64,000 nucleotides of DNA from an uncultured Pelagibacteraceae bacterium. Its GTDB lineage: Bacteria > Pseudomonadota > Alphaproteobacteria > Pelagibacterales > Pelagibacteraceae. Shown here in pieces: positions 1 to 64,000 of this stretch (positions are counted from its first letter, which is position 1; each line of letters starts with the position of its first letter). The position numbers and the translations under genes are program-made. The stretch lies in contig CACLWW010000005.1 in assembly GCA_902610755.1 (NCBI GenBank), forward strand, positions 194 through 64,193, read 5' to 3'. The notes below the pieces were generated by a model. That model was not told the DNA's origin and ran no database searches. It saw nothing but the letters and a program-made list of their open reading frames with translations.

Positions 1-610
1 GGATATCTTCTAACAATTCTTTTGTCCAACATCCAGCCGCTGATACAATGGTGTTAGCCTTTATCTCTGATAAAGATTTTACTTCACCTTTTATAAACTC
101 AGCGCCTAGCTCGATTGCTTTACTTTTGAGTGCTCCATGAAACATAAATGGATCAATCCAGCCTTCACTTTTGTTATCTGTAAAAGTTGCTGTTTCAATG
201 CCTTCATTATTTATGTAAGGAAAGTATTGTTTTAAATCAGAACCTTTTATATTTTTTGTCCCTGCGTCGCATGCTTTATGATTTTCAAGAGCTTTATATT
301 GTTCTTCAGCATGTTCTGCTCCAAACATAAGCAAATATCCATTAGGCACCATGCTAGCAGTAGGTTTAGGATTTTTTTTTGTTTTTAAAAGTTCAGGTAT
401 TTGAAAAATAAATTCTCTAGCAAATTTCCCCAAAAGAATATTTTCTGTTTGAAAAAATTGTCTTCTAAAACCGCCTAATGATAAAGGGAAAGATGCTGTT
501 CTGTATGTTGGATCTCTTTCAATAACTTTTACTTTTCTTCCCTCTTTTGACAAGAAATAAGCTGTTGCAGCTCCTATTATACCACCACCAACTATAACAA
601 CATCATCCAT
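1..610 (-). CDS. FAD-dependent oxidoreductase, DAO/sarcosine-oxidase-like (FOXRED1-type); runs off the left edge
   Basis: Not in the ORF track. Read manually from ATG at 610: MDDVVIVGGGIIGAATAYFLSKEGRKVKVIERDPTYRTASFPLSLGGFRRQF, with a GxGxxG Rossmann motif and an SxxxSxGGxRxQF motif. Confidence 0.8.
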   Translation of the reverse strand, partial: MDDVVIVGGGIIGAATAYFLSKEGRKVKVIERDPTYRTASFPLSLGGFRRQFFQTENILLGKFAREFIFQIPELLKTKKNPKPTASMVPNGYLLMFGAEHAEEQYKALENHKACDAGTKNIKGSDLKQYFPYINNEGIETATFTDNKSEGWIDPFMFHGALKSKAIELGAEFIKGEVKSLSEIKANTIVSAAGCWTKELLEDI

Positions 611-611
611 A

Positions 612-1079
612 TTAATTTAATATTAACAAACTAAAATTTAGAATTAATGCATAACAACTCCAAAGTAAATAAGGAATCATTAAATAATAACTTACTTTGT
701 TTATATCTTTATATTTTAAAATTAAAACTATTATGAAAAAAATAATTACTAATAAATTTATAAGAGCAAAAAGAATATTGTGAAAAACAAAAAAAACTAT
801 ACTCCAAGTTGTATTAAAGCATAGATGAATAAAATAAATTAAAACAAGATTTATATTTTTATAATTTTTATGCCACGCTGCCCATATTGCTATCGTCATG
901 AATAAATATAATGTAGTCCATACAGGGGCAAAGACCCAATCTGGTGGGGTTAAAAATGATTTATTTAAACCTGAGTACCATGGTTCTTTGTAAGAAATTG
1001 TCGCTATACTACCGATAAAAGACGCTGAATATGTAACTATTGCAAATAGAAGAAAAGATATAAATTTATTTTTAAGCAT
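612..1079 (-). CDS. tspO: TspO/MBR tryptophan-rich sensory protein
   Basis: WYxxLxKxxxxPPxWVFAPVWTxLY and LMIPYLLW motifs, 5 TM segments; start uncertain (1079-1097). Confidence 0.9.
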   Translation of the reverse strand: MLKNKFISFLLFAIVTYSASFIGSIATISYKEPWYSGLNKSFLTPPDWVFAPVWTTLYLFMTIAIWAAWHKNYKNINLVLIYFIHLCFNTTWSIVFFVFHNILFALINLLVIIFFIIVLILKYKDINKVSYYLMIPYLLWSCYALILNFSLLILN

Positions 1080-1103
1080 AATCATATTATACATCAATCT
1101 TAT

Positions 1104-1862
1104 ATGAATAATAAAACAATTTGGATCACAGGAGCTAGCAGTGGTATAGGAAAGTCCTTAGCGCTTAAATTTGCTCAAGAAGGATGGAAAGTTGCTATTT
1201 CCGCAAGAAGAGAAAATTTATTAGATGAAATATCTAAATCTAATGAAAATATTATTGCTTTTCCTTTAGACGTTACTGACAATGAAAAATGTAAAAGTGT
1301 ATTCTCGCAAGTAAAAGAACGACTTGGAGAAGTTGATATCTCTGTTTTCTGCACAGGGATTCATGATCCAAAATCTGAAAAAACATTAAATCTTGAAAAA
1401 GTAAGAAAAATTATGGAGGTAAATTTTTTTGGAACAGTTAATTCAATTAATGCAGTTTATGAATATTATAAAAGTAAAAAGGCGGGTCAAATATCTATAG
1501 TATCTTCTGTAGCAGGTTATAGAGGTCTTCCTGCAGCAGGAGCTTATTGTGCATCTAAATCAGCTTTATCTAGTTTTGCTGAAAGTTTATATTTTGACCT
1601 CAAGAGAAGTAACGTGAGAGTATCTCTTGTAAGTCCTGGATTTATCAAAACCCCTATGACAGATCAAAATGATTTTCCAATGCCAATGATTAAATCACCT
1701 GAGTTTGCTGCAGAGCAAATGTTTAAGGGACTTACAAAAAGTAAAGGTTTTGAAATTCATTTTCCTAAGTCTTTCACGACAATTATGAAGTTTCTTAAGG
1801 TAATTCCAAATGGTTTATATTTTAAGATTCTTGAAAAAGGGATGAAGCGAATTAAAGATTAG
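1104..1862 (+). CDS. SDR family NAD(P)-dependent oxidoreductase
   Basis: TGASSGIG, YxxSK, PGFIKTPMT. Confidence 0.9.
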   Translation: MNNKTIWITGASSGIGKSLALKFAQEGWKVAISARRENLLDEISKSNENIIAFPLDVTDNEKCKSVFSQVKERLGEVDISVFCTGIHDPKSEKTLNLEKVRKIMEVNFFGTVNSINAVYEYYKSKKAGQISIVSSVAGYRGLPAAGAYCASKSALSSFAESLYFDLKRSNVRVSLVSPGFIKTPMTDQNDFPMPMIKSPEFAAEQMFKGLTKSKGFEIHFPKSFTTIMKFLKVIPNGLYFKILEKGMKRIKD

Positions 1863-2401
1863 TCCCTCATAAAAAATACAGTAAGTTCTCCAACTTTAAA
1901 TCCAAATTTAGTAAGCGTTGCACGATTAATTGCAACTTTTTCGTCTTGTTTGAATATCCAGTCATCAAATGAAATTTTGATATTTTTATTTTTAAAAGGC
2001 ACCATTAAATCGTATTTAAATTTAAACGCTGATCCGTATTGAACACCTGTAGCCTCTCCCACTACATCTGGAGCAGTACCAACATAGTTATTGTCATCAA
2101 TTTTTTTTATTTTCCACGTTCTCTTTTGTTTTTCACCATCAGTCCAGTAAAAATCTTCATCTAAAGTGATAACATTATCTTTAAAGGATCCAACTAAGTC
2201 TGCTTTAAATTGTCTTGTAACTTTGCCGCTTCGGTCTTGTAAAATTCCCCATGCTTTAACTTTGCCATCAAAATATTCTTCAATCAAAAGAGTTGGCTCT
2301 GTGTTTTTAAAGTCTTCTGGTTTCATATTATTAGAACAGCTTGTAACTAAAGCTAAAGTAATTATCAACAAAATTGAATTTACTATTTTCATTTTTATCA
2401 T
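1859..2401 (-). CDS. DUF3833 family lipoprotein
   Basis: Lipobox LVTSC; EEYFDGKVKAWG, FDDWIF, NRATLTKFG; usual neighbour of cfa/DUF1365. Confidence 0.85.
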   Translation of the reverse strand: MIKMKIVNSILLIITLALVTSCSNNMKPEDFKNTEPTLLIEEYFDGKVKAWGILQDRSGKVTRQFKADLVGSFKDNVITLDEDFYWTDGEKQKRTWKIKKIDDNNYVGTAPDVVGEATGVQYGSAFKFKYDLMVPFKNKNIKISFDDWIFKQDEKVAINRATLTKFGFKVGELTVFFMRD

Positions 2402-3573
2402 GCTTTATTAGTTAAAGAAAATTGAATTAAATCAATATTTTTAGATTTAAATCCTGCTTCGCAATAAGATAAATAGAAATTCCACATTCTTTTAAAAGTA
2501 TTATCAAAACCTTGATCTGAAATTTCTTCCCATCTTTCTGAAAACTTGTCTCTCCAAATTTTCAACGTATTGCTGTAGTGTAAGCCATAAGAATTGCATT
2601 GATCAAAATTTAATCCAGTTTTTTCTACATAATCTAATATTGACTTCTTAGATGGCAAAAAGCCTCCAGGGAAAATATATTTTTGAATGAAATCTTCTTT
2701 CCTTTTGTATCTATTATACAAATTATCGTCTATTGTGATTGCTTGAATTGCAGCTTTGCCGCCGGGTACCAAATTTTTCTTAATTGTTTGAAAGTAATTT
2801 TTAAGATAATCTTTGCCTACAGCTTCTATCATCTCTATTGAAGCTATAGAATTATAATTTTGTTTTACATCTCTATAATCTTTCATTTGAATATTAATTT
2901 TTTCGTTAAGGCCAGCATCATGAATACGTTTTTTGGCAAATTCATATTGTTTTTTTGATATGGTGATGCAATCAAGATTAACATCATGGTTTTTTCCGAT
3001 ATATTCTGCAAATCCTCCCCAGCCACATCCGATTTCTAGTAGTTTGTCACCTGACTTTGGCTTAAGTAAATTTGAAAGTTTTTTATATTTATTTATTTGT
3101 GCTTCGTATAAATTTGATTTCTCATTTTCAAAAATTGCACTTGAATAAGTTAGTGTATCATCAAGCCATAAAGAAAAGAATTCATTTCCAAGATCATAGT
3201 GTTTTGAAATATGTTCTTTACTTTTTGTTTTAGTGTTTCGATTAATGAATTTTTTAAAATAATTTAAATATGTTAAATCAAGTACTCCAGAGAATTTATG
3301 AACTAGTTTTATATTCTTGGCGCTTAATTCAATTAACTTAGATAAATCATCTGTTTCAAAATCCCCTCTCATATAAGACTCTGCTAGACCGACGCTACCT
3401 TTTGAAATTATATTTTTTGAAAAATCTGGCTTATTAATTTTAATGCTTACCTCTAAATTACTGTCGTTTCCAAACTGCAATTTTTTGTTTTGGAAAGTTG
3501 TAACATTTAGCTTACCGTATTTTATTAACTTTAAACCAGAAAAGACGATTTTGTCTGAAATTTTATTTATCAT
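2398..3573 (-). CDS. cfa: Cfa-family SAM-dependent fatty acyl methyltransferase (UfaM/CfaS-like)
   Basis: HYDLGNEFF, TYSSA, LEIGCGWGG, SIEMIEAVG, FIQKYIFPGG, YLSYCEAGF. Confidence 0.9.
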   Translation of the reverse strand: MINKISDKIVFSGLKLIKYGKLNVTTFQNKKLQFGNDSNLEVSIKINKPDFSKNIISKGSVGLAESYMRGDFETDDLSKLIELSAKNIKLVHKFSGVLDLTYLNYFKKFINRNTKTKSKEHISKHYDLGNEFFSLWLDDTLTYSSAIFENEKSNLYEAQINKYKKLSNLLKPKSGDKLLEIGCGWGGFAEYIGKNHDVNLDCITISKKQYEFAKKRIHDAGLNEKINIQMKDYRDVKQNYNSIASIEMIEAVGKDYLKNYFQTIKKNLVPGGKAAIQAITIDDNLYNRYKRKEDFIQKYIFPGGFLPSKKSILDYVEKTGLNFDQCNSYGLHYSNTLKIWRDKFSERWEEISDQGFDNTFKRMWNFYLSYCEAGFKSKNIDLIQFSLTNKA

Positions 3574-4340
3574 TAGTTTTCAAAAGTCGTATTATTTTTT
3601 ATTTTAATATTTTTTTTGATCAATTTAACGCCTTTGATCCACAATTTTAATGCTTCAAAATGTATAGCTGATATTACTTTAAAACTCATTAGAGGGTGCT
3701 TTAGATAGCAGAACAATAAGTTTTTTAAGGTTAAATCATGCCTAATTCCATCCTGGGATGCAAACAGAAGCTTACCTTCCTCATCTCTTTGATCAATGAT
3801 TACAGATAATTTTTCATTAGGTAATAATACTTTAAAGAAATATTCTGATTGAAGGTCCATGAAGGGAGATACGAAAAACTTCTTTTTGCAATCATTTTTA
3901 ATTTGTGGTAATGAATTTTTAACTTCAAATATATAGGTGTGTTGTTCTCCGAATGTATTTTTTACTTCATAAAAAATTGCAATTGGTTCACCAATTTTAT
4001 TATAAATGAAAAAAATGCTTAGTGGATTGAAAACATATCCAAAAATTCTAGGGTAACAAAGTATTTTAATCTTAATATCTTCTGAAGTAATTCCTTTTTC
4101 TTTTAATTTTTTTCCTACCCATATTCCTAAATCAGAACCATCTCTCTCACCATGGTCCTTATCAAAAAAACTTAGAACATTAAATTTATTGTAAGAAAAA
4201 AATGGAATTTTTTTATCTATAAGTCTTATTTCGTTAAGATCGATTAATAAAGAGAATACACTGTATTTAAAAAAATGTTCTTTTGGTTTAAATCTTTTAT
4301 GAATGACTTCACCCGTATATATAAATGAATTTTCAATCAT
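3573..4340 (-). CDS. DUF1365 family protein (UfaO-like)
   Basis: HxRFKPxxHxF, PRIFGYVFNPLS, YEVKNTFGEQH, KxFFVSPFM, IHFEALKLW. Confidence 0.9.
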   Translation of the reverse strand: MIENSFIYTGEVIHKRFKPKEHFFKYSVFSLLIDLNEIRLIDKKIPFFSYNKFNVLSFFDKDHGERDGSDLGIWVGKKLKEKGITSEDIKIKILCYPRIFGYVFNPLSIFFIYNKIGEPIAIFYEVKNTFGEQHTYIFEVKNSLPQIKNDCKKKFFVSPFMDLQSEYFFKVLLPNEKLSVIIDQRDEEGKLLFASQDGIRHDLTLKNLLFCYLKHPLMSFKVISAIHFEALKLWIKGVKLIKKNIKIKNNTTFEN

Positions 4341-5574
4341 TAATAAATTTAAGCATATTTAATGTTGATTTGATACCGTCTTCATGAAAACCATAACCAT
4401 GATAACTTCCACAAAACAATATATTTTGTTTATTTTGTAATAAATCTAATTTTTTTTGATTTTTTAAAGTATCATGATCATAATAGGGATGACTAAATTG
4501 AATTTTATCAATAATGAGTTTTTCATCAATATTGAAATGAGGATTTAAAGTTAAAAAGATATTTTTTTCTATATTTAAATTCTGTAATAAATTTAACCAG
4601 TAAGTAACTGAACTATCATTATTTTCTGATACAAAAGTATTCCATGCGCTCCAATTAATCTTTTTTTTTGGCATAACAGTTTCATCAAAATGAATTACTG
4701 CTAAGTTTTTCTTGTATTTAAAGTTACACAAAATACTTTTTTCATCATCAGAGGGCTCATCGATTATTGATAAAGCTTCATCTGCATGTGTAGCAATCAC
4801 AACTTTATCGTATTCAAAATATTCGCTTTCCCCTCCATAAAAGACGCGCGCAGAGTTACTAGATCTTGTAACTTTATTAATTTTATAATTTTTAAAGTGC
4901 TCCCCACTAATTTTTTTTATTACTTCGTTTACATATTCAATACTTCTATTTTTCACAGTGTACCATTGAGGTCTGTTTTTTAACTTGAATAATCCATGAT
5001 TTTGAAAAAACTTTAAAAAAAACTTAATAGGCATATTTTTTGCATTATCAGGTGGCATTGACCATATAGCTGATACCATTGGTAAAATGTGATAATTAAT
5101 AAAAAAATCTGACATTTTTTCTTTTTGAAGAAATGTTCCAAGATTTAAATTTTCATCTATATCATTCAATTTAGAACTCTTGTTATAAAACTTGATAATC
5201 TCATAAAACATTTTTAGAAAATTTAGATCAAATAAATTTTTTTTATAAGAAAATATACCTCGGACTCCTTTACCGCTATATTCTAAATTCTTTTCTTTTA
5301 CCAAAAATGACAAACTCATATTACTTTTTTCAATCTCTATTCCAATCTCACTAAAAAAATTAATCAAGTTTGGATAGGTATGTTTGTTAAAAACTATAAA
5401 TCCAATATCTGTACGGATCTTTTTTTTACTTTGAATGTCGGTTGAAATTTCCAATGTATGAGAATGTCCACCAAATCGATCTTCCTTTTCGAAAAGATCA
5501 ACTTTATGTTTTTTTGATAAATAATATGCTGCACTTAATCCAGAAATTCCTGACCCAATTACAGCAATTTTCAT
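4333..5574 (-). CDS. FAD-dependent oxidoreductase, amine-oxidase family (UfaD-like)
   Basis: IAVIGSGISGL, RFGGHSHT, DIGFIVFN..TYPN, GYGFHEDG. Confidence 0.88.
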   Translation of the reverse strand: MKIAVIGSGISGLSAAYYLSKKHKVDLFEKEDRFGGHSHTLEISTDIQSKKKIRTDIGFIVFNKHTYPNLINFFSEIGIEIEKSNMSLSFLVKEKNLEYSGKGVRGIFSYKKNLFDLNFLKMFYEIIKFYNKSSKLNDIDENLNLGTFLQKEKMSDFFINYHILPMVSAIWSMPPDNAKNMPIKFFLKFFQNHGLFKLKNRPQWYTVKNRSIEYVNEVIKKISGEHFKNYKINKVTRSSNSARVFYGGESEYFEYDKVVIATHADEALSIIDEPSDDEKSILCNFKYKKNLAVIHFDETVMPKKKINWSAWNTFVSENNDSSVTYWLNLLQNLNIEKNIFLTLNPHFNIDEKLIIDKIQFSHPYYDHDTLKNQKKLDLLQNKQNILFCGSYHGYGFHEDGIKSTLNMLKFIND

Positions 5575-5580
5575 TAAATT

Positions 5581-8451
5581 TTAAGCTGCATCTTCTTTAA
5601 ATTCGTCAATACTTGGACAAGTGCAGAATATATTTTTATCTCCGTAAACATTATCAACTCTAGCAACAGGAGGCCAAAATTTATTTGTTTTTAAATATTT
5701 AGATGGATAAGCTGCTTCTTCTCTTGAGTATTTGTGTTTCCATTCGTCAGAAGACAGTTCAAGATCAGTATGAGGTGCGTTCTTGATTGGATTATCTACT
5801 TTATCAAACTCGCTGGACTTAATCTTATCGATTTCTTTTTTAATCTTAATTAAAGTTTCACAAAATCTGTCTATTTCTGTAAGGCTTTCACTTTCAGTTG
5901 GTTCTATCATCATTGTGCCAGCAACAGGCCAGGACATAGTTGGTGCATGAAAACCATAATCAATTAATCTTTTCGCAATATCTTCCTCCGTTATTCCTGT
6001 TTCTGATTTAATTTTTCTAATATCAATAATACATTCGTGTGCCACATTGCCATTTGACCCTTTGTACAAAATCGGAAAGTGATCTTTTAATCTATGAGCT
6101 ATATAATTTGCATTCAATATTGCAACTTGGGTAGCAAGCTTTAATCCAGTTGATCCCATCATTTTAATATACATCCAAGAAATTGATAAAATGCTTGAAC
6201 TTCCCCAAGGGGCAGCAGAAACTGCTCCAATTCCAGAAGTTGGCCCACAATCTTTTATTACTGGGTGGTTGGGCAAGTAAACTTGTAAATGTCTTTTACA
6301 AGCAATTGGTCCCATTCCAGGTCCTCCCCCACCATGAGGAATACAAAACGTTTTATGTAAATTAATATGACAAACGTCTGGACCAAAATTTCCTGGTTTA
6401 GCAATTCCCACTAACGCATTTAGATTTGCACCATCCATATAAACCTGACCACCATGTTTATGAACTAACTCACAAATATCTGATATTTTTTCTTCGAAAA
6501 CTCCATGAGTGGATGGGTAAGTTACCATTAATGCCCCAAGGTTTTCAGAATGTTGCTCTGCTTTTTTCTTTAAGTCATCGAAATCAACATTTCCTTCTTT
6601 ATCACAATTAACAACAACAACTTTCATTCCAGTCATTTGTGCACTTGCCGGATTAGTACCGTGTGCTGAACTTGGAATTAAACATATGTTTCTATTGGCC
6701 TCATCCCTATCTAAATGATACTTTCGTATAACCATTAATCCCGCATATTCACCTTGAGCACCTGCATTAGGTTGAAGAGAAACACCCGAGAAACCAGTTA
6801 TGGAACGCAACCAATTTTTTAGATCAGTAAATAGATCTCTGAATCCCTCCATTTGTTCAATTGGGACAAATGGATGAGGTTCTGCAAACTCTTTCCATGA
6901 AATTGGGATCATCTCAGCGGCAGCATTTAGCTTCATTGTGCATGAACCAAGTGCAATCATTGTTCTATTCAATGCTATATCCTTATCTTCTAATCTTTTT
7001 AAGTATCTCAACATTTCAGTTTCAGAATGGTATGAGTTGAAAACTGGATGTTCTAAATATTTTGAGGTTCTCAATAAGTTTTTTGGAAGATTAGGTAAAC
7101 TTACTGAAGGATCCTCTTTTTTAATTGATTCTGCTGCGTTAAAAATTTTTAACAGTTGATTTACTCTATAAACATTCTTTCTTTCATCAAAAGAAACTGC
7201 AAGCATTTCAGAATTTACTTTACGTATATTAACTTTTTGATTTAAAGCATTTTTATAAATTTGATCAGTTTTTTCTTTAGTAATGATTGTGACAGTATCA
7301 AAAAAATAATTAGAATAAAGTTCATATCCAGACTGTTTTATTTTATCGGCAAAACTTTTTGCTAATTGTGAGACTCTTTCAGAAATATTCTTAATTCCAT
7401 CTGGGCCATGATAAATAGAATAAGCTGCTGATACAATTGCTAATAGAGCTTGGGCGGTGCAAATGTTGCTTGTCGCCTTGTCTCTTCTGATATGTTGCTC
7501 TCTAGTTTGCAAGGACAATCTGTATGCCTTGTTGCCGTGTCTATCAACTGACACACCGACAATTCTTCCTGGCATTGATCTTTTGTACTCATCTTTTGTT
7601 GCAAAAAAAGCTGCGTGTGGACCTCCATATCCCATTGGGATACCAAATCTTTGTGAGCTTCCAACTGCTATGTCAGCACCAAGTTCTCTTGGTGTTTTTA
7701 ATTTTGCTAATGCTAGCAAATCACAAGCTAATACAGACTTACCATTCTTTTTATGAATTTTGCTAATTGCTTCACTTGGGTCTTTAATATCTCCTAAAGT
7801 TCCAGGATATTGTAAAATTCCACAAACTAAATCCTCTTTTAACTGGTCTAGAACCTCATCTTCTTTACCAACCAATACTTTTAAACCCAACGGTTCAGCT
7901 CTAGTTTGAATTACATTTATTGTTTGAGGATGACAATCCTCAGATACAAAAACTAAATTACTATCTTTTTTGTTCAATCTGTGACTTAAGCCCATAGCCT
8001 CCGCTGCTGCTGTACCCTCATCTAATAAAGAGGCATTAGCTATATCCATTCCAGTAAAATCAACAATCATTTGTTGAAAATTTAATAACATCTCAAGTCT
8101 TCCTTGAGCTACTTCTGGCTGATAAGGTGTATATGAAGTATACCAACCTGGATTTTCTAATATATTTCTTAAAATTACATAAGGTGTATAAGTTCCATAA
8201 TAACCCATACCAATAAAATTAGAGTAAACTTGATTTTTTTTTGATATTGCTCTTAATTTTCTCAAAGCTTCATATTCTGAATTTGACTCACCAATATTTA
8301 ATTCACCTTTAAACTTTATTTTTTCTGGTACTGTGCTGTCAATTAAATCATCTAGTGATTTATAATTTAATTCTTTTAACATTTTTGATTGATCTTCTTT
8401 AGAAGGTCCAATGTGTCTCTTTAAAAAATCTTTTTCTGAATTTGGTAACAT
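5581..8451 (-). CDS. gcvP: Glycine dehydrogenase (decarboxylating), GCS P protein
   Basis: RHIGP, YTPYQPEVAQGRLE, HINLHKTFCIPHGGGGPG; 956 aa. Confidence 0.98.
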   Translation of the reverse strand: MLPNSEKDFLKRHIGPSKEDQSKMLKELNYKSLDDLIDSTVPEKIKFKGELNIGESNSEYEALRKLRAISKKNQVYSNFIGMGYYGTYTPYVILRNILENPGWYTSYTPYQPEVAQGRLEMLLNFQQMIVDFTGMDIANASLLDEGTAAAEAMGLSHRLNKKDSNLVFVSEDCHPQTINVIQTRAEPLGLKVLVGKEDEVLDQLKEDLVCGILQYPGTLGDIKDPSEAISKIHKKNGKSVLACDLLALAKLKTPRELGADIAVGSSQRFGIPMGYGGPHAAFFATKDEYKRSMPGRIVGVSVDRHGNKAYRLSLQTREQHIRRDKATSNICTAQALLAIVSAAYSIYHGPDGIKNISERVSQLAKSFADKIKQSGYELYSNYFFDTVTIITKEKTDQIYKNALNQKVNIRKVNSEMLAVSFDERKNVYRVNQLLKIFNAAESIKKEDPSVSLPNLPKNLLRTSKYLEHPVFNSYHSETEMLRYLKRLEDKDIALNRTMIALGSCTMKLNAAAEMIPISWKEFAEPHPFVPIEQMEGFRDLFTDLKNWLRSITGFSGVSLQPNAGAQGEYAGLMVIRKYHLDRDEANRNICLIPSSAHGTNPASAQMTGMKVVVVNCDKEGNVDFDDLKKKAEQHSENLGALMVTYPSTHGVFEEKISDICELVHKHGGQVYMDGANLNALVGIAKPGNFGPDVCHINLHKTFCIPHGGGGPGMGPIACKRHLQVYLPNHPVIKDCGPTSGIGAVSAAPWGSSSILSISWMYIKMMGSTGLKLATQVAILNANYIAHRLKDHFPILYKGSNGNVAHECIIDIRKIKSETGITEEDIAKRLIDYGFHAPTMSWPVAGTMMIEPTESESLTEIDRFCETLIKIKKEIDKIKSSEFDKVDNPIKNAPHTDLELSSDEWKHKYSREEAAYPSKYLKTNKFWPPVARVDNVYGDKNIFCTCPSIDEFKEDAA

Positions 8452-8831
8452 TATGCTGATGTCTCCTTTGCAAATTTATCGTACTCTTCTTTATTCATAA
8501 GAGTATCAAGTTCTGATTTATCTTTTAACTTTAATTTAAAAAACCATGCTCCACCTTCTGGGTCAGCATTGATTTTTGATGGATCGTCAACAATTGATTG
8601 ATTAATTTCTACAACTTCACCACTTACTGGCGTATAGACATCACTTGCAGCTTTTGTGGACTCTACCACTCCCGCAGTTCCATCTTTTTCAACATTAGAT
8701 CCTTTCTCAGGTAATTCAGCAAAAACTATGTCGCCTAACATTTCAGTTGCATGTTTTGTAATTCCAATAGTTCCTACTTCTCCATCTAGTGTAATCCATT
8801 CATGTTCTTTTGAAAATTTTGTATTAGACAT
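8451..8831 (-). CDS. gcvH: Glycine cleavage system H protein
   Basis: [15 protein letters not shown] (lipoyl-Lys). Confidence 0.97.
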
Positions 8832-9924
8832 TAGCTTCTCCTTTCACATAACTTTTTTTATAAAATGGCAAATCACAAACATTGGCAGGCACTTTTTTTC
8901 CTCTTACTTCTAAGTAAACTTTTGTATCTTTTTTAGAATGAGAATTTGAAATATAGCCCATTGCGATTGAAGCATTAACGCTTGGTCCAAATGTTCCGCT
9001 AGTGACTTTTCCAATCTCATTGTCTTTTTCATCAAAAATTTTCGTTGACTCTCTTGCTATAACTCTAGTCTCTGGTTTGATACCAACTCTTAATTTTGAC
9101 ACGCCTTCTTCGATTTGTTTTTTTATTTGATGTGATCCTATAAAGTTATCATTTATTCTATTTTTTGAAATTGCCCACTTTAAATTTGCTTCAACTGGAC
9201 TGGTATTTTCGTTTATGTCATGACCGTACAAGCATAAACCTGCTTCTAATCTTAAAGTATCTCTTGCACCCAACCCAATTAAAGTTGACCCTTTAGAAAT
9301 TAACTCTTCTACAAAAGAGATTGCGACTTTATTAGGTAATGATATTTCAAATCCATCTTCACCTGTATATCCAGATCTTGTAATATAGATTTCATTATTT
9401 TTAAAAGTAAAATTTTCTCCGTTCATAAACTTTAATTTTGATACATTTGAAACTACATTTTCAAGAATTGTTTTAGACTCTGGACCTTGTATCGCTACAA
9501 GAGACAAATTATTGTTCATGTCCAAATTTTGATCATCCAATGTATTTTTAATAATCTGAAGATCGTTTTGTTTACAAGCGGCATTTAAAATAATCATGTA
9601 CTGATCTTTCATTCTTGTGATGATGAGATCATCATAAATTCCCCCATTCTCTTTCATTAAAAACGAATACTTGCTTTGATTAATTTTTAAATTTTTAAGA
9701 TCAGTTGGTAAAATTTCTTGGAGTTTGTCTGTTATATCGTTACTGTATTTAATAAATAACTGCCCCATATGGGAAACATCGAAAATTCCGGATTTATTTC
9801 TTGTAATATTATGCTCTTTTACAATTCCCTCAGAGTATTGTATCGGCATACTATAGCCAGCAAACTCAACAAACTTAGCGTTGTACTTTTTATGTAATTC
9901 GTATAGTGCAGTTTTTTTTATCAT
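8824..9924 (-). CDS. gcvT: Glycine cleavage system aminomethyltransferase T
   Basis: [33 protein letters not shown]. Confidence 0.97.
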
Positions 9925-9937
9925 ATTAACTCTCTAA

Positions 9938-10082
9938 CCCCCTCTGTCGTGGTGCCTGAGAGATTTTAGCTCCTTCGGCGAGAATTTGTCTCTTTCCAGA
10001 GTTAATATGTACGGTCCTTTTGCCTGAGAGTTTCCGGGGTGGTTGCTCCTTCGGCGCTACTTAATGTAGTCTCTCCCGTGAC
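9938..10082 (-). promoter_or_regulatory. Tandem (two-aptamer) glycine riboswitch upstream of gcvT
   Basis: Minus strand reads GGGAGAGA..CGCCGAAGGAGCAA..AACTCTCAGGCAAAAGGACCGT, then CTCTGGAAAGAG..CGCCGAAGGAGC..TCTCTCAGGCACCACGACAGAGG; both carry the glycine aptamer core motifs. Confidence 0.95.
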
Positions 10083-10114
10083 TAATTATATTAGCATATT
10101 TTTGACAATCGTCA

Positions 10115-10990
10115 TCAAGAAATAGTTTTTTTTTCCAGTTTAATAACATTGTAAAACTGTAGTAATACTGCGAATAATACAATTGACCCCCCAATTAAAA
10201 CAATAAATGGTGGATTTTCACTCACAAATAACCATGCCCAAAGAGGTCCAAGAATAGCTTCAGTGAGCATTATGATACCAACAATTGCCGAGGGCGTAGA
10301 TCTTGCTCCAATTGTTATAAAAATAAAACCAAAACCTAATTGAAAAAAACCTGCTAGAAAACCCAAAAATATATCATATGGAGAAATATTAATTTTACCT
10401 GCAACCAAATAACCAACAGACATTGCAACTATTCCAGCAATTAATTGTAACGGTATCATGTCTACATCAGGATATTTTCTAATAATAATAATTAAGATTG
10501 CAAATGATACTGGCATAATAAATGCTGCAATATTTCCAGACATTTGTCCTGGAGACAAAGATCCCCCAACCATTAAAATAATACCAGAGATAGCTAGTAT
10601 AATTGATAAAAGAGTTAATTTTGAAATTTTTTCTTTTAAAAATAAATATCCAAAGATTGCTAGAAAAATTGTTTGAGTTTGAATAATAAAATTAGCATTG
10701 GCTACTGTTGTATTATACATTGCAAAAACATAGCCACAAAACCCAGAGGACAAAACTATACCGCCAATAAGACCAGGGAAACCTGATTTCTTAAAAGCAT
10801 GAAAAACATCTTTTTTATAAGTAATGAGTAAAAAAATTGATACAACTAAAATAAAAAAAAGAGATCTCCAAAAAAGTATCTGCCATAATGTGGCGCCCTC
10901 AAAAGATTTTACAATCATTCCTCCAAAACTTAAACTAGTGGCACCAAAAAAAACTAATAGCGGGCCCGGTAATCTTGTTATTAAATTCAT
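10115..10990 (-). CDS. DMT/EamA family transporter
   Basis: About 10 TM segments, LFLKEKI and WLFVSENP EamA signatures; 4-bp overlap with pxpC. Confidence 0.85.
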   Translation of the reverse strand: MNLITRLPGPLLVFFGATSLSFGGMIVKSFEGATLWQILFWRSLFFILVVSIFLLITYKKDVFHAFKKSGFPGLIGGIVLSSGFCGYVFAMYNTTVANANFIIQTQTIFLAIFGYLFLKEKISKLTLLSIILAISGIILMVGGSLSPGQMSGNIAAFIMPVSFAILIIIIRKYPDVDMIPLQLIAGIVAMSVGYLVAGKINISPYDIFLGFLAGFFQLGFGFIFITIGARSTPSAIVGIIMLTEAILGPLWAWLFVSENPPFIVLIGGSIVLFAVLLQFYNVIKLEKKTIS

Positions 10991-11934
10991 CTTATTTTAT
11001 TAATTATATTCTTAGTTTCCATAGTATAAATTTTAAACAAATTTTCTGCCTCTGTAAGACTTATAATTTTGAATTTAATTTTTTCTCCAGGTGGGCATTG
11101 TACTAACTTGTCATAATCTGCACTTATCACAACAGCAATTTTTGGATAACCACCTATTGTTCCATGATCTGAAAGCATTACTATAGGGTCTCCGTCAGCT
11201 GGAACTTGTATTACTCCTTTTCCCAATCCTTCAGACTTGATGTTTGTTTTCTTTAAATTCTTAATTTTAGGTCCACTTAATCTCATTCCCATCCTGTCGG
11301 TAAGTTTTGAAACAATAAAATCTTTACTTGTGAAATCTTTGATTGAGTCTTCTGAGAAGTAATCAAAGTTTGTACCTTTAATCACTCTTATAAATTCTAT
11401 TTTTGAGTTTAAGTATTCTAAACTTTTTTCAATTGAGCTTTCAGAAGCATTTAAAATTATTGTTTGTCCAATTTCTATTTTTTTTCCGTCATTAGGACCT
11501 ACTTCAGCTCTAACAGTTGTCGAATAACTATTACAAAATTTATTAATCTGAAAACCACCTTTTACCGAAAGGTAGCCGTAGACTGACTTTTCAGTTGATA
11601 TAATATCAAGACAATCTTTATTATTTAAATTGTAAGTTCTATAACATTCACCTTTTATTTCAGAAGTGTCTTTTTTAATTATCTTAAAATTAACATTACC
11701 TGTGATTACAATAGAGGTTTGACTTCCAGAAAATTCGAGTAAGGGTCCTTGGTATGCAAACTCTAATACTGCATCATCCTCTTTATTGGTAATTAATGAG
11801 TTAGCAATTAGAAAATTCCTTTTGTCTATTGCTCCACTAAATGGAAGGCCTACATGATATAAGTTATCTCTTCCTAAATCTTGAAAAGTGGTATTTATAC
11901 CAGGTCTTAATACTTTAAAACTATTTTTGCTCAT
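10987..11934 (-). CDS. pxpC: 5-oxoprolinase subunit C (allophanate hydrolase subunit 2 family)
   Basis: TTFQDLGR, DRMGMRL, GVIQVPADGDPIV..DHGTIGGYPKIA. Confidence 0.88.
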   Translation of the reverse strand: MSKNSFKVLRPGINTTFQDLGRDNLYHVGLPFSGAIDKRNFLIANSLITNKEDDAVLEFAYQGPLLEFSGSQTSIVITGNVNFKIIKKDTSEIKGECYRTYNLNNKDCLDIISTEKSVYGYLSVKGGFQINKFCNSYSTTVRAEVGPNDGKKIEIGQTIILNASESSIEKSLEYLNSKIEFIRVIKGTNFDYFSEDSIKDFTSKDFIVSKLTDRMGMRLSGPKIKNLKKTNIKSEGLGKGVIQVPADGDPIVMLSDHGTIGGYPKIAVVISADYDKLVQCPPGEKIKFKIISLTEAENLFKIYTMETKNIINKIR

Positions 11935-12598
11935 TAAATTTTGAATATTCCTTTTTTGAAATTTCGAAGAACTCTACTTCATCACCTGGATCGATTAATG
12001 TTAATTTAGTCGGATCCTTAGTAAAAACTTTTTTAGGTGAGTTACCAATAATATTCCACCCACCTGGACTCTCAAAAGTATAGATATTACAGAATTGTTC
12101 CGTAATACCTACTGAGCCCTTAGGTACTTTAACCCTTGGAGTTTCAAGCCTATCTAATCTGATTTTTTCTTTAATATCACCAAGGAAGGGCATGCCAGCA
12201 ATAAATCCTGTCATATAACAAAAATATTTTTGAGATATTAACTGATTGACTATTTCTTTTTTTCCTAAGCCAACTTTTTTTTCAACCCTTTCTAGGTCAA
12301 GTGCAAACTCATCATCAAAACACACCGGTATCTTTACTTTTTTTGTTTTAGCTGACTCACAAGTTGAAATATCAAGATTTTCTACAGTATCTTTTATCTT
12401 TTTATAGTTGGTAAGTTCTAAATCAAAATAAATTATTAATTTATTATACGAAGGTGCAATGTTTTTTATGCCAGTAATATTTTTTTCTCTTATATCATTA
12501 AAATAATTTATTACTTTAAGATTAGTTTCTTTATTTACAGTATCGCCAAAATCACAATATAAAGCTGCGTCGCCAAGATTGTATATATTTTTGATCAT
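11921..12598 (-). CDS. pxpB: 5-oxoprolinase subunit B (KipI/AHS1 family)
   Basis: GFIAGMPFLG, RLETPRVKVPKGSVGI, SPGGWNIIG. Confidence 0.88.
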   Translation of the reverse strand: MIKNIYNLGDAALYCDFGDTVNKETNLKVINYFNDIREKNITGIKNIAPSYNKLIIYFDLELTNYKKIKDTVENLDISTCESAKTKKVKIPVCFDDEFALDLERVEKKVGLGKKEIVNQLISQKYFCYMTGFIAGMPFLGDIKEKIRLDRLETPRVKVPKGSVGITEQFCNIYTFESPGGWNIIGNSPKKVFTKDPTKLTLIDPGDEVEFFEISKKEYSKFNEQK

Positions 12599-12625
12599 GC
12601 CATGTTATACTTTAACTCATAAATT

Positions 12626-13399
12626 ATGGAAATTAATATTAATTGTGATTTAGGTGAAAAATCCAAACACCACTCTAATAAATATGATCCTGAACTATTA
12701 GGTATAGTCAATTCTGCAAATATTGCTTGTGGTTATCATGCGGGAGATGAAGATACTATGAGAGAAACTATAAAAATATCAAAAAAAAATGGTGTAAGTA
12801 TTGGAGCGCACCCATCATTTAATGACCCTGAAAATTTTGGACGAAAAAGAATTAATCTTTCTTCAACTGAAATAGAGAAACTTATTCAAGATCAATACAA
12901 TATACTTCAAGCCATTGCACAACAAAACAAAGTCAGTGTATCTCATATTAAACCACATGGTGCATTAAATAATATGGCGTGTGAGGATATTGAGTTGGCA
13001 ACCATTATTGCAAAAACAATTTATAAAATTAATAAAGATTTAATTTATTTAGTGCCAACAGGTTCAAAAATGGAGGTGTCTGCAAAAAAACTAGGAATGA
13101 AAGTAGCTTGTGAAATTTTTGCAGATAGAAATTACGAGGATGATGGAAACCTAGTCTCAAGAAAGAAAAATAACGCTTTAATAACAGATCCAGTTAAAGC
13201 GCAAGAACACGTTCTAAAGATGGTTAAAAACCAAGCGTTAAATTGTCTCTCTGGTAAACAAATTCCTTGTGAAATTGATTCAGTGTGTATACATGGTGAT
13301 AATCTTTCATCTTTAGATACAGCTTATAAGGTAAGAGAAAATTTAAAGAAAAATAATCTAAGTTTATTGCCGTTAGATGAATTAAGAAAGTTTAAATAA
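12626..13399 (+). CDS. pxpA: 5-oxoprolinase subunit A (LamB/YcsF)
   Basis: NCDLGE, SANIACGYHAGD, HIKPHGAL, FADRNY, CIHGD. Confidence 0.92.
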   Translation: MEININCDLGEKSKHHSNKYDPELLGIVNSANIACGYHAGDEDTMRETIKISKKNGVSIGAHPSFNDPENFGRKRINLSSTEIEKLIQDQYNILQAIAQQNKVSVSHIKPHGALNNMACEDIELATIIAKTIYKINKDLIYLVPTGSKMEVSAKKLGMKVACEIFADRNYEDDGNLVSRKKNNALITDPVKAQEHVLKMVKNQALNCLSGKQIPCEIDSVCIHGDNLSSLDTAYKVRENLKKNNLSLLPLDELRKFK

Positions 13400-13896
13400 T
13401 GCTTAAAAAATTTTTAACAGTTTTATTATTTGTTTTAACTACTTTTTCTGCTTATTCAGCGGGGGGTGGTGGAACAGGTGGTGGTGACAAAGAAAAGCCA
13501 GTGTCTCAATACGAAATAGCTGTAAAAATGATCAAAAAAGCAAAAAAATTTGAGAAGAAAAATAAGATTGATAAAGCGCAAAAACAATACAAAAAAGCAA
13601 TTGGATATTTACTAAAACATAATAAAAAATTTCCAGCAGACCCAGATACATTAAATTATTTGGGCTTCACGCATAGAAAAGTTGGTGATTACGAAAATGC
13701 AGAAATCTATTATTCGATGGGGCTTGAATTGGATCCTAAGCATGTAGGTATAAACGAATACATGGGGGAGTTATTTGTGGTCACTAATAGATTAGATGAA
13801 GCTAAAGAAAGACTTGCTGTTCTTAAAGATTGCAATTGCAAGGAGTACGATGAGCTTAAATTAGTGATTGAAGGTAAAAAAGAGTCTAAATACTAA
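13399..13896 (+). CDS. Exported TPR-repeat protein
   Basis: Signal peptide, Gly-rich linker, TPR (DTLNYLGFTHRKVGDYENAEIYY..LDPKHVGINEYMGE), C-terminal CxCxEY. Confidence 0.75.
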   Translation: MLKKFLTVLLFVLTTFSAYSAGGGGTGGGDKEKPVSQYEIAVKMIKKAKKFEKKNKIDKAQKQYKKAIGYLLKHNKKFPADPDTLNYLGFTHRKVGDYENAEIYYSMGLELDPKHVGINEYMGELFVVTNRLDEAKERLAVLKDCNCKEYDELKLVIEGKKESKY

Positions 13897-15203
13897 TTAA
13901 TATTTTGAATCATTTTCTCAGGAAGCCACAAAGCTATTTCAGGAAATATAATAATTATAACTGTTGCTAAAACCATTAAAAGAAAAAGTGGAAAAGCACT
14001 TTTTGCAATATATCCCATATCTTTTTCTGCCATCCCCTGTAAGACAAACAAATTAAATCCGACTGGAGGAGTTATTTGTGCCATTTCAACTACAACAACT
14101 AAGAATATACCGAACCAAATCATATCAAAACCAGCTTGTCTAATCATTGGCTCAATTATTGCCATTGTTAAAACCACTGCAGATATTCCGTCTAGAAACA
14201 TTCCAAGAATTATGTAAAAAATCATCAATACCATAATTAGTATGTAAGGCGAGAGCTCCATTTTATCTATCCAAATTGCTAAATTTCTCGGTAATCCAGT
14301 AAAACCCATGGCTAGTGAAAGAAAAGTTGATCCAGCAAGAATAAATCCGATCATACAAGAGGTTTTGGTTGCTCCTAACAAAGATTTTTTAAAAGAGTCC
14401 ATAGTTAAACTTTTTTGAAAAAAAGATAATATTAATGCTCCAACTACTCCTAGTGAAGCCGCTTCTGTTGCGGTGGCCACACCTGAATAGATAGATCCTA
14501 TTACAGATATAATTAACAATATAACTGGAATTAGTTTGCCTGATCTTTTAATTTTTTCAAAAAAAGGTATTTCTTCCTTCAAAACAGGCATCTGATTTCT
14601 ATTCATCAAAGACCAAATAACAACGTAAGTCATAAAAATAATAGCAATCATTATCCCGGGAAAAATTCCAGCAATAAAAAGTTTAGCAATAGACTCTTGA
14701 ACTGTAACACCATAAATTATTAAAATTATAGATGGTGGTATCAACAATCCTAAAGTTCCGGACCCAGCTAAACTTCCAAGTAATATTTTTTCCGGGTAAT
14801 TTCTTTTACGAAGTTCCGGTATGGACATTTTACCTACTGTTGCAACTGTTGCAGCAGAGGAACCTGAAATGGCTGCAAAAATCGCACAGCCAACAACATT
14901 TACATGAATAAGTCCTCCAGGAAGTTTTTGCATCCACGGAGAAAGTCCTTCAAAAAGATTTTCAGATAATTTAGTTCTAAATAATATTTCACCCATCCAA
15001 ACAAATAATGGAAGTGCGGTAAGTGTCCAAGAAGATGACATTCCCCAAATTGTTGTTGCCATTGCATCACCAACTGGTCTTGACGTAAACAATTCCATTG
15101 CAATAGCTGAGACACCAACCATACTTAAAGCAACCCATACACCGCTACTTAAAAATAGTAATAAAACAGTAATAAAAAAAATTGCTAATATAATTTCAGT
15201 CAT
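13893..15203 (-). CDS. dctM: TRAP transporter large permease
   Basis: FAAISGSSAATVA, GTLGLLIPPS, TATEAA, ITPPVGFNLFV. Confidence 0.93.
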   Translation of the reverse strand: MTEIILAIFFITVLLLFLSSGVWVALSMVGVSAIAMELFTSRPVGDAMATTIWGMSSSWTLTALPLFVWMGEILFRTKLSENLFEGLSPWMQKLPGGLIHVNVVGCAIFAAISGSSAATVATVGKMSIPELRKRNYPEKILLGSLAGSGTLGLLIPPSIILIIYGVTVQESIAKLFIAGIFPGIMIAIIFMTYVVIWSLMNRNQMPVLKEEIPFFEKIKRSGKLIPVILLIISVIGSIYSGVATATEAASLGVVGALILSFFQKSLTMDSFKKSLLGATKTSCMIGFILAGSTFLSLAMGFTGLPRNLAIWIDKMELSPYILIMVLMIFYIILGMFLDGISAVVLTMAIIEPMIRQAGFDMIWFGIFLVVVVEMAQITPPVGFNLFVLQGMAEKDMGYIAKSAFPLFLLMVLATVIIIIFPEIALWLPEKMIQNIN

Positions 15204-15676
15204 TTCAGTGCTTTAAATAGATGGTGTAAAATACAAATAAAAAAGATTAAAGATCCCAAAGCTAAACTTGTCTGGGGTATCCAAATTAAAATTTCATCAG
15301 CACCTTCGCTTCTCTCCTGAAACTTATAAGAAACAAATAACATCTTGCTGAAATAGAAAAAAAGGAATCCTGAAAAAATAGACGAAATTGATAAACACCA
15401 TAGTTCAAATATTCTTTTTAATCGACCGCCCATTTTTTCTAGAAATAAAGTAATTCTTATGTGGCCGCCCTCTGAAAATGTATAAGCAAGTGCAAAAAAG
15501 GTTGAGGCAGCCATACAATATCCTGAGTACTCTGACAAACCTCTTATGTAAAAATCAAAAATTCTAGAAGATATTCCAATTAAAATAAAAACTGCAACAA
15601 GTATGAGAAATATAGCTGCTAATATACCTGAAAATTTATAAATTCGATTAAGGAAGTTTTCTATTTTGATTAACAT
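15200..15676 (-). CDS. dctQ: TRAP transporter small permease
   Basis: 4 TM segments, GGHIRITL, located between dctP and dctM. Confidence 0.9.
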   Translation of the reverse strand: MLIKIENFLNRIYKFSGILAAIFLILVAVFILIGISSRIFDFYIRGLSEYSGYCMAASTFFALAYTFSEGGHIRITLFLEKMGGRLKRIFELWCLSISSIFSGFLFFYFSKMLFVSYKFQERSEGADEILIWIPQTSLALGSLIFFICILHHLFKALK

Positions 15677-15682
15677 AATTTA

Positions 15683-15711
15683 AAAAGGCCATCTTTTATA
15701 GATGGCCTTTT
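15683..15711 (-). terminator. Intra-operon stem-loop between dctP and dctQ (terminator or mRNA-stabilising hairpin)
   Basis: AAAAGGCCATC-7nt-GATGGCCTTTT perfect 11-bp inverted repeat with T-runs on both strands. Confidence 0.75.
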
Positions 15712-15722
15712 ATTTTAAATTA

Positions 15723-16691
15723 TTAATATTTTGATAAAACAGTTTGTCCTCTTGAACCAGCTTTGCTAGCCCATTCTTTAGACATTGTTTGACCGACTTT
15801 TTCAAAATGAGATTTTAAAGCAGCGTTAACTTTACCAACATTCATGCCAGCATCAGCTAAAGCTTTTTTGTCATTTTTATTTCCCATTTTAGAAAGCTGC
15901 CAACCTTTTCTCTCAGCAACTGCTGCTTCTTTCATGATTAAATCTTGAGTCGCTTTATCTAACTTATTCCATGCCTCTTTATTAGCTATAATCATGTTTT
16001 TTGGAAACCATGCAGCAATGTCATAAAAATATTTTACTCCATTTTCCCAAATTTTTTTGTTCTTACCAGTTGTTGGAGAGGTAATCATACTTTCAACAGC
16101 TCCAGTTGAAAATGCTTGAGATATCTCAGCAGCTTCAATTTTAGTTGGAGCCATACCAGTTAATTCTGCAATTCTTACAGTAGCACTGTTATAAGCTCTA
16201 AACTTAAGACCTTTAAGATCTGCTACACTATTAATTTCTTTTTTAGAGTACAAACCTTGAGCTGGCCACGGAACTGCATATAAAAACACAAGTCCTTTTT
16301 TATCTAAACTTTTTGCAATTTCAGCTTTTGAAGCTTTATAAAGTTTCATAGCATCACCATACGAAGTTGCTAAAAATGGAAGTGAGTCGATTTCTAGTAA
16401 TGGATCTTCTTTACCTAAAGCTGACATAAATCTTTCTCCAATTGGAGCCTGACCAGTTCTAACAGCTCTAAAAATTTCTCCCCCTTTAAATAGAGAACCG
16501 CCCGGATGAGTAACTATAGTGAGTTTGCCTTTACTTTTTTTTGTTACATTATTTGCAAATTCAGTAGCGTTTGCTGAATGGAAGTTTCCGGCACCATAAG
16601 CTAGAGCCATATCCCATTTTTCAGCAGCATTTGAATGTGTAAATACAAGTAGGGCAACAAAAATTGATAAAATATATTTAAATATTTTCAT
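15723..16691 (-). CDS. dctP: TRAP substrate-binding protein, probably for pyroglutamate
   Basis: Signal peptide, HPGGSLFKGGEIFRAV, VPWPAQGLY, DLKGLKFR; strong GGAGGAG RBS; substrate inferred from adjacency to pxpABC. Confidence 0.88.
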   Translation of the reverse strand: MKIFKYILSIFVALLVFTHSNAAEKWDMALAYGAGNFHSANATEFANNVTKKSKGKLTIVTHPGGSLFKGGEIFRAVRTGQAPIGERFMSALGKEDPLLEIDSLPFLATSYGDAMKLYKASKAEIAKSLDKKGLVFLYAVPWPAQGLYSKKEINSVADLKGLKFRAYNSATVRIAELTGMAPTKIEAAEISQAFSTGAVESMITSPTTGKNKKIWENGVKYFYDIAAWFPKNMIIANKEAWNKLDKATQDLIMKEAAVAERKGWQLSKMGNKNDKKALADAGMNVGKVNAALKSHFEKVGQTMSKEWASKAGSRGQTVLSKY

Positions 16692-16806
16692 TTCTCCTCC
16701 TTATTTTATTAAACACCTATTTGATTATGTCTAAATCTTTAAATCAATAAAAATTTTCACTACTTTTAATTGAATTATACAAAAAATTTTATATTATTAA
16801 GGAATC

Positions 16807-17418
16807 TTGATTGAACAATCTATTATACTCTTACAAATTATCTTCATAGATATTATTCTTGCAGCGGACAACGCGATTATAATTGGACTAATAGCAGCTA
16901 ACTTTGTTCCTAAACACAGAAAACAAATTATATTGTGGGGTGTTGCAGGTGCTTTAGTTTTTAAAGTTATTTTTGCTGTATTTGCAACCTACTTGTTTAA
17001 ATTTTATTTTATCAAAATTTTAGGTGGTTTACTTTTAGTTTGGATCGTTAATGATTTAAGAAAAGATCTGTTTGAGATCAAAAAAATTAAATCTCCAACC
17101 AAGGTATCAAAACAGCCCTCATACATACAAAGTGTCTATAAAGTTCTTTTTGCGGATATAACAATCAGCTTCGATAACGTTATTGGGGTAGTTGGTGCTG
17201 CAAAAGGAAATTTTGGATTTATGGTTTTTGGTTTGGTTTTATCAGTCGTTTTGACAGGTGCTCTTGCGACTTACCTTGCAAACTACATTCAAAAACATCT
17301 ATGGATCGCTTATATAGGTTTGGCTTTTATTTTAATTGTAGCCATTCAATTAATAATTGGTGGTCTTGTTGATTTAGAAATACTGAAGGTAGCCGAAGAT
17401 TTTAAAAAGTATTTCTAA
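16807..17418 (+). CDS. TerC/YjbE family membrane protein
   Basis: DIILAADNAIII, ADITISFDNVIGV; TTG start after an AAGGA RBS. Confidence 0.85.
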   Translation: MIEQSIILLQIIFIDIILAADNAIIIGLIAANFVPKHRKQIILWGVAGALVFKVIFAVFATYLFKFYFIKILGGLLLVWIVNDLRKDLFEIKKIKSPTKVSKQPSYIQSVYKVLFADITISFDNVIGVVGAAKGNFGFMVFGLVLSVVLTGALATYLANYIQKHLWIAYIGLAFILIVAIQLIIGGLVDLEILKVAEDFKKYF

Positions 17419-18580
17419 TTTTTTTTTCAATAAATTCAGCTCTTAATATTGTAATCAATATAATTGCTATTAGAGGAATACAGATGATATTCATTAACTT
17501 CCAATTAGTCAAAACTAACAATATACCTGCTGATAAACTTCCTATTGCGTGTACTGAATAAACTACAAAATCGTTTAAACCTTGAGCTTTAAACTTTTCG
17601 TGCTCTTTGTAAGTTGTTACCAGAAGACTTGTCCCTGATATGAATAAAAAATTCCAGCCAAACCCAAGAAAAATCAGAGCAATTAAATAATTAAAAAAAG
17701 TTTGGTCAAGTAAACTTAAGACTATTGTTACACCATAAAGTAACAGGCCAACATACATAATTTTGCTATGTCCGAATTTCTTTATCAAATTTCCAGTTAT
17801 TAGGGATGGTAAAAACATTGATGCAACATGCATCTGAATAACAAAACTTGTCTTATCTAATGACATATTTTCCATTACATGCATGCTTATTGGAGTAGCA
17901 GTCATCAAAAAGGTCATTATTGCATATCCAAATGCACTTGCCACCATTGCTTGTAAAAATCTAGGTTGAGAAATAATTTCAAAATAGCCTCTACCAACAA
18001 AACTTATATCTTTTTTTTCGATTGTATTGTTTTTGTAAAATAAAAAGAGAATAGCTGGCAGAAACATATACACCGCAAGGGATACATATGAACCAACATA
18101 TAATTGTTCTGACAAAAAGTTTTTTGTTAAATTTGCTGTGCCTGGACCAATAAATGCAGAAACTATACCTCCTAAAAGAATTATTGAAATTGCTTTCGGT
18201 ATTTTCTCTTTATCAACACTTTCAGCTGCAGCAAATCGATATTGATGAGTAAAAGCCATACCAACCCCAATAAAAAAATTTGCAAAACAAAATAAAATAA
18301 AATTCTGTGACATAACTGAATATGCGGCTAATAACGAAACTAAAGAATTAGAAATAGCTGCAATAATAAAACCTGTCCTTCTTCCTAATAAACTCATTGT
18401 TTTGGTTGCAACTATTGCTCCCAGTGCGATACCAACAACAGATATTGACATTGGTAAAGTTGACAAAGATTTCAACGGGCTAATTTGTGATCCAATAATA
18501 CCACTTAGAAAAACTGTTACCGGCGCAGCTGTAAAGCTAAAAATTTGACTAAAAAAAAGTATGAATAAGTTTCTGTTCAT
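17402..18580 (-). CDS. MFS transporter
   Basis: 12 TM segments, LGRR, YRFAAAE, GFGWNFLFISGT, KAQGLND. Confidence 0.87.
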   Translation of the reverse strand: MNRNLFILFFSQIFSFTAAPVTVFLSGIIGSQISPLKSLSTLPMSISVVGIALGAIVATKTMSLLGRRTGFIIAAISNSLVSLLAAYSVMSQNFILFCFANFFIGVGMAFTHQYRFAAAESVDKEKIPKAISIILLGGIVSAFIGPGTANLTKNFLSEQLYVGSYVSLAVYMFLPAILFLFYKNNTIEKKDISFVGRGYFEIISQPRFLQAMVASAFGYAIMTFLMTATPISMHVMENMSLDKTSFVIQMHVASMFLPSLITGNLIKKFGHSKIMYVGLLLYGVTIVLSLLDQTFFNYLIALIFLGFGWNFLFISGTSLLVTTYKEHEKFKAQGLNDFVVYSVHAIGSLSAGILLVLTNWKLMNIICIPLIAIILITILRAEFIEKKIRNTF

Positions 18581-18639
18581 TAGTTAGATCCTTATTAAAA
18601 GAATTAACTTGTCAAACGTATTTCATTTGAAAAAGAACT

Positions 18640-19335
18640 TCAAACTTTTTCGTATTCAAAGTTTTGGGTGGTCTCGTTAACTTGTATTTGAACAGCTCCA
18701 TTACTTAAATGAAACTTTCGAGCCATTTCTGTGAGTGGTGATAAAGTAATTAGCCGATTTAAATGATGTGTTTTTTTAATTAATTTGAATACCTCTTTTA
18801 CGATTAATTTACCTCCACCTCTTTTTTTTGACCATACTGTATATGCAATTGCTATTTTTCCTACTTGATAGTCTCTACGGATACTTTGAAGAAAAGCATC
18901 TTTGCTCATCATATCTAATTCTTCAACACTTTTTGGTATTTCATTAGTAAAAGCAAAACACATTACAGCATGAATTTCACCTTTGTATTTTACTCCATAA
19001 ATTTTTCTACCATAACTAGTTCTAAATTTATTATCTAACTCAGGTCTAACAGGATCCTCGTTTGTATTACATTTTTTAAGCTCAATAATTTCAGCTCCTT
19101 TAATCCAGTCAAAAAGATTATCTATATTTTTTGAGATAATCTGTTTATTTCTTCTGATTCTAGCTTTAATCCTAGGTTTAAACGTTTTAGAACTTTTCGA
19201 ATTATCGTTTTTTGTATATTTAGAAACTAATTGTTCTTTTACAGTTTGAAGAACTTCCTTAGTGTTTTTTGTGGCACTATTTTTAATATATTTGGAAACT
19301 AATTTTTGCTTAACATTTTTAAAAATTTGTCTCAT
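18640..19335 (-). CDS. Hypothetical protein with a GNAT/malonyl-CoA-decarboxylase-like C-terminal domain and a basic repeated N-terminus
   Basis: 231-aa ORF 1 bp after proC; motifs DPVRPE, AIAYTVWS, TLSP, FHLSNGA. Confidence 0.6.
   Translation of the reverse strand: MRQIFKNVKQKLVSKYIKNSATKNTKEVLQTVKEQLVSKYTKNDNSKSSKTFKPRIKARIRRNKQIISKNIDNLFDWIKGAEIIELKKCNTNEDPVRPELDNKFRTSYGRKIYGVKYKGEIHAVMCFAFTNEIPKSVEELDMMSKDAFLQSIRRDYQVGKIAIAYTVWSKKRGGGKLIVKEVFKLIKKTHHLNRLITLSPLTEMARKFHLSNGAVQIQVNETTQNFEYEKV
19186..19326 (-). repeat. Degenerate 72-bp (24-aa) tandem duplication inside the CDS
   Basis: VKQKLVSKYIKN versus VKEQLVSKYTKN, 24 residues apart. Confidence 0.7.
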
Positions 19336-19336
19336 A

Positions 19337-20107
19337 TCAATTTTTTTTCAACCTTTTTAAGATATCACTAAGAGTTTTGTCAGTCGACTTATAAAATTTG
19401 AATTTTTTAAATAATTTAACACCTTGTTCATTTAATCCTCCAGGTGTTTGAGAATTTTTTACCAAAATTGATAAATCTTTTTCAGAATTTTTTTGTGCGT
19501 TTTCAGAAAGTGCAACAAACAATGAAGTAATATAATTTTGAGCATTTTCTCTTTTAATCCCTTTTAAAATAAGCCATCTTGATAAAGTATTTAAAAATTC
19601 GTAGAATGGCGCCATCATTCCAGATGTTGACCAGAAATTAAGAGATTTTTTTTCATTATTTATTTCAATAACCGTACCTAAGTGAGAAAAAAATTTTTTT
19701 ACTTTTTTATTTGGTGGAAATATTGGAACTGGACCTTTTCTTAAAGATATTGGTGGCAAAGGAATTGCACGAACAATATCTTTATTAATTTTAGTTAATT
19801 TTTTTAATACTGGAAGTTGTATTGTTGAAATAAAGCTAATAATGACTTGTTTTTTTTTAAAATTTAGTTTTCTGATGATTTGATTACCAACCTTTGGCGT
19901 AACAGCTAAAAAAACCCAGTCTGATTTATCGATTATTAGCTGGTTGTCTTTTTCAATTTGAATTTTTTTATTCTTTTTTCTTAAAAAAGAGGAAATTTTT
20001 TTATTCCGTTCTGATAAATAAATTTTTTTAAACTTTAATTTCGACCCTAGGATGCCAATAACTACGGCTTTTGTAATTTCACCAGTTCCAATAAATCCTA
20101 ATTTCAT
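19337..20107 (-). CDS. proC: Pyrroline-5-carboxylate reductase family protein
   Basis: GFIGTGEI, LAVTP, QTPGGLNEQG. Confidence 0.8.
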   Translation of the reverse strand: MKLGFIGTGEITKAVVIGILGSKLKFKKIYLSERNKKISSFLRKKNKKIQIEKDNQLIIDKSDWVFLAVTPKVGNQIIRKLNFKKKQVIISFISTIQLPVLKKLTKINKDIVRAIPLPPISLRKGPVPIFPPNKKVKKFFSHLGTVIEINNEKKSLNFWSTSGMMAPFYEFLNTLSRWLILKGIKRENAQNYITSLFVALSENAQKNSEKDLSILVKNSQTPGGLNEQGVKLFKKFKFYKSTDKTLSDILKRLKKN

Positions 20108-20144
20108 AATATTAAGAATATTCTTATCACAAAAACTAAAATAT

Positions 20145-20248
20145 TGATGTGGTGCTAAAAATTACACTTAAAGGCTTTTTTGAAGGATAGTCCTAAAAAA
20201 CCGGGAGCTAAAGATGGCTAGATAGGACTATCTAACACCAATATATCA
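20145..20248 (-). ncRNA. Candidate structured RNA upstream of proC
   Basis: Perfect 10-bp stem GATAGTCCTA (20186-20195)/TAGGACTATC (20223-20232); outer 8-bp stem 20150-20157/20233-20240 closes with a G-U pair only on the minus strand; GC-rich stretch in an unusually long intergenic region. Confidence 0.5.
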
Positions 20249-20298
20249 CACTCCATAAAAATTGCATTAAGCAATTTTTTGATATTAATTAAATATTT

Positions 20299-20592
20299 AT
20301 GAAAAAAGGTCACAGGCCTATTACAAAAGTCAAAAATCCAGAGCCAAATTCTATGAGTCCAGATTGGGTTGTGTGGGCTGCCTGGGCGGATCGCATCACT
20401 TTTGAGGAGATAAAAAAAAGATCTGGATATTCTGAAAATGACGTAATCAAATTGATGAGGAAAAAATTAAAACCCTCTTCTTTTAGACTTTGGAGAAAAA
20501 GAGCTAAAAATCAAAGCATCAAGCATAGAAAAAAATTTGAATTATCAAGAAAAGAAATAAGAAGAAAAATAAAAAAAAATGACTATATATAA
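20299..20592 (+). CDS. TIGR03643/DUF2805 family protein
   Basis: AWADRITFEEI..G.SE.DVIKLMR..LKPSSFRLWRKR. Confidence 0.85.
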   Translation: MKKGHRPITKVKNPEPNSMSPDWVVWAAWADRITFEEIKKRSGYSENDVIKLMRKKLKPSSFRLWRKRAKNQSIKHRKKFELSRKEIRRKIKKNDYI

Positions 20593-20595
20593 GAA

Positions 20596-20850
20596 ATGAA
20601 AAATATTCTCATTTATACAGGTCCTTCTTGTAATTTTTGTGATGCTGCAAAAAGATTGCTTGAAAGAAATAAATTAAAATTTAATGAAATAGATGTTTCG
20701 TCCGGTGAAGGTATAAGAGATGAGATGATTAAAAAAACTAATGGTCAAAGAACTATACCCCAAATTTTTTTTGGGGAACATCACGTTGGTGGCTACACTG
20801 AATTAAGAGCTTTAGAAAAAGAAAATAAGCTAAAAAAGCTTCTAGAATAA
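20596..20850 (+). CDS. grxC: Glutaredoxin 3
   Basis: CNFC, RTIPQIF, HVGG. Confidence 0.92.
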   Translation: MKNILIYTGPSCNFCDAAKRLLERNKLKFNEIDVSSGEGIRDEMIKKTNGQRTIPQIFFGEHHVGGYTELRALEKENKLKKLLE

Positions 20851-21184
20851 AATAAAATAAAGTATCAATAGTATTAAAGTAATTTCAAAAAAAAGTTTTA
20901 AATTGATGTAATTTTTGTTCATCAAATTTTTCTTTTAACTTATTTTTTATAAAAGAAAAACTTAACTGAACCAACAACACACATACAAAAATCCCAATAA
21001 AAGTCAGTTTAATTGAGAAATTTTTAAATCCAAAATAACAAGCAGCTAAAAAGGAAAACCAAGAGATTTTTGAAATAAATATTTTAAATATTAATCCAAC
21101 TTTTTTATTAAAAATTGATTGCGTTTTAATGATTGATAATGACCAAATTAAACCTAATAAAAAAAGGGTATATTGAAAAATCAT
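20842..21184 (-). CDS. Small membrane protein; apparent +1 frameshift in a T8 run near the 3' end
   Basis: ORF stops at 20885; removing one T from 20887-20894 adds the TM-like tail EITLILLILYFILF ending at TAG ~20842. Confidence 0.6.
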
Positions 21185-21552
21185 TTTTTAGGTTTGAAGT
21201 TTAGACAGACACCATTGTTGCAAAATCTTTTTCCAGTTGGTTTAGGTCCGTCATCAAATATATGTCCGTGATGACCGCCACAATTTTTGCAATGATATTC
21301 TGTTCTTGCGTAACCAATATGATGATCAGTTTTAGTTTCAAACACGTTAGGTAATGACTCATAAAATGAGGGCCAGCCAGAACCACTTTCGTATTTGGAA
21401 CTAGAGTCGAATAATTTTACATCGCAATTTACACAGTGATAAGATCCTTCTCTTTTTTCTTCGTTTAATATACTTGATCCTGGTCTTTCAGTGGCCTCTT
21501 CAAATAGAATTAATTTTTGTTCTGAAGAAAGTTTTGAACTAATTTTTTTCAT
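21181..21552 (-). CDS. msrB: Peptide-methionine (R)-S-oxide reductase
   Basis: ATERPGS, KYESGSGWPSF, HGHIFDDGP, RFCNN; ATG at 21552 overlaps the upstream stop (ATGA). Confidence 0.95.
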   Translation of the reverse strand: MKKISSKLSSEQKLILFEEATERPGSSILNEEKREGSYHCVNCDVKLFDSSSKYESGSGWPSFYESLPNVFETKTDHHIGYARTEYHCKNCGGHHGHIFDDGPKPTGKRFCNNGVCLNFKPKK

Positions 21553-22442
21553 AATATTGATGCACAAGATTTATGTAAAATTGCATGAAGCTCAACTAAT
21601 TTTTTAAAATCTTTGTTATATCCGCCGCCTAATACGCCACATAAAGGTATTTTTTTATCAAAAAAATTAGAAATTACTAATTCTTCTCTATTTCTAATAC
21701 CTTCATCTGTGATTTTTAATTTGCCAAGTCTATCATTATAATGAATGTCTACTCCAGCAATATAGAAAATCAAATCGAAGTTTTCTTTGTTTAAAATAAG
21801 TAAATTCTTTTTTAAAATATCAATATATTCCTTATCTTCAGTATTATCTTTCAATTCTACATCTAGATCGCTATTTGATTTTTTTGCTGGGTAATTTGAT
21901 TTACAATGCATACTAAAGGTAAAAACTGATCTATCTTTTTTAAAAATTTCAGAATTTCCATTTCCTTGATGAACATCTAAGTCAATTATCAATACTTTTT
22001 TAATAGTTTTTTTTGAAAGCACATGCTTAGCTGCAACTGCTACATCATTGAAAACACAATAACCTGCTCCTTCATTTCGTGTTGCATGATGGCTTCCGCC
22101 CGCTGTGTTACACGATAAACGATTTTGTAAAGCCAATTTACTTGCTAGGACTGTTCCACCTGTAGCTCTAAATGATCTATTAATTACGCTATCATTTAGA
22201 GGAAAGCCTATTTTTTTTTGAGATTGGGTATCTAAATTCTTATTTTTAATCTTATTAATATAGTCTAGTGAATGCGCTTTACTTAATGTTTCTACAGAAC
22301 AAAATTCAGGTTGTATAAATTTTTTGGTAACGCCTTCATTTATCAAATAATTTGCAAGCTCGCCAAATTTTTTTATGGGAAATTTATTATCGTCATTTAT
22401 TTTTGCAACATAATCATCATGATTTATTATTGGTAAGTTCAT
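21549..22442 (-). CDS. Histone deacetylase family (Zn-dependent) protein
   Basis: GGSHHA, GYCVFNDVAV, DLDVHQGNG, AGVD, GGGY. Confidence 0.92.
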   Translation of the reverse strand: MNLPIINHDDYVAKINDDNKFPIKKFGELANYLINEGVTKKFIQPEFCSVETLSKAHSLDYINKIKNKNLDTQSQKKIGFPLNDSVINRSFRATGGTVLASKLALQNRLSCNTAGGSHHATRNEGAGYCVFNDVAVAAKHVLSKKTIKKVLIIDLDVHQGNGNSEIFKKDRSVFTFSMHCKSNYPAKKSNSDLDVELKDNTEDKEYIDILKKNLLILNKENFDLIFYIAGVDIHYNDRLGKLKITDEGIRNREELVISNFFDKKIPLCGVLGGGYNKDFKKLVELHAILHKSCASIL

Positions 22443-23339
22443 TTAATTACTTATTCTCTTATTAGATATTAATATCCCGCTTAAAATGAATAAAGCTCCT
22501 AATGCATGAAAAAACATAAATCTCTCTTCAAAAATAATCAATGCCATTATCGCACTTAATATTGGCATTAAGTGCAAAAAAATTCCTGATCTATTCGGAC
22601 CAATCAATGAAATTCCTTTGATCCAACATATGAATGATAATAGGCCTGGAAATAAAACAACATAAGCGAGAGTTAGCGTAAAAGGTAGGTTAATTTCAAT
22701 ACGATAACCTAAAATAAACTCAAAAATATAAACTGGAATTAAAAATAGTAGACCAAAAGAAATAATTATTTGTAATAAACAAAGCTGAGATACGTCATGT
22801 TTTTTCATTTTAAGTAAGGCCGAATATGTCGCCCAAGATAACATTGCAACAACCATAGTTAAATCACCTTTATTAAAATTTAGATTTCTTAAAACTTCAA
22901 AATTAGCTTTTGTAATAATTGTAATGACACCCAAAAATGATAGTACCACTCCAATCAATTGAAATATGTTAGCTTTCTCAATCTTCAATATTGAAGAAAT
23001 GAACATAATCATTACTGGAATTGTTGAAATCATAAGCACACCGCTAATAACTTGAGTAAAATTTAGTGAATAATACACTATGGAATTAAAAACTGTAACA
23101 CTTGTTATTCCTAACAAAATAAAAAATTTATAATTATCTATTATATAATTTTTGTTAAGAATAATTTCATTATATGTAAATGGTATCAAAATAAGCCACG
23201 CAAATAACCATCTATAAAAATTTAAAGAAAAGGGTGGAATTTCATGGTAACTAGCATACTTTCCAACTAAAAAATTTCCAGACCAAAATAAAACTGCTAA
23301 AAATAGAAATATATAAGCAAAGTTAATTTTTCTTATCAA
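22443..23339 (-). CDS. DMT/EamA family transporter
   Basis: FWSGNF, YRW, IGPNRSGIF; 10 TM segments. Confidence 0.87.
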   Translation of the reverse strand: MIRKINFAYIFLFLAVLFWSGNFLVGKYASYHEIPPFSLNFYRWLFAWLILIPFTYNEIILNKNYIIDNYKFFILLGITSVTVFNSIVYYSLNFTQVISGVLMISTIPVMIMFISSILKIEKANIFQLIGVVLSFLGVITIITKANFEVLRNLNFNKGDLTMVVAMLSWATYSALLKMKKHDVSQLCLLQIIISFGLLFLIPVYIFEFILGYRIEINLPFTLTLAYVVLFPGLLSFICWIKGISLIGPNRSGIFLHLMPILSAIMALIIFEERFMFFHALGALFILSGILISNKRISN

Positions 23340-23341
23340 TT

Positions 23342-24577
23342 CTAACTAAACCTTACGGAACTGTAGGGTTCCAGATCTAAATTGGTTTTTTCTCCAGAAA
23401 TCATTTTTGAAACTATTTTCCCCGAAATTGCACCTAAAGTCCATCCTAAATGGTGATGACCAAATGAATAATAAACGTTTTTATGATTTTTTGAACTTCC
23501 AATTATTGGTAAAAAATCTGGAAGTGTTGGTCTAAATCCTAGCCATTCATCTTCATGCTCGGGTAATCCATCAAGCATATATTTTGCATTCTCCATTAAA
23601 TTTTTAATTCTAGATTTTGAAAGTGGATTATCTAATCCTCCAAATTCTACAGTCCCAACAACTCTTAAACCTTGCTCCATTGGTGTCATACCAAAACCCC
23701 TATTTGCAAAAACAACAGGTCTTGAAATTAAATGTTCACAGTTTTTAAAGTGAATATGATATCCCCTTTCAGTATCTAAAGGAATATTTTCGTTTAAATT
23801 ATCAGTCAATTTTTTTGAAAACGCACCACATGCTACAATTACTTTATCAAAAATTATTTTTTCATTTGCAGTCTTTATAATCGGTGTGTCGCCATTGAAA
23901 ATTATATTTTCTACGTTTATTTTTTTGAATTTGCCGCCTTTTTTTAAAAAAAGATCAAATAATTTTAATAATACTTTTCTAGGGTTAATAGTGTGTCTAG
24001 CATTAGGATAAAAAACTCCCCCATGATAAAATTTTTTTAAATTAGGCTCCAAATCACTTATCTCTTTAGGAGTTATTAATTGTTGTTCTACACCAAGTTG
24101 ATCCCTTATTTTTATTTCTAATTCTCTACTCGCTATATTTTTTTTGGTCCAAACATACATTATACCATTTTTTTTTACCAAACCATCAAGATCAATTTCG
24201 TCAAATAGTTCGTCATAAGCAGGTAATGCTAAATCTAAAATTTGATGCATGTATTTTGCTGTATGCATCATTTTTTTTGATGTGCAATTCTTAATTAATT
24301 TAAAGAACCATGGGATCATTTTTGGTACATAATTCCACTTTAAGGCTAATGGTCCTGTTGAGCTCATTAGCATAGCGGGGACATCTGTTAATATGTCTGG
24401 CCTATTTAGTGGTACAGAAGCGTAAGGTGAAAAATGACCAGCATTTCCATAAGATGCTGCTGAACCGGGTTCCTCCCTATCAAAAAGATGTACTTCATAG
24501 TTTTTTTTTTGAAGAAATAAAGCGTTACATACACCTTGAATACCAGCGCCTACTATTCCAATTTTATTAAAACTCAT
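23342..24577 (-). CDS. dadA: D-amino acid dehydrogenase family FAD oxidoreductase
   Basis: IVGAGIQG, ASYGNAG, ERGYH, WLGFRPTLPD, FGHHHLGWTLG. Confidence 0.8.
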   Translation of the reverse strand: MSFNKIGIVGAGIQGVCNALFLQKKNYEVHLFDREEPGSAASYGNAGHFSPYASVPLNRPDILTDVPAMLMSSTGPLALKWNYVPKMIPWFFKLIKNCTSKKMMHTAKYMHQILDLALPAYDELFDEIDLDGLVKKNGIMYVWTKKNIASRELEIKIRDQLGVEQQLITPKEISDLEPNLKKFYHGGVFYPNARHTINPRKVLLKLFDLFLKKGGKFKKINVENIIFNGDTPIIKTANEKIIFDKVIVACGAFSKKLTDNLNENIPLDTERGYHIHFKNCEHLISRPVVFANRGFGMTPMEQGLRVVGTVEFGGLDNPLSKSRIKNLMENAKYMLDGLPEHEDEWLGFRPTLPDFLPIIGSSKNHKNVYYSFGHHHLGWTLGAISGKIVSKMISGEKTNLDLEPYSSVRFS

Positions 24578-24619
24578 TCTTAAAGATACAATATCAAAAA
24601 GAAAAATTATTGCGACAAA

Positions 24620-25745
24620 TTAAGCAATAAGTTGCTTTTGATAAATTTTTGTACTCATCACAATACTAAAACCTATCATCGTTGCTAACATTGAAGAACC
24701 ACCATAAGACATTATTGGTAAAGGGGAACCAACTATTGGCAACAAACCTAAAACCATAGACATATTTACAGTGATAAATACAAAAATTGATGATGCAAAT
24801 CCAAAACAAAACAATTTACCAAAAAAAACTTCTAGCGTTTTTTCCTATATCTATCACTCTATAAATAATAACACCGTAAATAAATAAAAGTGCTAACGAC
24901 CCAATAAAACCATGCTCTTCGGAAAATAACGTAAAAATAAAATCTGTATGTTTCTCAGGTAAAAATTCAAGGTAACCTTGTGTTCCTTTTAAAAAACCTT
25001 TTCCAGTAAGACCGCCTGATCCTATAGCTATTTTAGATTGAATAATTTGATAACCTGCTCCTAAAGGATCTTTATCAGGATTAAAAAAAGTTAAAATTCT
25101 AAGTTTTTGATATGGTTTTAAAAATGCAATAACAAAAGGCATTGAAATTAATAAAAACAAACCTGAATATATAAAATATTTTAAGTTAATGCCTGCAAGC
25201 CAGAGCACTATAATTCCGCTTAGTGCAATTAAAATTGAAGTTCCCAAGTCAGGTTGACTGACAACTAACAATATTGGTAGAATCAATATCATCATAGGAA
25301 CAAGTAAATTTTTAAAGTGGTTAATCTGACTTATCTGGGCTCTGTGATAAAATTTTGCAAAACAAACTATAATAGCAATTTTCATCAATTCTGACGGTTG
25401 AAGATTTATAAAGTACAAATCGACCCATCTTTGAGAACCAGAGGCAGTAATTCCGTAAAGAGATGCCCATATAAGTAATCCCAAAACTACAATATAAAAT
25501 AGATAACCAGTTGCATGCCAAAATCTTATATTTAAGAAAGAAAGAACAAACATCATTACAAAGAAAATTATAAATCTTAAAACATGACTTTTTGTATGAT
25601 ATAAAAGTTCACCTCCATCGGTTGCATACATTGCCAAAGAACTTATGACACCTAATATTAAAATACAGACTATCAGAATATAATCCATCGATCTTAATTT
25701 TTGAAAGAATGTTGTTTGTCCGCTTAGTGCTGTTTCTTTAAACAT
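24620..25745 (-). CDS. rodA: Rod shape-determining protein RodA (SEDS); +1 frameshift at T8 24821-24828
   Basis: QPSE, QPDLGT, PEKHTDFIF upstream; LPIMSYGGSS downstream; deleting one T joins them as ..RSFFGKLFCFG.. Confidence 0.9.
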
Positions 25746-27726
25746 TTATATTTCCATTAAACTTTTTTCTCTGATTTTTTCTCTTTCCTCGTGTCTATCA
25801 ACAATAGTTTTAAATAATTTTTTTGCTAAAGGTGCTGCAGCAGAACTTCCCGCTCCACCATGTTCCACAAAAACACTTAAAGCATATCGTGGATTAACAT
25901 ATGGTCCAAATGCTACATATAAGGCATGATCTCTTTCTTCATAAGGAATTTGTGATATATCTAGATCAAGTTCTCTTTGTATCTCTGTAATTTTTTTGAC
26001 CTGAGAAGTTCCAGTTTTTCCTGCAAATTGGTATTTTTTATCGTTAATTCTTGATGAATAGGATGTGCCTGTGACTTCGTTTGTAGATGCAAACATAGCT
26101 TCAAGAACAAATTTTACATTTTCCTGGTTTCTATACAAAGGTTTATAAAGATCGGTATCGCCTTTTTTCTTCTCTAAAGAAAAGTCAACCAATGCATCAT
26201 CTTGTTGGAAGTCGCTTAATTGTTCAATTCTATTTTTTTCCATTTCAGCCTTTATTTTTTCATAAGAGTCACTTTTTTTTATCGTAGATTATTTTTGGTT
26301 TAATCTTAAAACCTCCATTTGCAAGTTGAGCAGTCATAAGACATAGTTGAAGTGGAGTTGTCTGCATATACCCTTGTCCTATTCCAGTAATTAAAGTTTC
26401 TCCTAAAACCCATCCTCTTCCTAACGCATTCTTTTTCCATTGTGTTGATGGTATTAATCCTTTTTTTTCTTCGTTGTAAGTTCCATTAAATACCTTTTCA
26501 CCTAGACCAAATTTTTTAGCTGTAAGATTTAATCTATCCACTCCAAGTCTTCTTGACATTTCATAAAAAAAGGTATCACAGGACACTTTAAGAGCTTTTC
26601 TTAAGTCTACGATGCCATGACCTGTGTCTTTCCAACAGTGATATGTTTGCCCGTACATTTCTGTTTTGCCAGTGCAATTAACTTTAAACTTTGTTGAGAT
26701 TACATCATTTTCAAGTGCGGAAAGTGCAACAATTGGCTTAATGGTTGATCCAGGAGGATATAAACCTTGTATAGATCTATTTATTAATGGTTTTTTTGGA
26801 TTGTTAAGTATTTCATTCCAATTGTCATGACTTATTCCATACAAAAATAAATTTGGATCGAAAGATGGAGAAGAATGCATTGCAATTAGTTCACCAGTGT
26901 AAATATCCATAACACATATTGATCCAGCTTTATCTTTAAGAAGTTCGTTACATTGAGCTTGTATTTCTGTATCGACTGTTAGTTTAATATTGGTTCCTTT
27001 TTTTCCTTCAACAAAATCAATCTGATTAATTCGTTTTCCATATGCGTTTACTTCATATCTTTGGATACCATTTGAACCAATTAATTGATTTTCATAAGTT
27101 TTTTCTAAACCAATTTTACCGACTCTTAGACCGGGAACGTGACTTTTTTTAATAACTTCATTTTCAATTAAATCTTTTTCACTTGCTTGAGCAACATATC
27201 CAAGTAAATGAGTAAATTTTTCATCATAAGGATAGTTTCTTGCAACTGAGAGAACAGGTTTAGCACCTGATAATTCATGAAGGTAAAAATTAATTTTTGC
27301 AAACTGATCCCAGCTTAAATTCTCCGATATTATCAAAGTCTCCCAAGATTTTTGCTGGCTTCTTTTCTTAAGAATTTTTTTAAAAGTTTTAGAATCTATA
27401 TCTAGGATGTCTCTAAGTCTTATCATTAAATATCTAAAATCTTCAACTTGCTCAGGTACCACATGTAATTGATAAACTTTGAGATTGCTGGCAATTTTAT
27501 TACCGAAAAAATCTTCAAAATCCCCTCTGACAGGTGGTAATCTCCATTCTCTTAATCGATTTTTATCAGATAAAGTTAAATATTTTTTATTCTCATTAAT
27601 TTGAAGACTGAAGAGTCTTGTTATAATTCCACCAAATATTACTAATTTAGCAGCAGTCATAATGAACATTCTTCTATTTACTGTGCTAAGTTTTTTGTAT
27701 CCTGAATCTCCTCCACCACCAAACAT
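25746..27726 (-). CDS. mrdA: Penicillin-binding protein 2; +1 frameshift at A8 26273-26280
   Basis: PGSTIK (SxxK) and SCD upstream; AGKTGTSQ downstream; deleting one A gives ..YDKKSDSYEKIKAEMEKNR.. Confidence 0.9.
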
Positions 27727-27728
27727 AA

Positions 27729-28239
27729 TTATCTCGTAATATTAAATTTTGAATAATAATCAAAAATATATGAAAAAATATAATAAAACATAAATGTAAA
27801 AATAATATTAAAAAATAGGAAATAATAATTCATATCTATTCCAAAAAATATTATAAGAACAATATAAAGTATTGAATTTACTAGTGAGATAGTAAATAGA
27901 AAAAAAAGCCAATCTTTTATGAGGTTTGGTCTCAAGGTGATATTTCTTAAATATACCGCAAAACCACATATTAAGAGATATGAAAGACTGCTAATGCCCA
28001 TAGGTAACCCAACAACGACGTCGTTTATCAATCCTGCGATAAAAACAAGGCCATATCCTAGCTTTTCTCCACCTTTTAAGCTCCAGTAAAAAAATTAATA
28101 TAAATGGAAAATTAAAAGAGAAATATTTAAAGTTAAGATAATTAAAATCAAATTCGTTAAGAACTGATATAAATAATATAATAATTGGTAAAGAATTAAA
28201 AATTTTACTTAAAATTGATATTTTTGATATTTCAATCAT
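27729..28239 (-). CDS. mreD: Rod shape-determining protein MreD; +1 frameshift at T7 28088-28094
   Basis: Position between mreC and mrdA; the repaired read IFYWSLKGGEKLGYGLVFIAGLINDVVVGLPMG is MreD-like. Confidence 0.8.
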
Positions 28240-29092
28240 TTTGTTTTACCTCTTCAAAAGATACAATTTTTACCAAACGCAATTGGGAAAAATCTGAGTG
28301 GAATTTAACTTTAATAGTATCAAGACCAATTTCCTCATTGGCAATCGTTTTTCCAATTGGAATTCCCGAACGAAAAATTCCTCCTGATCCAGACGTAAAA
28401 ATTTCAGAGTCATTCTCTAATTCATAATCATCTTTTATGTATTGAATTTCTCCATAACTAGACCCACTTCCTGAAAGTATTGATTGAACACCATTTGGTT
28501 CTATAGAAACAGGAATTTTACTATTTAAATCTGACAATAATAGAATTCTTGAAGTTGAATAATTTACTTCTACAACTTTTCCCACAAGAAATTTTCCGTC
28601 TAAAACTGCCATACCCAATATTACGTTATCTTTACTTCCTCTGTTTACTATTACAGACCTTAAAAAAGGACTTTTTTTATCTATAATTACTTTTGCTAAT
28701 AGTTCAGATGATTGTGTTGATACATCGTTAATCTTTGATTTAAGTGCCTCGTTTTCAGATTTTAAAAAATCTGAATTTAGCTTTGTTGCCTTAAGGTTTT
28801 CATAATCTTCTTTTAATCTTTCATAGTTTGAATATAAACTAAAATGACCACGTATTGTTTGATAGCTGCTTTTGGCAATGTTTTCTGGAACAGATACAAT
28901 AAACGTTGTTCTGTAAACAATTTCTTTTATAGATAGTTTTAAAAAGTTTACTCCTTTGAAATTATATTTACCAAGTACTATTATAAAAATTGAAAAAAGT
29001 ATAAGAGCTATAAGTGAAAATCTCTGTTGGTTTCCTTTTTTAAGAAATGCAGATCTGATTGCAATAATGAAATCATCTCTGTTTGTTTGCAT
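28232..29092 (-). CDS. mreC: Rod shape-determining protein MreC
   Basis: TM plus coiled coil, GMAV..LVGKV, TSGSGGIF..GIPIG. Confidence 0.92.
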   Translation of the reverse strand: MQTNRDDFIIAIRSAFLKKGNQQRFSLIALILFSIFIIVLGKYNFKGVNFLKLSIKEIVYRTTFIVSVPENIAKSSYQTIRGHFSLYSNYERLKEDYENLKATKLNSDFLKSENEALKSKINDVSTQSSELLAKVIIDKKSPFLRSVIVNRGSKDNVILGMAVLDGKFLVGKVVEVNYSTSRILLLSDLNSKIPVSIEPNGVQSILSGSGSSYGEIQYIKDDYELENDSEIFTSGSGGIFRSGIPIGKTIANEEIGLDTIKVKFHSDFSQLRLVKIVSFEEVKQND

Positions 29093-29098
29093 CGTTTA

Positions 29099-30133
<1,035 letters not shown>

Positions 30134-31708
30134 TTAAATTCCTTTAACTTTTTGGTGTTTAATACTCTCATTCATAGCTTTTTTCTCTCGCTTTATTAAC
30201 ATTTTATTTAATGCATTCAAGTAAGCATTTGCTGAAGCAACTAGTGTATCAGTATCTGCAGATTGTCCAACAGTAGATCTGTCATTTTCCTCAATCTTGA
30301 CACTTACAGTTGCCTGAGCGTCAGTGCCTTCTGTTACAGCATGAACTTGATATAATAAAAGCTTCATGTCATGGGGATATAACGCTTTGATACACTTAAA
30401 TGTCGCATCAACAGGGCCATCTCCCGTCTGTGAAGTTTTTTTAATTTCGCCAAAGACATCCAGTGTCATCTCAGCTTTTTGGGGTTCTCCAGTTCCTGCA
30501 AAAACTTTCAAAGATTTTAAATTGATAGCATTTATTTTATTGTCAATTATTAAGCTATCATCTACTAAAGCAATAATATCTTCATCATAAACATGCTTTT
30601 TCTTATCAGCTAAAACTTTAAATTTTCCAAATGCAGCTTGCACAACATCGTCTGTTAAGTCTGAATATCCTAAATCACTTAACTTATCTTTAAATGCATG
30701 CCTTCCAGAATGCTTACCCATTACTAAAGATGTTTTTTTAACACCAACACTTTCTGGTGTCATAATTTCATATGTTTCTCTATTTTTTAACATTCCATCT
30801 TGATGAATTCCTGACTCATGTGCAAAAGCATTTTTACCAACTATTGCTTTATTAAATTGAACTGGAAATCCAGTAGCGTTCGAAACTATCTTTGAGGCTT
30901 TGCTTATAAGTTCTGTTTTAATTCCTGTTTCATAAGGCATTAAATCATTTCTTGTTTTAATAGCCATTACAATTTCTTCCAAAGCAGCGTTACCTGCTCT
31001 TTCTCCAATTCCATTGATAGTACATTCAATTTGTCTAACACCTGCAGATAAACCTGCTAAAGCATTTGCAACTGCTAAACCTAAATCATTATGGCAATGT
31101 GCTGATATAATTGCTTTATCTATGTTTGGTACTTTGTTTTTTATATGTGTTATTGTTCGCGCAAATTCCTCAGGAATTGAATACCCAACGGTATCAGGTA
31201 TATTAATTGTAGTCGCACCACATTTAATTGCTAGCTCGATAGTTTTACACATAAAATCTAAATTTGTTCTAGTTCCATCTTCACAAGACCACTCTACATC
31301 GTTAGTAAACTTTCTTGCGTAAGTTACACTTTCTTTAATTGCATCTAAAACTTGGTCGTTAGTCATATCAAGTTTATGCTTCATGTGAACTGGACTAGTG
31401 GAGATAAAAGTATGAATTCTAAATCTTTTTGCAAACTTAAGTGACTCATGACAAGCATCTATATCTTTTTTTAATGCTCTTGATAAACCGCACGGTATAG
31501 AATTCTTCACACTTTTACTTATTTCCGAAACTGCTTCAAAATCACCAGGAGATGAAATTGGAAATCCTGCCTCAATTATATCAATTCCCATCTCATCAAA
31601 TACTCTTGAAATTTGAATTTTTTCTTCAACACTCATTGAAGCCCCAGGTGATTGCTCACCGTCTCTCATTGTCGTGTCAAAGATATAAACTTTTTCTTTG
31701 TCGCTCAT
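30134..31708 (-). CDS. leuA: 2-isopropylmalate synthase
   Basis: FDTTMRDGEQSPG, HCHNDLG, GIGERAGN, HESGIHQDG. Confidence 0.97.
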   Translation of the reverse strand: MSDKEKVYIFDTTMRDGEQSPGASMSVEEKIQISRVFDEMGIDIIEAGFPISSPGDFEAVSEISKSVKNSIPCGLSRALKKDIDACHESLKFAKRFRIHTFISTSPVHMKHKLDMTNDQVLDAIKESVTYARKFTNDVEWSCEDGTRTNLDFMCKTIELAIKCGATTINIPDTVGYSIPEEFARTITHIKNKVPNIDKAIISAHCHNDLGLAVANALAGLSAGVRQIECTINGIGERAGNAALEEIVMAIKTRNDLMPYETGIKTELISKASKIVSNATGFPVQFNKAIVGKNAFAHESGIHQDGMLKNRETYEIMTPESVGVKKTSLVMGKHSGRHAFKDKLSDLGYSDLTDDVVQAAFGKFKVLADKKKHVYDEDIIALVDDSLIIDNKINAINLKSLKVFAGTGEPQKAEMTLDVFGEIKKTSQTGDGPVDATFKCIKALYPHDMKLLLYQVHAVTEGTDAQATVSVKIEENDRSTVGQSADTDTLVASANAYLNALNKMLIKREKKAMNESIKHQKVKGI

Positions 31709-31797
31709 AAAATAATAAATTTAATTATTAAGATAATACATTCTCTAGCACAGATTGCAAAATAAAAGAGTTAAACTAGTTATTTATTAGTTCTAAA

Positions 31798-32835
<1,038 letters not shown>

Positions 32836-33384
32836 TTATTTAAAAACTTCAGCCCCTCTAGTCATTGCTACAGCACCAGTTCTCGATACACTTACTAAAC
32901 CAGTCTTTTTAAGATCATTCATTATAGTATCTATCTCTCTTCTTAAAGCAGTAATTTGTATTACTACTGATTTATTTGTTTTATCTAATACAACGGGATT
33001 AAATTTTTTGCAAAACTTAATAGCTTTCTTTCTTCTAATGTTATTGCCCACAATCTTTAGTAAAGCCATTTCTTTAAAAATTATTTTCTTATCACCCCTC
33101 ATAAAATCAGCAACTTTATGAACGGGCACTAATTTTCCTAATTGAAGTTTAATCTGCTCTATAACTTGTGGTGTACCAGTGGTAACTATTGTAATTCTTG
33201 AAATGTTTAATTTAGAGTCAACTTCAGCAACTGCTAAAGACTCGATGTTGTATCCTCTTCCAGAAAATAAACCAACAACTCTTGCTAAAACACCTGCTTC
33301 ATTATCAACCCAAACAACAATAACATGTGTATCACTTTTTTGTTTTTTTCCAGGGATGCTATAAGCTGATTTAGGTTTTGACAT
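32836..33384 (-). CDS. ilvH: Acetolactate synthase small subunit
   Basis: NEAGVLARVVGLFSGRGYNIESL (ACT domain). Confidence 0.95.
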   Translation of the reverse strand: MSKPKSAYSIPGKKQKSDTHVIVVWVDNEAGVLARVVGLFSGRGYNIESLAVAEVDSKLNISRITIVTTGTPQVIEQIKLQLGKLVPVHKVADFMRGDKKIIFKEMALLKIVGNNIRRKKAIKFCKKFNPVVLDKTNKSVVIQITALRREIDTIMNDLKKTGLVSVSRTGAVAMTRGAEVFK

Positions 33385-35150
33385 TAAACTAAAGTTTTTC
33401 CTTTTCCAGTAATCTTATTTTCTTTTTGATCATTTGGACCTAACAACATTTGGTTATGTGGTTTACCAGATGGTATCATTGGAAAACAATTTTCTTCTTT
33501 GTCAACTAGACAATCAAAAATAACGGGTTTATTTACATTTATCATTTCTTTTATTTTTTCATCAAGTTCATCAGGAGTTTTGGCCCTTATACCGACACAT
33601 CCATAAGCTTCAGCTAGTTTTACAAAATCTGGAAGCGCTGCAGTGTAACTTTCTGAATAATTTTTTTCGTGAAGAAGTTCCTGCCATTGTCTAACCATTC
33701 CCATATACTCGTTGTTTAAAATAAAAATTTTAATAGGTAAATTATATTGAACTGCTGTAGACATTTCTTGTATTGTCATTAACACAGAGGCCTCTCCCGC
33801 AATATCAACCACCAATTTATCAGGATGTGCAATTTGAACACCAACTGCTGCGGGCAATCCGTATCCCATTGTTCCTAAACCTCCAGAAGTCATCCATCTG
33901 TTTGGTTTATTAAATTTATAATGTTGCGCTGCCCACATTTGATGTTGGCCTACTTCAGTAGTTATATAAGTATCTTTATCTTTTGTAAGCTCATACAATC
34001 TTTGAATAGCGTGTTGTGGTTTTATGGTTTTATCACTGTTTATAAAATTAAGTGAGTTCACCGATCTCCATTCGGAAATTTTCTCCCACCATTTTGAAGT
34101 TTTTTCTTTATTAGAACTTGCAAAATTTGGATTCTTTTTCTTTAGAGTCTTTATTACCGAAAGCATCACCTCAGAAACATCACCGACAATTGGTAAATCA
34201 ACTTTTACATTTTTATTGATAGATGATGGATCGATATCTATATGAACCTTTTTCGATTTTGGTGAAAACTCATCTATCTTTCCAGTTATTCTATCATCAA
34301 ACCTTGCACCAATGTTAATCATCAAATCACAATCATGCATTGCATTGTTTGCTTCATAAGTTCCGTGCATACCAAGCATTCCTAAAAATTGATTATCATC
34401 CCCAGGATATGATCCTAAGCCCTGTAAAGTAGAAGTTATCGGAAAACCTGTAAGTGATACTAGTTCTCTTAATAACTCGCTAGCTTTTGGTCCAGAATTA
34501 ATTACACCTCCGCCAGTATATAATATTGGTCTTGATGAATTTACCATTAACTTTACAAGTTGATCAATTTCACTTTGATTAAATTTGTTATGAATTTTGC
34601 CATTTAGTTTTTTTCTTTTGATTGAACTAACATATTTTGTTTTTTGAAACTGAATATCTTTTGGTATATCAACTAGAACAGGTCCTGGTCTTCCTGTTGT
34701 GGCAACTTCAAAGGCCTTATATATAATTTTTGATAAGTCTTTAACATCCTTTACAAGCCAATTATGTTTTGTACATGGCCTTGTAATTCCTGTTGTGTCA
34801 CACTCTTGAAACGCATCTGTGCCGATTAAATGAGTGGGAACTTGTCCAGATATACAAACTAATGGTATTGAGTCCATGTATGCATCTGTCAAAGCAGTAA
34901 CAGCATTAGTTGCTCCTGGTCCAGAAGTAACCAATACTACTCCAGGCTTACCGGAAGACCTTGCGTATCCTTCTGCTGCATGTCCCGCACCTTGTTCATG
35001 TCTTACTAAAATATGTTTTATACTTTCGTGATTTTTTAATTCATCATAAATTGGAAGAACCGCACCACCAGGATAACCAAATATATATTCTACGTCTTGA
35101 TCCTCAAGACATTTGAAAACAATTTCTGCACCTGAATATAATTTAGACAT
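33384..35150 (-). CDS. ilvI: Acetolactate synthase large subunit
   Basis: FGYPGGA, RHEQGA, GMLGMHG, VGQHQMW, SGGLGTMG, MVRQWQ. Confidence 0.97.
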   Translation of the reverse strand: MSKLYSGAEIVFKCLEDQDVEYIFGYPGGAVLPIYDELKNHESIKHILVRHEQGAGHAAEGYARSSGKPGVVLVTSGPGATNAVTALTDAYMDSIPLVCISGQVPTHLIGTDAFQECDTTGITRPCTKHNWLVKDVKDLSKIIYKAFEVATTGRPGPVLVDIPKDIQFQKTKYVSSIKRKKLNGKIHNKFNQSEIDQLVKLMVNSSRPILYTGGGVINSGPKASELLRELVSLTGFPITSTLQGLGSYPGDDNQFLGMLGMHGTYEANNAMHDCDLMINIGARFDDRITGKIDEFSPKSKKVHIDIDPSSINKNVKVDLPIVGDVSEVMLSVIKTLKKKNPNFASSNKEKTSKWWEKISEWRSVNSLNFINSDKTIKPQHAIQRLYELTKDKDTYITTEVGQHQMWAAQHYKFNKPNRWMTSGGLGTMGYGLPAAVGVQIAHPDKLVVDIAGEASVLMTIQEMSTAVQYNLPIKIFILNNEYMGMVRQWQELLHEKNYSESYTAALPDFVKLAEAYGCVGIRAKTPDELDEKIKEMINVNKPVIFDCLVDKEENCFPMIPSGKPHNQMLLGPNDQKENKITGKGKTLV

Positions 35151-35186
35151 TTGGCCAATCTAGCTGAAGTTGAGCTAATTGGTCAA
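35151..35186 (-). promoter_or_regulatory. Putative leaderless sigma70 promoter embedded in an imperfect palindrome before ilvI
   Basis: TTGACC-N18-TAGATT-6nt-ATG; arms TTGACCAAT-TAGCT / AGCTA-G-ATTGGCCAA. Confidence 0.45.
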
Positions 35187-35199
35187 GTTTTAGCAGAAA

Positions 35200-36111
35200 T
35201 TATTTTAAAATTTTTTTGAATGGATTTTTTGATTTTGGATCAATTTTGTGCCAATTAATCATATGACCTCGAGACCAAGTACTCTGTCTTTTGGCGTATT
35301 GTCTAGTTTTTATTAATATCTGTTCTTTAATATCCTTCAATTCAGCTTTTTTACTTAAATAAGAGTTAATCTCTTTAATACCAATCACATGATTAACGGT
35401 ATTCAGTTTGTTAATTTTAATGAGATTGAATTTCTTTACTTCTTTTATGGCTCCTAAATCGAACATCCTATCAATTCTTTTTTCGATGTTTTTTATTAAT
35501 TTGTCTCTTGGATAATCCACATAAGTCATCACAAACTCATTCTTATCGAAAAAGGTCTTTGTTTCTTTAAACCATTTGTATAATGATTTTTTTGTAAGCT
35601 TTTTAACTTCGTATGCTCTTATTGATCTATTAACATCATTTGAATTAATAAATTTTTTAGATACAGGATCTAATTTAACTAATTTTTTATAAAATTGCTC
35701 CTGGCCTAATTCGTTGTGAAGCTTAAGTATCTTGTTTTTTTCTGAAAGTTTGAACTTTGGAATTCTTACTAGCCCATCCACTAAAGCTTTAAAATAAAGA
35801 CCAGTTCCACCTACAATAATTGGGATCTTTTTCTTTTTTCTAATTAAATTTATTATTTTGATACATTCTTTGAGCCATTGACCTGTTGAAAATCTTTTTC
35901 GTACATCAATAATGCCGAATAAATGATGTTTAATTTTTTTTTGATCTTTTTCTGAAGGCCTTGCTGTAAGTATTTTAAGCTGCTTATAAACCTGCATACT
36001 GTCAGCATTAACGATTTCTCCATTAATTTTTTTCGCTAAGTTGATTGCTATTTTTGATTTTCCTGAAGCTGTTGGTCCAGCTATAAGAATGATTTTGGAC
36101 TTGTAGTCCAT
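35200..36111 (-). CDS. miaA: tRNA dimethylallyltransferase
   Basis: GPTASGKS, NADSMQVY, VGGTGLY, TRQYAKRQ. Confidence 0.96.
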   Translation of the reverse strand: MDYKSKIILIAGPTASGKSKIAINLAKKINGEIVNADSMQVYKQLKILTARPSEKDQKKIKHHLFGIIDVRKRFSTGQWLKECIKIINLIRKKKKIPIIVGGTGLYFKALVDGLVRIPKFKLSEKNKILKLHNELGQEQFYKKLVKLDPVSKKFINSNDVNRSIRAYEVKKLTKKSLYKWFKETKTFFDKNEFVMTYVDYPRDKLIKNIEKRIDRMFDLGAIKEVKKFNLIKINKLNTVNHVIGIKEINSYLSKKAELKDIKEQILIKTRQYAKRQSTWSRGHMINWHKIDPKSKNPFKKILK

Positions 36112-36112
36112 G

Positions 36113-37510
36113 TTATTTTAATTTGACACCTATATATCTTTTTTGATTTTGATCATTAATTACAGCTATTAAAATCGTTTTACTTGAAGTCTTTAGGGCT
36201 GCATTTACTAAATTATTAAGTTCTGTTGCACTCTTAATATTTCTTTTTTGAGCTTCGACTATTAAATCACCAACTTTTAGATAATTAATAGGACTTTCTG
36301 TGTCTATCTTTGTTATAACAACTCCAGTTGTGTTTAGTGGAATTTTTTTCTCTACTAAGTCATCTCTTGTTATTTTTCTTACTTCAATTTTTAAACCGTC
36401 TATAAAAGTTGCTTTAGGTTTTGTTGGTTTTTCTGCTTTAAAGTCCTCAGAAGTCTCTAATCTTCCTAAAGTAATTTTTTTTATAATTTCTTTTTTATTT
36501 CTCCAAATCTTTACATTTACGACTTTTCCAACTTTTGTTTGTGCAACAATTAATGGAAGTTCTTGCATCTCATTAATCTTTTTACCATCAAACTCTAAAA
36601 TTATATCACCATCCTTTATCCCGGCTTTATCTGATGGGCTACCCGGTGCAACACTTGCAACTAATGCACCTCGAGCTTTTTTCAATTTTTCTACATCTGC
36701 TATTTCTTTGGTGACTGTTTGTATTCTTACTCCTAACCAACCTCTTTTTGTTTCACCAAATTCTAAAAGTTGATCTATTACTAGTTTGGCACTATTTGAT
36801 GGTATAGCAAATCCAATACCGATGGATCCTGATTGACCTAATATAGCAGTATTAATTCCTATTACTTCTCCTTTCATGTTAAATAGAGGACCTCCAGAAT
36901 TTCCCGAGTTTATAGATGCATCCGTTTGAATAAAATCTTCATAACGCGCCATACCAATATTTCTATTTCTTGCTGAAACTATTCCTGCAGTTACAGTTCC
37001 TCCTAATCCAAATGGATTTCCAATTGCTATTACCCAATCTCCAATTCTTGCAGTATCAGAGTTTCCAAACTTTACTGTTTCAAATTTGTCATCTGTAATT
37101 ATTTGTAGAACTGCAATATCAGATAAAGGGTCAGTTCCTAAAATTTTTGCTTTATATTCTTTATCACCATTTGCTCTTATGAATATATCTTCTGCACCTT
37201 GGATCACATGGTTGTTAGTTATAACAATTCCTTTTTTATCAATTATAAAGCCTGAGCCTAGTGCGCTTGATTTTCTTTTTTGAGGTGTTCCAAACTCTTT
37301 AAACATGTCTTCGAAAGGTGATCCTGGTGGGAATTCAAATGGGAAAGGATTTACGTTTTTAACAACAGTTGTAGATGTTGAGATATTTACAACCGCTGGC
37401 ATTAACTTTTCAGTTAAATCAGCAAATGAGGCGGGTCTTTCTTGTGAAATTGCTGAGTGACTGAATAATACAAAAACTATAATTGAAAATATCGATCTGA
37501 GGTCCCTCAT
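36113..37510 (-). CDS. degP: Do/DegP family serine endopeptidase
   Basis: TNNHV, SDIAV, QTDASINSGNSGGPL, two PDZ domains. Confidence 0.93.
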   Translation of the reverse strand: MRDLRSIFSIIVFVLFSHSAISQERPASFADLTEKLMPAVVNISTSTTVVKNVNPFPFEFPPGSPFEDMFKEFGTPQKRKSSALGSGFIIDKKGIVITNNHVIQGAEDIFIRANGDKEYKAKILGTDPLSDIAVLQIITDDKFETVKFGNSDTARIGDWVIAIGNPFGLGGTVTAGIVSARNRNIGMARYEDFIQTDASINSGNSGGPLFNMKGEVIGINTAILGQSGSIGIGFAIPSNSAKLVIDQLLEFGETKRGWLGVRIQTVTKEIADVEKLKKARGALVASVAPGSPSDKAGIKDGDIILEFDGKKINEMQELPLIVAQTKVGKVVNVKIWRNKKEIIKKITLGRLETSEDFKAEKPTKPKATFIDGLKIEVRKITRDDLVEKKIPLNTTGVVITKIDTESPINYLKVGDLIVEAQKRNIKSATELNNLVNAALKTSSKTILIAVINDQNQKRYIGVKLK

Positions 37511-37515
37511 TATCT

Positions 37516-37701
37516 TTATCCTTTAATAAACCATATTATAAAGAAACCAATTAAAACAAATATAATTCCACCTAATCTTAATTGTTTATCGTTAATCATT
37601 TTTAATTTTTCTAACATACTTTTCATTTTTGAGGGAAATAAGGCATAAAGAATTCCCTCTATAAAGAGAAATAAACCTAAAGCGACAATTAAGTCGTCCA
37701 T
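37516..37701 (-). CDS. DUF2065 (YjeT-like) membrane protein
   Basis: LGL..FIEG..YALFP, LRLGG; canonical position after hflC. Confidence 0.88.
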   Translation of the reverse strand: MDDLIVALGLFLFIEGILYALFPSKMKSMLEKLKMINDKQLRLGGIIFVLIGFFIIWFIKG

Positions 37702-37705
37702 TCTA

Positions 37706-38572
37706 CTATTGTTTGATTTGTGCTTTTACGTTTCCGAAGAATTTGAAAAATTCACTATCGGGTGACATTATAAGTGAAGTTTCACCGCCTATTAATGCTC
37801 TTTCATAAGCTTGCATCGCTCTATAGAATGCAAAAAATTCCGCATCTTTTCCAAAAGCATCAGCAAATATTTTATTACGCTGACCATCACCTTCACCCTT
37901 CATGATCTCTGATTTTTTTTGTGCCTCTGCAAGAATTACTGTGACCTCTTTATCAGCTGTAGATGTAATTGTTACAGCCATCTCTGCTCCTTTTGCTCTA
38001 AACTCTTTTGCTTCCCTCTCCCTTTCAGTTTGCATTCTTCTATAAATTGCATCACTGTTTGCCTGAGGTAAGTCTGCTCTTTTAATTCTTACATCAACTA
38101 TTTTTATACCAAAGTTTTGTGCCTCATTATTAACTCCCTCTTGAATAAGAGCCATTTGTTTATTTCTATCTTCAGATAATAAAGTTTGTAGTTCTTGAGT
38201 ACCTAAAACACTTCTTATTCTTGAGTTAATAATTGTTGATAATCTTGATCTAGCAACTCTTTCATTTCCAACAGAGATATAAAATTTTAATGGATCCACA
38301 ATTTGAAATCTTGCAAATGCATCAACAATTAATCTTTTTTGATCTGATGCAATAACTTCCTCTGGTGGAGCATCAAGGTTTAAAATTCTCTTATCTAAAA
38401 ATACAACGTTTTGTATAAATGGTAGCTTAAAGTTTAAACCTGGCTTCAGTAAAATTCTTTTTGGATCACCAAATTGAAGAACTATTGCTTGATTTACTTC
38501 TTTTACAATGAAGACTGAAAAGAATGCTGTCAAAGCAAGAACACCAATTACTGGAAGTATAATTTTTTTCAT
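37706..38572 (-). CDS. hflC: FtsH protease modulator HflC
   Basis: SPFH domain, RMQTEREREA, FFAFYRAMQAY. Confidence 0.95.
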   Translation of the reverse strand: MKKIILPVIGVLALTAFFSVFIVKEVNQAIVLQFGDPKRILLKPGLNFKLPFIQNVVFLDKRILNLDAPPEEVIASDQKRLIVDAFARFQIVDPLKFYISVGNERVARSRLSTIINSRIRSVLGTQELQTLLSEDRNKQMALIQEGVNNEAQNFGIKIVDVRIKRADLPQANSDAIYRRMQTEREREAKEFRAKGAEMAVTITSTADKEVTVILAEAQKKSEIMKGEGDGQRNKIFADAFGKDAEFFAFYRAMQAYERALIGGETSLIMSPDSEFFKFFGNVKAQIKQ

Positions 38573-39673
38573 TTAGTTCGTTTTCTTTTTTAGTTCTGGA
38601 AGTGGCAAGTAAGGAACAACCCCTGAACCTGCATTCTTCTCTATTATAACTTTATCAATGTCTGCTAAAACTTTTTCCATTGTTTCAAGATACATTCTTT
38701 CTTGTGTAACTTGTTTTGCATTTTTGTACTCATCAAAGATAGCTGTAAATCTACTTGCTTCACCTTCTGCTTTTGCAACAACTTCTTTTTTATATGCCTC
38801 AGCGGCTTGTAAAATTTTTTCAGCTTCACCCCGTGCCCTTGGGATTACATCATTAGCATAAGCTTCGGCCTCGTTTTTAGATCTCTCCATGTCAGCTCTT
38901 GCAGCTTGAACATCTCTAAAAGCATCAATTACTTGATCTGGTGGGTCAGCTTTTTGTGTTTGGACCTGTGTAATTTGAATCCCACTCTGATACTCGTCTA
39001 AAATACTTTGAATTATCTCACTTGCATCAATCTCTATTTGCGATCTTCCCTCAGTCAAAATTGGTTGAATGTCACTTCTTGCTATTACTTCTCTCATTGC
39101 TGTTTCTGCTGCAGCTTTAACCGTTCCCTCGGGGTCTTGAATTTTAAATAAAAAGTTTCCAGCATCTTTTATTACCCAGAAAACAGAAAAATCTATGTTC
39201 ACAATGTTTTCGTCTCCAGTTAACATTAAGCTTTCTTCTGGGACATCAGCTACAACACCTGATGTAAAACCTGTATCTCTTTCTGATCTAAAGCCAATAT
39301 CAATTCTATTAACTTTTGTTACTTTTGGAGTTAAAACGCTCTCAACTGGAAAAGGTATATGGTAATTTAATCCGGGTTGAGTTGTTGAAACAAATTTACC
39401 AAATCTTAAAACTACACCTTGTTCATCTGGTAAGACCCTGTAAAGTCCGCTTAGTGCCCATACGATAACTAGAATTGTAAGTCCAAAAAAAATCGGCTTG
39501 CCTCCACCTGAAGCTCCGCCAGGAAGAAATTTATTTATTTTATCTTGAAGATTTTTTATTAATTCATCTATGTTCGGTGGAGTTGGACCTCTTCTACCAG
39601 ATCCATTCCCTGAACCTCCTCCAGGGGGTGATCCCCATGGACTTCCACCTCTACCTCTAAAATCATCAACCAT
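38573..39673 (-). CDS. hflK: FtsH protease modulator HflK
   Basis: PWG/Gly-rich N-terminus, MLTGDENIV, PRARGEA, RMYLETME. Confidence 0.96.
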   Translation of the reverse strand: MVDDFRGRGGSPWGSPPGGGSGNGSGRRGPTPPNIDELIKNLQDKINKFLPGGASGGGKPIFFGLTILVIVWALSGLYRVLPDEQGVVLRFGKFVSTTQPGLNYHIPFPVESVLTPKVTKVNRIDIGFRSERDTGFTSGVVADVPEESLMLTGDENIVNIDFSVFWVIKDAGNFLFKIQDPEGTVKAAAETAMREVIARSDIQPILTEGRSQIEIDASEIIQSILDEYQSGIQITQVQTQKADPPDQVIDAFRDVQAARADMERSKNEAEAYANDVIPRARGEAEKILQAAEAYKKEVVAKAEGEASRFTAIFDEYKNAKQVTQERMYLETMEKVLADIDKVIIEKNAGSGVVPYLPLPELKKKTN

Positions 39674-39681
39674 GACAATGT

Positions 39682-39709
39682 ATATAGTGTCTTTAATGTG
39701 AAAAACAAG
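39682..39709 (-). promoter_or_regulatory. Putative RpoH (sigma32) promoter of hflK-hflC-DUF2065-degP
   Basis: CTTG-N17-ACTATAT ending 8 nt before the hflK ATG; fits the alphaproteobacterial RpoH consensus CTTG-N17-CyTATAT. Confidence 0.55.
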
Positions 39710-39755
39710 TTAAGTATGCTAAAACATCGTTATAAATAGTGGACTTAATGAAGCA

Positions 39756-40553
39756 ATGATTGAAAAACCAAGAGCAAAAACCTTTACAAAAAACCCAATA
39801 ATTGGGACCAAATACACAATAGCTGTATCAAGTGCCAAAGGTGGTGTTGGTAAATCTACTTTTGCATCTAATCTTGCTTTAGCTTTAAAAAAGCAAGGAT
39901 GTAAAGTTGGTTTATTAGACGCTGATATTTACGGTCCTTCATTACCAAAATTATTCGATATAGGAGACAAACCAGAAAGCGATGGTCAAAGATTAATTCC
40001 AATTTTAAAATATGATATTCAGTGTATGTCGATTGGTTTTCTAACAGATGAACAAACACCCATGATTTGGAGAGGACCTATGGTAACTAGTGCAATAAAA
40101 ACATTTACTCAAAAAGTTGCTTGGAAAGATTTAGATTTTATAATTGTAGATATGCCGCCTGGAACCGGTGATACCCAACTAACTTTTACTCAAGAAGTAA
40201 AAATGGATGGAGTGATAATAATTTCAACGCCCCAAGAGATAGCCTTACAAGATGTAAAAAGAGGGATTAAAATGTTCGACAAACTTGGAACAAAAATTAT
40301 TGGATTAATTGACAATATGAGTTTTTTCAAAGGGGATGATGGGAAGAAATATCACATATTTGGAGAGGGTGGTGTTAAAAAAACTGCAGAGGAATTTAAG
40401 AAAGATTTTTTATGTGAAATACCACTCGATCCAGAAGTAGGAAAACAAGGTGATAAAGGAATTCCAATTGTTGAGAGTAATCCAAACAATGACGTATCAA
40501 AGATTTATTTAGAATTAGCTTCTAAAATTAAATCAATTTATCTTTTAAATTAA
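39756..40553 (+). CDS. mrp: Mrp/ApbC Fe-S cluster carrier ATPase
   Basis: [32 protein letters not shown]. Confidence 0.93.
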
Positions 40554-41475
40554 AAGCCTCCATCAATTCATTCCACTCCCTTTTAGAAAGCCCCGAACTT
40601 TCCATATCAACCTTTTCTCCTTTTATCAATTTTTGAATAATAAGTTTACCTTTTGATGAAACTTCAGATCCTCCAACTCTGTAGTCTAAAAAGGCATCGT
40701 AAGTAATAGGAACCCATTCTTTTAAGGTATTTAACATTGCGTCAGCATATGCTCTTATTTCATATTGTGCATGGCTGTCTGCTCTTAATCTTAAGAAATT
40801 CATTAAATTTAATAGATCAGTTTTCCAATACCACTGAGTGTAAGTATTTAGTGTTAGATTCATTCTTGCCAATTCTCTTGCAAGACCGGGTTCATTCTCT
40901 TCGACAACTGATCCATCATATCTTTCATTAAGCATTGTTTCATAGTTATCATAAGTTCTTTCAGCATCATCCTTCAATAAAGATAAAACTTTATTAGCCT
41001 GATCTCCTTCAAGCACCTCTCCCCTGCCTTGCCTGTTATTTTTTGATTGAGCTGCTAGATGTTCTTTTTTTGGTAAGTAAAATTCTTTATCCAAAATTGA
41101 ATATCTGGCTGAATACTCATTAACATTTGCAGTTCTATGTCTTATCCATTGTCTGGCAATAAAGATTGGTAATTTAACATGGTATTTTATTTCGCACATT
41201 TCAAATGGTGTGCTGTGCCAATGCCTCATTAAATATTTGATTAGACCACTATCAGTGGAAACTTGTTTAGTTCCTTTTCCATAAGATACTCGAGCTGCCT
41301 GAACTATTGATGTATCGTTACCCATATAATCAATTACCCTGATAAATCCATGATCTAATATTGGTATTGCTTCGTATAAAATTTTTTCCAAATTTGGAGC
41401 TGTTACTCTTTTCGTTTCATTTTTTTGTGATTGAAGATCACGAATTTCTTGAGTTTGTTCTTTAGTAAGTTTCAT
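40528..41475 (-). CDS. thyX: FAD-dependent thymidylate synthase
   Basis: H.TPFE, RQWIRHR..NEYSARY, ELAR; real start MKLTK at 41475 because the longer ORF-track start overlaps tmRNA. Confidence 0.95.
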
Positions 41476-41513
41476 GAATTTTATTGAATCTTTATATATA
41501 ACTTTTATATTAA

Positions 41514-41781
41514 TAGAGTTGGTTTTCCAACTATGACGATAAACGAATTTCGTAATAAACATTACGGACGTGGGGGCAGTACCCACCACCTCCACCATTT
41601 ACAACTTACGGGGGTGAACTAGGATCGACGGATGTCTAAAGGCTATTTTTTCGTTCGGAATTGTTCCACCGTAACGGGCTATTTATAATTGCAAATGATA
41701 AATTTGCTCTTGCTGCTTAATTAATTTATTAATTAAGTAACGGGGTTTTGGGGCACCTGGCAACAGAACGCCCCTTTTTTT
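41514..41781 (+). ncRNA. ssrA: Two-piece (circularly permuted) alphaproteobacterial tmRNA, tag ANDKFALAA
   Basis: Acceptor piece ends GGGGGCAGTACCCACCACCTCCACCA (41597); short spacer; coding piece starts GGGGGTGAACTAGGATCGAC (41610); tag frame 41691-41720; 3' GGGGCACCTGGCAACAGAACGCCCC hairpin plus T-run. Confidence 0.93.
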
Positions 41782-41783
41782 GT

Positions 41784-42461
41784 ATGGCGCTAATTGAAAA
41801 AATCATAAATCCGCTAAGCTCTTTTCATCATAGAAGAATTTCAAGATATTTAAACGAATTAGACATTGAAAAAATAATTGATATAGGCGCACATAAAGGT
41901 GAGTTTCTTGAAAACATGCTTAAAATAAAGAAAGTAAATTCTTTTTATGCATTTGAACCTCAAAAAGATATCTTTGAAGAATTAAACAATAAATTTGTTA
42001 AAAACAAAAAAGTAACATTGTTTAATTATGCAATGGATAAAGAGGTTTCAAGTAAAAAATTAAAAATAAATAAAATTAGCATGAAGTCATCCTTAGCTGA
42101 AGCCAATGAAAATTCATTATACTTAAAATTTATAAATTTTTTATCACGATCAAAATCAAATTTTGAAGATGAATATGAGGTTCAAACTATCACGGTGGAT
42201 AAAATTTTTGAAAGAATCAACTTGCAAAAAGCACTTCTCAAAATTGATGTAGAAGGTTTTGAAATGAATGTAATTAAAGGATCCCAAATAAAACTAAAAG
42301 AAATTTCGTTTATTCTCCTGGAAAATCAATTTGGTAACCATTTCAAAAATAACAGTTTTAAAAATATAACAAAACTACTTTCAGATCAAAATTTCAAAAT
42401 AAATAAAAAATTTATTTTTCCAACACTGCATTATCAGGATGTTTTATTTAAAAAAGATTAA
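41784..42461 (+). CDS. FkbM family methyltransferase
   Basis: IDIGAHKG, AFEP, LKIDVEGFE; ATG at 41784 just after tmRNA. Confidence 0.85.
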   Translation: MALIEKIINPLSSFHHRRISRYLNELDIEKIIDIGAHKGEFLENMLKIKKVNSFYAFEPQKDIFEELNNKFVKNKKVTLFNYAMDKEVSSKKLKINKISMKSSLAEANENSLYLKFINFLSRSKSNFEDEYEVQTITVDKIFERINLQKALLKIDVEGFEMNVIKGSQIKLKEISFILLENQFGNHFKNNSFKNITKLLSDQNFKINKKFIFPTLHYQDVLFKKD

Positions 42462-42463
42462 AT

Positions 42464-42835
42464 CTATTTAAGAAATTGATTTAGATTTGGTTTGAAATAA
42501 TTTGGTCCTTTCATAACTTTCCCATTCTCATTGTATATAGGTTTGCCATCATTACCCAATTTACTCATGTTAGAATTTTGAACCTCTTCAAAACATTGAT
42601 CTAAGTTTACACCGAAAGCATGACCCGCTCCATATGTAACATAAAGAATGTCTGTAAGAGCATCAATTGTTTCTTTCAAATCTTTTGTGTTAATTGCTTC
42701 TTTCAACTCTTCAAGCTCTTCCTCTATTAGATCAATTCTTAACTTATTAATCTTATCTGAAGAAAAACTTGGCTTGACTTTAACTTCTTGCCCAAATGTT
42801 TTCATAAATAAACCTACTTTTTCAAAATTTGTCAT
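42464..42835 (-). CDS. MazG-like/PRA-PH NTP pyrophosphohydrolase
   Basis: EELEEL, DALTDILYVTYG, EVQNSNMSK, GKVMKGPNY. Confidence 0.85.
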   Translation of the reverse strand: MTNFEKVGLFMKTFGQEVKVKPSFSSDKINKLRIDLIEEELEELKEAINTKDLKETIDALTDILYVTYGAGHAFGVNLDQCFEEVQNSNMSKLGNDGKPIYNENGKVMKGPNYFKPNLNQFLK

Positions 42836-42892
42836 AAAGCTCCTATATGATTCTAATAACTTTTAATGTATAATATAAAATACATTATCCAA

Positions 42893-44281
42893 ATGAAATT
42901 TAGAAAAGAAATTGATAGCATGGGAAGCATTAAAGTTGATGATAATAAGTACTGGGGTGCTTCAACAGAAAGATCAAAAAAATACTTTGATATAGGGAAA
43001 ATATTAGTAAATAAAACACTAATAAATGCAATTGCTATAATAAAACTCGCTGCTGCTGAGGTTCATAAAAAAGAAAAACAAATTGATGCAAAGATATGTA
43101 ATGCAATAGTTAAGGCTTCTAAGGAGATAATCATAGGCAAACTTGATGGTAACTTTCCACTAAAAGTCTGGCAGACAGGTTCTGGAACACAAACAAATAT
43201 GAATGTGAATGAAGTAATAGCTAATAGGGCAATTCAAATTTTAGGAGGAAAAAAAGGGTCTAAAAAGCCAGTTCACCCTAATGATCATGTAAATAAATCT
43301 CAGTCTACTAATGATGTCTTTCCCACAGCCATGCATATTGCGATAGCAATAGAGACTAAGAAAAAATTACTTCCCTCTTTAAAAGAACTTGCTGTTGAGC
43401 TCAAAACAAAAATCAAAAAATTTAAAAACGTCGTAAAAGTTGGAAGGACACATCTTCAAGATGCAACTCCACTTACATTAGGACAAGAATTTTCGGGATA
43501 TTACTCCCAATTAACTGATTGTATTTCTAGGATTGAAAATTCTTTGAAAGAAATCTTCTTTCTTGCTCAGGGTGGGACTGCAGTCGGAACAGGAATCAAC
43601 TCAAAAAAAAATTTTGATGTAAAAATTTGCAGAGAAATTAGTAAATTGGCTAAAATTAAATTTTATCCAGCCAAAAATAAATTTGCAGCACTAGCTGCCC
43701 ATGATGCAATTGTAAATTTTTCAGGAACTTTAAACACAACAGCAGTTTGTTTGATGAAAATTGCTAATGATATTCGTTTCCTCGGCTCAGGGCCTAGGGC
43801 AGGTTATGGAGAACTAATATTACCTGCAAATGAACCTGGTTCGTCAATAATGCCGGGAAAAGTCAATCCAACACAATGTGAGGCTGTCACAATGGTTTGT
43901 GTAAAAGTAATTGGCAATCATACAGGAATTACATTAGCTGGATCTCAAGGACAATTTGAATTAAATGTTTTCAAACCTCTTATCGCCCATAATATTCTGC
44001 AATCTATAGATCTTTTATCAGACAGTTCAAAAAATTTTTCACGATTTTGTATTAAGGGAATTAAAGCAAATTTAAAAAAAATTAATCACGATTTAAATAA
44101 CTCATTAATGTTAGTCACTGCTTTAGCACCAAAAGTAGGTTATGACAACGCAGCCAAAATAGCAAAATCTGCTCTTAAAAATAAAACTACATTGAAATTT
44201 GAAGCAACAAAAACTGGTCTTGTTTCTGAAGAAGAGTTTGACAAAATTGTGGATCCAAAAAAAATGACTTATCCAGCATAA
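42893..44281 (+). CDS. fumC: Class II fumarate hydratase
   Basis: WQTGSGTQTNMN, GRTHLQDATP, GSSIMPGKVNPTQ. Confidence 0.97.
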   Translation: MKFRKEIDSMGSIKVDDNKYWGASTERSKKYFDIGKILVNKTLINAIAIIKLAAAEVHKKEKQIDAKICNAIVKASKEIIIGKLDGNFPLKVWQTGSGTQTNMNVNEVIANRAIQILGGKKGSKKPVHPNDHVNKSQSTNDVFPTAMHIAIAIETKKKLLPSLKELAVELKTKIKKFKNVVKVGRTHLQDATPLTLGQEFSGYYSQLTDCISRIENSLKEIFFLAQGGTAVGTGINSKKNFDVKICREISKLAKIKFYPAKNKFAALAAHDAIVNFSGTLNTTAVCLMKIANDIRFLGSGPRAGYGELILPANEPGSSIMPGKVNPTQCEAVTMVCVKVIGNHTGITLAGSQGQFELNVFKPLIAHNILQSIDLLSDSSKNFSRFCIKGIKANLKKINHDLNNSLMLVTALAPKVGYDNAAKIAKSALKNKTTLKFEATKTGLVSEEEFDKIVDPKKMTYPA

Positions 44282-45834
44282 CTGGATAAAATTTTATTAA
44301 CAAAACTTCTTAAGCTAATCCAATTGTTTATCGTAATAGATTTATTGTTAAAACTATAAATCAGATTATCAAGGTTATCATTCATTTCTGGGTTATTTTC
44401 GTTTAATGATATAAAAAATATTTTAGCATCAAACCTTGATAAGTTATAAATTAATCCAAAATTCACTTGATCTAGCTCTTTCTGGTTTTTTTTTGAAACT
44501 AAAAATTTTCTATAAAACTTATTTTTGTCAAAAATCTCAAAGTTAAATTTTCCTTTGAAAAATACATCATTCTCCTCTAAATAAATAGTTCCATAATTAA
44601 GGTTTAAATTCCCAATTTTTTTGTTCAATAATTTTGAATTACTTAACTCTATTTTTTCTCCAACATAATTTGAATTTATCAAAATTTCATTGAAGAAGCC
44701 TCCATTGATAACGTTGTTACTTTTAATCACCAGTCTTCCATTAAAATTTTCATTTAATAAAAATTCTTGAGAAAAGATTTCATCAAAAATATTCTTATTT
44801 GGAAAAATTTTTTTTATGTCAATTCTTTGAATTTTTGAGTTAATTTGAAAATCAAATGGTTCTAAATTAATTTTTCCTTTATAATCAAATTTATTTGTTC
44901 CAAGAAATGAATTATTAGACTCTAAATTAATTGAGTCTTCTTTAAAAAAATAATTAGTATTTAATTTAGACCTTTTAAAATTTACTTTTAAATTTTTAAC
45001 TTGATCCTTTTTTTTTGACTTGTTTAAAAAACTTAATTTTAATGGATTTAATTTGATTTTTGTAATGTTCTCTTCTGAATTTTCATCATATTTCCAATCT
45101 AAGATGAATGGAATATTAAAAATTTTTCCCTTTGAAATTAAGGAATTTTCTTTCTTAAACTCATCATAAAATATAAGTATATTTTCAAGTGAAAGGAAAG
45201 AAACAATTTGACCTTCGTCACTCTTATAAAAAATTTTGCTTTTTAAAATTTTTATAGAATTTTTTGAAAATCTATTATTCAAAAAATTATTGATAAAATT
45301 AAAATCAGAATTTTCGACGAAAAAATTTGCATTTTTTATTTCAATCTTTTTAATAATATTATTTATCTTAAAAAAATTGTTTTGATTAATAAAAATTCTT
45401 AATTTTTTTATTTGGCTAAACTCTTTTTGATATCCCATTTTCTCTGTAAATATTACGACATCATTTATAATGTAATGTGGTTTTGGAAGAATTGAATATT
45501 TAATGTCAGGGGTTAGTGCAAAGTCTAAGTTGTATTCTTTTTTTAATTTTTGTTCTAATTCTTTTTGTATATTCTCGCTAATCACTATACCTGGGATTGA
45601 GAGATAAAGAAGATATAAAAAAAATATAATACTTAGTACAAATAAAGCATAATTTAATTGAAATTTTTCAGATATATAATTTTCTATGTTTTTTTTATTA
45701 AATTGGTTAAAGCTAATCTTCCAAGGGCTTTTAGACATATTGAATAATGCGAAAAATTTACTAAACAGCTTAATTAGTATATTTTTCTTAAAAAAATTTT
45801 TTTGTAGGAATGGCCGAATTTTAAATTTTTTCAT
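44269..45834 (-). CDS. Hypothetical membrane-anchored protein, possibly AsmA-like
   Basis: About 520 aa, one N-terminal TM (YLLYLSIP), beta-rich N/K/I/F composition; start taken at MKKFK to avoid overlapping uvrD. Confidence 0.5.
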   Translation of the reverse strand: MKKFKIRPFLQKNFFKKNILIKLFSKFFALFNMSKSPWKISFNQFNKKNIENYISEKFQLNYALFVLSIIFFLYLLYLSIPGIVISENIQKELEQKLKKEYNLDFALTPDIKYSILPKPHYIINDVVIFTEKMGYQKEFSQIKKLRIFINQNNFFKINNIIKKIEIKNANFFVENSDFNFINNFLNNRFSKNSIKILKSKIFYKSDEGQIVSFLSLENILIFYDEFKKENSLISKGKIFNIPFILDWKYDENSEENITKIKLNPLKLSFLNKSKKKDQVKNLKVNFKRSKLNTNYFFKEDSINLESNNSFLGTNKFDYKGKINLEPFDFQINSKIQRIDIKKIFPNKNIFDEIFSQEFLLNENFNGRLVIKSNNVINGGFFNEILINSNYVGEKIELSNSKLLNKKIGNLNLNYGTIYLEENDVFFKGKFNFEIFDKNKFYRKFLVSKKNQKELDQVNFGLIYNLSRFDAKIFFISLNENNPEMNDNLDNLIYSFNNKSITINNWISLRSFVNKILSSYAG

Positions 45835-45869
45835 TTTTTTATAAAATGACTTATAGTGATTTAAAATAA

Positions 45870-47896
45870 ATGATAAACTCTGAATATCTAGAAAAATTAA
45901 ATAATTTTCAAAAAGAGGCGGTTTTGCATACATCAGGTCCGCTATTAATTGTTGCTGGCGCTGGTTCTGGAAAAACAAAGGTTCTTACATCAAGAATTGC
46001 AAATATAGTTGAAAAAAATCTTGCCTTTCCAAATGAAATACTGGCCGTAACTTTCACTAATAAAGCAGCTAGGGAAATGCAAAATAGGATAAGTTTGATA
46101 CTTAAAAAGAAAGCAGTTGGTCTTCCTTGGCTCGGAACTTTCCACTCTATATGTGCAAAGATATTAAGAAAACATGCAAAGGCTGTAAATTTAACTCAGA
46201 ATTTTACAATAATAGATCAAGACGATCAGCAAAGATTAATAAAAAATATTTGTAAAAGTAATAATATTGATATCAAAAAAATTTCTCCAAATTTTGTACT
46301 AGCCTTAATAAATAAGTGGAAAAATTCAGGTTGGTATCCAAAAGATGTCAAAATTTCCAGAGGACAGATTTTAGAGAAAAATATGTTAGAAGTTTACAAC
46401 GTATATCAAAAGAAACTTACTGATTTGAATGCTTGTGATTTTGGAGATTTAATTCTCCACTGTGTTAAAATTTTTGAAGAAAATCAGGACATCAATAAAA
46501 TTTACTCAAAAAAGTTTAAATATATTCTGGTAGATGAGTATCAGGATACAAATTATATACAAAGCAAATGGCTAAAGCACTTAACCTTATTGCACAACAA
46601 TATTTGTTGTGTAGGTGATGATGATCAATCGATTTATAGTTGGAGAGGTGCTGAGATCAAAAATTTTTTAGAATTTGATAAGGTTTATGAGAATACAAAA
46701 ATTATAAGACTAGAAGATAATTATAGATCAACTCAAAACATTTTAAATGTTGCTTCCCATTTAATTTCTAATAATGAAAACAGGCTCGGGAAAAAATTGA
46801 ATTCAAATAAAAAAGAGGGTGAGAAAATTAGATTAAATTGCTATAGAAACGGTAAAGATGAAGCTATAGGCGTATCAGATATAATTGAAAATGAGCTTAA
46901 AAAAAAATATTCATACAACAATGTTGCTATTCTCGTTAGAGCAATATTTCAGACAAGGGAATTTGAGGAAAGATTTTTAAAGATAGGTCTACCATACAGA
47001 ATATTAGGTGGGACTAAATTCTACGAAAGAGCTGAAATTAAAAATTGTATCTCTTATTTACGTATCATTCAACATGAGAAAGATGATCTCGCTTTTGAAA
47101 GAATAGCAAATGTTCCGAAGAGATCTATAGGGGAAAGTTCATTGAAACAAATAAATGAATATGCAAGAAAAAATAGTTTATCATTAGAAACTGCTTCCCA
47201 AAATTTGATTAGTCAGAATTTAATCAAACCCAAGACTAAATTAGGGCTCTTGTCATTTTTAAATATGATTAATAAATGGAGGAATGATCACCTCATTAAG
47301 AAAACAAATCATGTCAAACTCTTACAAATCATATTAGATGAGTCTGGTTATTCAGCCTCGTTAAAGGATAAAAAAGATTTAGAAAACGAAAATAGACTTG
47401 AAAACATAAAGGAGCTTTTAAGCGCAATGAAAGAATTTGATAACTTAGAAAGTTTTCTTGAACATGTCTCTTTAGCAACGTCTATTGATCAGCAGTGGGA
47501 AGGTGAAAAAATAAATTTAATGACTATGCATGCATCTAAAGGTTTAGAATTTGACGCGGTGTTCCTGCCTTGTTGGGAAGAGGGAATGTTTCCTCATCAA
47601 AAATCTATAGATGAGAAAGGTCAAAACGGTCTTGAAGAGGAAAGACGTCTTGCATATGTAGGTATTACTAGAGCGAAAGATTTAAGTTTTATATCCTTTT
47701 CTTTAAATAGATTCTACCAAGGCGATTGGATAGATAGTTTATCATCAAGATTTGTTGATGAACTTCCAGAAAAGTTTATTGAGAAGAATAACAATTTAGA
47801 GAGAGATGATCAAGATTTCGACTTTAATCAGGATATAGATAATGATAATGAGAATTTTAGAAGCCCGGGATGGATCAGATATCAAAAAAGATTAAA

Positions 47897-47900
<4 letters not shown>
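45870..47900 (+). CDS. uvrD: UvrD/PcrA DNA helicase
   Basis: AGAGSGKT, TFTNKAA, DEYQD, GDDDQSIY, HASKGLEF, EERRLAYVGITRA. Confidence 0.96.
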
Positions 47901-52436
<4,536 letters not shown>

Positions 52437-52469
52437 AAGTATGCAACTTTAAGATAATATAAACTAATC

Positions 52470-53390
52470 TTATGCGATAGACTTTAGAATATTCTTGTTC
52501 AAAAAGGAATGCGGAATATTTTTCTCTTTTAGCTCGATTATTGAGAAATTTTCATTTTTACTAAGCAATTTTCTTAAGCCCTGATTAGTAATGTTATGAC
52601 CACCTTGACAAGAAGTAATTTTCCCGACCATTTTAAAACCCGATAGATATAGATCCCCAAGGCAATCTAGTATTTTGTGATTAACAAATTCTTTTTCATT
52701 TCTTAATTGTTCTTTATTCAGTACTTTATTTTGTTTAACAACTATCGCATTATCTAGAGATCCACCTTTACCAAGATTCAAGTTTTTAAGTTTTTCGATA
52801 TCCTCATATAAGCAAAATGTTCTGGAATTAAACATGTCAGTTAAATCATCCATATAAATATTAATATTGTTTTTCTGGGTGTTTATTAACTCATTTTTAA
52901 AGTTTATCTCAAAATCAATTTCTAAACTTATTTTACTTGGTTTAAAAGAGATAGACTTTTCACCCTCTTTGTAATTTATTTCTTTATCTATAGTTATAAT
53001 TTTGATTGGCTGGTCGCTTATTTCTAAATCTACTAAGTCAATTGCTTCTACAAAATTTTTTGAAGACCCATCAAGTATTGGTACTTCTTCAGAGTCTATT
53101 TCTATTAATAAGTTGTCTACACCTTTTCCATATAGAGCCGCCATTAAATGCTCAATTGTTGAGACAGATACACCATATTCATTTGAAATTTTAGTGCAGT
53201 AAGAGGCACTTGAAACATTAAACACACTTGGATAAATTATATTATTAGAAGATAAATCAGTTCTTTTAAAATATATGCCAATATTTGGTTTTTGAGGAAC
53301 TAATGTAATATTGACCTTTTTTCCTGAATGAAGACCAATTCCAGACAGATTGATTTTTTTTTTTAGTGTTTTTTGTTTTAAAACTGACAT
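52470..53390 (-). CDS. lpxC: UDP-3-O-acyl-GlcNAc deacetylase
   Basis: GIGLHSG, TIEHLMAAL, SRTF, HKILDCLGD, GGH. Confidence 0.96.
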   Translation of the reverse strand: MSVLKQKTLKKKINLSGIGLHSGKKVNITLVPQKPNIGIYFKRTDLSSNNIIYPSVFNVSSASYCTKISNEYGVSVSTIEHLMAALYGKGVDNLLIEIDSEEVPILDGSSKNFVEAIDLVDLEISDQPIKIITIDKEINYKEGEKSISFKPSKISLEIDFEINFKNELINTQKNNINIYMDDLTDMFNSRTFCLYEDIEKLKNLNLGKGGSLDNAIVVKQNKVLNKEQLRNEKEFVNHKILDCLGDLYLSGFKMVGKITSCQGGHNITNQGLRKLLSKNENFSIIELKEKNIPHSFLNKNILKSIA

Positions 53391-53457
53391 TCAACGAACT
53401 TATATTCGTCTCTAAAATTAAAGAAAAAACAAGTTATGTTACAAAACAATACAAAAT

Positions 53458-54162
53458 TTAACCAAAAAAATTGAACATTTTTTCAAATAAACCTTTTTTT
53501 TTACTATAAAGTCTATGCGTAATGACCTCTAGAGGGTTAATTCCATCAATTACCCTCTTGCCAGCAACACAAGGGCTTGTATCACCTTTTTCTGCAAACT
53601 TACTTGAATATTGATGACTGATGATTTTTTTTACCTCAATATTACAATCTTTAAAGATTTTATTTAATGTTTTTACTGTTGAGTTCTCAACTGTGATAAA
53701 ACTAACTTCAACAATAAGTTCTTTATAACTTATGTTATCTGGAAATTCTAAATATTCCTCATCATCAAGTATGTATTTATTAACTAATAAATGTAATATA
53801 ACGCAATCTTTATTGTTTTTAATAATTTGTTGTTTAGCATCACTAATTAGTCTTTCAACATCAGCCTCTTTTATTTTATTAGAATGGTATTTATTTTTTA
53901 AACTTAAAGAAAATTGATCATATTTGGCATCGGTGATTACATAAACTTTTTCGATAAAACTTCCGATGTCTTTTTCAAAATCTTTGACTTTTTCTAAAAT
54001 AAATTTTGATAGTATAATAAGATTAAGATTATTACCAAAAGTGTCTGGCATTAAGTAGTTTTTTTGATATCCTGAATTTGAGTCTTTGAAACCAAAACAA
54101 TCGATATAAAATTTCTGACCAACTAATGCAATATAAAAAGATTGATTCTCATTATTAATCAT
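53458..54162 (-). CDS. ftsA: Degenerate/short FtsA-like protein
   Basis: Directly after ftsQ; SHS2-like ILHLLVNKYILD segment; C-terminal amphipathic KKGLFEKMFNFFG; only 234 aa, with no DIGT/DIGGG motifs. Confidence 0.6.
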   Translation of the reverse strand: MINNENQSFYIALVGQKFYIDCFGFKDSNSGYQKNYLMPDTFGNNLNLIILSKFILEKVKDFEKDIGSFIEKVYVITDAKYDQFSLSLKNKYHSNKIKEADVERLISDAKQQIIKNNKDCVILHLLVNKYILDDEEYLEFPDNISYKELIVEVSFITVENSTVKTLNKIFKDCNIEVKKIISHQYSSKFAEKGDTSPCVAGKRVIDGINPLEVITHRLYSKKKGLFEKMFNFFG

Positions 54163-54829
54163 AAGTTATTACCTTATTAGGAATTCTTAAATCTATTATT
54201 CTTGATTTATTAAATTTTTCATCATTAATAACTTTAAACCCGAAGTTTAAATCATCAATTGTAAAATCAACTGGAAACCTAATTTTTTTTTCATTTTCTA
54301 ATTCTATATCTATTCTTTTGCTTGTAAAAAAATTAATTTTTTCGATATTTTTAATATCAAAATCAGATTTATTAAAAATTTCTATTGTTTGAAAAACCTT
54401 TTTCATATCACTAGTCCCGGTAACTTCAGGAATATTTTTCGGCAAAGTTTTTAAATCGATTATTTTTCCATTATTTCCTAAAATTACTAATTCATTTGAA
54501 TTTTTTATAACACTTATAGCCACAGCGGACTCAAGGTAAACTTTTATCTTGTTTGGATATATCTTTTTTACATTATAATTTTTTACTAAGTTTATAGAAT
54601 TAATAAGTTCAAATGACTTCTTATTTATTACAAAAATATTTGACCCAACTAAATCAGTTAATTTATTTTCCAAAAATGAATTATCTGCTTTATTTAAACC
54701 AATTACTTCTACTTTTTTTATAATGAAAAAGTTATTATATTTAAAATTTGAGTTATGTATTGAGGATAAAATTATTAATATAATCAAATAGAAAAAAATA
54801 TATTTTTTCTTATCTATTTTTTGAAGCAT
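54155..54829 (-). CDS. ftsQ: Cell division protein FtsQ/DivIB
   Basis: TM, POTRA-like (IKKVEVIG..KKIYPNKIKV), C-terminal IDLRIP; follows ddl. Confidence 0.8.
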   Translation of the reverse strand: MLQKIDKKKYIFFYLIILIILSSIHNSNFKYNNFFIIKKVEVIGLNKADNSFLENKLTDLVGSNIFVINKKSFELINSINLVKNYNVKKIYPNKIKVYLESAVAISVIKNSNELVILGNNGKIIDLKTLPKNIPEVTGTSDMKKVFQTIEIFNKSDFDIKNIEKINFFTSKRIDIELENEKKIRFPVDFTIDDLNFGFKVINDEKFNKSRIIDLRIPNKVITYD

Positions 54830-55724
54830 CTTTTATAATCCATTCTATTAAAGAAAAGAAATTTATTCCATGATGTAATGCTATCTCTGGAACTAATGAA
54901 AGATTTGTCATTCCCGGTTGAGTATTAAGTTCCAAAAGGTAAAACTTTCCATCATTAAATCTAAAATCGGATCTGGAAATCCCTTTGCACTTTAAAACTT
55001 TGTGAGCTTTTAAAGCAATATTCATCACCTTTTGATATTCTTTTGTTTTAATATTTACTGGAATAATATGTTTTGTTTTTGCCTTAGAACTGTACTTAGC
55101 CTTATAGTCGTAAAACTTTCTTTTTGGTTTTAACTCTATCGCTCCTAATTTTTTTTTGCCAAGAATCGCAACTTGAATTTCTCTTCCTGGTATAAATTCT
55201 TCCACTAAAATTTCATCATAAGCTTTAAGTTTTTTTAAATTATTAATAATATTTTTTTCATTACAAATATAAACACCTAAACTTGATCCCTCATTTATAG
55301 GTTTAATGACTACAGGAAACTTAATTTTTTTTTTTAATAATTTTATAATTTCTTTTTTTTTTTTTAAATTTGTTTTTATTTTTTGAAATTTTGGTGTTAA
55401 AATTTTATTTTTAATAAATAATTTTTTTGAAATTTCTTTATCCATCGCCATCATTGATGATAGAACACCCGAATGGGTGTATTTAAGACCTTTGCTCTCT
55501 AAATAAGTTTGAATGAAACCATCTTCACCAAATCTGCCGTGCAAAGCATTAAAAACAACATGAGGAGAAAATTTTTCAATATTTTTTGTCAAATTTTCAT
55601 CAGGTTCAACTATTCTACAATTATATTTTTTTTTTATAGTGTTCTTCACTGCTTTTGCAGTTTTCAGACTAATAGACCTTTCTCCTGAGATACCACCTCC
55701 AAGAATAAGAATTCTTTTTTTCAT
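54810..55724 (-). CDS. ddl: D-alanine--D-alanine ligase
   Basis: GGISGER.IS, LHGRFGEDG, EGSSLG, YDY.AKY, ELNTQPG. Confidence 0.95.
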   Translation of the reverse strand: MKKRILILGGGISGERSISLKTAKAVKNTIKKKYNCRIVEPDENLTKNIEKFSPHVVFNALHGRFGEDGFIQTYLESKGLKYTHSGVLSSMMAMDKEISKKLFIKNKILTPKFQKIKTNLKKKKEIIKLLKKKIKFPVVIKPINEGSSLGVYICNEKNIINNLKKLKAYDEILVEEFIPGREIQVAILGKKKLGAIELKPKRKFYDYKAKYSSKAKTKHIIPVNIKTKEYQKVMNIALKAHKVLKCKGISRSDFRFNDGKFYLLELNTQPGMTNLSLVPEIALHHGINFFSLIEWIIKDASKNR

Positions 55725-56630
55725 CTATTCTATTATTTCTATCTCAAGATCTAAAGATATGCCTGTTTTTTTTTTGACTTCGTCTCTTACAAAATTAATC
55801 AACTTGTTCATTTCAGAAAAAGAGGCATTTTTTGAATTAACGAAGAAATTACTATGTTTAGATGAAATTTTAGCATCTCCAAAACTAATATCTTCAGGCA
55901 CACATTCACGAATAAGTTCCCAAACTTTTCTTTGAGAGCTTTTGACTGGATTTTTAAAAGTGCTTCCTCCAGTTTTGACTCTAAGAGGTTGAGATGATTC
56001 TTTTAGTTTTTTTAATCTTTCGATTTCTTTTCTTATTAATTTCTTACTACTCTTTTTACATTCAAATGTTGCACTTAAAAAGATTAAATCATTAGGCAAA
56101 TTGCACTCTCTATAACCAAAAATAATATCCTTTGATCTAATCGAACCTACTTTTCCTTCAAAATCTACTACCTGAATTGAAACTAAAAAATCTTTAAATT
56201 CAGACCCGAAACATCCGGAATTCATTCTAATCCCACCTCCTACGGAACCCGGTATGCAGGACAAAAATTCTAAACCAGATAAACCATTTTCACAGGCAAA
56301 GTCAGAGACATTTTTATCTAAAGATGAACAGCCAGCAATTAATTTATTATCATCGATCAATGAAATATTGCTAAAATTTTTACCCAACTTAATAAAAATT
56401 TTTTCCCCCAAATTTTCACTGATTAAAAGATTAGATCCTGCTCCTAAAACATGTTTTTTATATTTTGGTACTATCTTTAAAAAACTTATTAGCTCTTTTA
56501 AATTTTCTGGTTTAAAAAAAACCTTTGCTGAACCACCAATATTCATCCAACTCAAATTTTTAAGAGAGAAATCAAATTTTATATTAGAATTGTTTTGATC
56601 TCTAAAGATTTTAAATTCTTGCATGTTCAT
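55725..56630 (-). CDS. murB: UDP-N-acetylmuramate dehydrogenase
   Basis: GAGSNLL, IPGSVGGGIRMNSG, GGSTFKNP, HSNF. Confidence 0.94.
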   Translation of the reverse strand: MNMQEFKIFRDQNNSNIKFDFSLKNLSWMNIGGSAKVFFKPENLKELISFLKIVPKYKKHVLGAGSNLLISENLGEKIFIKLGKNFSNISLIDDNKLIAGCSSLDKNVSDFACENGLSGLEFLSCIPGSVGGGIRMNSGCFGSEFKDFLVSIQVVDFEGKVGSIRSKDIIFGYRECNLPNDLIFLSATFECKKSSKKLIRKEIERLKKLKESSQPLRVKTGGSTFKNPVKSSQRKVWELIRECVPEDISFGDAKISSKHSNFFVNSKNASFSEMNKLINFVRDEVKKKTGISLDLEIEIIE

Positions 56631-56632
56631 TG

Positions 56633-58033
56633 TTATTGTTTAAGAAAAATTTTAAGTTCTTTTAACCATCCAGATATTGATCCAGCACCCATCCCAATTA
56701 CAATTTCATTTCCTTTTAAATTGTTTTTGAAGAAATTTACAAGTTCTTGTTTTTGATTAACCATAATTACTAGCGTTTTTGAATTTTTTGATATATCTCT
56801 AGCAAATTTTTCATATTTAAATTTTAATTTGATTTTTTCACCTGCTTTAAAAACTGGGCATAGCAATACTTGGTCTGAATTTTTAAATGATTTACTAAAG
56901 TCAGCACTTAAATCATTTAGTCTTGAAATTCTGTGTGGTTGAAAAATAGATATAACTTTTTTGTTTGAATAGCTTTTTTTTACACCATTTAAAACTTCTT
57001 TAATTTCAGTCGGGTGATGAGCATAATCATCAAAAAAAGTTACACCATTAAAATCAAAAACTTTATTAAACCTTCTTTCGACACCTTGAAAATCTTTGAG
57101 GCTTTTTTTTATTAAACTTGTAGATATTCCTATATGAGAAGTTAATGCAAATGCTGCAGCCGCATTACTTATATTATGAAATCCAATCAAAGGAATTTCT
57201 ATATTTTTAATACTTACCTTTTTTTTATTTGGTGTCTTTATAATAAGATCAAAAATTGATCTATTTAATTTGTACTTTATATTTGAAATTCTAAAATTAG
57301 AACCTTTATTAACACCATAAGTAAAATAGTTTTTAACAAGATTTTTTTTAAGTAAACTTCTATTATTGACATCATCGATACACAAAAATGTTTTTCCAAA
57401 AGAAGGAACGTTTGAAATAAATTTTTCAAAATATTTTTTTAAATTATCCTCAGATTTATAAAAATCCATATGTTCTCTATCAATATTAGTAATAATAGAA
57501 TAGGTGAATGGAACTTTTATAAAACTACCGTCAGATTCATCAGACTCAAGCACACACCATTCACTCTTCCCTAGTTTAGCTGAGTTGTTAATTGAATTTA
57601 TCACACCTCCATTAATTATTGTAGGATCTAATTTTGCTTTTGAAAAAACACTTGCAATTAATGAAGTTGTAGTAGTTTTTCCATGAGAACCTGCCACAAC
57701 AATATTTTTTTTTAGTGAGGTCATGTGTGCAAGCATGTCTCCTCTTTTATAAATTGGTAAATCTTTTTTCTTAGCTGCGTGTAACTCAATATTATTATTT
57801 TTGATTGCTGAGGATATGACTACAATATTAGCTTTGTTTAGATTGGAAATTTTATGTTTTGTAAAAATTTTAATCTCACTTTTTTTTAATCTTTCTATAT
57901 TTTTATTTATTGAAATATCGCTTCCTTGTATCTTAAAACCAAGTTGTTTCATTATCAATGCCAATCCACTCATCCCAATACCTCCTATACCAATGAAATG
58001 GATTATTTCTTTTTTTCCAAGATTAATTTTCAT
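56633..58033 (-). CDS. murC: UDP-N-acetylmuramate--L-alanine ligase
   Basis: GIGGIGMSG, GSHGKTTT, ESDESD, DDYAHHPTE, FQPHR. Confidence 0.96.
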   Translation of the reverse strand: MKINLGKKEIIHFIGIGGIGMSGLALIMKQLGFKIQGSDISINKNIERLKKSEIKIFTKHKISNLNKANIVVISSAIKNNNIELHAAKKKDLPIYKRGDMLAHMTSLKKNIVVAGSHGKTTTTSLIASVFSKAKLDPTIINGGVINSINNSAKLGKSEWCVLESDESDGSFIKVPFTYSIITNIDREHMDFYKSEDNLKKYFEKFISNVPSFGKTFLCIDDVNNRSLLKKNLVKNYFTYGVNKGSNFRISNIKYKLNRSIFDLIIKTPNKKKVSIKNIEIPLIGFHNISNAAAAFALTSHIGISTSLIKKSLKDFQGVERRFNKVFDFNGVTFFDDYAHHPTEIKEVLNGVKKSYSNKKVISIFQPHRISRLNDLSADFSKSFKNSDQVLLCPVFKAGEKIKLKFKYEKFARDISKNSKTLVIMVNQKQELVNFFKNNLKGNEIVIGMGAGSISGWLKELKIFLKQ

Positions 58034-59087
58034 AAAGAATTTGTTCTATCATATTTAAGTTTTCAGACCATGATTCTTCAAAAATAAAACTGGTCATTTT
58101 TTCTATCTTATTATCTAATATTTTTTTGTTCTGAATATTTTCAATATAAAACTGATAGAAATAGTTTTCAAAAATTTCATGTTCATTAATAAGCCAACCA
58201 AAATTTTTATCTACATAAAACTTTGCATTAAAATATTGATGATCATCCTTTGAAAATGGAAAAGGAATTGCTAAAAAAGGAATCTTTAAAGAAACTAGTT
58301 CTGATAAAGTAGATGCTCCCGCACGAGTAATTGCAAAATCACATAGCGACATAGTTTCAATAATATTATCTTCAAAAGTAAAAACTTTATTTGTAATACT
58401 ATTTTCTTGATAAAAATTTTTCAGATATTCTTGGTTAGATTTGCTTGTTTGATGATATATAGTAAGGTTTATCATCTTTGAGATTTTTAAGATATCCTTA
58501 AGAAAAATAGTGTCTAATTTTTTTGCTGTTTGACTTCCTCCAATAATTAAAACTTTAAAATCCTCATTAGTTGATAAAGATTTTTTTTGTTTCAAAAATT
58601 CTTTTCGAACTATAGGTTTGATTATTTTAAGTTTATATAAAAATTTTGGTGGTAAATTTTTTAAATTTGCTTCATACGCAAATATTTTTTTGCAAAATCT
58701 TAACAATAATAAATTTGACCTTCCAATTACTAAATTTGGCTCGAATAGAAATATTTTAATATTCAAAATTCTTGCTGCAAGGCAGTGCGGAATACTCATA
58801 TATCCACCTGTAGATAGAAGCAACTTTGGATTTTCCTTTTTAAGAAAAAATAAGGATTTTAAAAATGAAGCAACTAAAAAAAAAGGAAATATCAAAATAC
58901 TAAAATTTTTTTTAAATTGCGGAATGTGAATTTCATTTACATTGTAATTTTCTTTTTCAATGAAATTTAGACCTCTTTTATCAGAAATTATCTTTACATT
59001 AAATTTTTCTTTAAAATAATCATAAAATACCTTAGCTGGTATAACATGCCCTCCTGTCCCGCCAGTGCTTATTATCATAGAGCTCAT
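58023..59087 (-). CDS. murG: Lipid II GlcNAc transferase
   Basis: GGTGGHV, TGGY, GGSQ, RAGAST, HQYFNA. Confidence 0.93.
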   Translation of the reverse strand: MSSMIISTGGTGGHVIPAKVFYDYFKEKFNVKIISDKRGLNFIEKENYNVNEIHIPQFKKNFSILIFPFFLVASFLKSLFFLKKENPKLLLSTGGYMSIPHCLAARILNIKIFLFEPNLVIGRSNLLLLRFCKKIFAYEANLKNLPPKFLYKLKIIKPIVRKEFLKQKKSLSTNEDFKVLIIGGSQTAKKLDTIFLKDILKISKMINLTIYHQTSKSNQEYLKNFYQENSITNKVFTFEDNIIETMSLCDFAITRAGASTLSELVSLKIPFLAIPFPFSKDDHQYFNAKFYVDKNFGWLINEHEIFENYFYQFYIENIQNKKILDNKIEKMTSFIFEESWSENLNMIEQILYEN

Positions 59088-60190
59088 TTATTTATTTTTC
59101 TTTTTGTTAGATTTAAAATTATTCCTATTAATATTGAGGAACCGATTATAGAGGAACCTCCATAACTAAGAAATGGCAAAGTCATTCCTGTTGTAGGTAA
59201 AAATCTAATATTTACTCCAATATGAACTAAAACTTGAAAAAGAATTAACATTACAGAACCTACAAGTATTAATTTAAAACATTCGTCTTCTATAGATGAT
59301 ACTTTTTTGAAAACTCTAAAAATAAGACATAAAAATATTAAAATAATTCCTATTATTGATATTATTCCGAATTCCTCGGCTATTACGGCAATAACGTAAT
59401 CTGTGTGAGCCTCTGGCACTCTAACATTCAGAGTACCCTCTCCAATACCTTTTCCAAAAAAACCCCCATTCATAATTGCTTCTGACGCTCTCTCAGACTG
59501 ATAATTTCCTTTTGAGGTTACATCAAAAAATGATTCGATCCTAAATTTTATATAATTCAATTTTGGGATAAAATTAATCATCAGAAACAGAGTGCTTAAA
59601 CCAATTAATATAAATAGTATTAAAAATATAAGATTTATTCCTGAAACAAATATGAGACTTAACCAAAGACATAATAATAATAATGTTTGACCAATATCTG
59701 GCTGCAAGAATAATAAAAGGATAATTGGGATGATTGCAATCAAACTAAGAAGATATCTTGCATACTTATTAGAATATTTTTCAGATGTTAGTATCATTGA
59801 TAGTACGATTATTAAAAATGGTTTAAGGATTTCGATTGGCTGAAACCTTGGAAAAAAGAATATATCTATCCATCTTTTAGAACCCTTAACCTCTACACCA
59901 AAAATTGGTACTAAAATTAGCGTACAAAATATTATTACGAAAGACACTAATGATAATTTATAAAAAGTTTTTTCTTCAAGTAAGGAAAAAAAGAAAATTG
60001 TGAATATTCCTAGCAAAGTGTAAATAAATTGTTTAAAAAAAAAATAATAACTTGTTGTCTCAAGTTTGGTAGATGCAATTAGAGAAGTTGAAACAAGTGA
60101 AAAGAAAATACCTAAAGAAATTAATAAGATTATTAAAAAAAATATAAATTTATCTATATCTTTCCACCAATTATATAACGAAAAATTCAT
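59084..60190 (-). CDS. ftsW: Peptidoglycan glycosyltransferase FtsW
   Basis: GSKRW, QPDIG, PEAHTDY, GMTLPFLSYGGSS. Confidence 0.93.
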   Translation of the reverse strand: MNFSLYNWWKDIDKFIFFLIILLISLGIFFSLVSTSLIASTKLETTSYYFFFKQFIYTLLGIFTIFFFSLLEEKTFYKLSLVSFVIIFCTLILVPIFGVEVKGSKRWIDIFFFPRFQPIEILKPFLIIVLSMILTSEKYSNKYARYLLSLIAIIPIILLLFLQPDIGQTLLLLCLWLSLIFVSGINLIFLILFILIGLSTLFLMINFIPKLNYIKFRIESFFDVTSKGNYQSERASEAIMNGGFFGKGIGEGTLNVRVPEAHTDYVIAVIAEEFGIISIIGIILIFLCLIFRVFKKVSSIEDECFKLILVGSVMLILFQVLVHIGVNIRFLPTTGMTLPFLSYGGSSIIGSSILIGIILNLTKRKINK

Positions 60191-60193
60191 ATC

Positions 60194-61501
60194 TTATTTT
60201 TTCCTGTTAATACCAATTTTTCTTAATTGAGAATTAAAATATCTTCCTCTTTCCTCAAAATTTTTGAAGTTGTCAAAAGAAGCTGAAGCGGGACTAAAAA
60301 GAATAATTTTTTCCTCTAGTTTTTGTTCCTTTTTGAGGTCAATTTTAATTTTCCCTATTGCAGAAATTATATTTTTAAATTTTTGATAATGAACTTTATC
60401 CTTAAGACTTTTTGCAAAAAAATTAGAATTTTTTCCAAATATATATGCTCTTAAATTTAAACAATCTTTTTTACTTAAAGTAAATTTATCTCCTTTTTTG
60501 GGTAATCCTCCTAAAATCCAGAAAGTTTTCTTCTTGGAGTCTATTAGTTCTTGTGTTGACGAAAATGAGGTCGATTTTGAATCATTAATTACCTTGATCT
60601 TTTTATTATTTATCACAATTTCATTTCTAAATCTTAAAGCCTTAAATCTATTTAAAGTAGGTATAATCTTTTTCAAATTAATTTTTAAAAAATTGCAAAT
60701 ATTAAAAATAAAGACAAGATTTTTTTGATTAACACTATTGTTTAGGTAATTATTTTTAATTAATTTTCGAAACTTCAAATAAATTTTTTCATCAACTCTT
60801 AAAACTTTTGAATTAATTTTTTTTTTATTTAATAATTTATCGATAATTTTATTTTTATTTTCTATAAAAGCATAAGACCTTTTATTCTGCATTAAAATAA
60901 GTTTAATTTTACTTTTAACGTAATTTTTAAAATTGCCGTGTCTTTCTAGATGATCGATTGAAACATTTAAAATTGCTGCTAAGTTGGTTTTATAGTATTT
61001 ACTATATTCGATTTGATAAGAGGAAGCCTCAACAATAAATAATGTTTTTTTGGAAAAATGATAATTTGATAAAATCGATTTTCCAATATTGCCTACTAAT
61101 TTTGTATGAATTCCTTGAGATTTAAGAACTTGATATAAAAGTTTGCAAGTTGTTGATTTTCCATTTGTTCCTGTGATTGTGATAAAAAAATTTTCTGGAA
61201 AATTTTTATAAAACACATCCAAATCAGAGATAATCTTTTCTTTATTTTTTATTATCTCATTCGATAATAAACATTTTCTATAATTTACCCCAGGACTTAA
61301 TAAAATAAAGTCAAAATTGCTAACTTTATCACTTTCTCTTATAAACTTTTTATTATAGGGAAGATTTGTTAAAGGTAAATTATCGTCAAACACTTTTAAA
61401 TTATTTTTTTTTTTCAAAAAGTTAAAGGCTGATTTGCCAGTTTTACCATATCCATAAATTAGAATTTTTTTATTCTGAAAGAATACCTTTGTAGATTTCA
61501 T
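60194..61501 (-). CDS. murD: UDP-MurNAc-L-Ala--D-glutamate ligase
   Basis: SPG, ITGTNGKSTT, EASSYQ, DHLERH, NDSKST, SPASASFD..FEERG. Confidence 0.94.
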   Translation of the reverse strand: MKSTKVFFQNKKILIYGYGKTGKSAFNFLKKKNNLKVFDDNLPLTNLPYNKKFIRESDKVSNFDFILLSPGVNYRKCLLSNEIIKNKEKIISDLDVFYKNFPENFFITITGTNGKSTTCKLLYQVLKSQGIHTKLVGNIGKSILSNYHFSKKTLFIVEASSYQIEYSKYYKTNLAAILNVSIDHLERHGNFKNYVKSKIKLILMQNKRSYAFIENKNKIIDKLLNKKKINSKVLRVDEKIYLKFRKLIKNNYLNNSVNQKNLVFIFNICNFLKINLKKIIPTLNRFKALRFRNEIVINNKKIKVINDSKSTSFSSTQELIDSKKKTFWILGGLPKKGDKFTLSKKDCLNLRAYIFGKNSNFFAKSLKDKVHYQKFKNIISAIGKIKIDLKKEQKLEEKIILFSPASASFDNFKNFEERGRYFNSQLRKIGINRKK

Positions 61502-62583
61502 CTTAATTTTAAAGTGGCCAAACCAATCATCGCCAAAATAAGAGATATAATCCAGAATCTTATGACTATTGTAGACTCAGCCCAACCTTTTTTTTCAAAA
61601 TGGTGATGAATTGGTGCCATCATAAAAATTCTTTTACCTGTTAGTTTGTATGAAATAACTTGTACAATCACTGAAATTGCTTCAAATACAAAAAGTCCAC
61701 CGGTAATGGCTAACACTATTTCGTGCTTCGTTGTTACTCCAACCGCGCCTAAAGACCCACCTAAAGCCAATGAACCTGTATCTCCCATAAATATTTTTGC
61801 AGGTGGCGCGTTAAACCATAAAAAACCAATTGATGCTCCGATGATTGCTCCACAAAAAACTGCAACTTCTCCAACACCCTCGATGTAGGGAATCAATAAA
61901 TAGTCTGCAAAAATAATATTTCCTGACACATAACTTATAAAACCAAAACAGCCTGCAACAAGTATAACAGGAACGGTAGCTAATCCATCCAAACCGTCTG
62001 TTAGATTTACTGCATTAGAAGATCCAACAATAACAAACAAATAAAAAGGTACAAAAAACCACCCTAAATTAATTACTAGATTTTTAAAAAACGGGAAATA
62101 TAAATTAGTTTTAATATCAGAGTCTATAAATTTATAGAAAATAATTAATGAAACTAGACACAAAACAATTTGAATCAATATTTTTAGTTTTGAAGAAATC
62201 CCTCGCGAATTATTATTTTTAATTTTTTTATAATCATCAAATGCTCCTAGAATTCCAAAGGATAAAGTAATGAATATCAATAACCAATTATATGGATTTA
62301 ATAAATCGGCCCACAAAAAAACACCCGTAAATAAGCCTATTAATATTAAAACTCCACCCATGGTGGGTGTTCCAATTTTTTTAATTAAATGATCTTCGGG
62401 TCCATCAGAGCGAATGGGATTTGTAATTTGTTTAGATGAAAAAAAGTTTATAAACTTATCTCCAATTAAAAAAACTATGATCATTGCAGTAATCACAGCT
62501 AGTCCGGTTCTTACGGTTAAAAAATTAAAAAAATTTAGGAATGAAAATGTATCCGAATAGCTTATAAGTATATTATATAACAT
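61498..62583 (-). CDS. mraY: Phospho-N-acetylmuramoyl-pentapeptide transferase
   Basis: KIGTPTMGG, NAVNLTDGLDGLA, FMGDTGS, APIHHHFE. Confidence 0.97.
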   Translation of the reverse strand: MLYNILISYSDTFSFLNFFNFLTVRTGLAVITAMIIVFLIGDKFINFFSSKQITNPIRSDGPEDHLIKKIGTPTMGGVLILIGLFTGVFLWADLLNPYNWLLIFITLSFGILGAFDDYKKIKNNNSRGISSKLKILIQIVLCLVSLIIFYKFIDSDIKTNLYFPFFKNLVINLGWFFVPFYLFVIVGSSNAVNLTDGLDGLATVPVILVAGCFGFISYVSGNIIFADYLLIPYIEGVGEVAVFCGAIIGASIGFLWFNAPPAKIFMGDTGSLALGGSLGAVGVTTKHEIVLAITGGLFVFEAISVIVQVISYKLTGKRIFMMAPIHHHFEKKGWAESTIVIRFWIISLILAMIGLATLKLR

Positions 62584-62585
62584 TA

Positions 62586-64000
62586 TTATAAATTTTTTAT
62601 TATTTTGTTTAATCCAGTTGAGTTAGATCCTTTTATCATTAAAAAACTGTTATTAGGTAATTTTTTTTTTATAAAATTCAAAACCTCTAATTTGTTGTTT
62701 AATATTTTGCCTCTCATTTGTGGTTTTAATTTGTTAAATGTATGTTTTGTATAGTTGCCATAAACATAAGTTTTATTTATGTTAGATTTGTTGATATATT
62801 TCGCAATTTTGATATGAAGTTTTTTTGAAAATTTTCCTAATTCAAGCATATTGCCAATCAAGATAAATTTTTTTTTACTATCCTTATAGCTTTTGTCAAA
62901 TCTTTCTAATGCAAATTTAAATGAAAGGGGATTTGAATTATAACTTTCATCAATAATAGTTAAGTTTTTTTTTCTATTTTTATACTTTATTATAGTGCCT
63001 CTACTTTGAGAAATTTTGAAATTTAGAAATAAAGTTAAAGGTAATGCATCTATATTAAAATAATTAATAATAATACTCAGTGTGGATAAAATATTTTCTT
63101 TGAAATCTATTAAATAATTAGGAATTAGAAAAAATTTTATTTTCCCTTTTATTAAAAATTTACATAAAAATTTATTCTTATTTTTTCTTTCCCCTAGGTA
63201 AACAACATCAGCTAATTTATTTTTTTTACTAAAAGTAATAATACCTAAATTTCTCACTTTTGCTTTAGAAATAAAATAATTACAGTATTTATCGTCCTTA
63301 TTTATAATCATTACTCCCAAGGGAGAAATGTTTTTTATTATTTCACCCTTAGCTTTTGCAATTTCATCCAGATTCTTAAAATTCTTAATGTGAGCATATG
63401 AGATATTTGTAATTAAACCAATATTGGGTCTTATTAGTTTCGTTAAAGTATCTATTTCTCCTTTTTTATCCATTCCAACTTCTAAAACTGAGAACTTTGT
63501 CGATTGAGGTGAATTAATAAGACTTAAAGGCACACCGTATTTATTATTAAAGGAATTTTTTGAATAATATGTTTTATCTAATTTATTTAAACAAAATCCA
63601 GTTAAGTCTTTAACTGATGTTTTTCCAGCAGATCCGGTTATTGCAATATAATTGCTGTCCAGCGACTTTCTATAAATTGAGCTAAATTTATTTAGTTTCT
63701 CAAAAGGATTTTTACTAAATATATTTCTGGAATTTTTATATTTTTTATTTGTGATTGCTAAAATTGCGTTATTCTTAATCGCCTCAATTCCAAATTTATT
63801 TCCATCAAATTTTTGACCCTTCACCCCAAAAAATACTGAATTTTTTTTAACTTCTTTTGAGTTTAAAGACACTAAGTTAATTAGAGTTTTTTTATTTAAA
63901 ATTTTATTATTGAAAGTTTCAATTAAGATATTTGTTTTTAGTGAATTCGATAATGAATTATTCTTTTTTCTAATAGCTTTAATAATCTCTAATTTATCTG
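62586..64000 (-). CDS. murF: MurF domain of a probable MurE-MurF fusion; 5' end lies beyond the window
   Basis: ITGSAGKT, SFNN.YGVP, DESYNSNP, KGS; frame is open with no Met to the window edge, where it reads (S)DKLEIIKAI, like a MurE C-terminus. Confidence 0.85.
   Translation of the reverse strand, partial: DKLEIIKAIRKKNNSLSNSLKTNILIETFNNKILNKKTLINLVSLNSKEVKKNSVFFGVKGQKFDGNKFGIEAIKNNAILAITNKKYKNSRNIFSKNPFEKLNKFSSIYRKSLDSNYIAITGSAGKTSVKDLTGFCLNKLDKTYYSKNSFNNKYGVPLSLINSPQSTKFSVLEVGMDKKGEIDTLTKLIRPNIGLITNISYAHIKNFKNLDEIAKAKGEIIKNISPLGVMIINKDDKYCNYFISKAKVRNLGIITFSKKNKLADVVYLGERKNKNKFLCKFLIKGKIKFFLIPNYLIDFKENILSTLSIIINYFNIDALPLTLFLNFKISQSRGTIIKYKNRKKNLTIIDESYNSNPLSFKFALERFDKSYKDSKKKFILIGNMLELGKFSKKLHIKIAKYINKSNINKTYVYGNYTKHTFNKLKPQMRGKILNNKLEVLNFIKKKLPNNSFLMIKGSNSTGLNKIIKNL

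What the first reader, a model, noticed from the sequence alone, without database searches (positions are those of the whole stretch)
18640..19335. Miniature malonyl-CoA-decarboxylase-like/GNAT protein coupled to proC
Seen: the C-terminal ~140 aa carry AIAYTVWS, ITLSP (Ser199) and ARKFHLSNGA (His209). Established: malonyl-CoA decarboxylase has a GNAT-like domain with AxFYSIS, TLSP (catalytic Ser) and VAxFHLxNGA (catalytic His) in the same order, but with a long insertion between the last two. Here the Ser and His are 10 residues apart and the helical domain is replaced by a basic tail. From memory, not verified, similar short proteins occur in marine T4-like phages. Inference: an uncharacterised minimal acyl-CoA enzyme, possibly phage-derived, 1 bp downstream of proC.
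Basis: partly seen in the sequence, partly recalled or inferred. Interest (0 to 1): 0.68.

Follow-up and report, generated by a model that had tools for sequence, protein, structure and literature searches.

The report
Phage-type minimal malonyl-CoA decarboxylase in SAR11
This small unannotated SAR11 gene encodes just the catalytic core of malonyl-CoA decarboxylase; its family is mostly carried by large marine phages, and in SAR11 genomes it is found almost only where the normal full-length enzyme is missing, so it probably replaces that enzyme.

Summary
The 231-aa ORF (18640-19335, minus strand) has AIAYTVWS, TLSP (Ser199) and FHLSNGA (His209), a basic N-terminus, and starts 1 nt after proC. 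Profile-profile comparison, a profile search of PDB and two structure searches all put residues ~76-231 closest to the malonyl-CoA decarboxylase (MCD) catalytic domain. Ser199, His209 and Tyr228 correspond to human MCD Ser329, His423 and Tyr456 and are invariant or nearly so in the family. The MCD helical N-domain and the beta5-beta6 insert are absent.

The family is mainly viral (>=120 IMG/VR contigs and Pelagibacter phage Mosig). Cellular copies are almost confined to Pelagibacterales and form one clade nested among phage sequences.

In the window's genus, 113 genomes have only the mini form and 65 only canonical MCD. One has both, and its mini copy is frameshifted.

The proC linkage is incidental (5 of 114 loci).

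Best reading (about 0.6): a phage-derived minimal MCD that substitutes for canonical MCD. The main caveat is that close phage relatives sit in an amino-sugar tailoring operon, so an acyltransferase role is not excluded.

The scan had already flagged homologues in five other genomes, all unverified. I classify it as a new variant of a known kind.

The parts
18640..19335 (-). Whole ORF, 231 aa: minimal MCD-like protein
   Evidence: ORF; >8000 close homologues; 588 clusters at 50% identity
18640..19110 (-). GNAT-fold catalytic domain, residues ~76-231, homologous to the MCD catalytic domain (PF05292) but lacking its beta5-beta6 helical insert
   Evidence: AF2 pLDDT 94-97 over most of the domain; Foldseek top 15 hits all MCD; VIA-align human MCD Z 14.8, 24% identity; hhalign 95.8% and 94.3%
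18739..18741 (-). Ser199 codon (TLSP), equivalent to human MCD Ser329
   Evidence: 48/48 conserved; aligned to the MCD TLSP; role taken from PMC3701320
18709..18711 (-). His209 codon (FHLSNGA), equivalent to human MCD His423
   Evidence: 48/48 conserved; aligned to the MCD FHLxNGA
18652..18654 (-). Tyr228 codon (NFEY), equivalent to human MCD Tyr456, which holds the catalytic His in place
   Evidence: 47/48 conserved; aligned to the NYLY Tyr of canonical MCD, where the His-to-Tyr spacing is 33 as in human MCD
18811..18831 (-). CoA pyrophosphate-binding loop, S169-KKRGGG-K (G173 and G175 near-invariant or invariant)
   Evidence: aligned to the MCD motif-A region
19111..19188 (-). Basic segment specific to cellular copies (KPRIKARIRRNKQ...NLF), absent from phage copies
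   Evidence: present in all 12 cellular copies and missing in phage copies; dN/dS about 0.26
19189..19335 (-). Poorly constrained Lys-rich extreme N-terminus with an internal tandem duplication (KQKLVSKYIKN... / KEQLVSKYTKN...)
   Evidence: sequence; relatives carry one copy; dN/dS about 0.88 on few pairs
19337..20107 (-). proC (pyrroline-5-carboxylate reductase), upstream neighbour; its stop lies 1 nt before the ORF's ATG
   Evidence: the linkage is not conserved
17402..18580 (-). MFS transporter, downstream neighbour (context only)
   Evidence: adjacent in 4 of 114 loci

Best explanation
The ORF encodes a stand-alone, minimal malonyl-CoA-decarboxylase-type enzyme. It is a GNAT-fold domain that binds an acyl-CoA through its glycine-rich loop. 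It would decarboxylate a malonyl thioester to the acetyl thioester with the Ser199-His209 dyad, His209 being held by Tyr228, as in full-length MCD. It lacks MCD's helical oligomerisation domain and its beta5-beta6 insert. The family diversified in large T4-like aquatic phages. One lineage was captured by Pelagibacterales, gained a basic N-terminal segment, and now stands in for canonical MCD in the SAR11 lineages that lack it. Shown: homology, fold, conserved catalytic residues, phage and cellular distribution, and mutual exclusivity with canonical MCD. Inferred: the actual substrate and activity, the direction of transfer, and the physiological role.
For: Homology: a profile of 48 members hits five MCD chains in PDB, with TLSP and FHLxNGA aligned across a ~67-residue MCD insert. 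hhalign against 16 canonical MCDs gives 95.8% (E 6.8e-9) up to TLSP and 94.3% (E 1e-7) for the FHLxNGA...NFEY block. In whole-genome searches the family profile cross-hits canonical MCD ORFs.
Fold: AF2 pLDDT 87. The Foldseek top 15 are all MCD. The independent aligner's top four chains are all GNAT-type decarboxylases: SxtA, human MCD (Z 14.8, 24% identity), GphF and CurA.
Catalytic residues: S199 and H209 48/48, Y228 47/48, G173/G175 conserved. Their roles are taken from PMC3701320.
Functional substitution: in 121 family genomes, 30 have the mini form, 38 the canonical form and 0 both. In 201 genomes of the genus, 113 have only the mini form, 65 only the canonical form and 22 neither. About 38 with both would be expected if the two were independent. 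The single genome with both (G427) has a frameshifted mini copy with changes at conserved sites. On a gcvP tree there are at least 3 independent reciprocal switches.
Selection: dN/dS about 0.10 on the domain.
Phage origin: 114 of 119 genome motif hits are Pelagibacterales. The viral hits are far more diverse, at 31-74% identity. The cell clade is nested among viral clades in both the unrooted and the outgroup-rooted trees.
Weak support: an ScfR short-chain acyl-CoA regulator lies within 3 kb in 28 of 114 loci.
Against: There are no biochemical data.
This protein scores below Pfam's MCD gathering threshold.
The residue equivalent to MCD Phe288, proposed to cradle the leaving CO2, is Ala here and varies in the family (A17/F17/P12).
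Viral relatives 64-68% identical to this protein are embedded in a conserved radical-SAM / carbamoyltransferase / NDP-sugar epimerase / DegT aminotransferase operon. A GNAT in that setting would normally be an amino-sugar N-acyltransferase.
Generic N-acetyltransferases score only about 1 Z unit lower.
The exclusivity is phylogenetically clustered, and the paired test did not reach significance (p 0.25).
The frameshift in G427 lies in an A8 run and could be a sequencing error.
The outgroup rooting rests on a very long branch and a FastTree tree.
Confidence: 0.6

Rival explanations
1. It is a decarboxylase of the same chemical type but with a different physiological substrate, such as malonyl-ACP (as for the CurA, GphF and SxtA GNAT-like domains), methylmalonyl-CoA, or another carboxy-acyl thioester.
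For: Three of the four best structural matches act on ACP-bound malonyl or methylmalonyl. The Phe288-equivalent position is variable, which could alter the acyl pocket. A FabI-like enoyl-ACP reductase homologue is adjacent in 12 of 114 loci.
Against: Sequence-level homology is to MCD specifically (24% identity against 8-12% for the PKS domains). The CoA pyrophosphate loop is conserved. The gene is mutually exclusive with canonical malonyl-CoA decarboxylase. No ACP or PKS genes are nearby.
Confidence: 0.2
2. It is an acyl-CoA-dependent N-acyltransferase, for example of an amino sugar. It might use acetyl-CoA directly, or malonyl-CoA with decarboxylation. The resemblance to MCD would then reflect shared ancestry only.
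For: Viral relatives 64-68% identical sit between radical-SAM genes and a carbamoyltransferase / 4,6-dehydratase-type epimerase / DegT aminotransferase set, which normally needs an N-acyltransferase. The fold is GNAT. 5 of 48 members weakly hit Acetyltransf_1. One Atlas cluster is auto-named as a GNAT acetyltransferase.
Against: The canonical GNAT general-acid Tyr is replaced by His, and the Ser-His-Tyr arrangement is the decarboxylase signature. The top sequence and fold matches are decarboxylases. An acyltransferase role does not explain the exclusivity with canonical MCD, or the decayed copy in the one genome that has both. Most phage copies lie in replication and nucleotide-metabolism modules, not sugar operons.
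Confidence: 0.15
3. It is a non-catalytic GNAT-fold remnant, for example a CoA sensor or a structural or regulatory protein whose basic tail binds nucleic acid or membrane.
For: It has a basic N-terminal segment of unknown role, no conserved operon, and no assay data.
Against: The dyad, anchoring Tyr and CoA loop are invariant across 31-100% identity. Purifying selection is strong. Phage copies lack the basic tail.
Confidence: 0.04

Closest known systems
Malonyl-CoA decarboxylase (MCD/MLYCD/MatA; Pfam PF05292 plus PF17408; PDB 2ygw, 4f0x, 4ksa, 4ksf, 4ks9)
   Same: It shares a homologous GNAT-fold catalytic domain with the same motif order: HPV/DPV, xYS/TxxS, the G-rich CoA loop, TLSP, FHLxNGA and NY/FxY. 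The Ser-His dyad and the His-anchoring Tyr are the same. In SAR11 genomes it is mutually exclusive with this enzyme.
   Different: It is about 155 aa of domain against about 435-490 aa in total. There is no N-terminal helical oligomerisation domain and no 3-5-helix insert between beta5 and beta6, so Ser and His are 10 residues apart instead of about 77-94. The Phe288 equivalent is not conserved. It has family-specific invariants (DPVRP, Cys126, Trp168, NFEY). It is mainly encoded by phages. This protein scores below the Pfam threshold.
GNAT-like decarboxylase domains of polyketide/saxitoxin loading modules (CurA GNAT_L 2ree, GphF 6mfc, SxtA 7uci)
   Same: They have a similar size and fold (Z 13.9-14.8) and a Thr/Ser-His dyad that decarboxylates a malonyl-type thioester without cofactors.
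   Different: Identity is only 8-12%. Those domains are embedded in megasynthases and act on ACP-bound substrates, whereas this is a free-standing protein with an intact CoA-binding loop.
Classical GNAT N-acetyltransferases (e.g. RimI 5isv, PseH 4xpk, Naa50/60)
   Same: They share the core beta-alpha fold and the pyrophosphate-binding loop (Z 11-13.7). The context of some phage relatives resembles amino-sugar N-acetylation operons.
   Different: The general-acid Tyr is replaced by His209, and there is no conserved general-base Glu. Sequence similarity is about 10%.
MadA/MadB malonyl-ACP decarboxylases (PF09500; PMC8666670)
   Same: They are small bacterial enzymes that decarboxylate malonyl thioesters.
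   Different: Their catalysis resides in a hot-dog fold with a catalytic Asn. The GNAT domain of MadA is inactive as a decarboxylase. They are unrelated in fold.

Membership tests
Malonyl-CoA decarboxylase (PF05292 catalytic domain) | Detectable homology of the catalytic GNAT-type domain | tested here: met
   hhalign 95.8% / E 6.8e-9 and 94.3% / E 1e-7; profile against PDB finds five MCD chains, best 2.9e-6; Foldseek top 15 all MCD; VIA Z 14.8, 24% identity
Malonyl-CoA decarboxylase (PF05292 catalytic domain) | Score above Pfam's curated gathering threshold | tested here: not met
   17.5 bits against a 23.2 cut-off for this protein; some family members do pass (best E 6.5e-9)
Malonyl-CoA decarboxylase | Catalytic Ser-His dyad (human Ser329/His423) | tested here: met
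   S199 and H209 align to the dyad and are 48/48 conserved; definition from PMC3701320
Malonyl-CoA decarboxylase | Conserved Tyr hydrogen-bonded to the catalytic His (human Tyr456) | tested here: met
   Y228 aligns to the NYLY Tyr and is 47/48 conserved.
Malonyl-CoA decarboxylase | Strictly conserved Phe on beta4 (human Phe288) under the leaving carboxylate | tested here: not met
   The equivalent is Ala164 here; in the family it is A17/F17/P12
Malonyl-CoA decarboxylase | N-terminal helical oligomerisation domain (PF17408 MCD_N) | tested here: not met
   No MCD_N hit. The canonical SAR11 MCD has it. Here residues 1-75 are a basic tail.
Malonyl-CoA decarboxylase | Helical insert (alpha5-alpha7) between beta5 and beta6 | tested here: not met
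   Ser and His are 10 residues apart. The alignments skip about 67 residues in MCD. The insert is poorly conserved even among MCDs.
Malonyl-CoA decarboxylase | Malonyl-CoA to acetyl-CoA + CO2 activity | not testable with these tools
   Only indirect evidence is available: mutual exclusivity with canonical MCD
GNAT-like PKS decarboxylase domains (CurA/GphF/SxtA type) | Thr/Ser-His dyad on a GNAT fold | tested here: met
GNAT-like PKS decarboxylase domains (CurA/GphF/SxtA type) | Embedded in a PKS/NRPS loading module next to an ACP | tested here: not met
   It is a stand-alone 231-aa ORF with no PKS or ACP neighbours
Classical GNAT N-acetyltransferases (PF00583) | GNAT fold with an R/Q-x-x-G-x-G/A pyrophosphate loop | tested here: met
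   KRGGGK with G173 and G175 conserved; many GNAT structures at Z 11-13.7
Classical GNAT N-acetyltransferases (PF00583) | General-acid Tyr on the helix after beta5 | tested here: not met
   That position is His209
Classical GNAT N-acetyltransferases (PF00583) | Match to the Acetyltransf_1 profile | tested here: inconclusive
   There is no hit for this protein; 5 of 48 members hit weakly (best E 0.0076)

The most novel reading that the evidence does not exclude
A phage-evolved, stripped-down MCD repeatedly displaced the ancestral full-length enzyme in the ocean's most abundant bacteria. In that case the 'absence' of mlycd in many SAR11 lineages is a xenologous replacement and not a metabolic difference. 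In the phages themselves the same enzyme would be an unrecognised auxiliary metabolic gene. It would either drain the host's malonyl-CoA pool to stop fatty-acid synthesis, or, in the radical-SAM/carbamoyltransferase/DegT operons, act as a decarboxylating acetyl donor for amino-sugar tailoring.
Probability: 0.4. Interest if true: 0.8.

Novelty: new variant of a known kind. Interest (0 to 1): 0.7.

Why it matters
First, it would define the smallest natural MCD: about 155 residues with no oligomerisation domain. That makes it a clean system for studying cofactor-free thioester decarboxylation on the GNAT fold.

Second, canonical mlycd has been reported as a strongly selected gene that distinguishes coastal from offshore SAR11 genera (PMC12636525). 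If the unannotated mini form supplies the same activity, that pangenome contrast needs re-reading. More than half of the genomes in the window's genus carry the mini form.

Third, the family is abundant in aquatic T4-like phages and is unannotated everywhere I looked (hypothetical protein in NCBI, no NCBIfam or PHROG match for this protein, and unnamed Atlas clusters). It would add malonyl-CoA and lipid metabolism to the processes phages may reprogram.

Fourth, it looks like a phage-to-host transfer followed by replacement of a host enzyme.

Tried and rejected
- proC coupling as a functional clue was rejected. proC is not adjacent in 11 relatives, its own neighbourhood varies, and it is adjacent in only 5 of 114 loci.
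- A possible second divergent paralogue in genus g2 (weak PF05292 hits in G117 and G077) is a biotin-ligase ORF, so a chance hit.
- The apparent co-occurrences in G391 and G028 are the mini-family profile hitting the canonical MCD ORF itself.
- There is no in-situ replacement. Canonical MCD in the same genus sits among agxt-like, enolase-type, ldhD-like, HIT and SulP genes, none of which flank mini copies. It is not in a matABC-type operon.
- phmmer of the single sequence against PDB found nothing. NCBIfam gave no hit, and PHROGs only weak hits to families of unknown function. BFVD gave only generic GNATs.
- Cultured cyanophages do not carry the gene: tblastn of two family members against 50,697 phage records hit only Mosig.
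- The search for related loci with the 48-sequence alignment failed for lack of a conserved stretch, so I replaced it with a motif DNA pattern.
- MadA/MadB were considered and rejected because they have a hot-dog fold.
- The promoter and terminator scan around the gene was uninformative.

Full report
**What is there.** The window comes from a Pelagibacter-type (SAR11) genome (G000: 0.87 Mb in 39 contigs, 74% complete). On the minus strand, 18640-19335 is a 231-aa ORF. Its ATG follows the proC stop codon after a single base. proC matches NF005063 at 1.2e-90. An MFS transporter gene follows 59 nt downstream. Ser199, His209 and Tyr228 map to codons 18739-41, 18709-11 and 18652-54. Residues 1-80 contain 22 K+R and 5 D+E.

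**Homology to MCD.**
- On its own, the protein gives only a sub-threshold Pfam MCD hit (E 0.0034, 17.5 bits against a 23.2 cut-off, residues 124-213). phmmer finds nothing in PDB.
- The family is large: more than 8000 close homologues in the word-indexed search and 588 clusters at 50% identity in the exhaustive search. Most distant members are 140-180 aa and align to residues ~90-229.
- In an alignment of 48 diverse members (A1), Y165, G175, T197, S199, A205, H209, N212 and G213 are invariant. D94, P95, R97, C126, P134, W168, G173, F208, N225, E227 and Y228 are conserved at 90% or more.
- The A1 profile retrieves five MCD chains as its top PDB hits (4ksa 2.9e-6, 4ksf, 4f0x, 2ygw, 4ks9). TLSP aligns to TLSP. 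After a ~67-residue gap in MCD, FHLxNGA aligns to FHLGNGA.
- 26 of the 48 members hit PF05292 individually, best 6.5e-9.
- I built an alignment of 16 canonical MCDs taken from alphaproteobacterial and SAR11 genomes. hhalign against it gives 95.8% probability (E 6.8e-9) over 98 columns, ending exactly at TLSP. The post-insert block gives 94.3% (E 1e-7) and pairs FHLxNGA with FHLxNGA and NFEY with NYLY.
- In the canonical SAR11 protein the conserved His and that Tyr are 33 residues apart, as are human His423 and Tyr456. The Ser-to-His spacing in the alignment to 4f0x likewise reproduces the human 94.
- So S199, H209 and Y228 correspond to human Ser329, His423 and Tyr456. Those are the catalytic dyad and the Tyr that positions the His (PMC3701320).

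**Fold.**
- AlphaFold2 with a 70-sequence alignment gives mean pLDDT 87, and 94-97 over most of residues 81-231. The secondary-structure order is that of a GNAT domain. Three lower-confidence helices precede it.
- The Foldseek top 15 PDB hits are all MCD (1.7e-7 to 1.2e-5). Generic GNATs follow.
- VIA-align was run independently against 48,161 chains. Its top four are SxtA decarboxylase (Z 14.8), human MCD (Z 14.8, rmsd 2.3, 147 residues aligned, 24% identity), GphF GNAT-like decarboxylase (14.1) and CurA GNAT_L (13.9). All four are cofactor-free malonyl-thioester decarboxylases.
- Ordinary N-acetyltransferases begin at Z 13.7. That gap is within the aligner's tie range, so fold alone does not settle function.

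**How it differs from MCD.**
- There is no MCD_N helical domain (the canonical SAR11 MCD has it).
- There is no alpha5-alpha7 insert.
- The strictly conserved MCD Phe288 corresponds to Ala164 here, and the position is variable in the family (A17/F17/P12).
- The family has its own invariants: DPVRP, Cys126 and Trp168.
- I therefore treat it as a distinct minimal branch of the MCD lineage, not as a member of PF05292 in the curated sense.

**Who carries it.**
- Phage records: tblastn against 50,697 phage records finds one, Pelagibacter phage Mosig. It is a 141-kb member of Kyanoviridae whose host is HTCC1062. The hit is 52% identical. The gene, Mosig_00145, is annotated as hypothetical and lies between thyX and a gp59-like gene.
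- IMG/VR: 42 loci at 47-72% identity on contigs up to 148 kb.
- Motif pattern: I back-translated the invariant motif T-L-S-P-x-T-x-x-A-x-x-F-H-x-x-N-G-A, which includes the diagnostic short Ser-to-His spacing, into a DNA pattern. It hit at least 119 stretches in the 185,579-species genome collection and at least 120 in IMG/VR. All 239 hits are true homologues.
- Genome hits: 114 of the 119 are Pelagibacter, Pelagibacteraceae or SAR11. The other five are short MAG contigs (Verrucomicrobiales, Polynucleobacter, Pirellulales, Rickettsiales, Beijerinckia). Each of these pairs with viral sequences in the tree, so they are probably binned phage DNA.
- Diversity: cellular copies are uniform (101 of 119 are 70-80% identical to the query; 170-230 aa). 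Viral copies are diverse (31-74% identity, median 39%) and shorter (130-190 aa).
- The nearest ESM Atlas clusters are unnamed and mostly viral.

**Viral neighbours.** They are T4-type replication and nucleotide genes. A gp41-like DnaB helicase lies directly upstream in 12 loci. Others are a gp46-like SMC ATPase, a gp47-like phosphoesterase and ThyX. RNR, 2OG-Fe(II) oxygenase and endolysin are found on the 148-kb contig.

**Trees.** In an 86-sequence tree, the 12 cellular copies form one clade (SH-aLRT 97). It lies inside a starred clade with 27 viral sequences, and the Mosig group is the next neighbour. In a 121-sequence FastTree rooted on canonical MCD, all basal lineages are viral and the Pelagibacterales clade is again nested deeply. 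The outgroup branch is very long, so the root is tentative. Even so, wide viral diversity, a single narrow cellular clade and this nesting together favour phage-to-SAR11 transfer.

**Cell-specific N-terminus.** All cellular copies carry K-P-R-I-K-A-R-I-R-K-N-K-Q...NFFxWVKGAELVEL. Phage copies start just before W-x-K. dN/dS is about 0.10 for the domain and 0.26 for the basic segment. It is about 0.88 for the first ~50 residues, on few pairs and with saturated dS. In this window those first residues also contain a tandem duplication. The extreme N-terminus may therefore be dispensable or not fully translated. The function of the basic segment is unknown.

**Genomic context in cells.**
- The proC linkage is not conserved. 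None of 11 relatives has proC, the MFS gene, DUF2805 or glutaredoxin within 1.5 kb. The proC neighbourhood itself varies.
- Across 114 Pelagibacterales loci, the adjacent genes are SOUL (29), TauE (24-28), PNPase (14), a FabI-like SDR (12), an MBL-fold protein (11), proC (5) and MFS (4).
- An ScfR/RamB-type short-chain acyl-CoA regulator lies within 3 kb in 28 loci and is adjacent in 14.
- The gene therefore occupies several different sites, as a mobile acquisition would. The only recurrent hint about function is the acyl-CoA regulator.

**The key functional evidence: complementarity with canonical MCD.**
- In one sample of 121 genomes of the family, the mini form was found in 30 and canonical MCD (about 436 aa, above the Pfam cut-off) in 38. 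No genome had both. That tally includes G068, an unpublished genome carrying a broken canonical MCD. The conclusion does not depend on it.
- In a 301-genome sample of the order, I searched for the mini form with the more sensitive family profile. It was in 161 genomes (114/200 in the window's genus; 37/60 in a second family, f189). Canonical MCD was in 80 (66/200 in the genus; 0/60 in f189).
- Three genomes were on both lists. In G391 and G028 the 'mini' hit is the canonical ORF itself. G427 really has both, but its mini copy is frameshifted in an A8 run at the CoA-loop codons. It also lacks the basic segment and start, and has DPVRP changed to DPDRP and NFEY to NFGY.
- Within the genus (201 genomes including G000) the counts are 113 mini only, 65 canonical only, 1 both (decayed) and 22 neither. 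Independence would predict about 38 with both (my arithmetic from those calls).
- I built a gcvP DNA tree of 31 genomes chosen by handle order. The canonical state needs at least 3 changes and the mini state at least 5. In every independent pair where both traits differ, they change in opposite directions (0 the same way, 2-3 the opposite way). That is too few pairs for significance (p 0.25), and it is a single-gene tree in a recombining lineage.
- Canonical mlycd is independently reported as differentially distributed among Pelagibacteraceae genera and under strong purifying selection (pN/pS 0.019; PMC12636525).
- Several genera have neither gene, so the function is dispensable in some lineages.

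**The main complication.**
- One viral clade (L033-L040 and L043) together with L217 is 54-68% identical to the query over the domain, and the four members inspected (L035, L039, L043, L217) retain every motif.
- In L035 and L217 the gene sits inside a conserved co-directional operon: three or four radical-SAM/SPASM genes, an unknown gene, the family member, a NodU/TobZ-type carbamoyltransferase, an NDP-sugar epimerase/4,6-dehydratase, a DegT aminotransferase and another unknown gene. The other loci of the clade share the repeated radical-SAM paralogues upstream.
- In such operons the GNAT is normally the amino-sugar N-acetyltransferase.
- Earlier first-reader notes on other phage windows described the same operon type and led me to look.
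- Other close viral clades have unrelated neighbours: glucosaminidase, segE, and thyX/gp59.
- What seems constant is the chemistry, turning a malonyl thioester into an acetyl thioester. The use may differ with context. A decarboxylating acetyl donor for sugar tailoring is possible in that clade. I cannot exclude a plain acyltransferase.

**Verdict.** My approximate confidence in each step:
- homologue of the MCD catalytic core: 0.95;
- active malonyl-thioester decarboxylase: 0.65;
- functional replacement of canonical MCD in SAR11: 0.6;
- phage origin: 0.65.

The family is unnamed in the public annotations I could see, and the papers I searched do not describe it. The scan had already flagged homologues in five other genomes with the same unverified reading.

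Noticed in passing
L035:1131-11562 and L217:2158-13578 (IMG/VR contigs): A conserved phage operon: 3-4 radical-SAM/SPASM paralogues, an unknown gene, the mini-MCD family member, a carbamoyltransferase, an NDP-sugar epimerase/dehydratase, a DegT aminotransferase and another unknown gene. It looks like an amino-sugar (or other small-molecule) tailoring pathway of unknown product.
   Followed up: partly
L076:5915-12617 (G041, same genus): The canonical SAR11 MCD lies beside a class-V (agxt-like) aminotransferase, an enolase-superfamily gene and a 967-aa FAD/FeS D-lactate-dehydrogenase-like oxidase. These are the same gene types (mlycd, agxt, ldhD) listed together as offshore-specific and highly selected in PMC12636525, which suggests one genomic island.
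   Followed up: partly
L326:1501-1945 (G427:C1:1307921-1308365): A decayed mini-MCD copy (frameshift in an A8 run, lost start, changes at conserved sites) in the only genome that also has canonical MCD.
   Followed up: yes
L325 and L329 (G460, contigs 1 and 2): Two full mini-MCD copies in one 94%-complete assembly. This could be a duplication, strain heterogeneity or a co-assembled cell.
   Followed up: no
L002, L003 (IMG/VR contigs of 36-40 kb): These 'viral' contigs carry 214-aa copies that nest inside the cellular clade (sister to L132). They are either misclassified SAR11 DNA or a recent cell-to-virus capture.
   Followed up: no
L109, L111, L116, L169, L192: Short contigs binned into Verrucomicrobiales, Polynucleobacter, Pirellulales, Rickettsiales and Beijerinckia MAGs carry phage-type copies (L109 is nearly identical to an IMG/VR sequence). 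This is likely phage DNA mis-binned into MAGs.
   Followed up: partly
window 19189-19335 (-): An in-frame tandem duplication of about 24 codons in the Lys-rich extreme N-terminus (KQKLVSKYIKNSATKNTKE / KEQLVSKYTKNDNSKSSKT). Relatives have one copy, and one relative (L051) instead duplicates the KPRIKARIRK motif.
   Followed up: partly
order-level sample, family f189: A second Pelagibacterales family carries the mini form in 37 of 60 genomes and canonical MCD in 0 of 60. I did not fetch its copies or place them in the tree.
   Followed up: no
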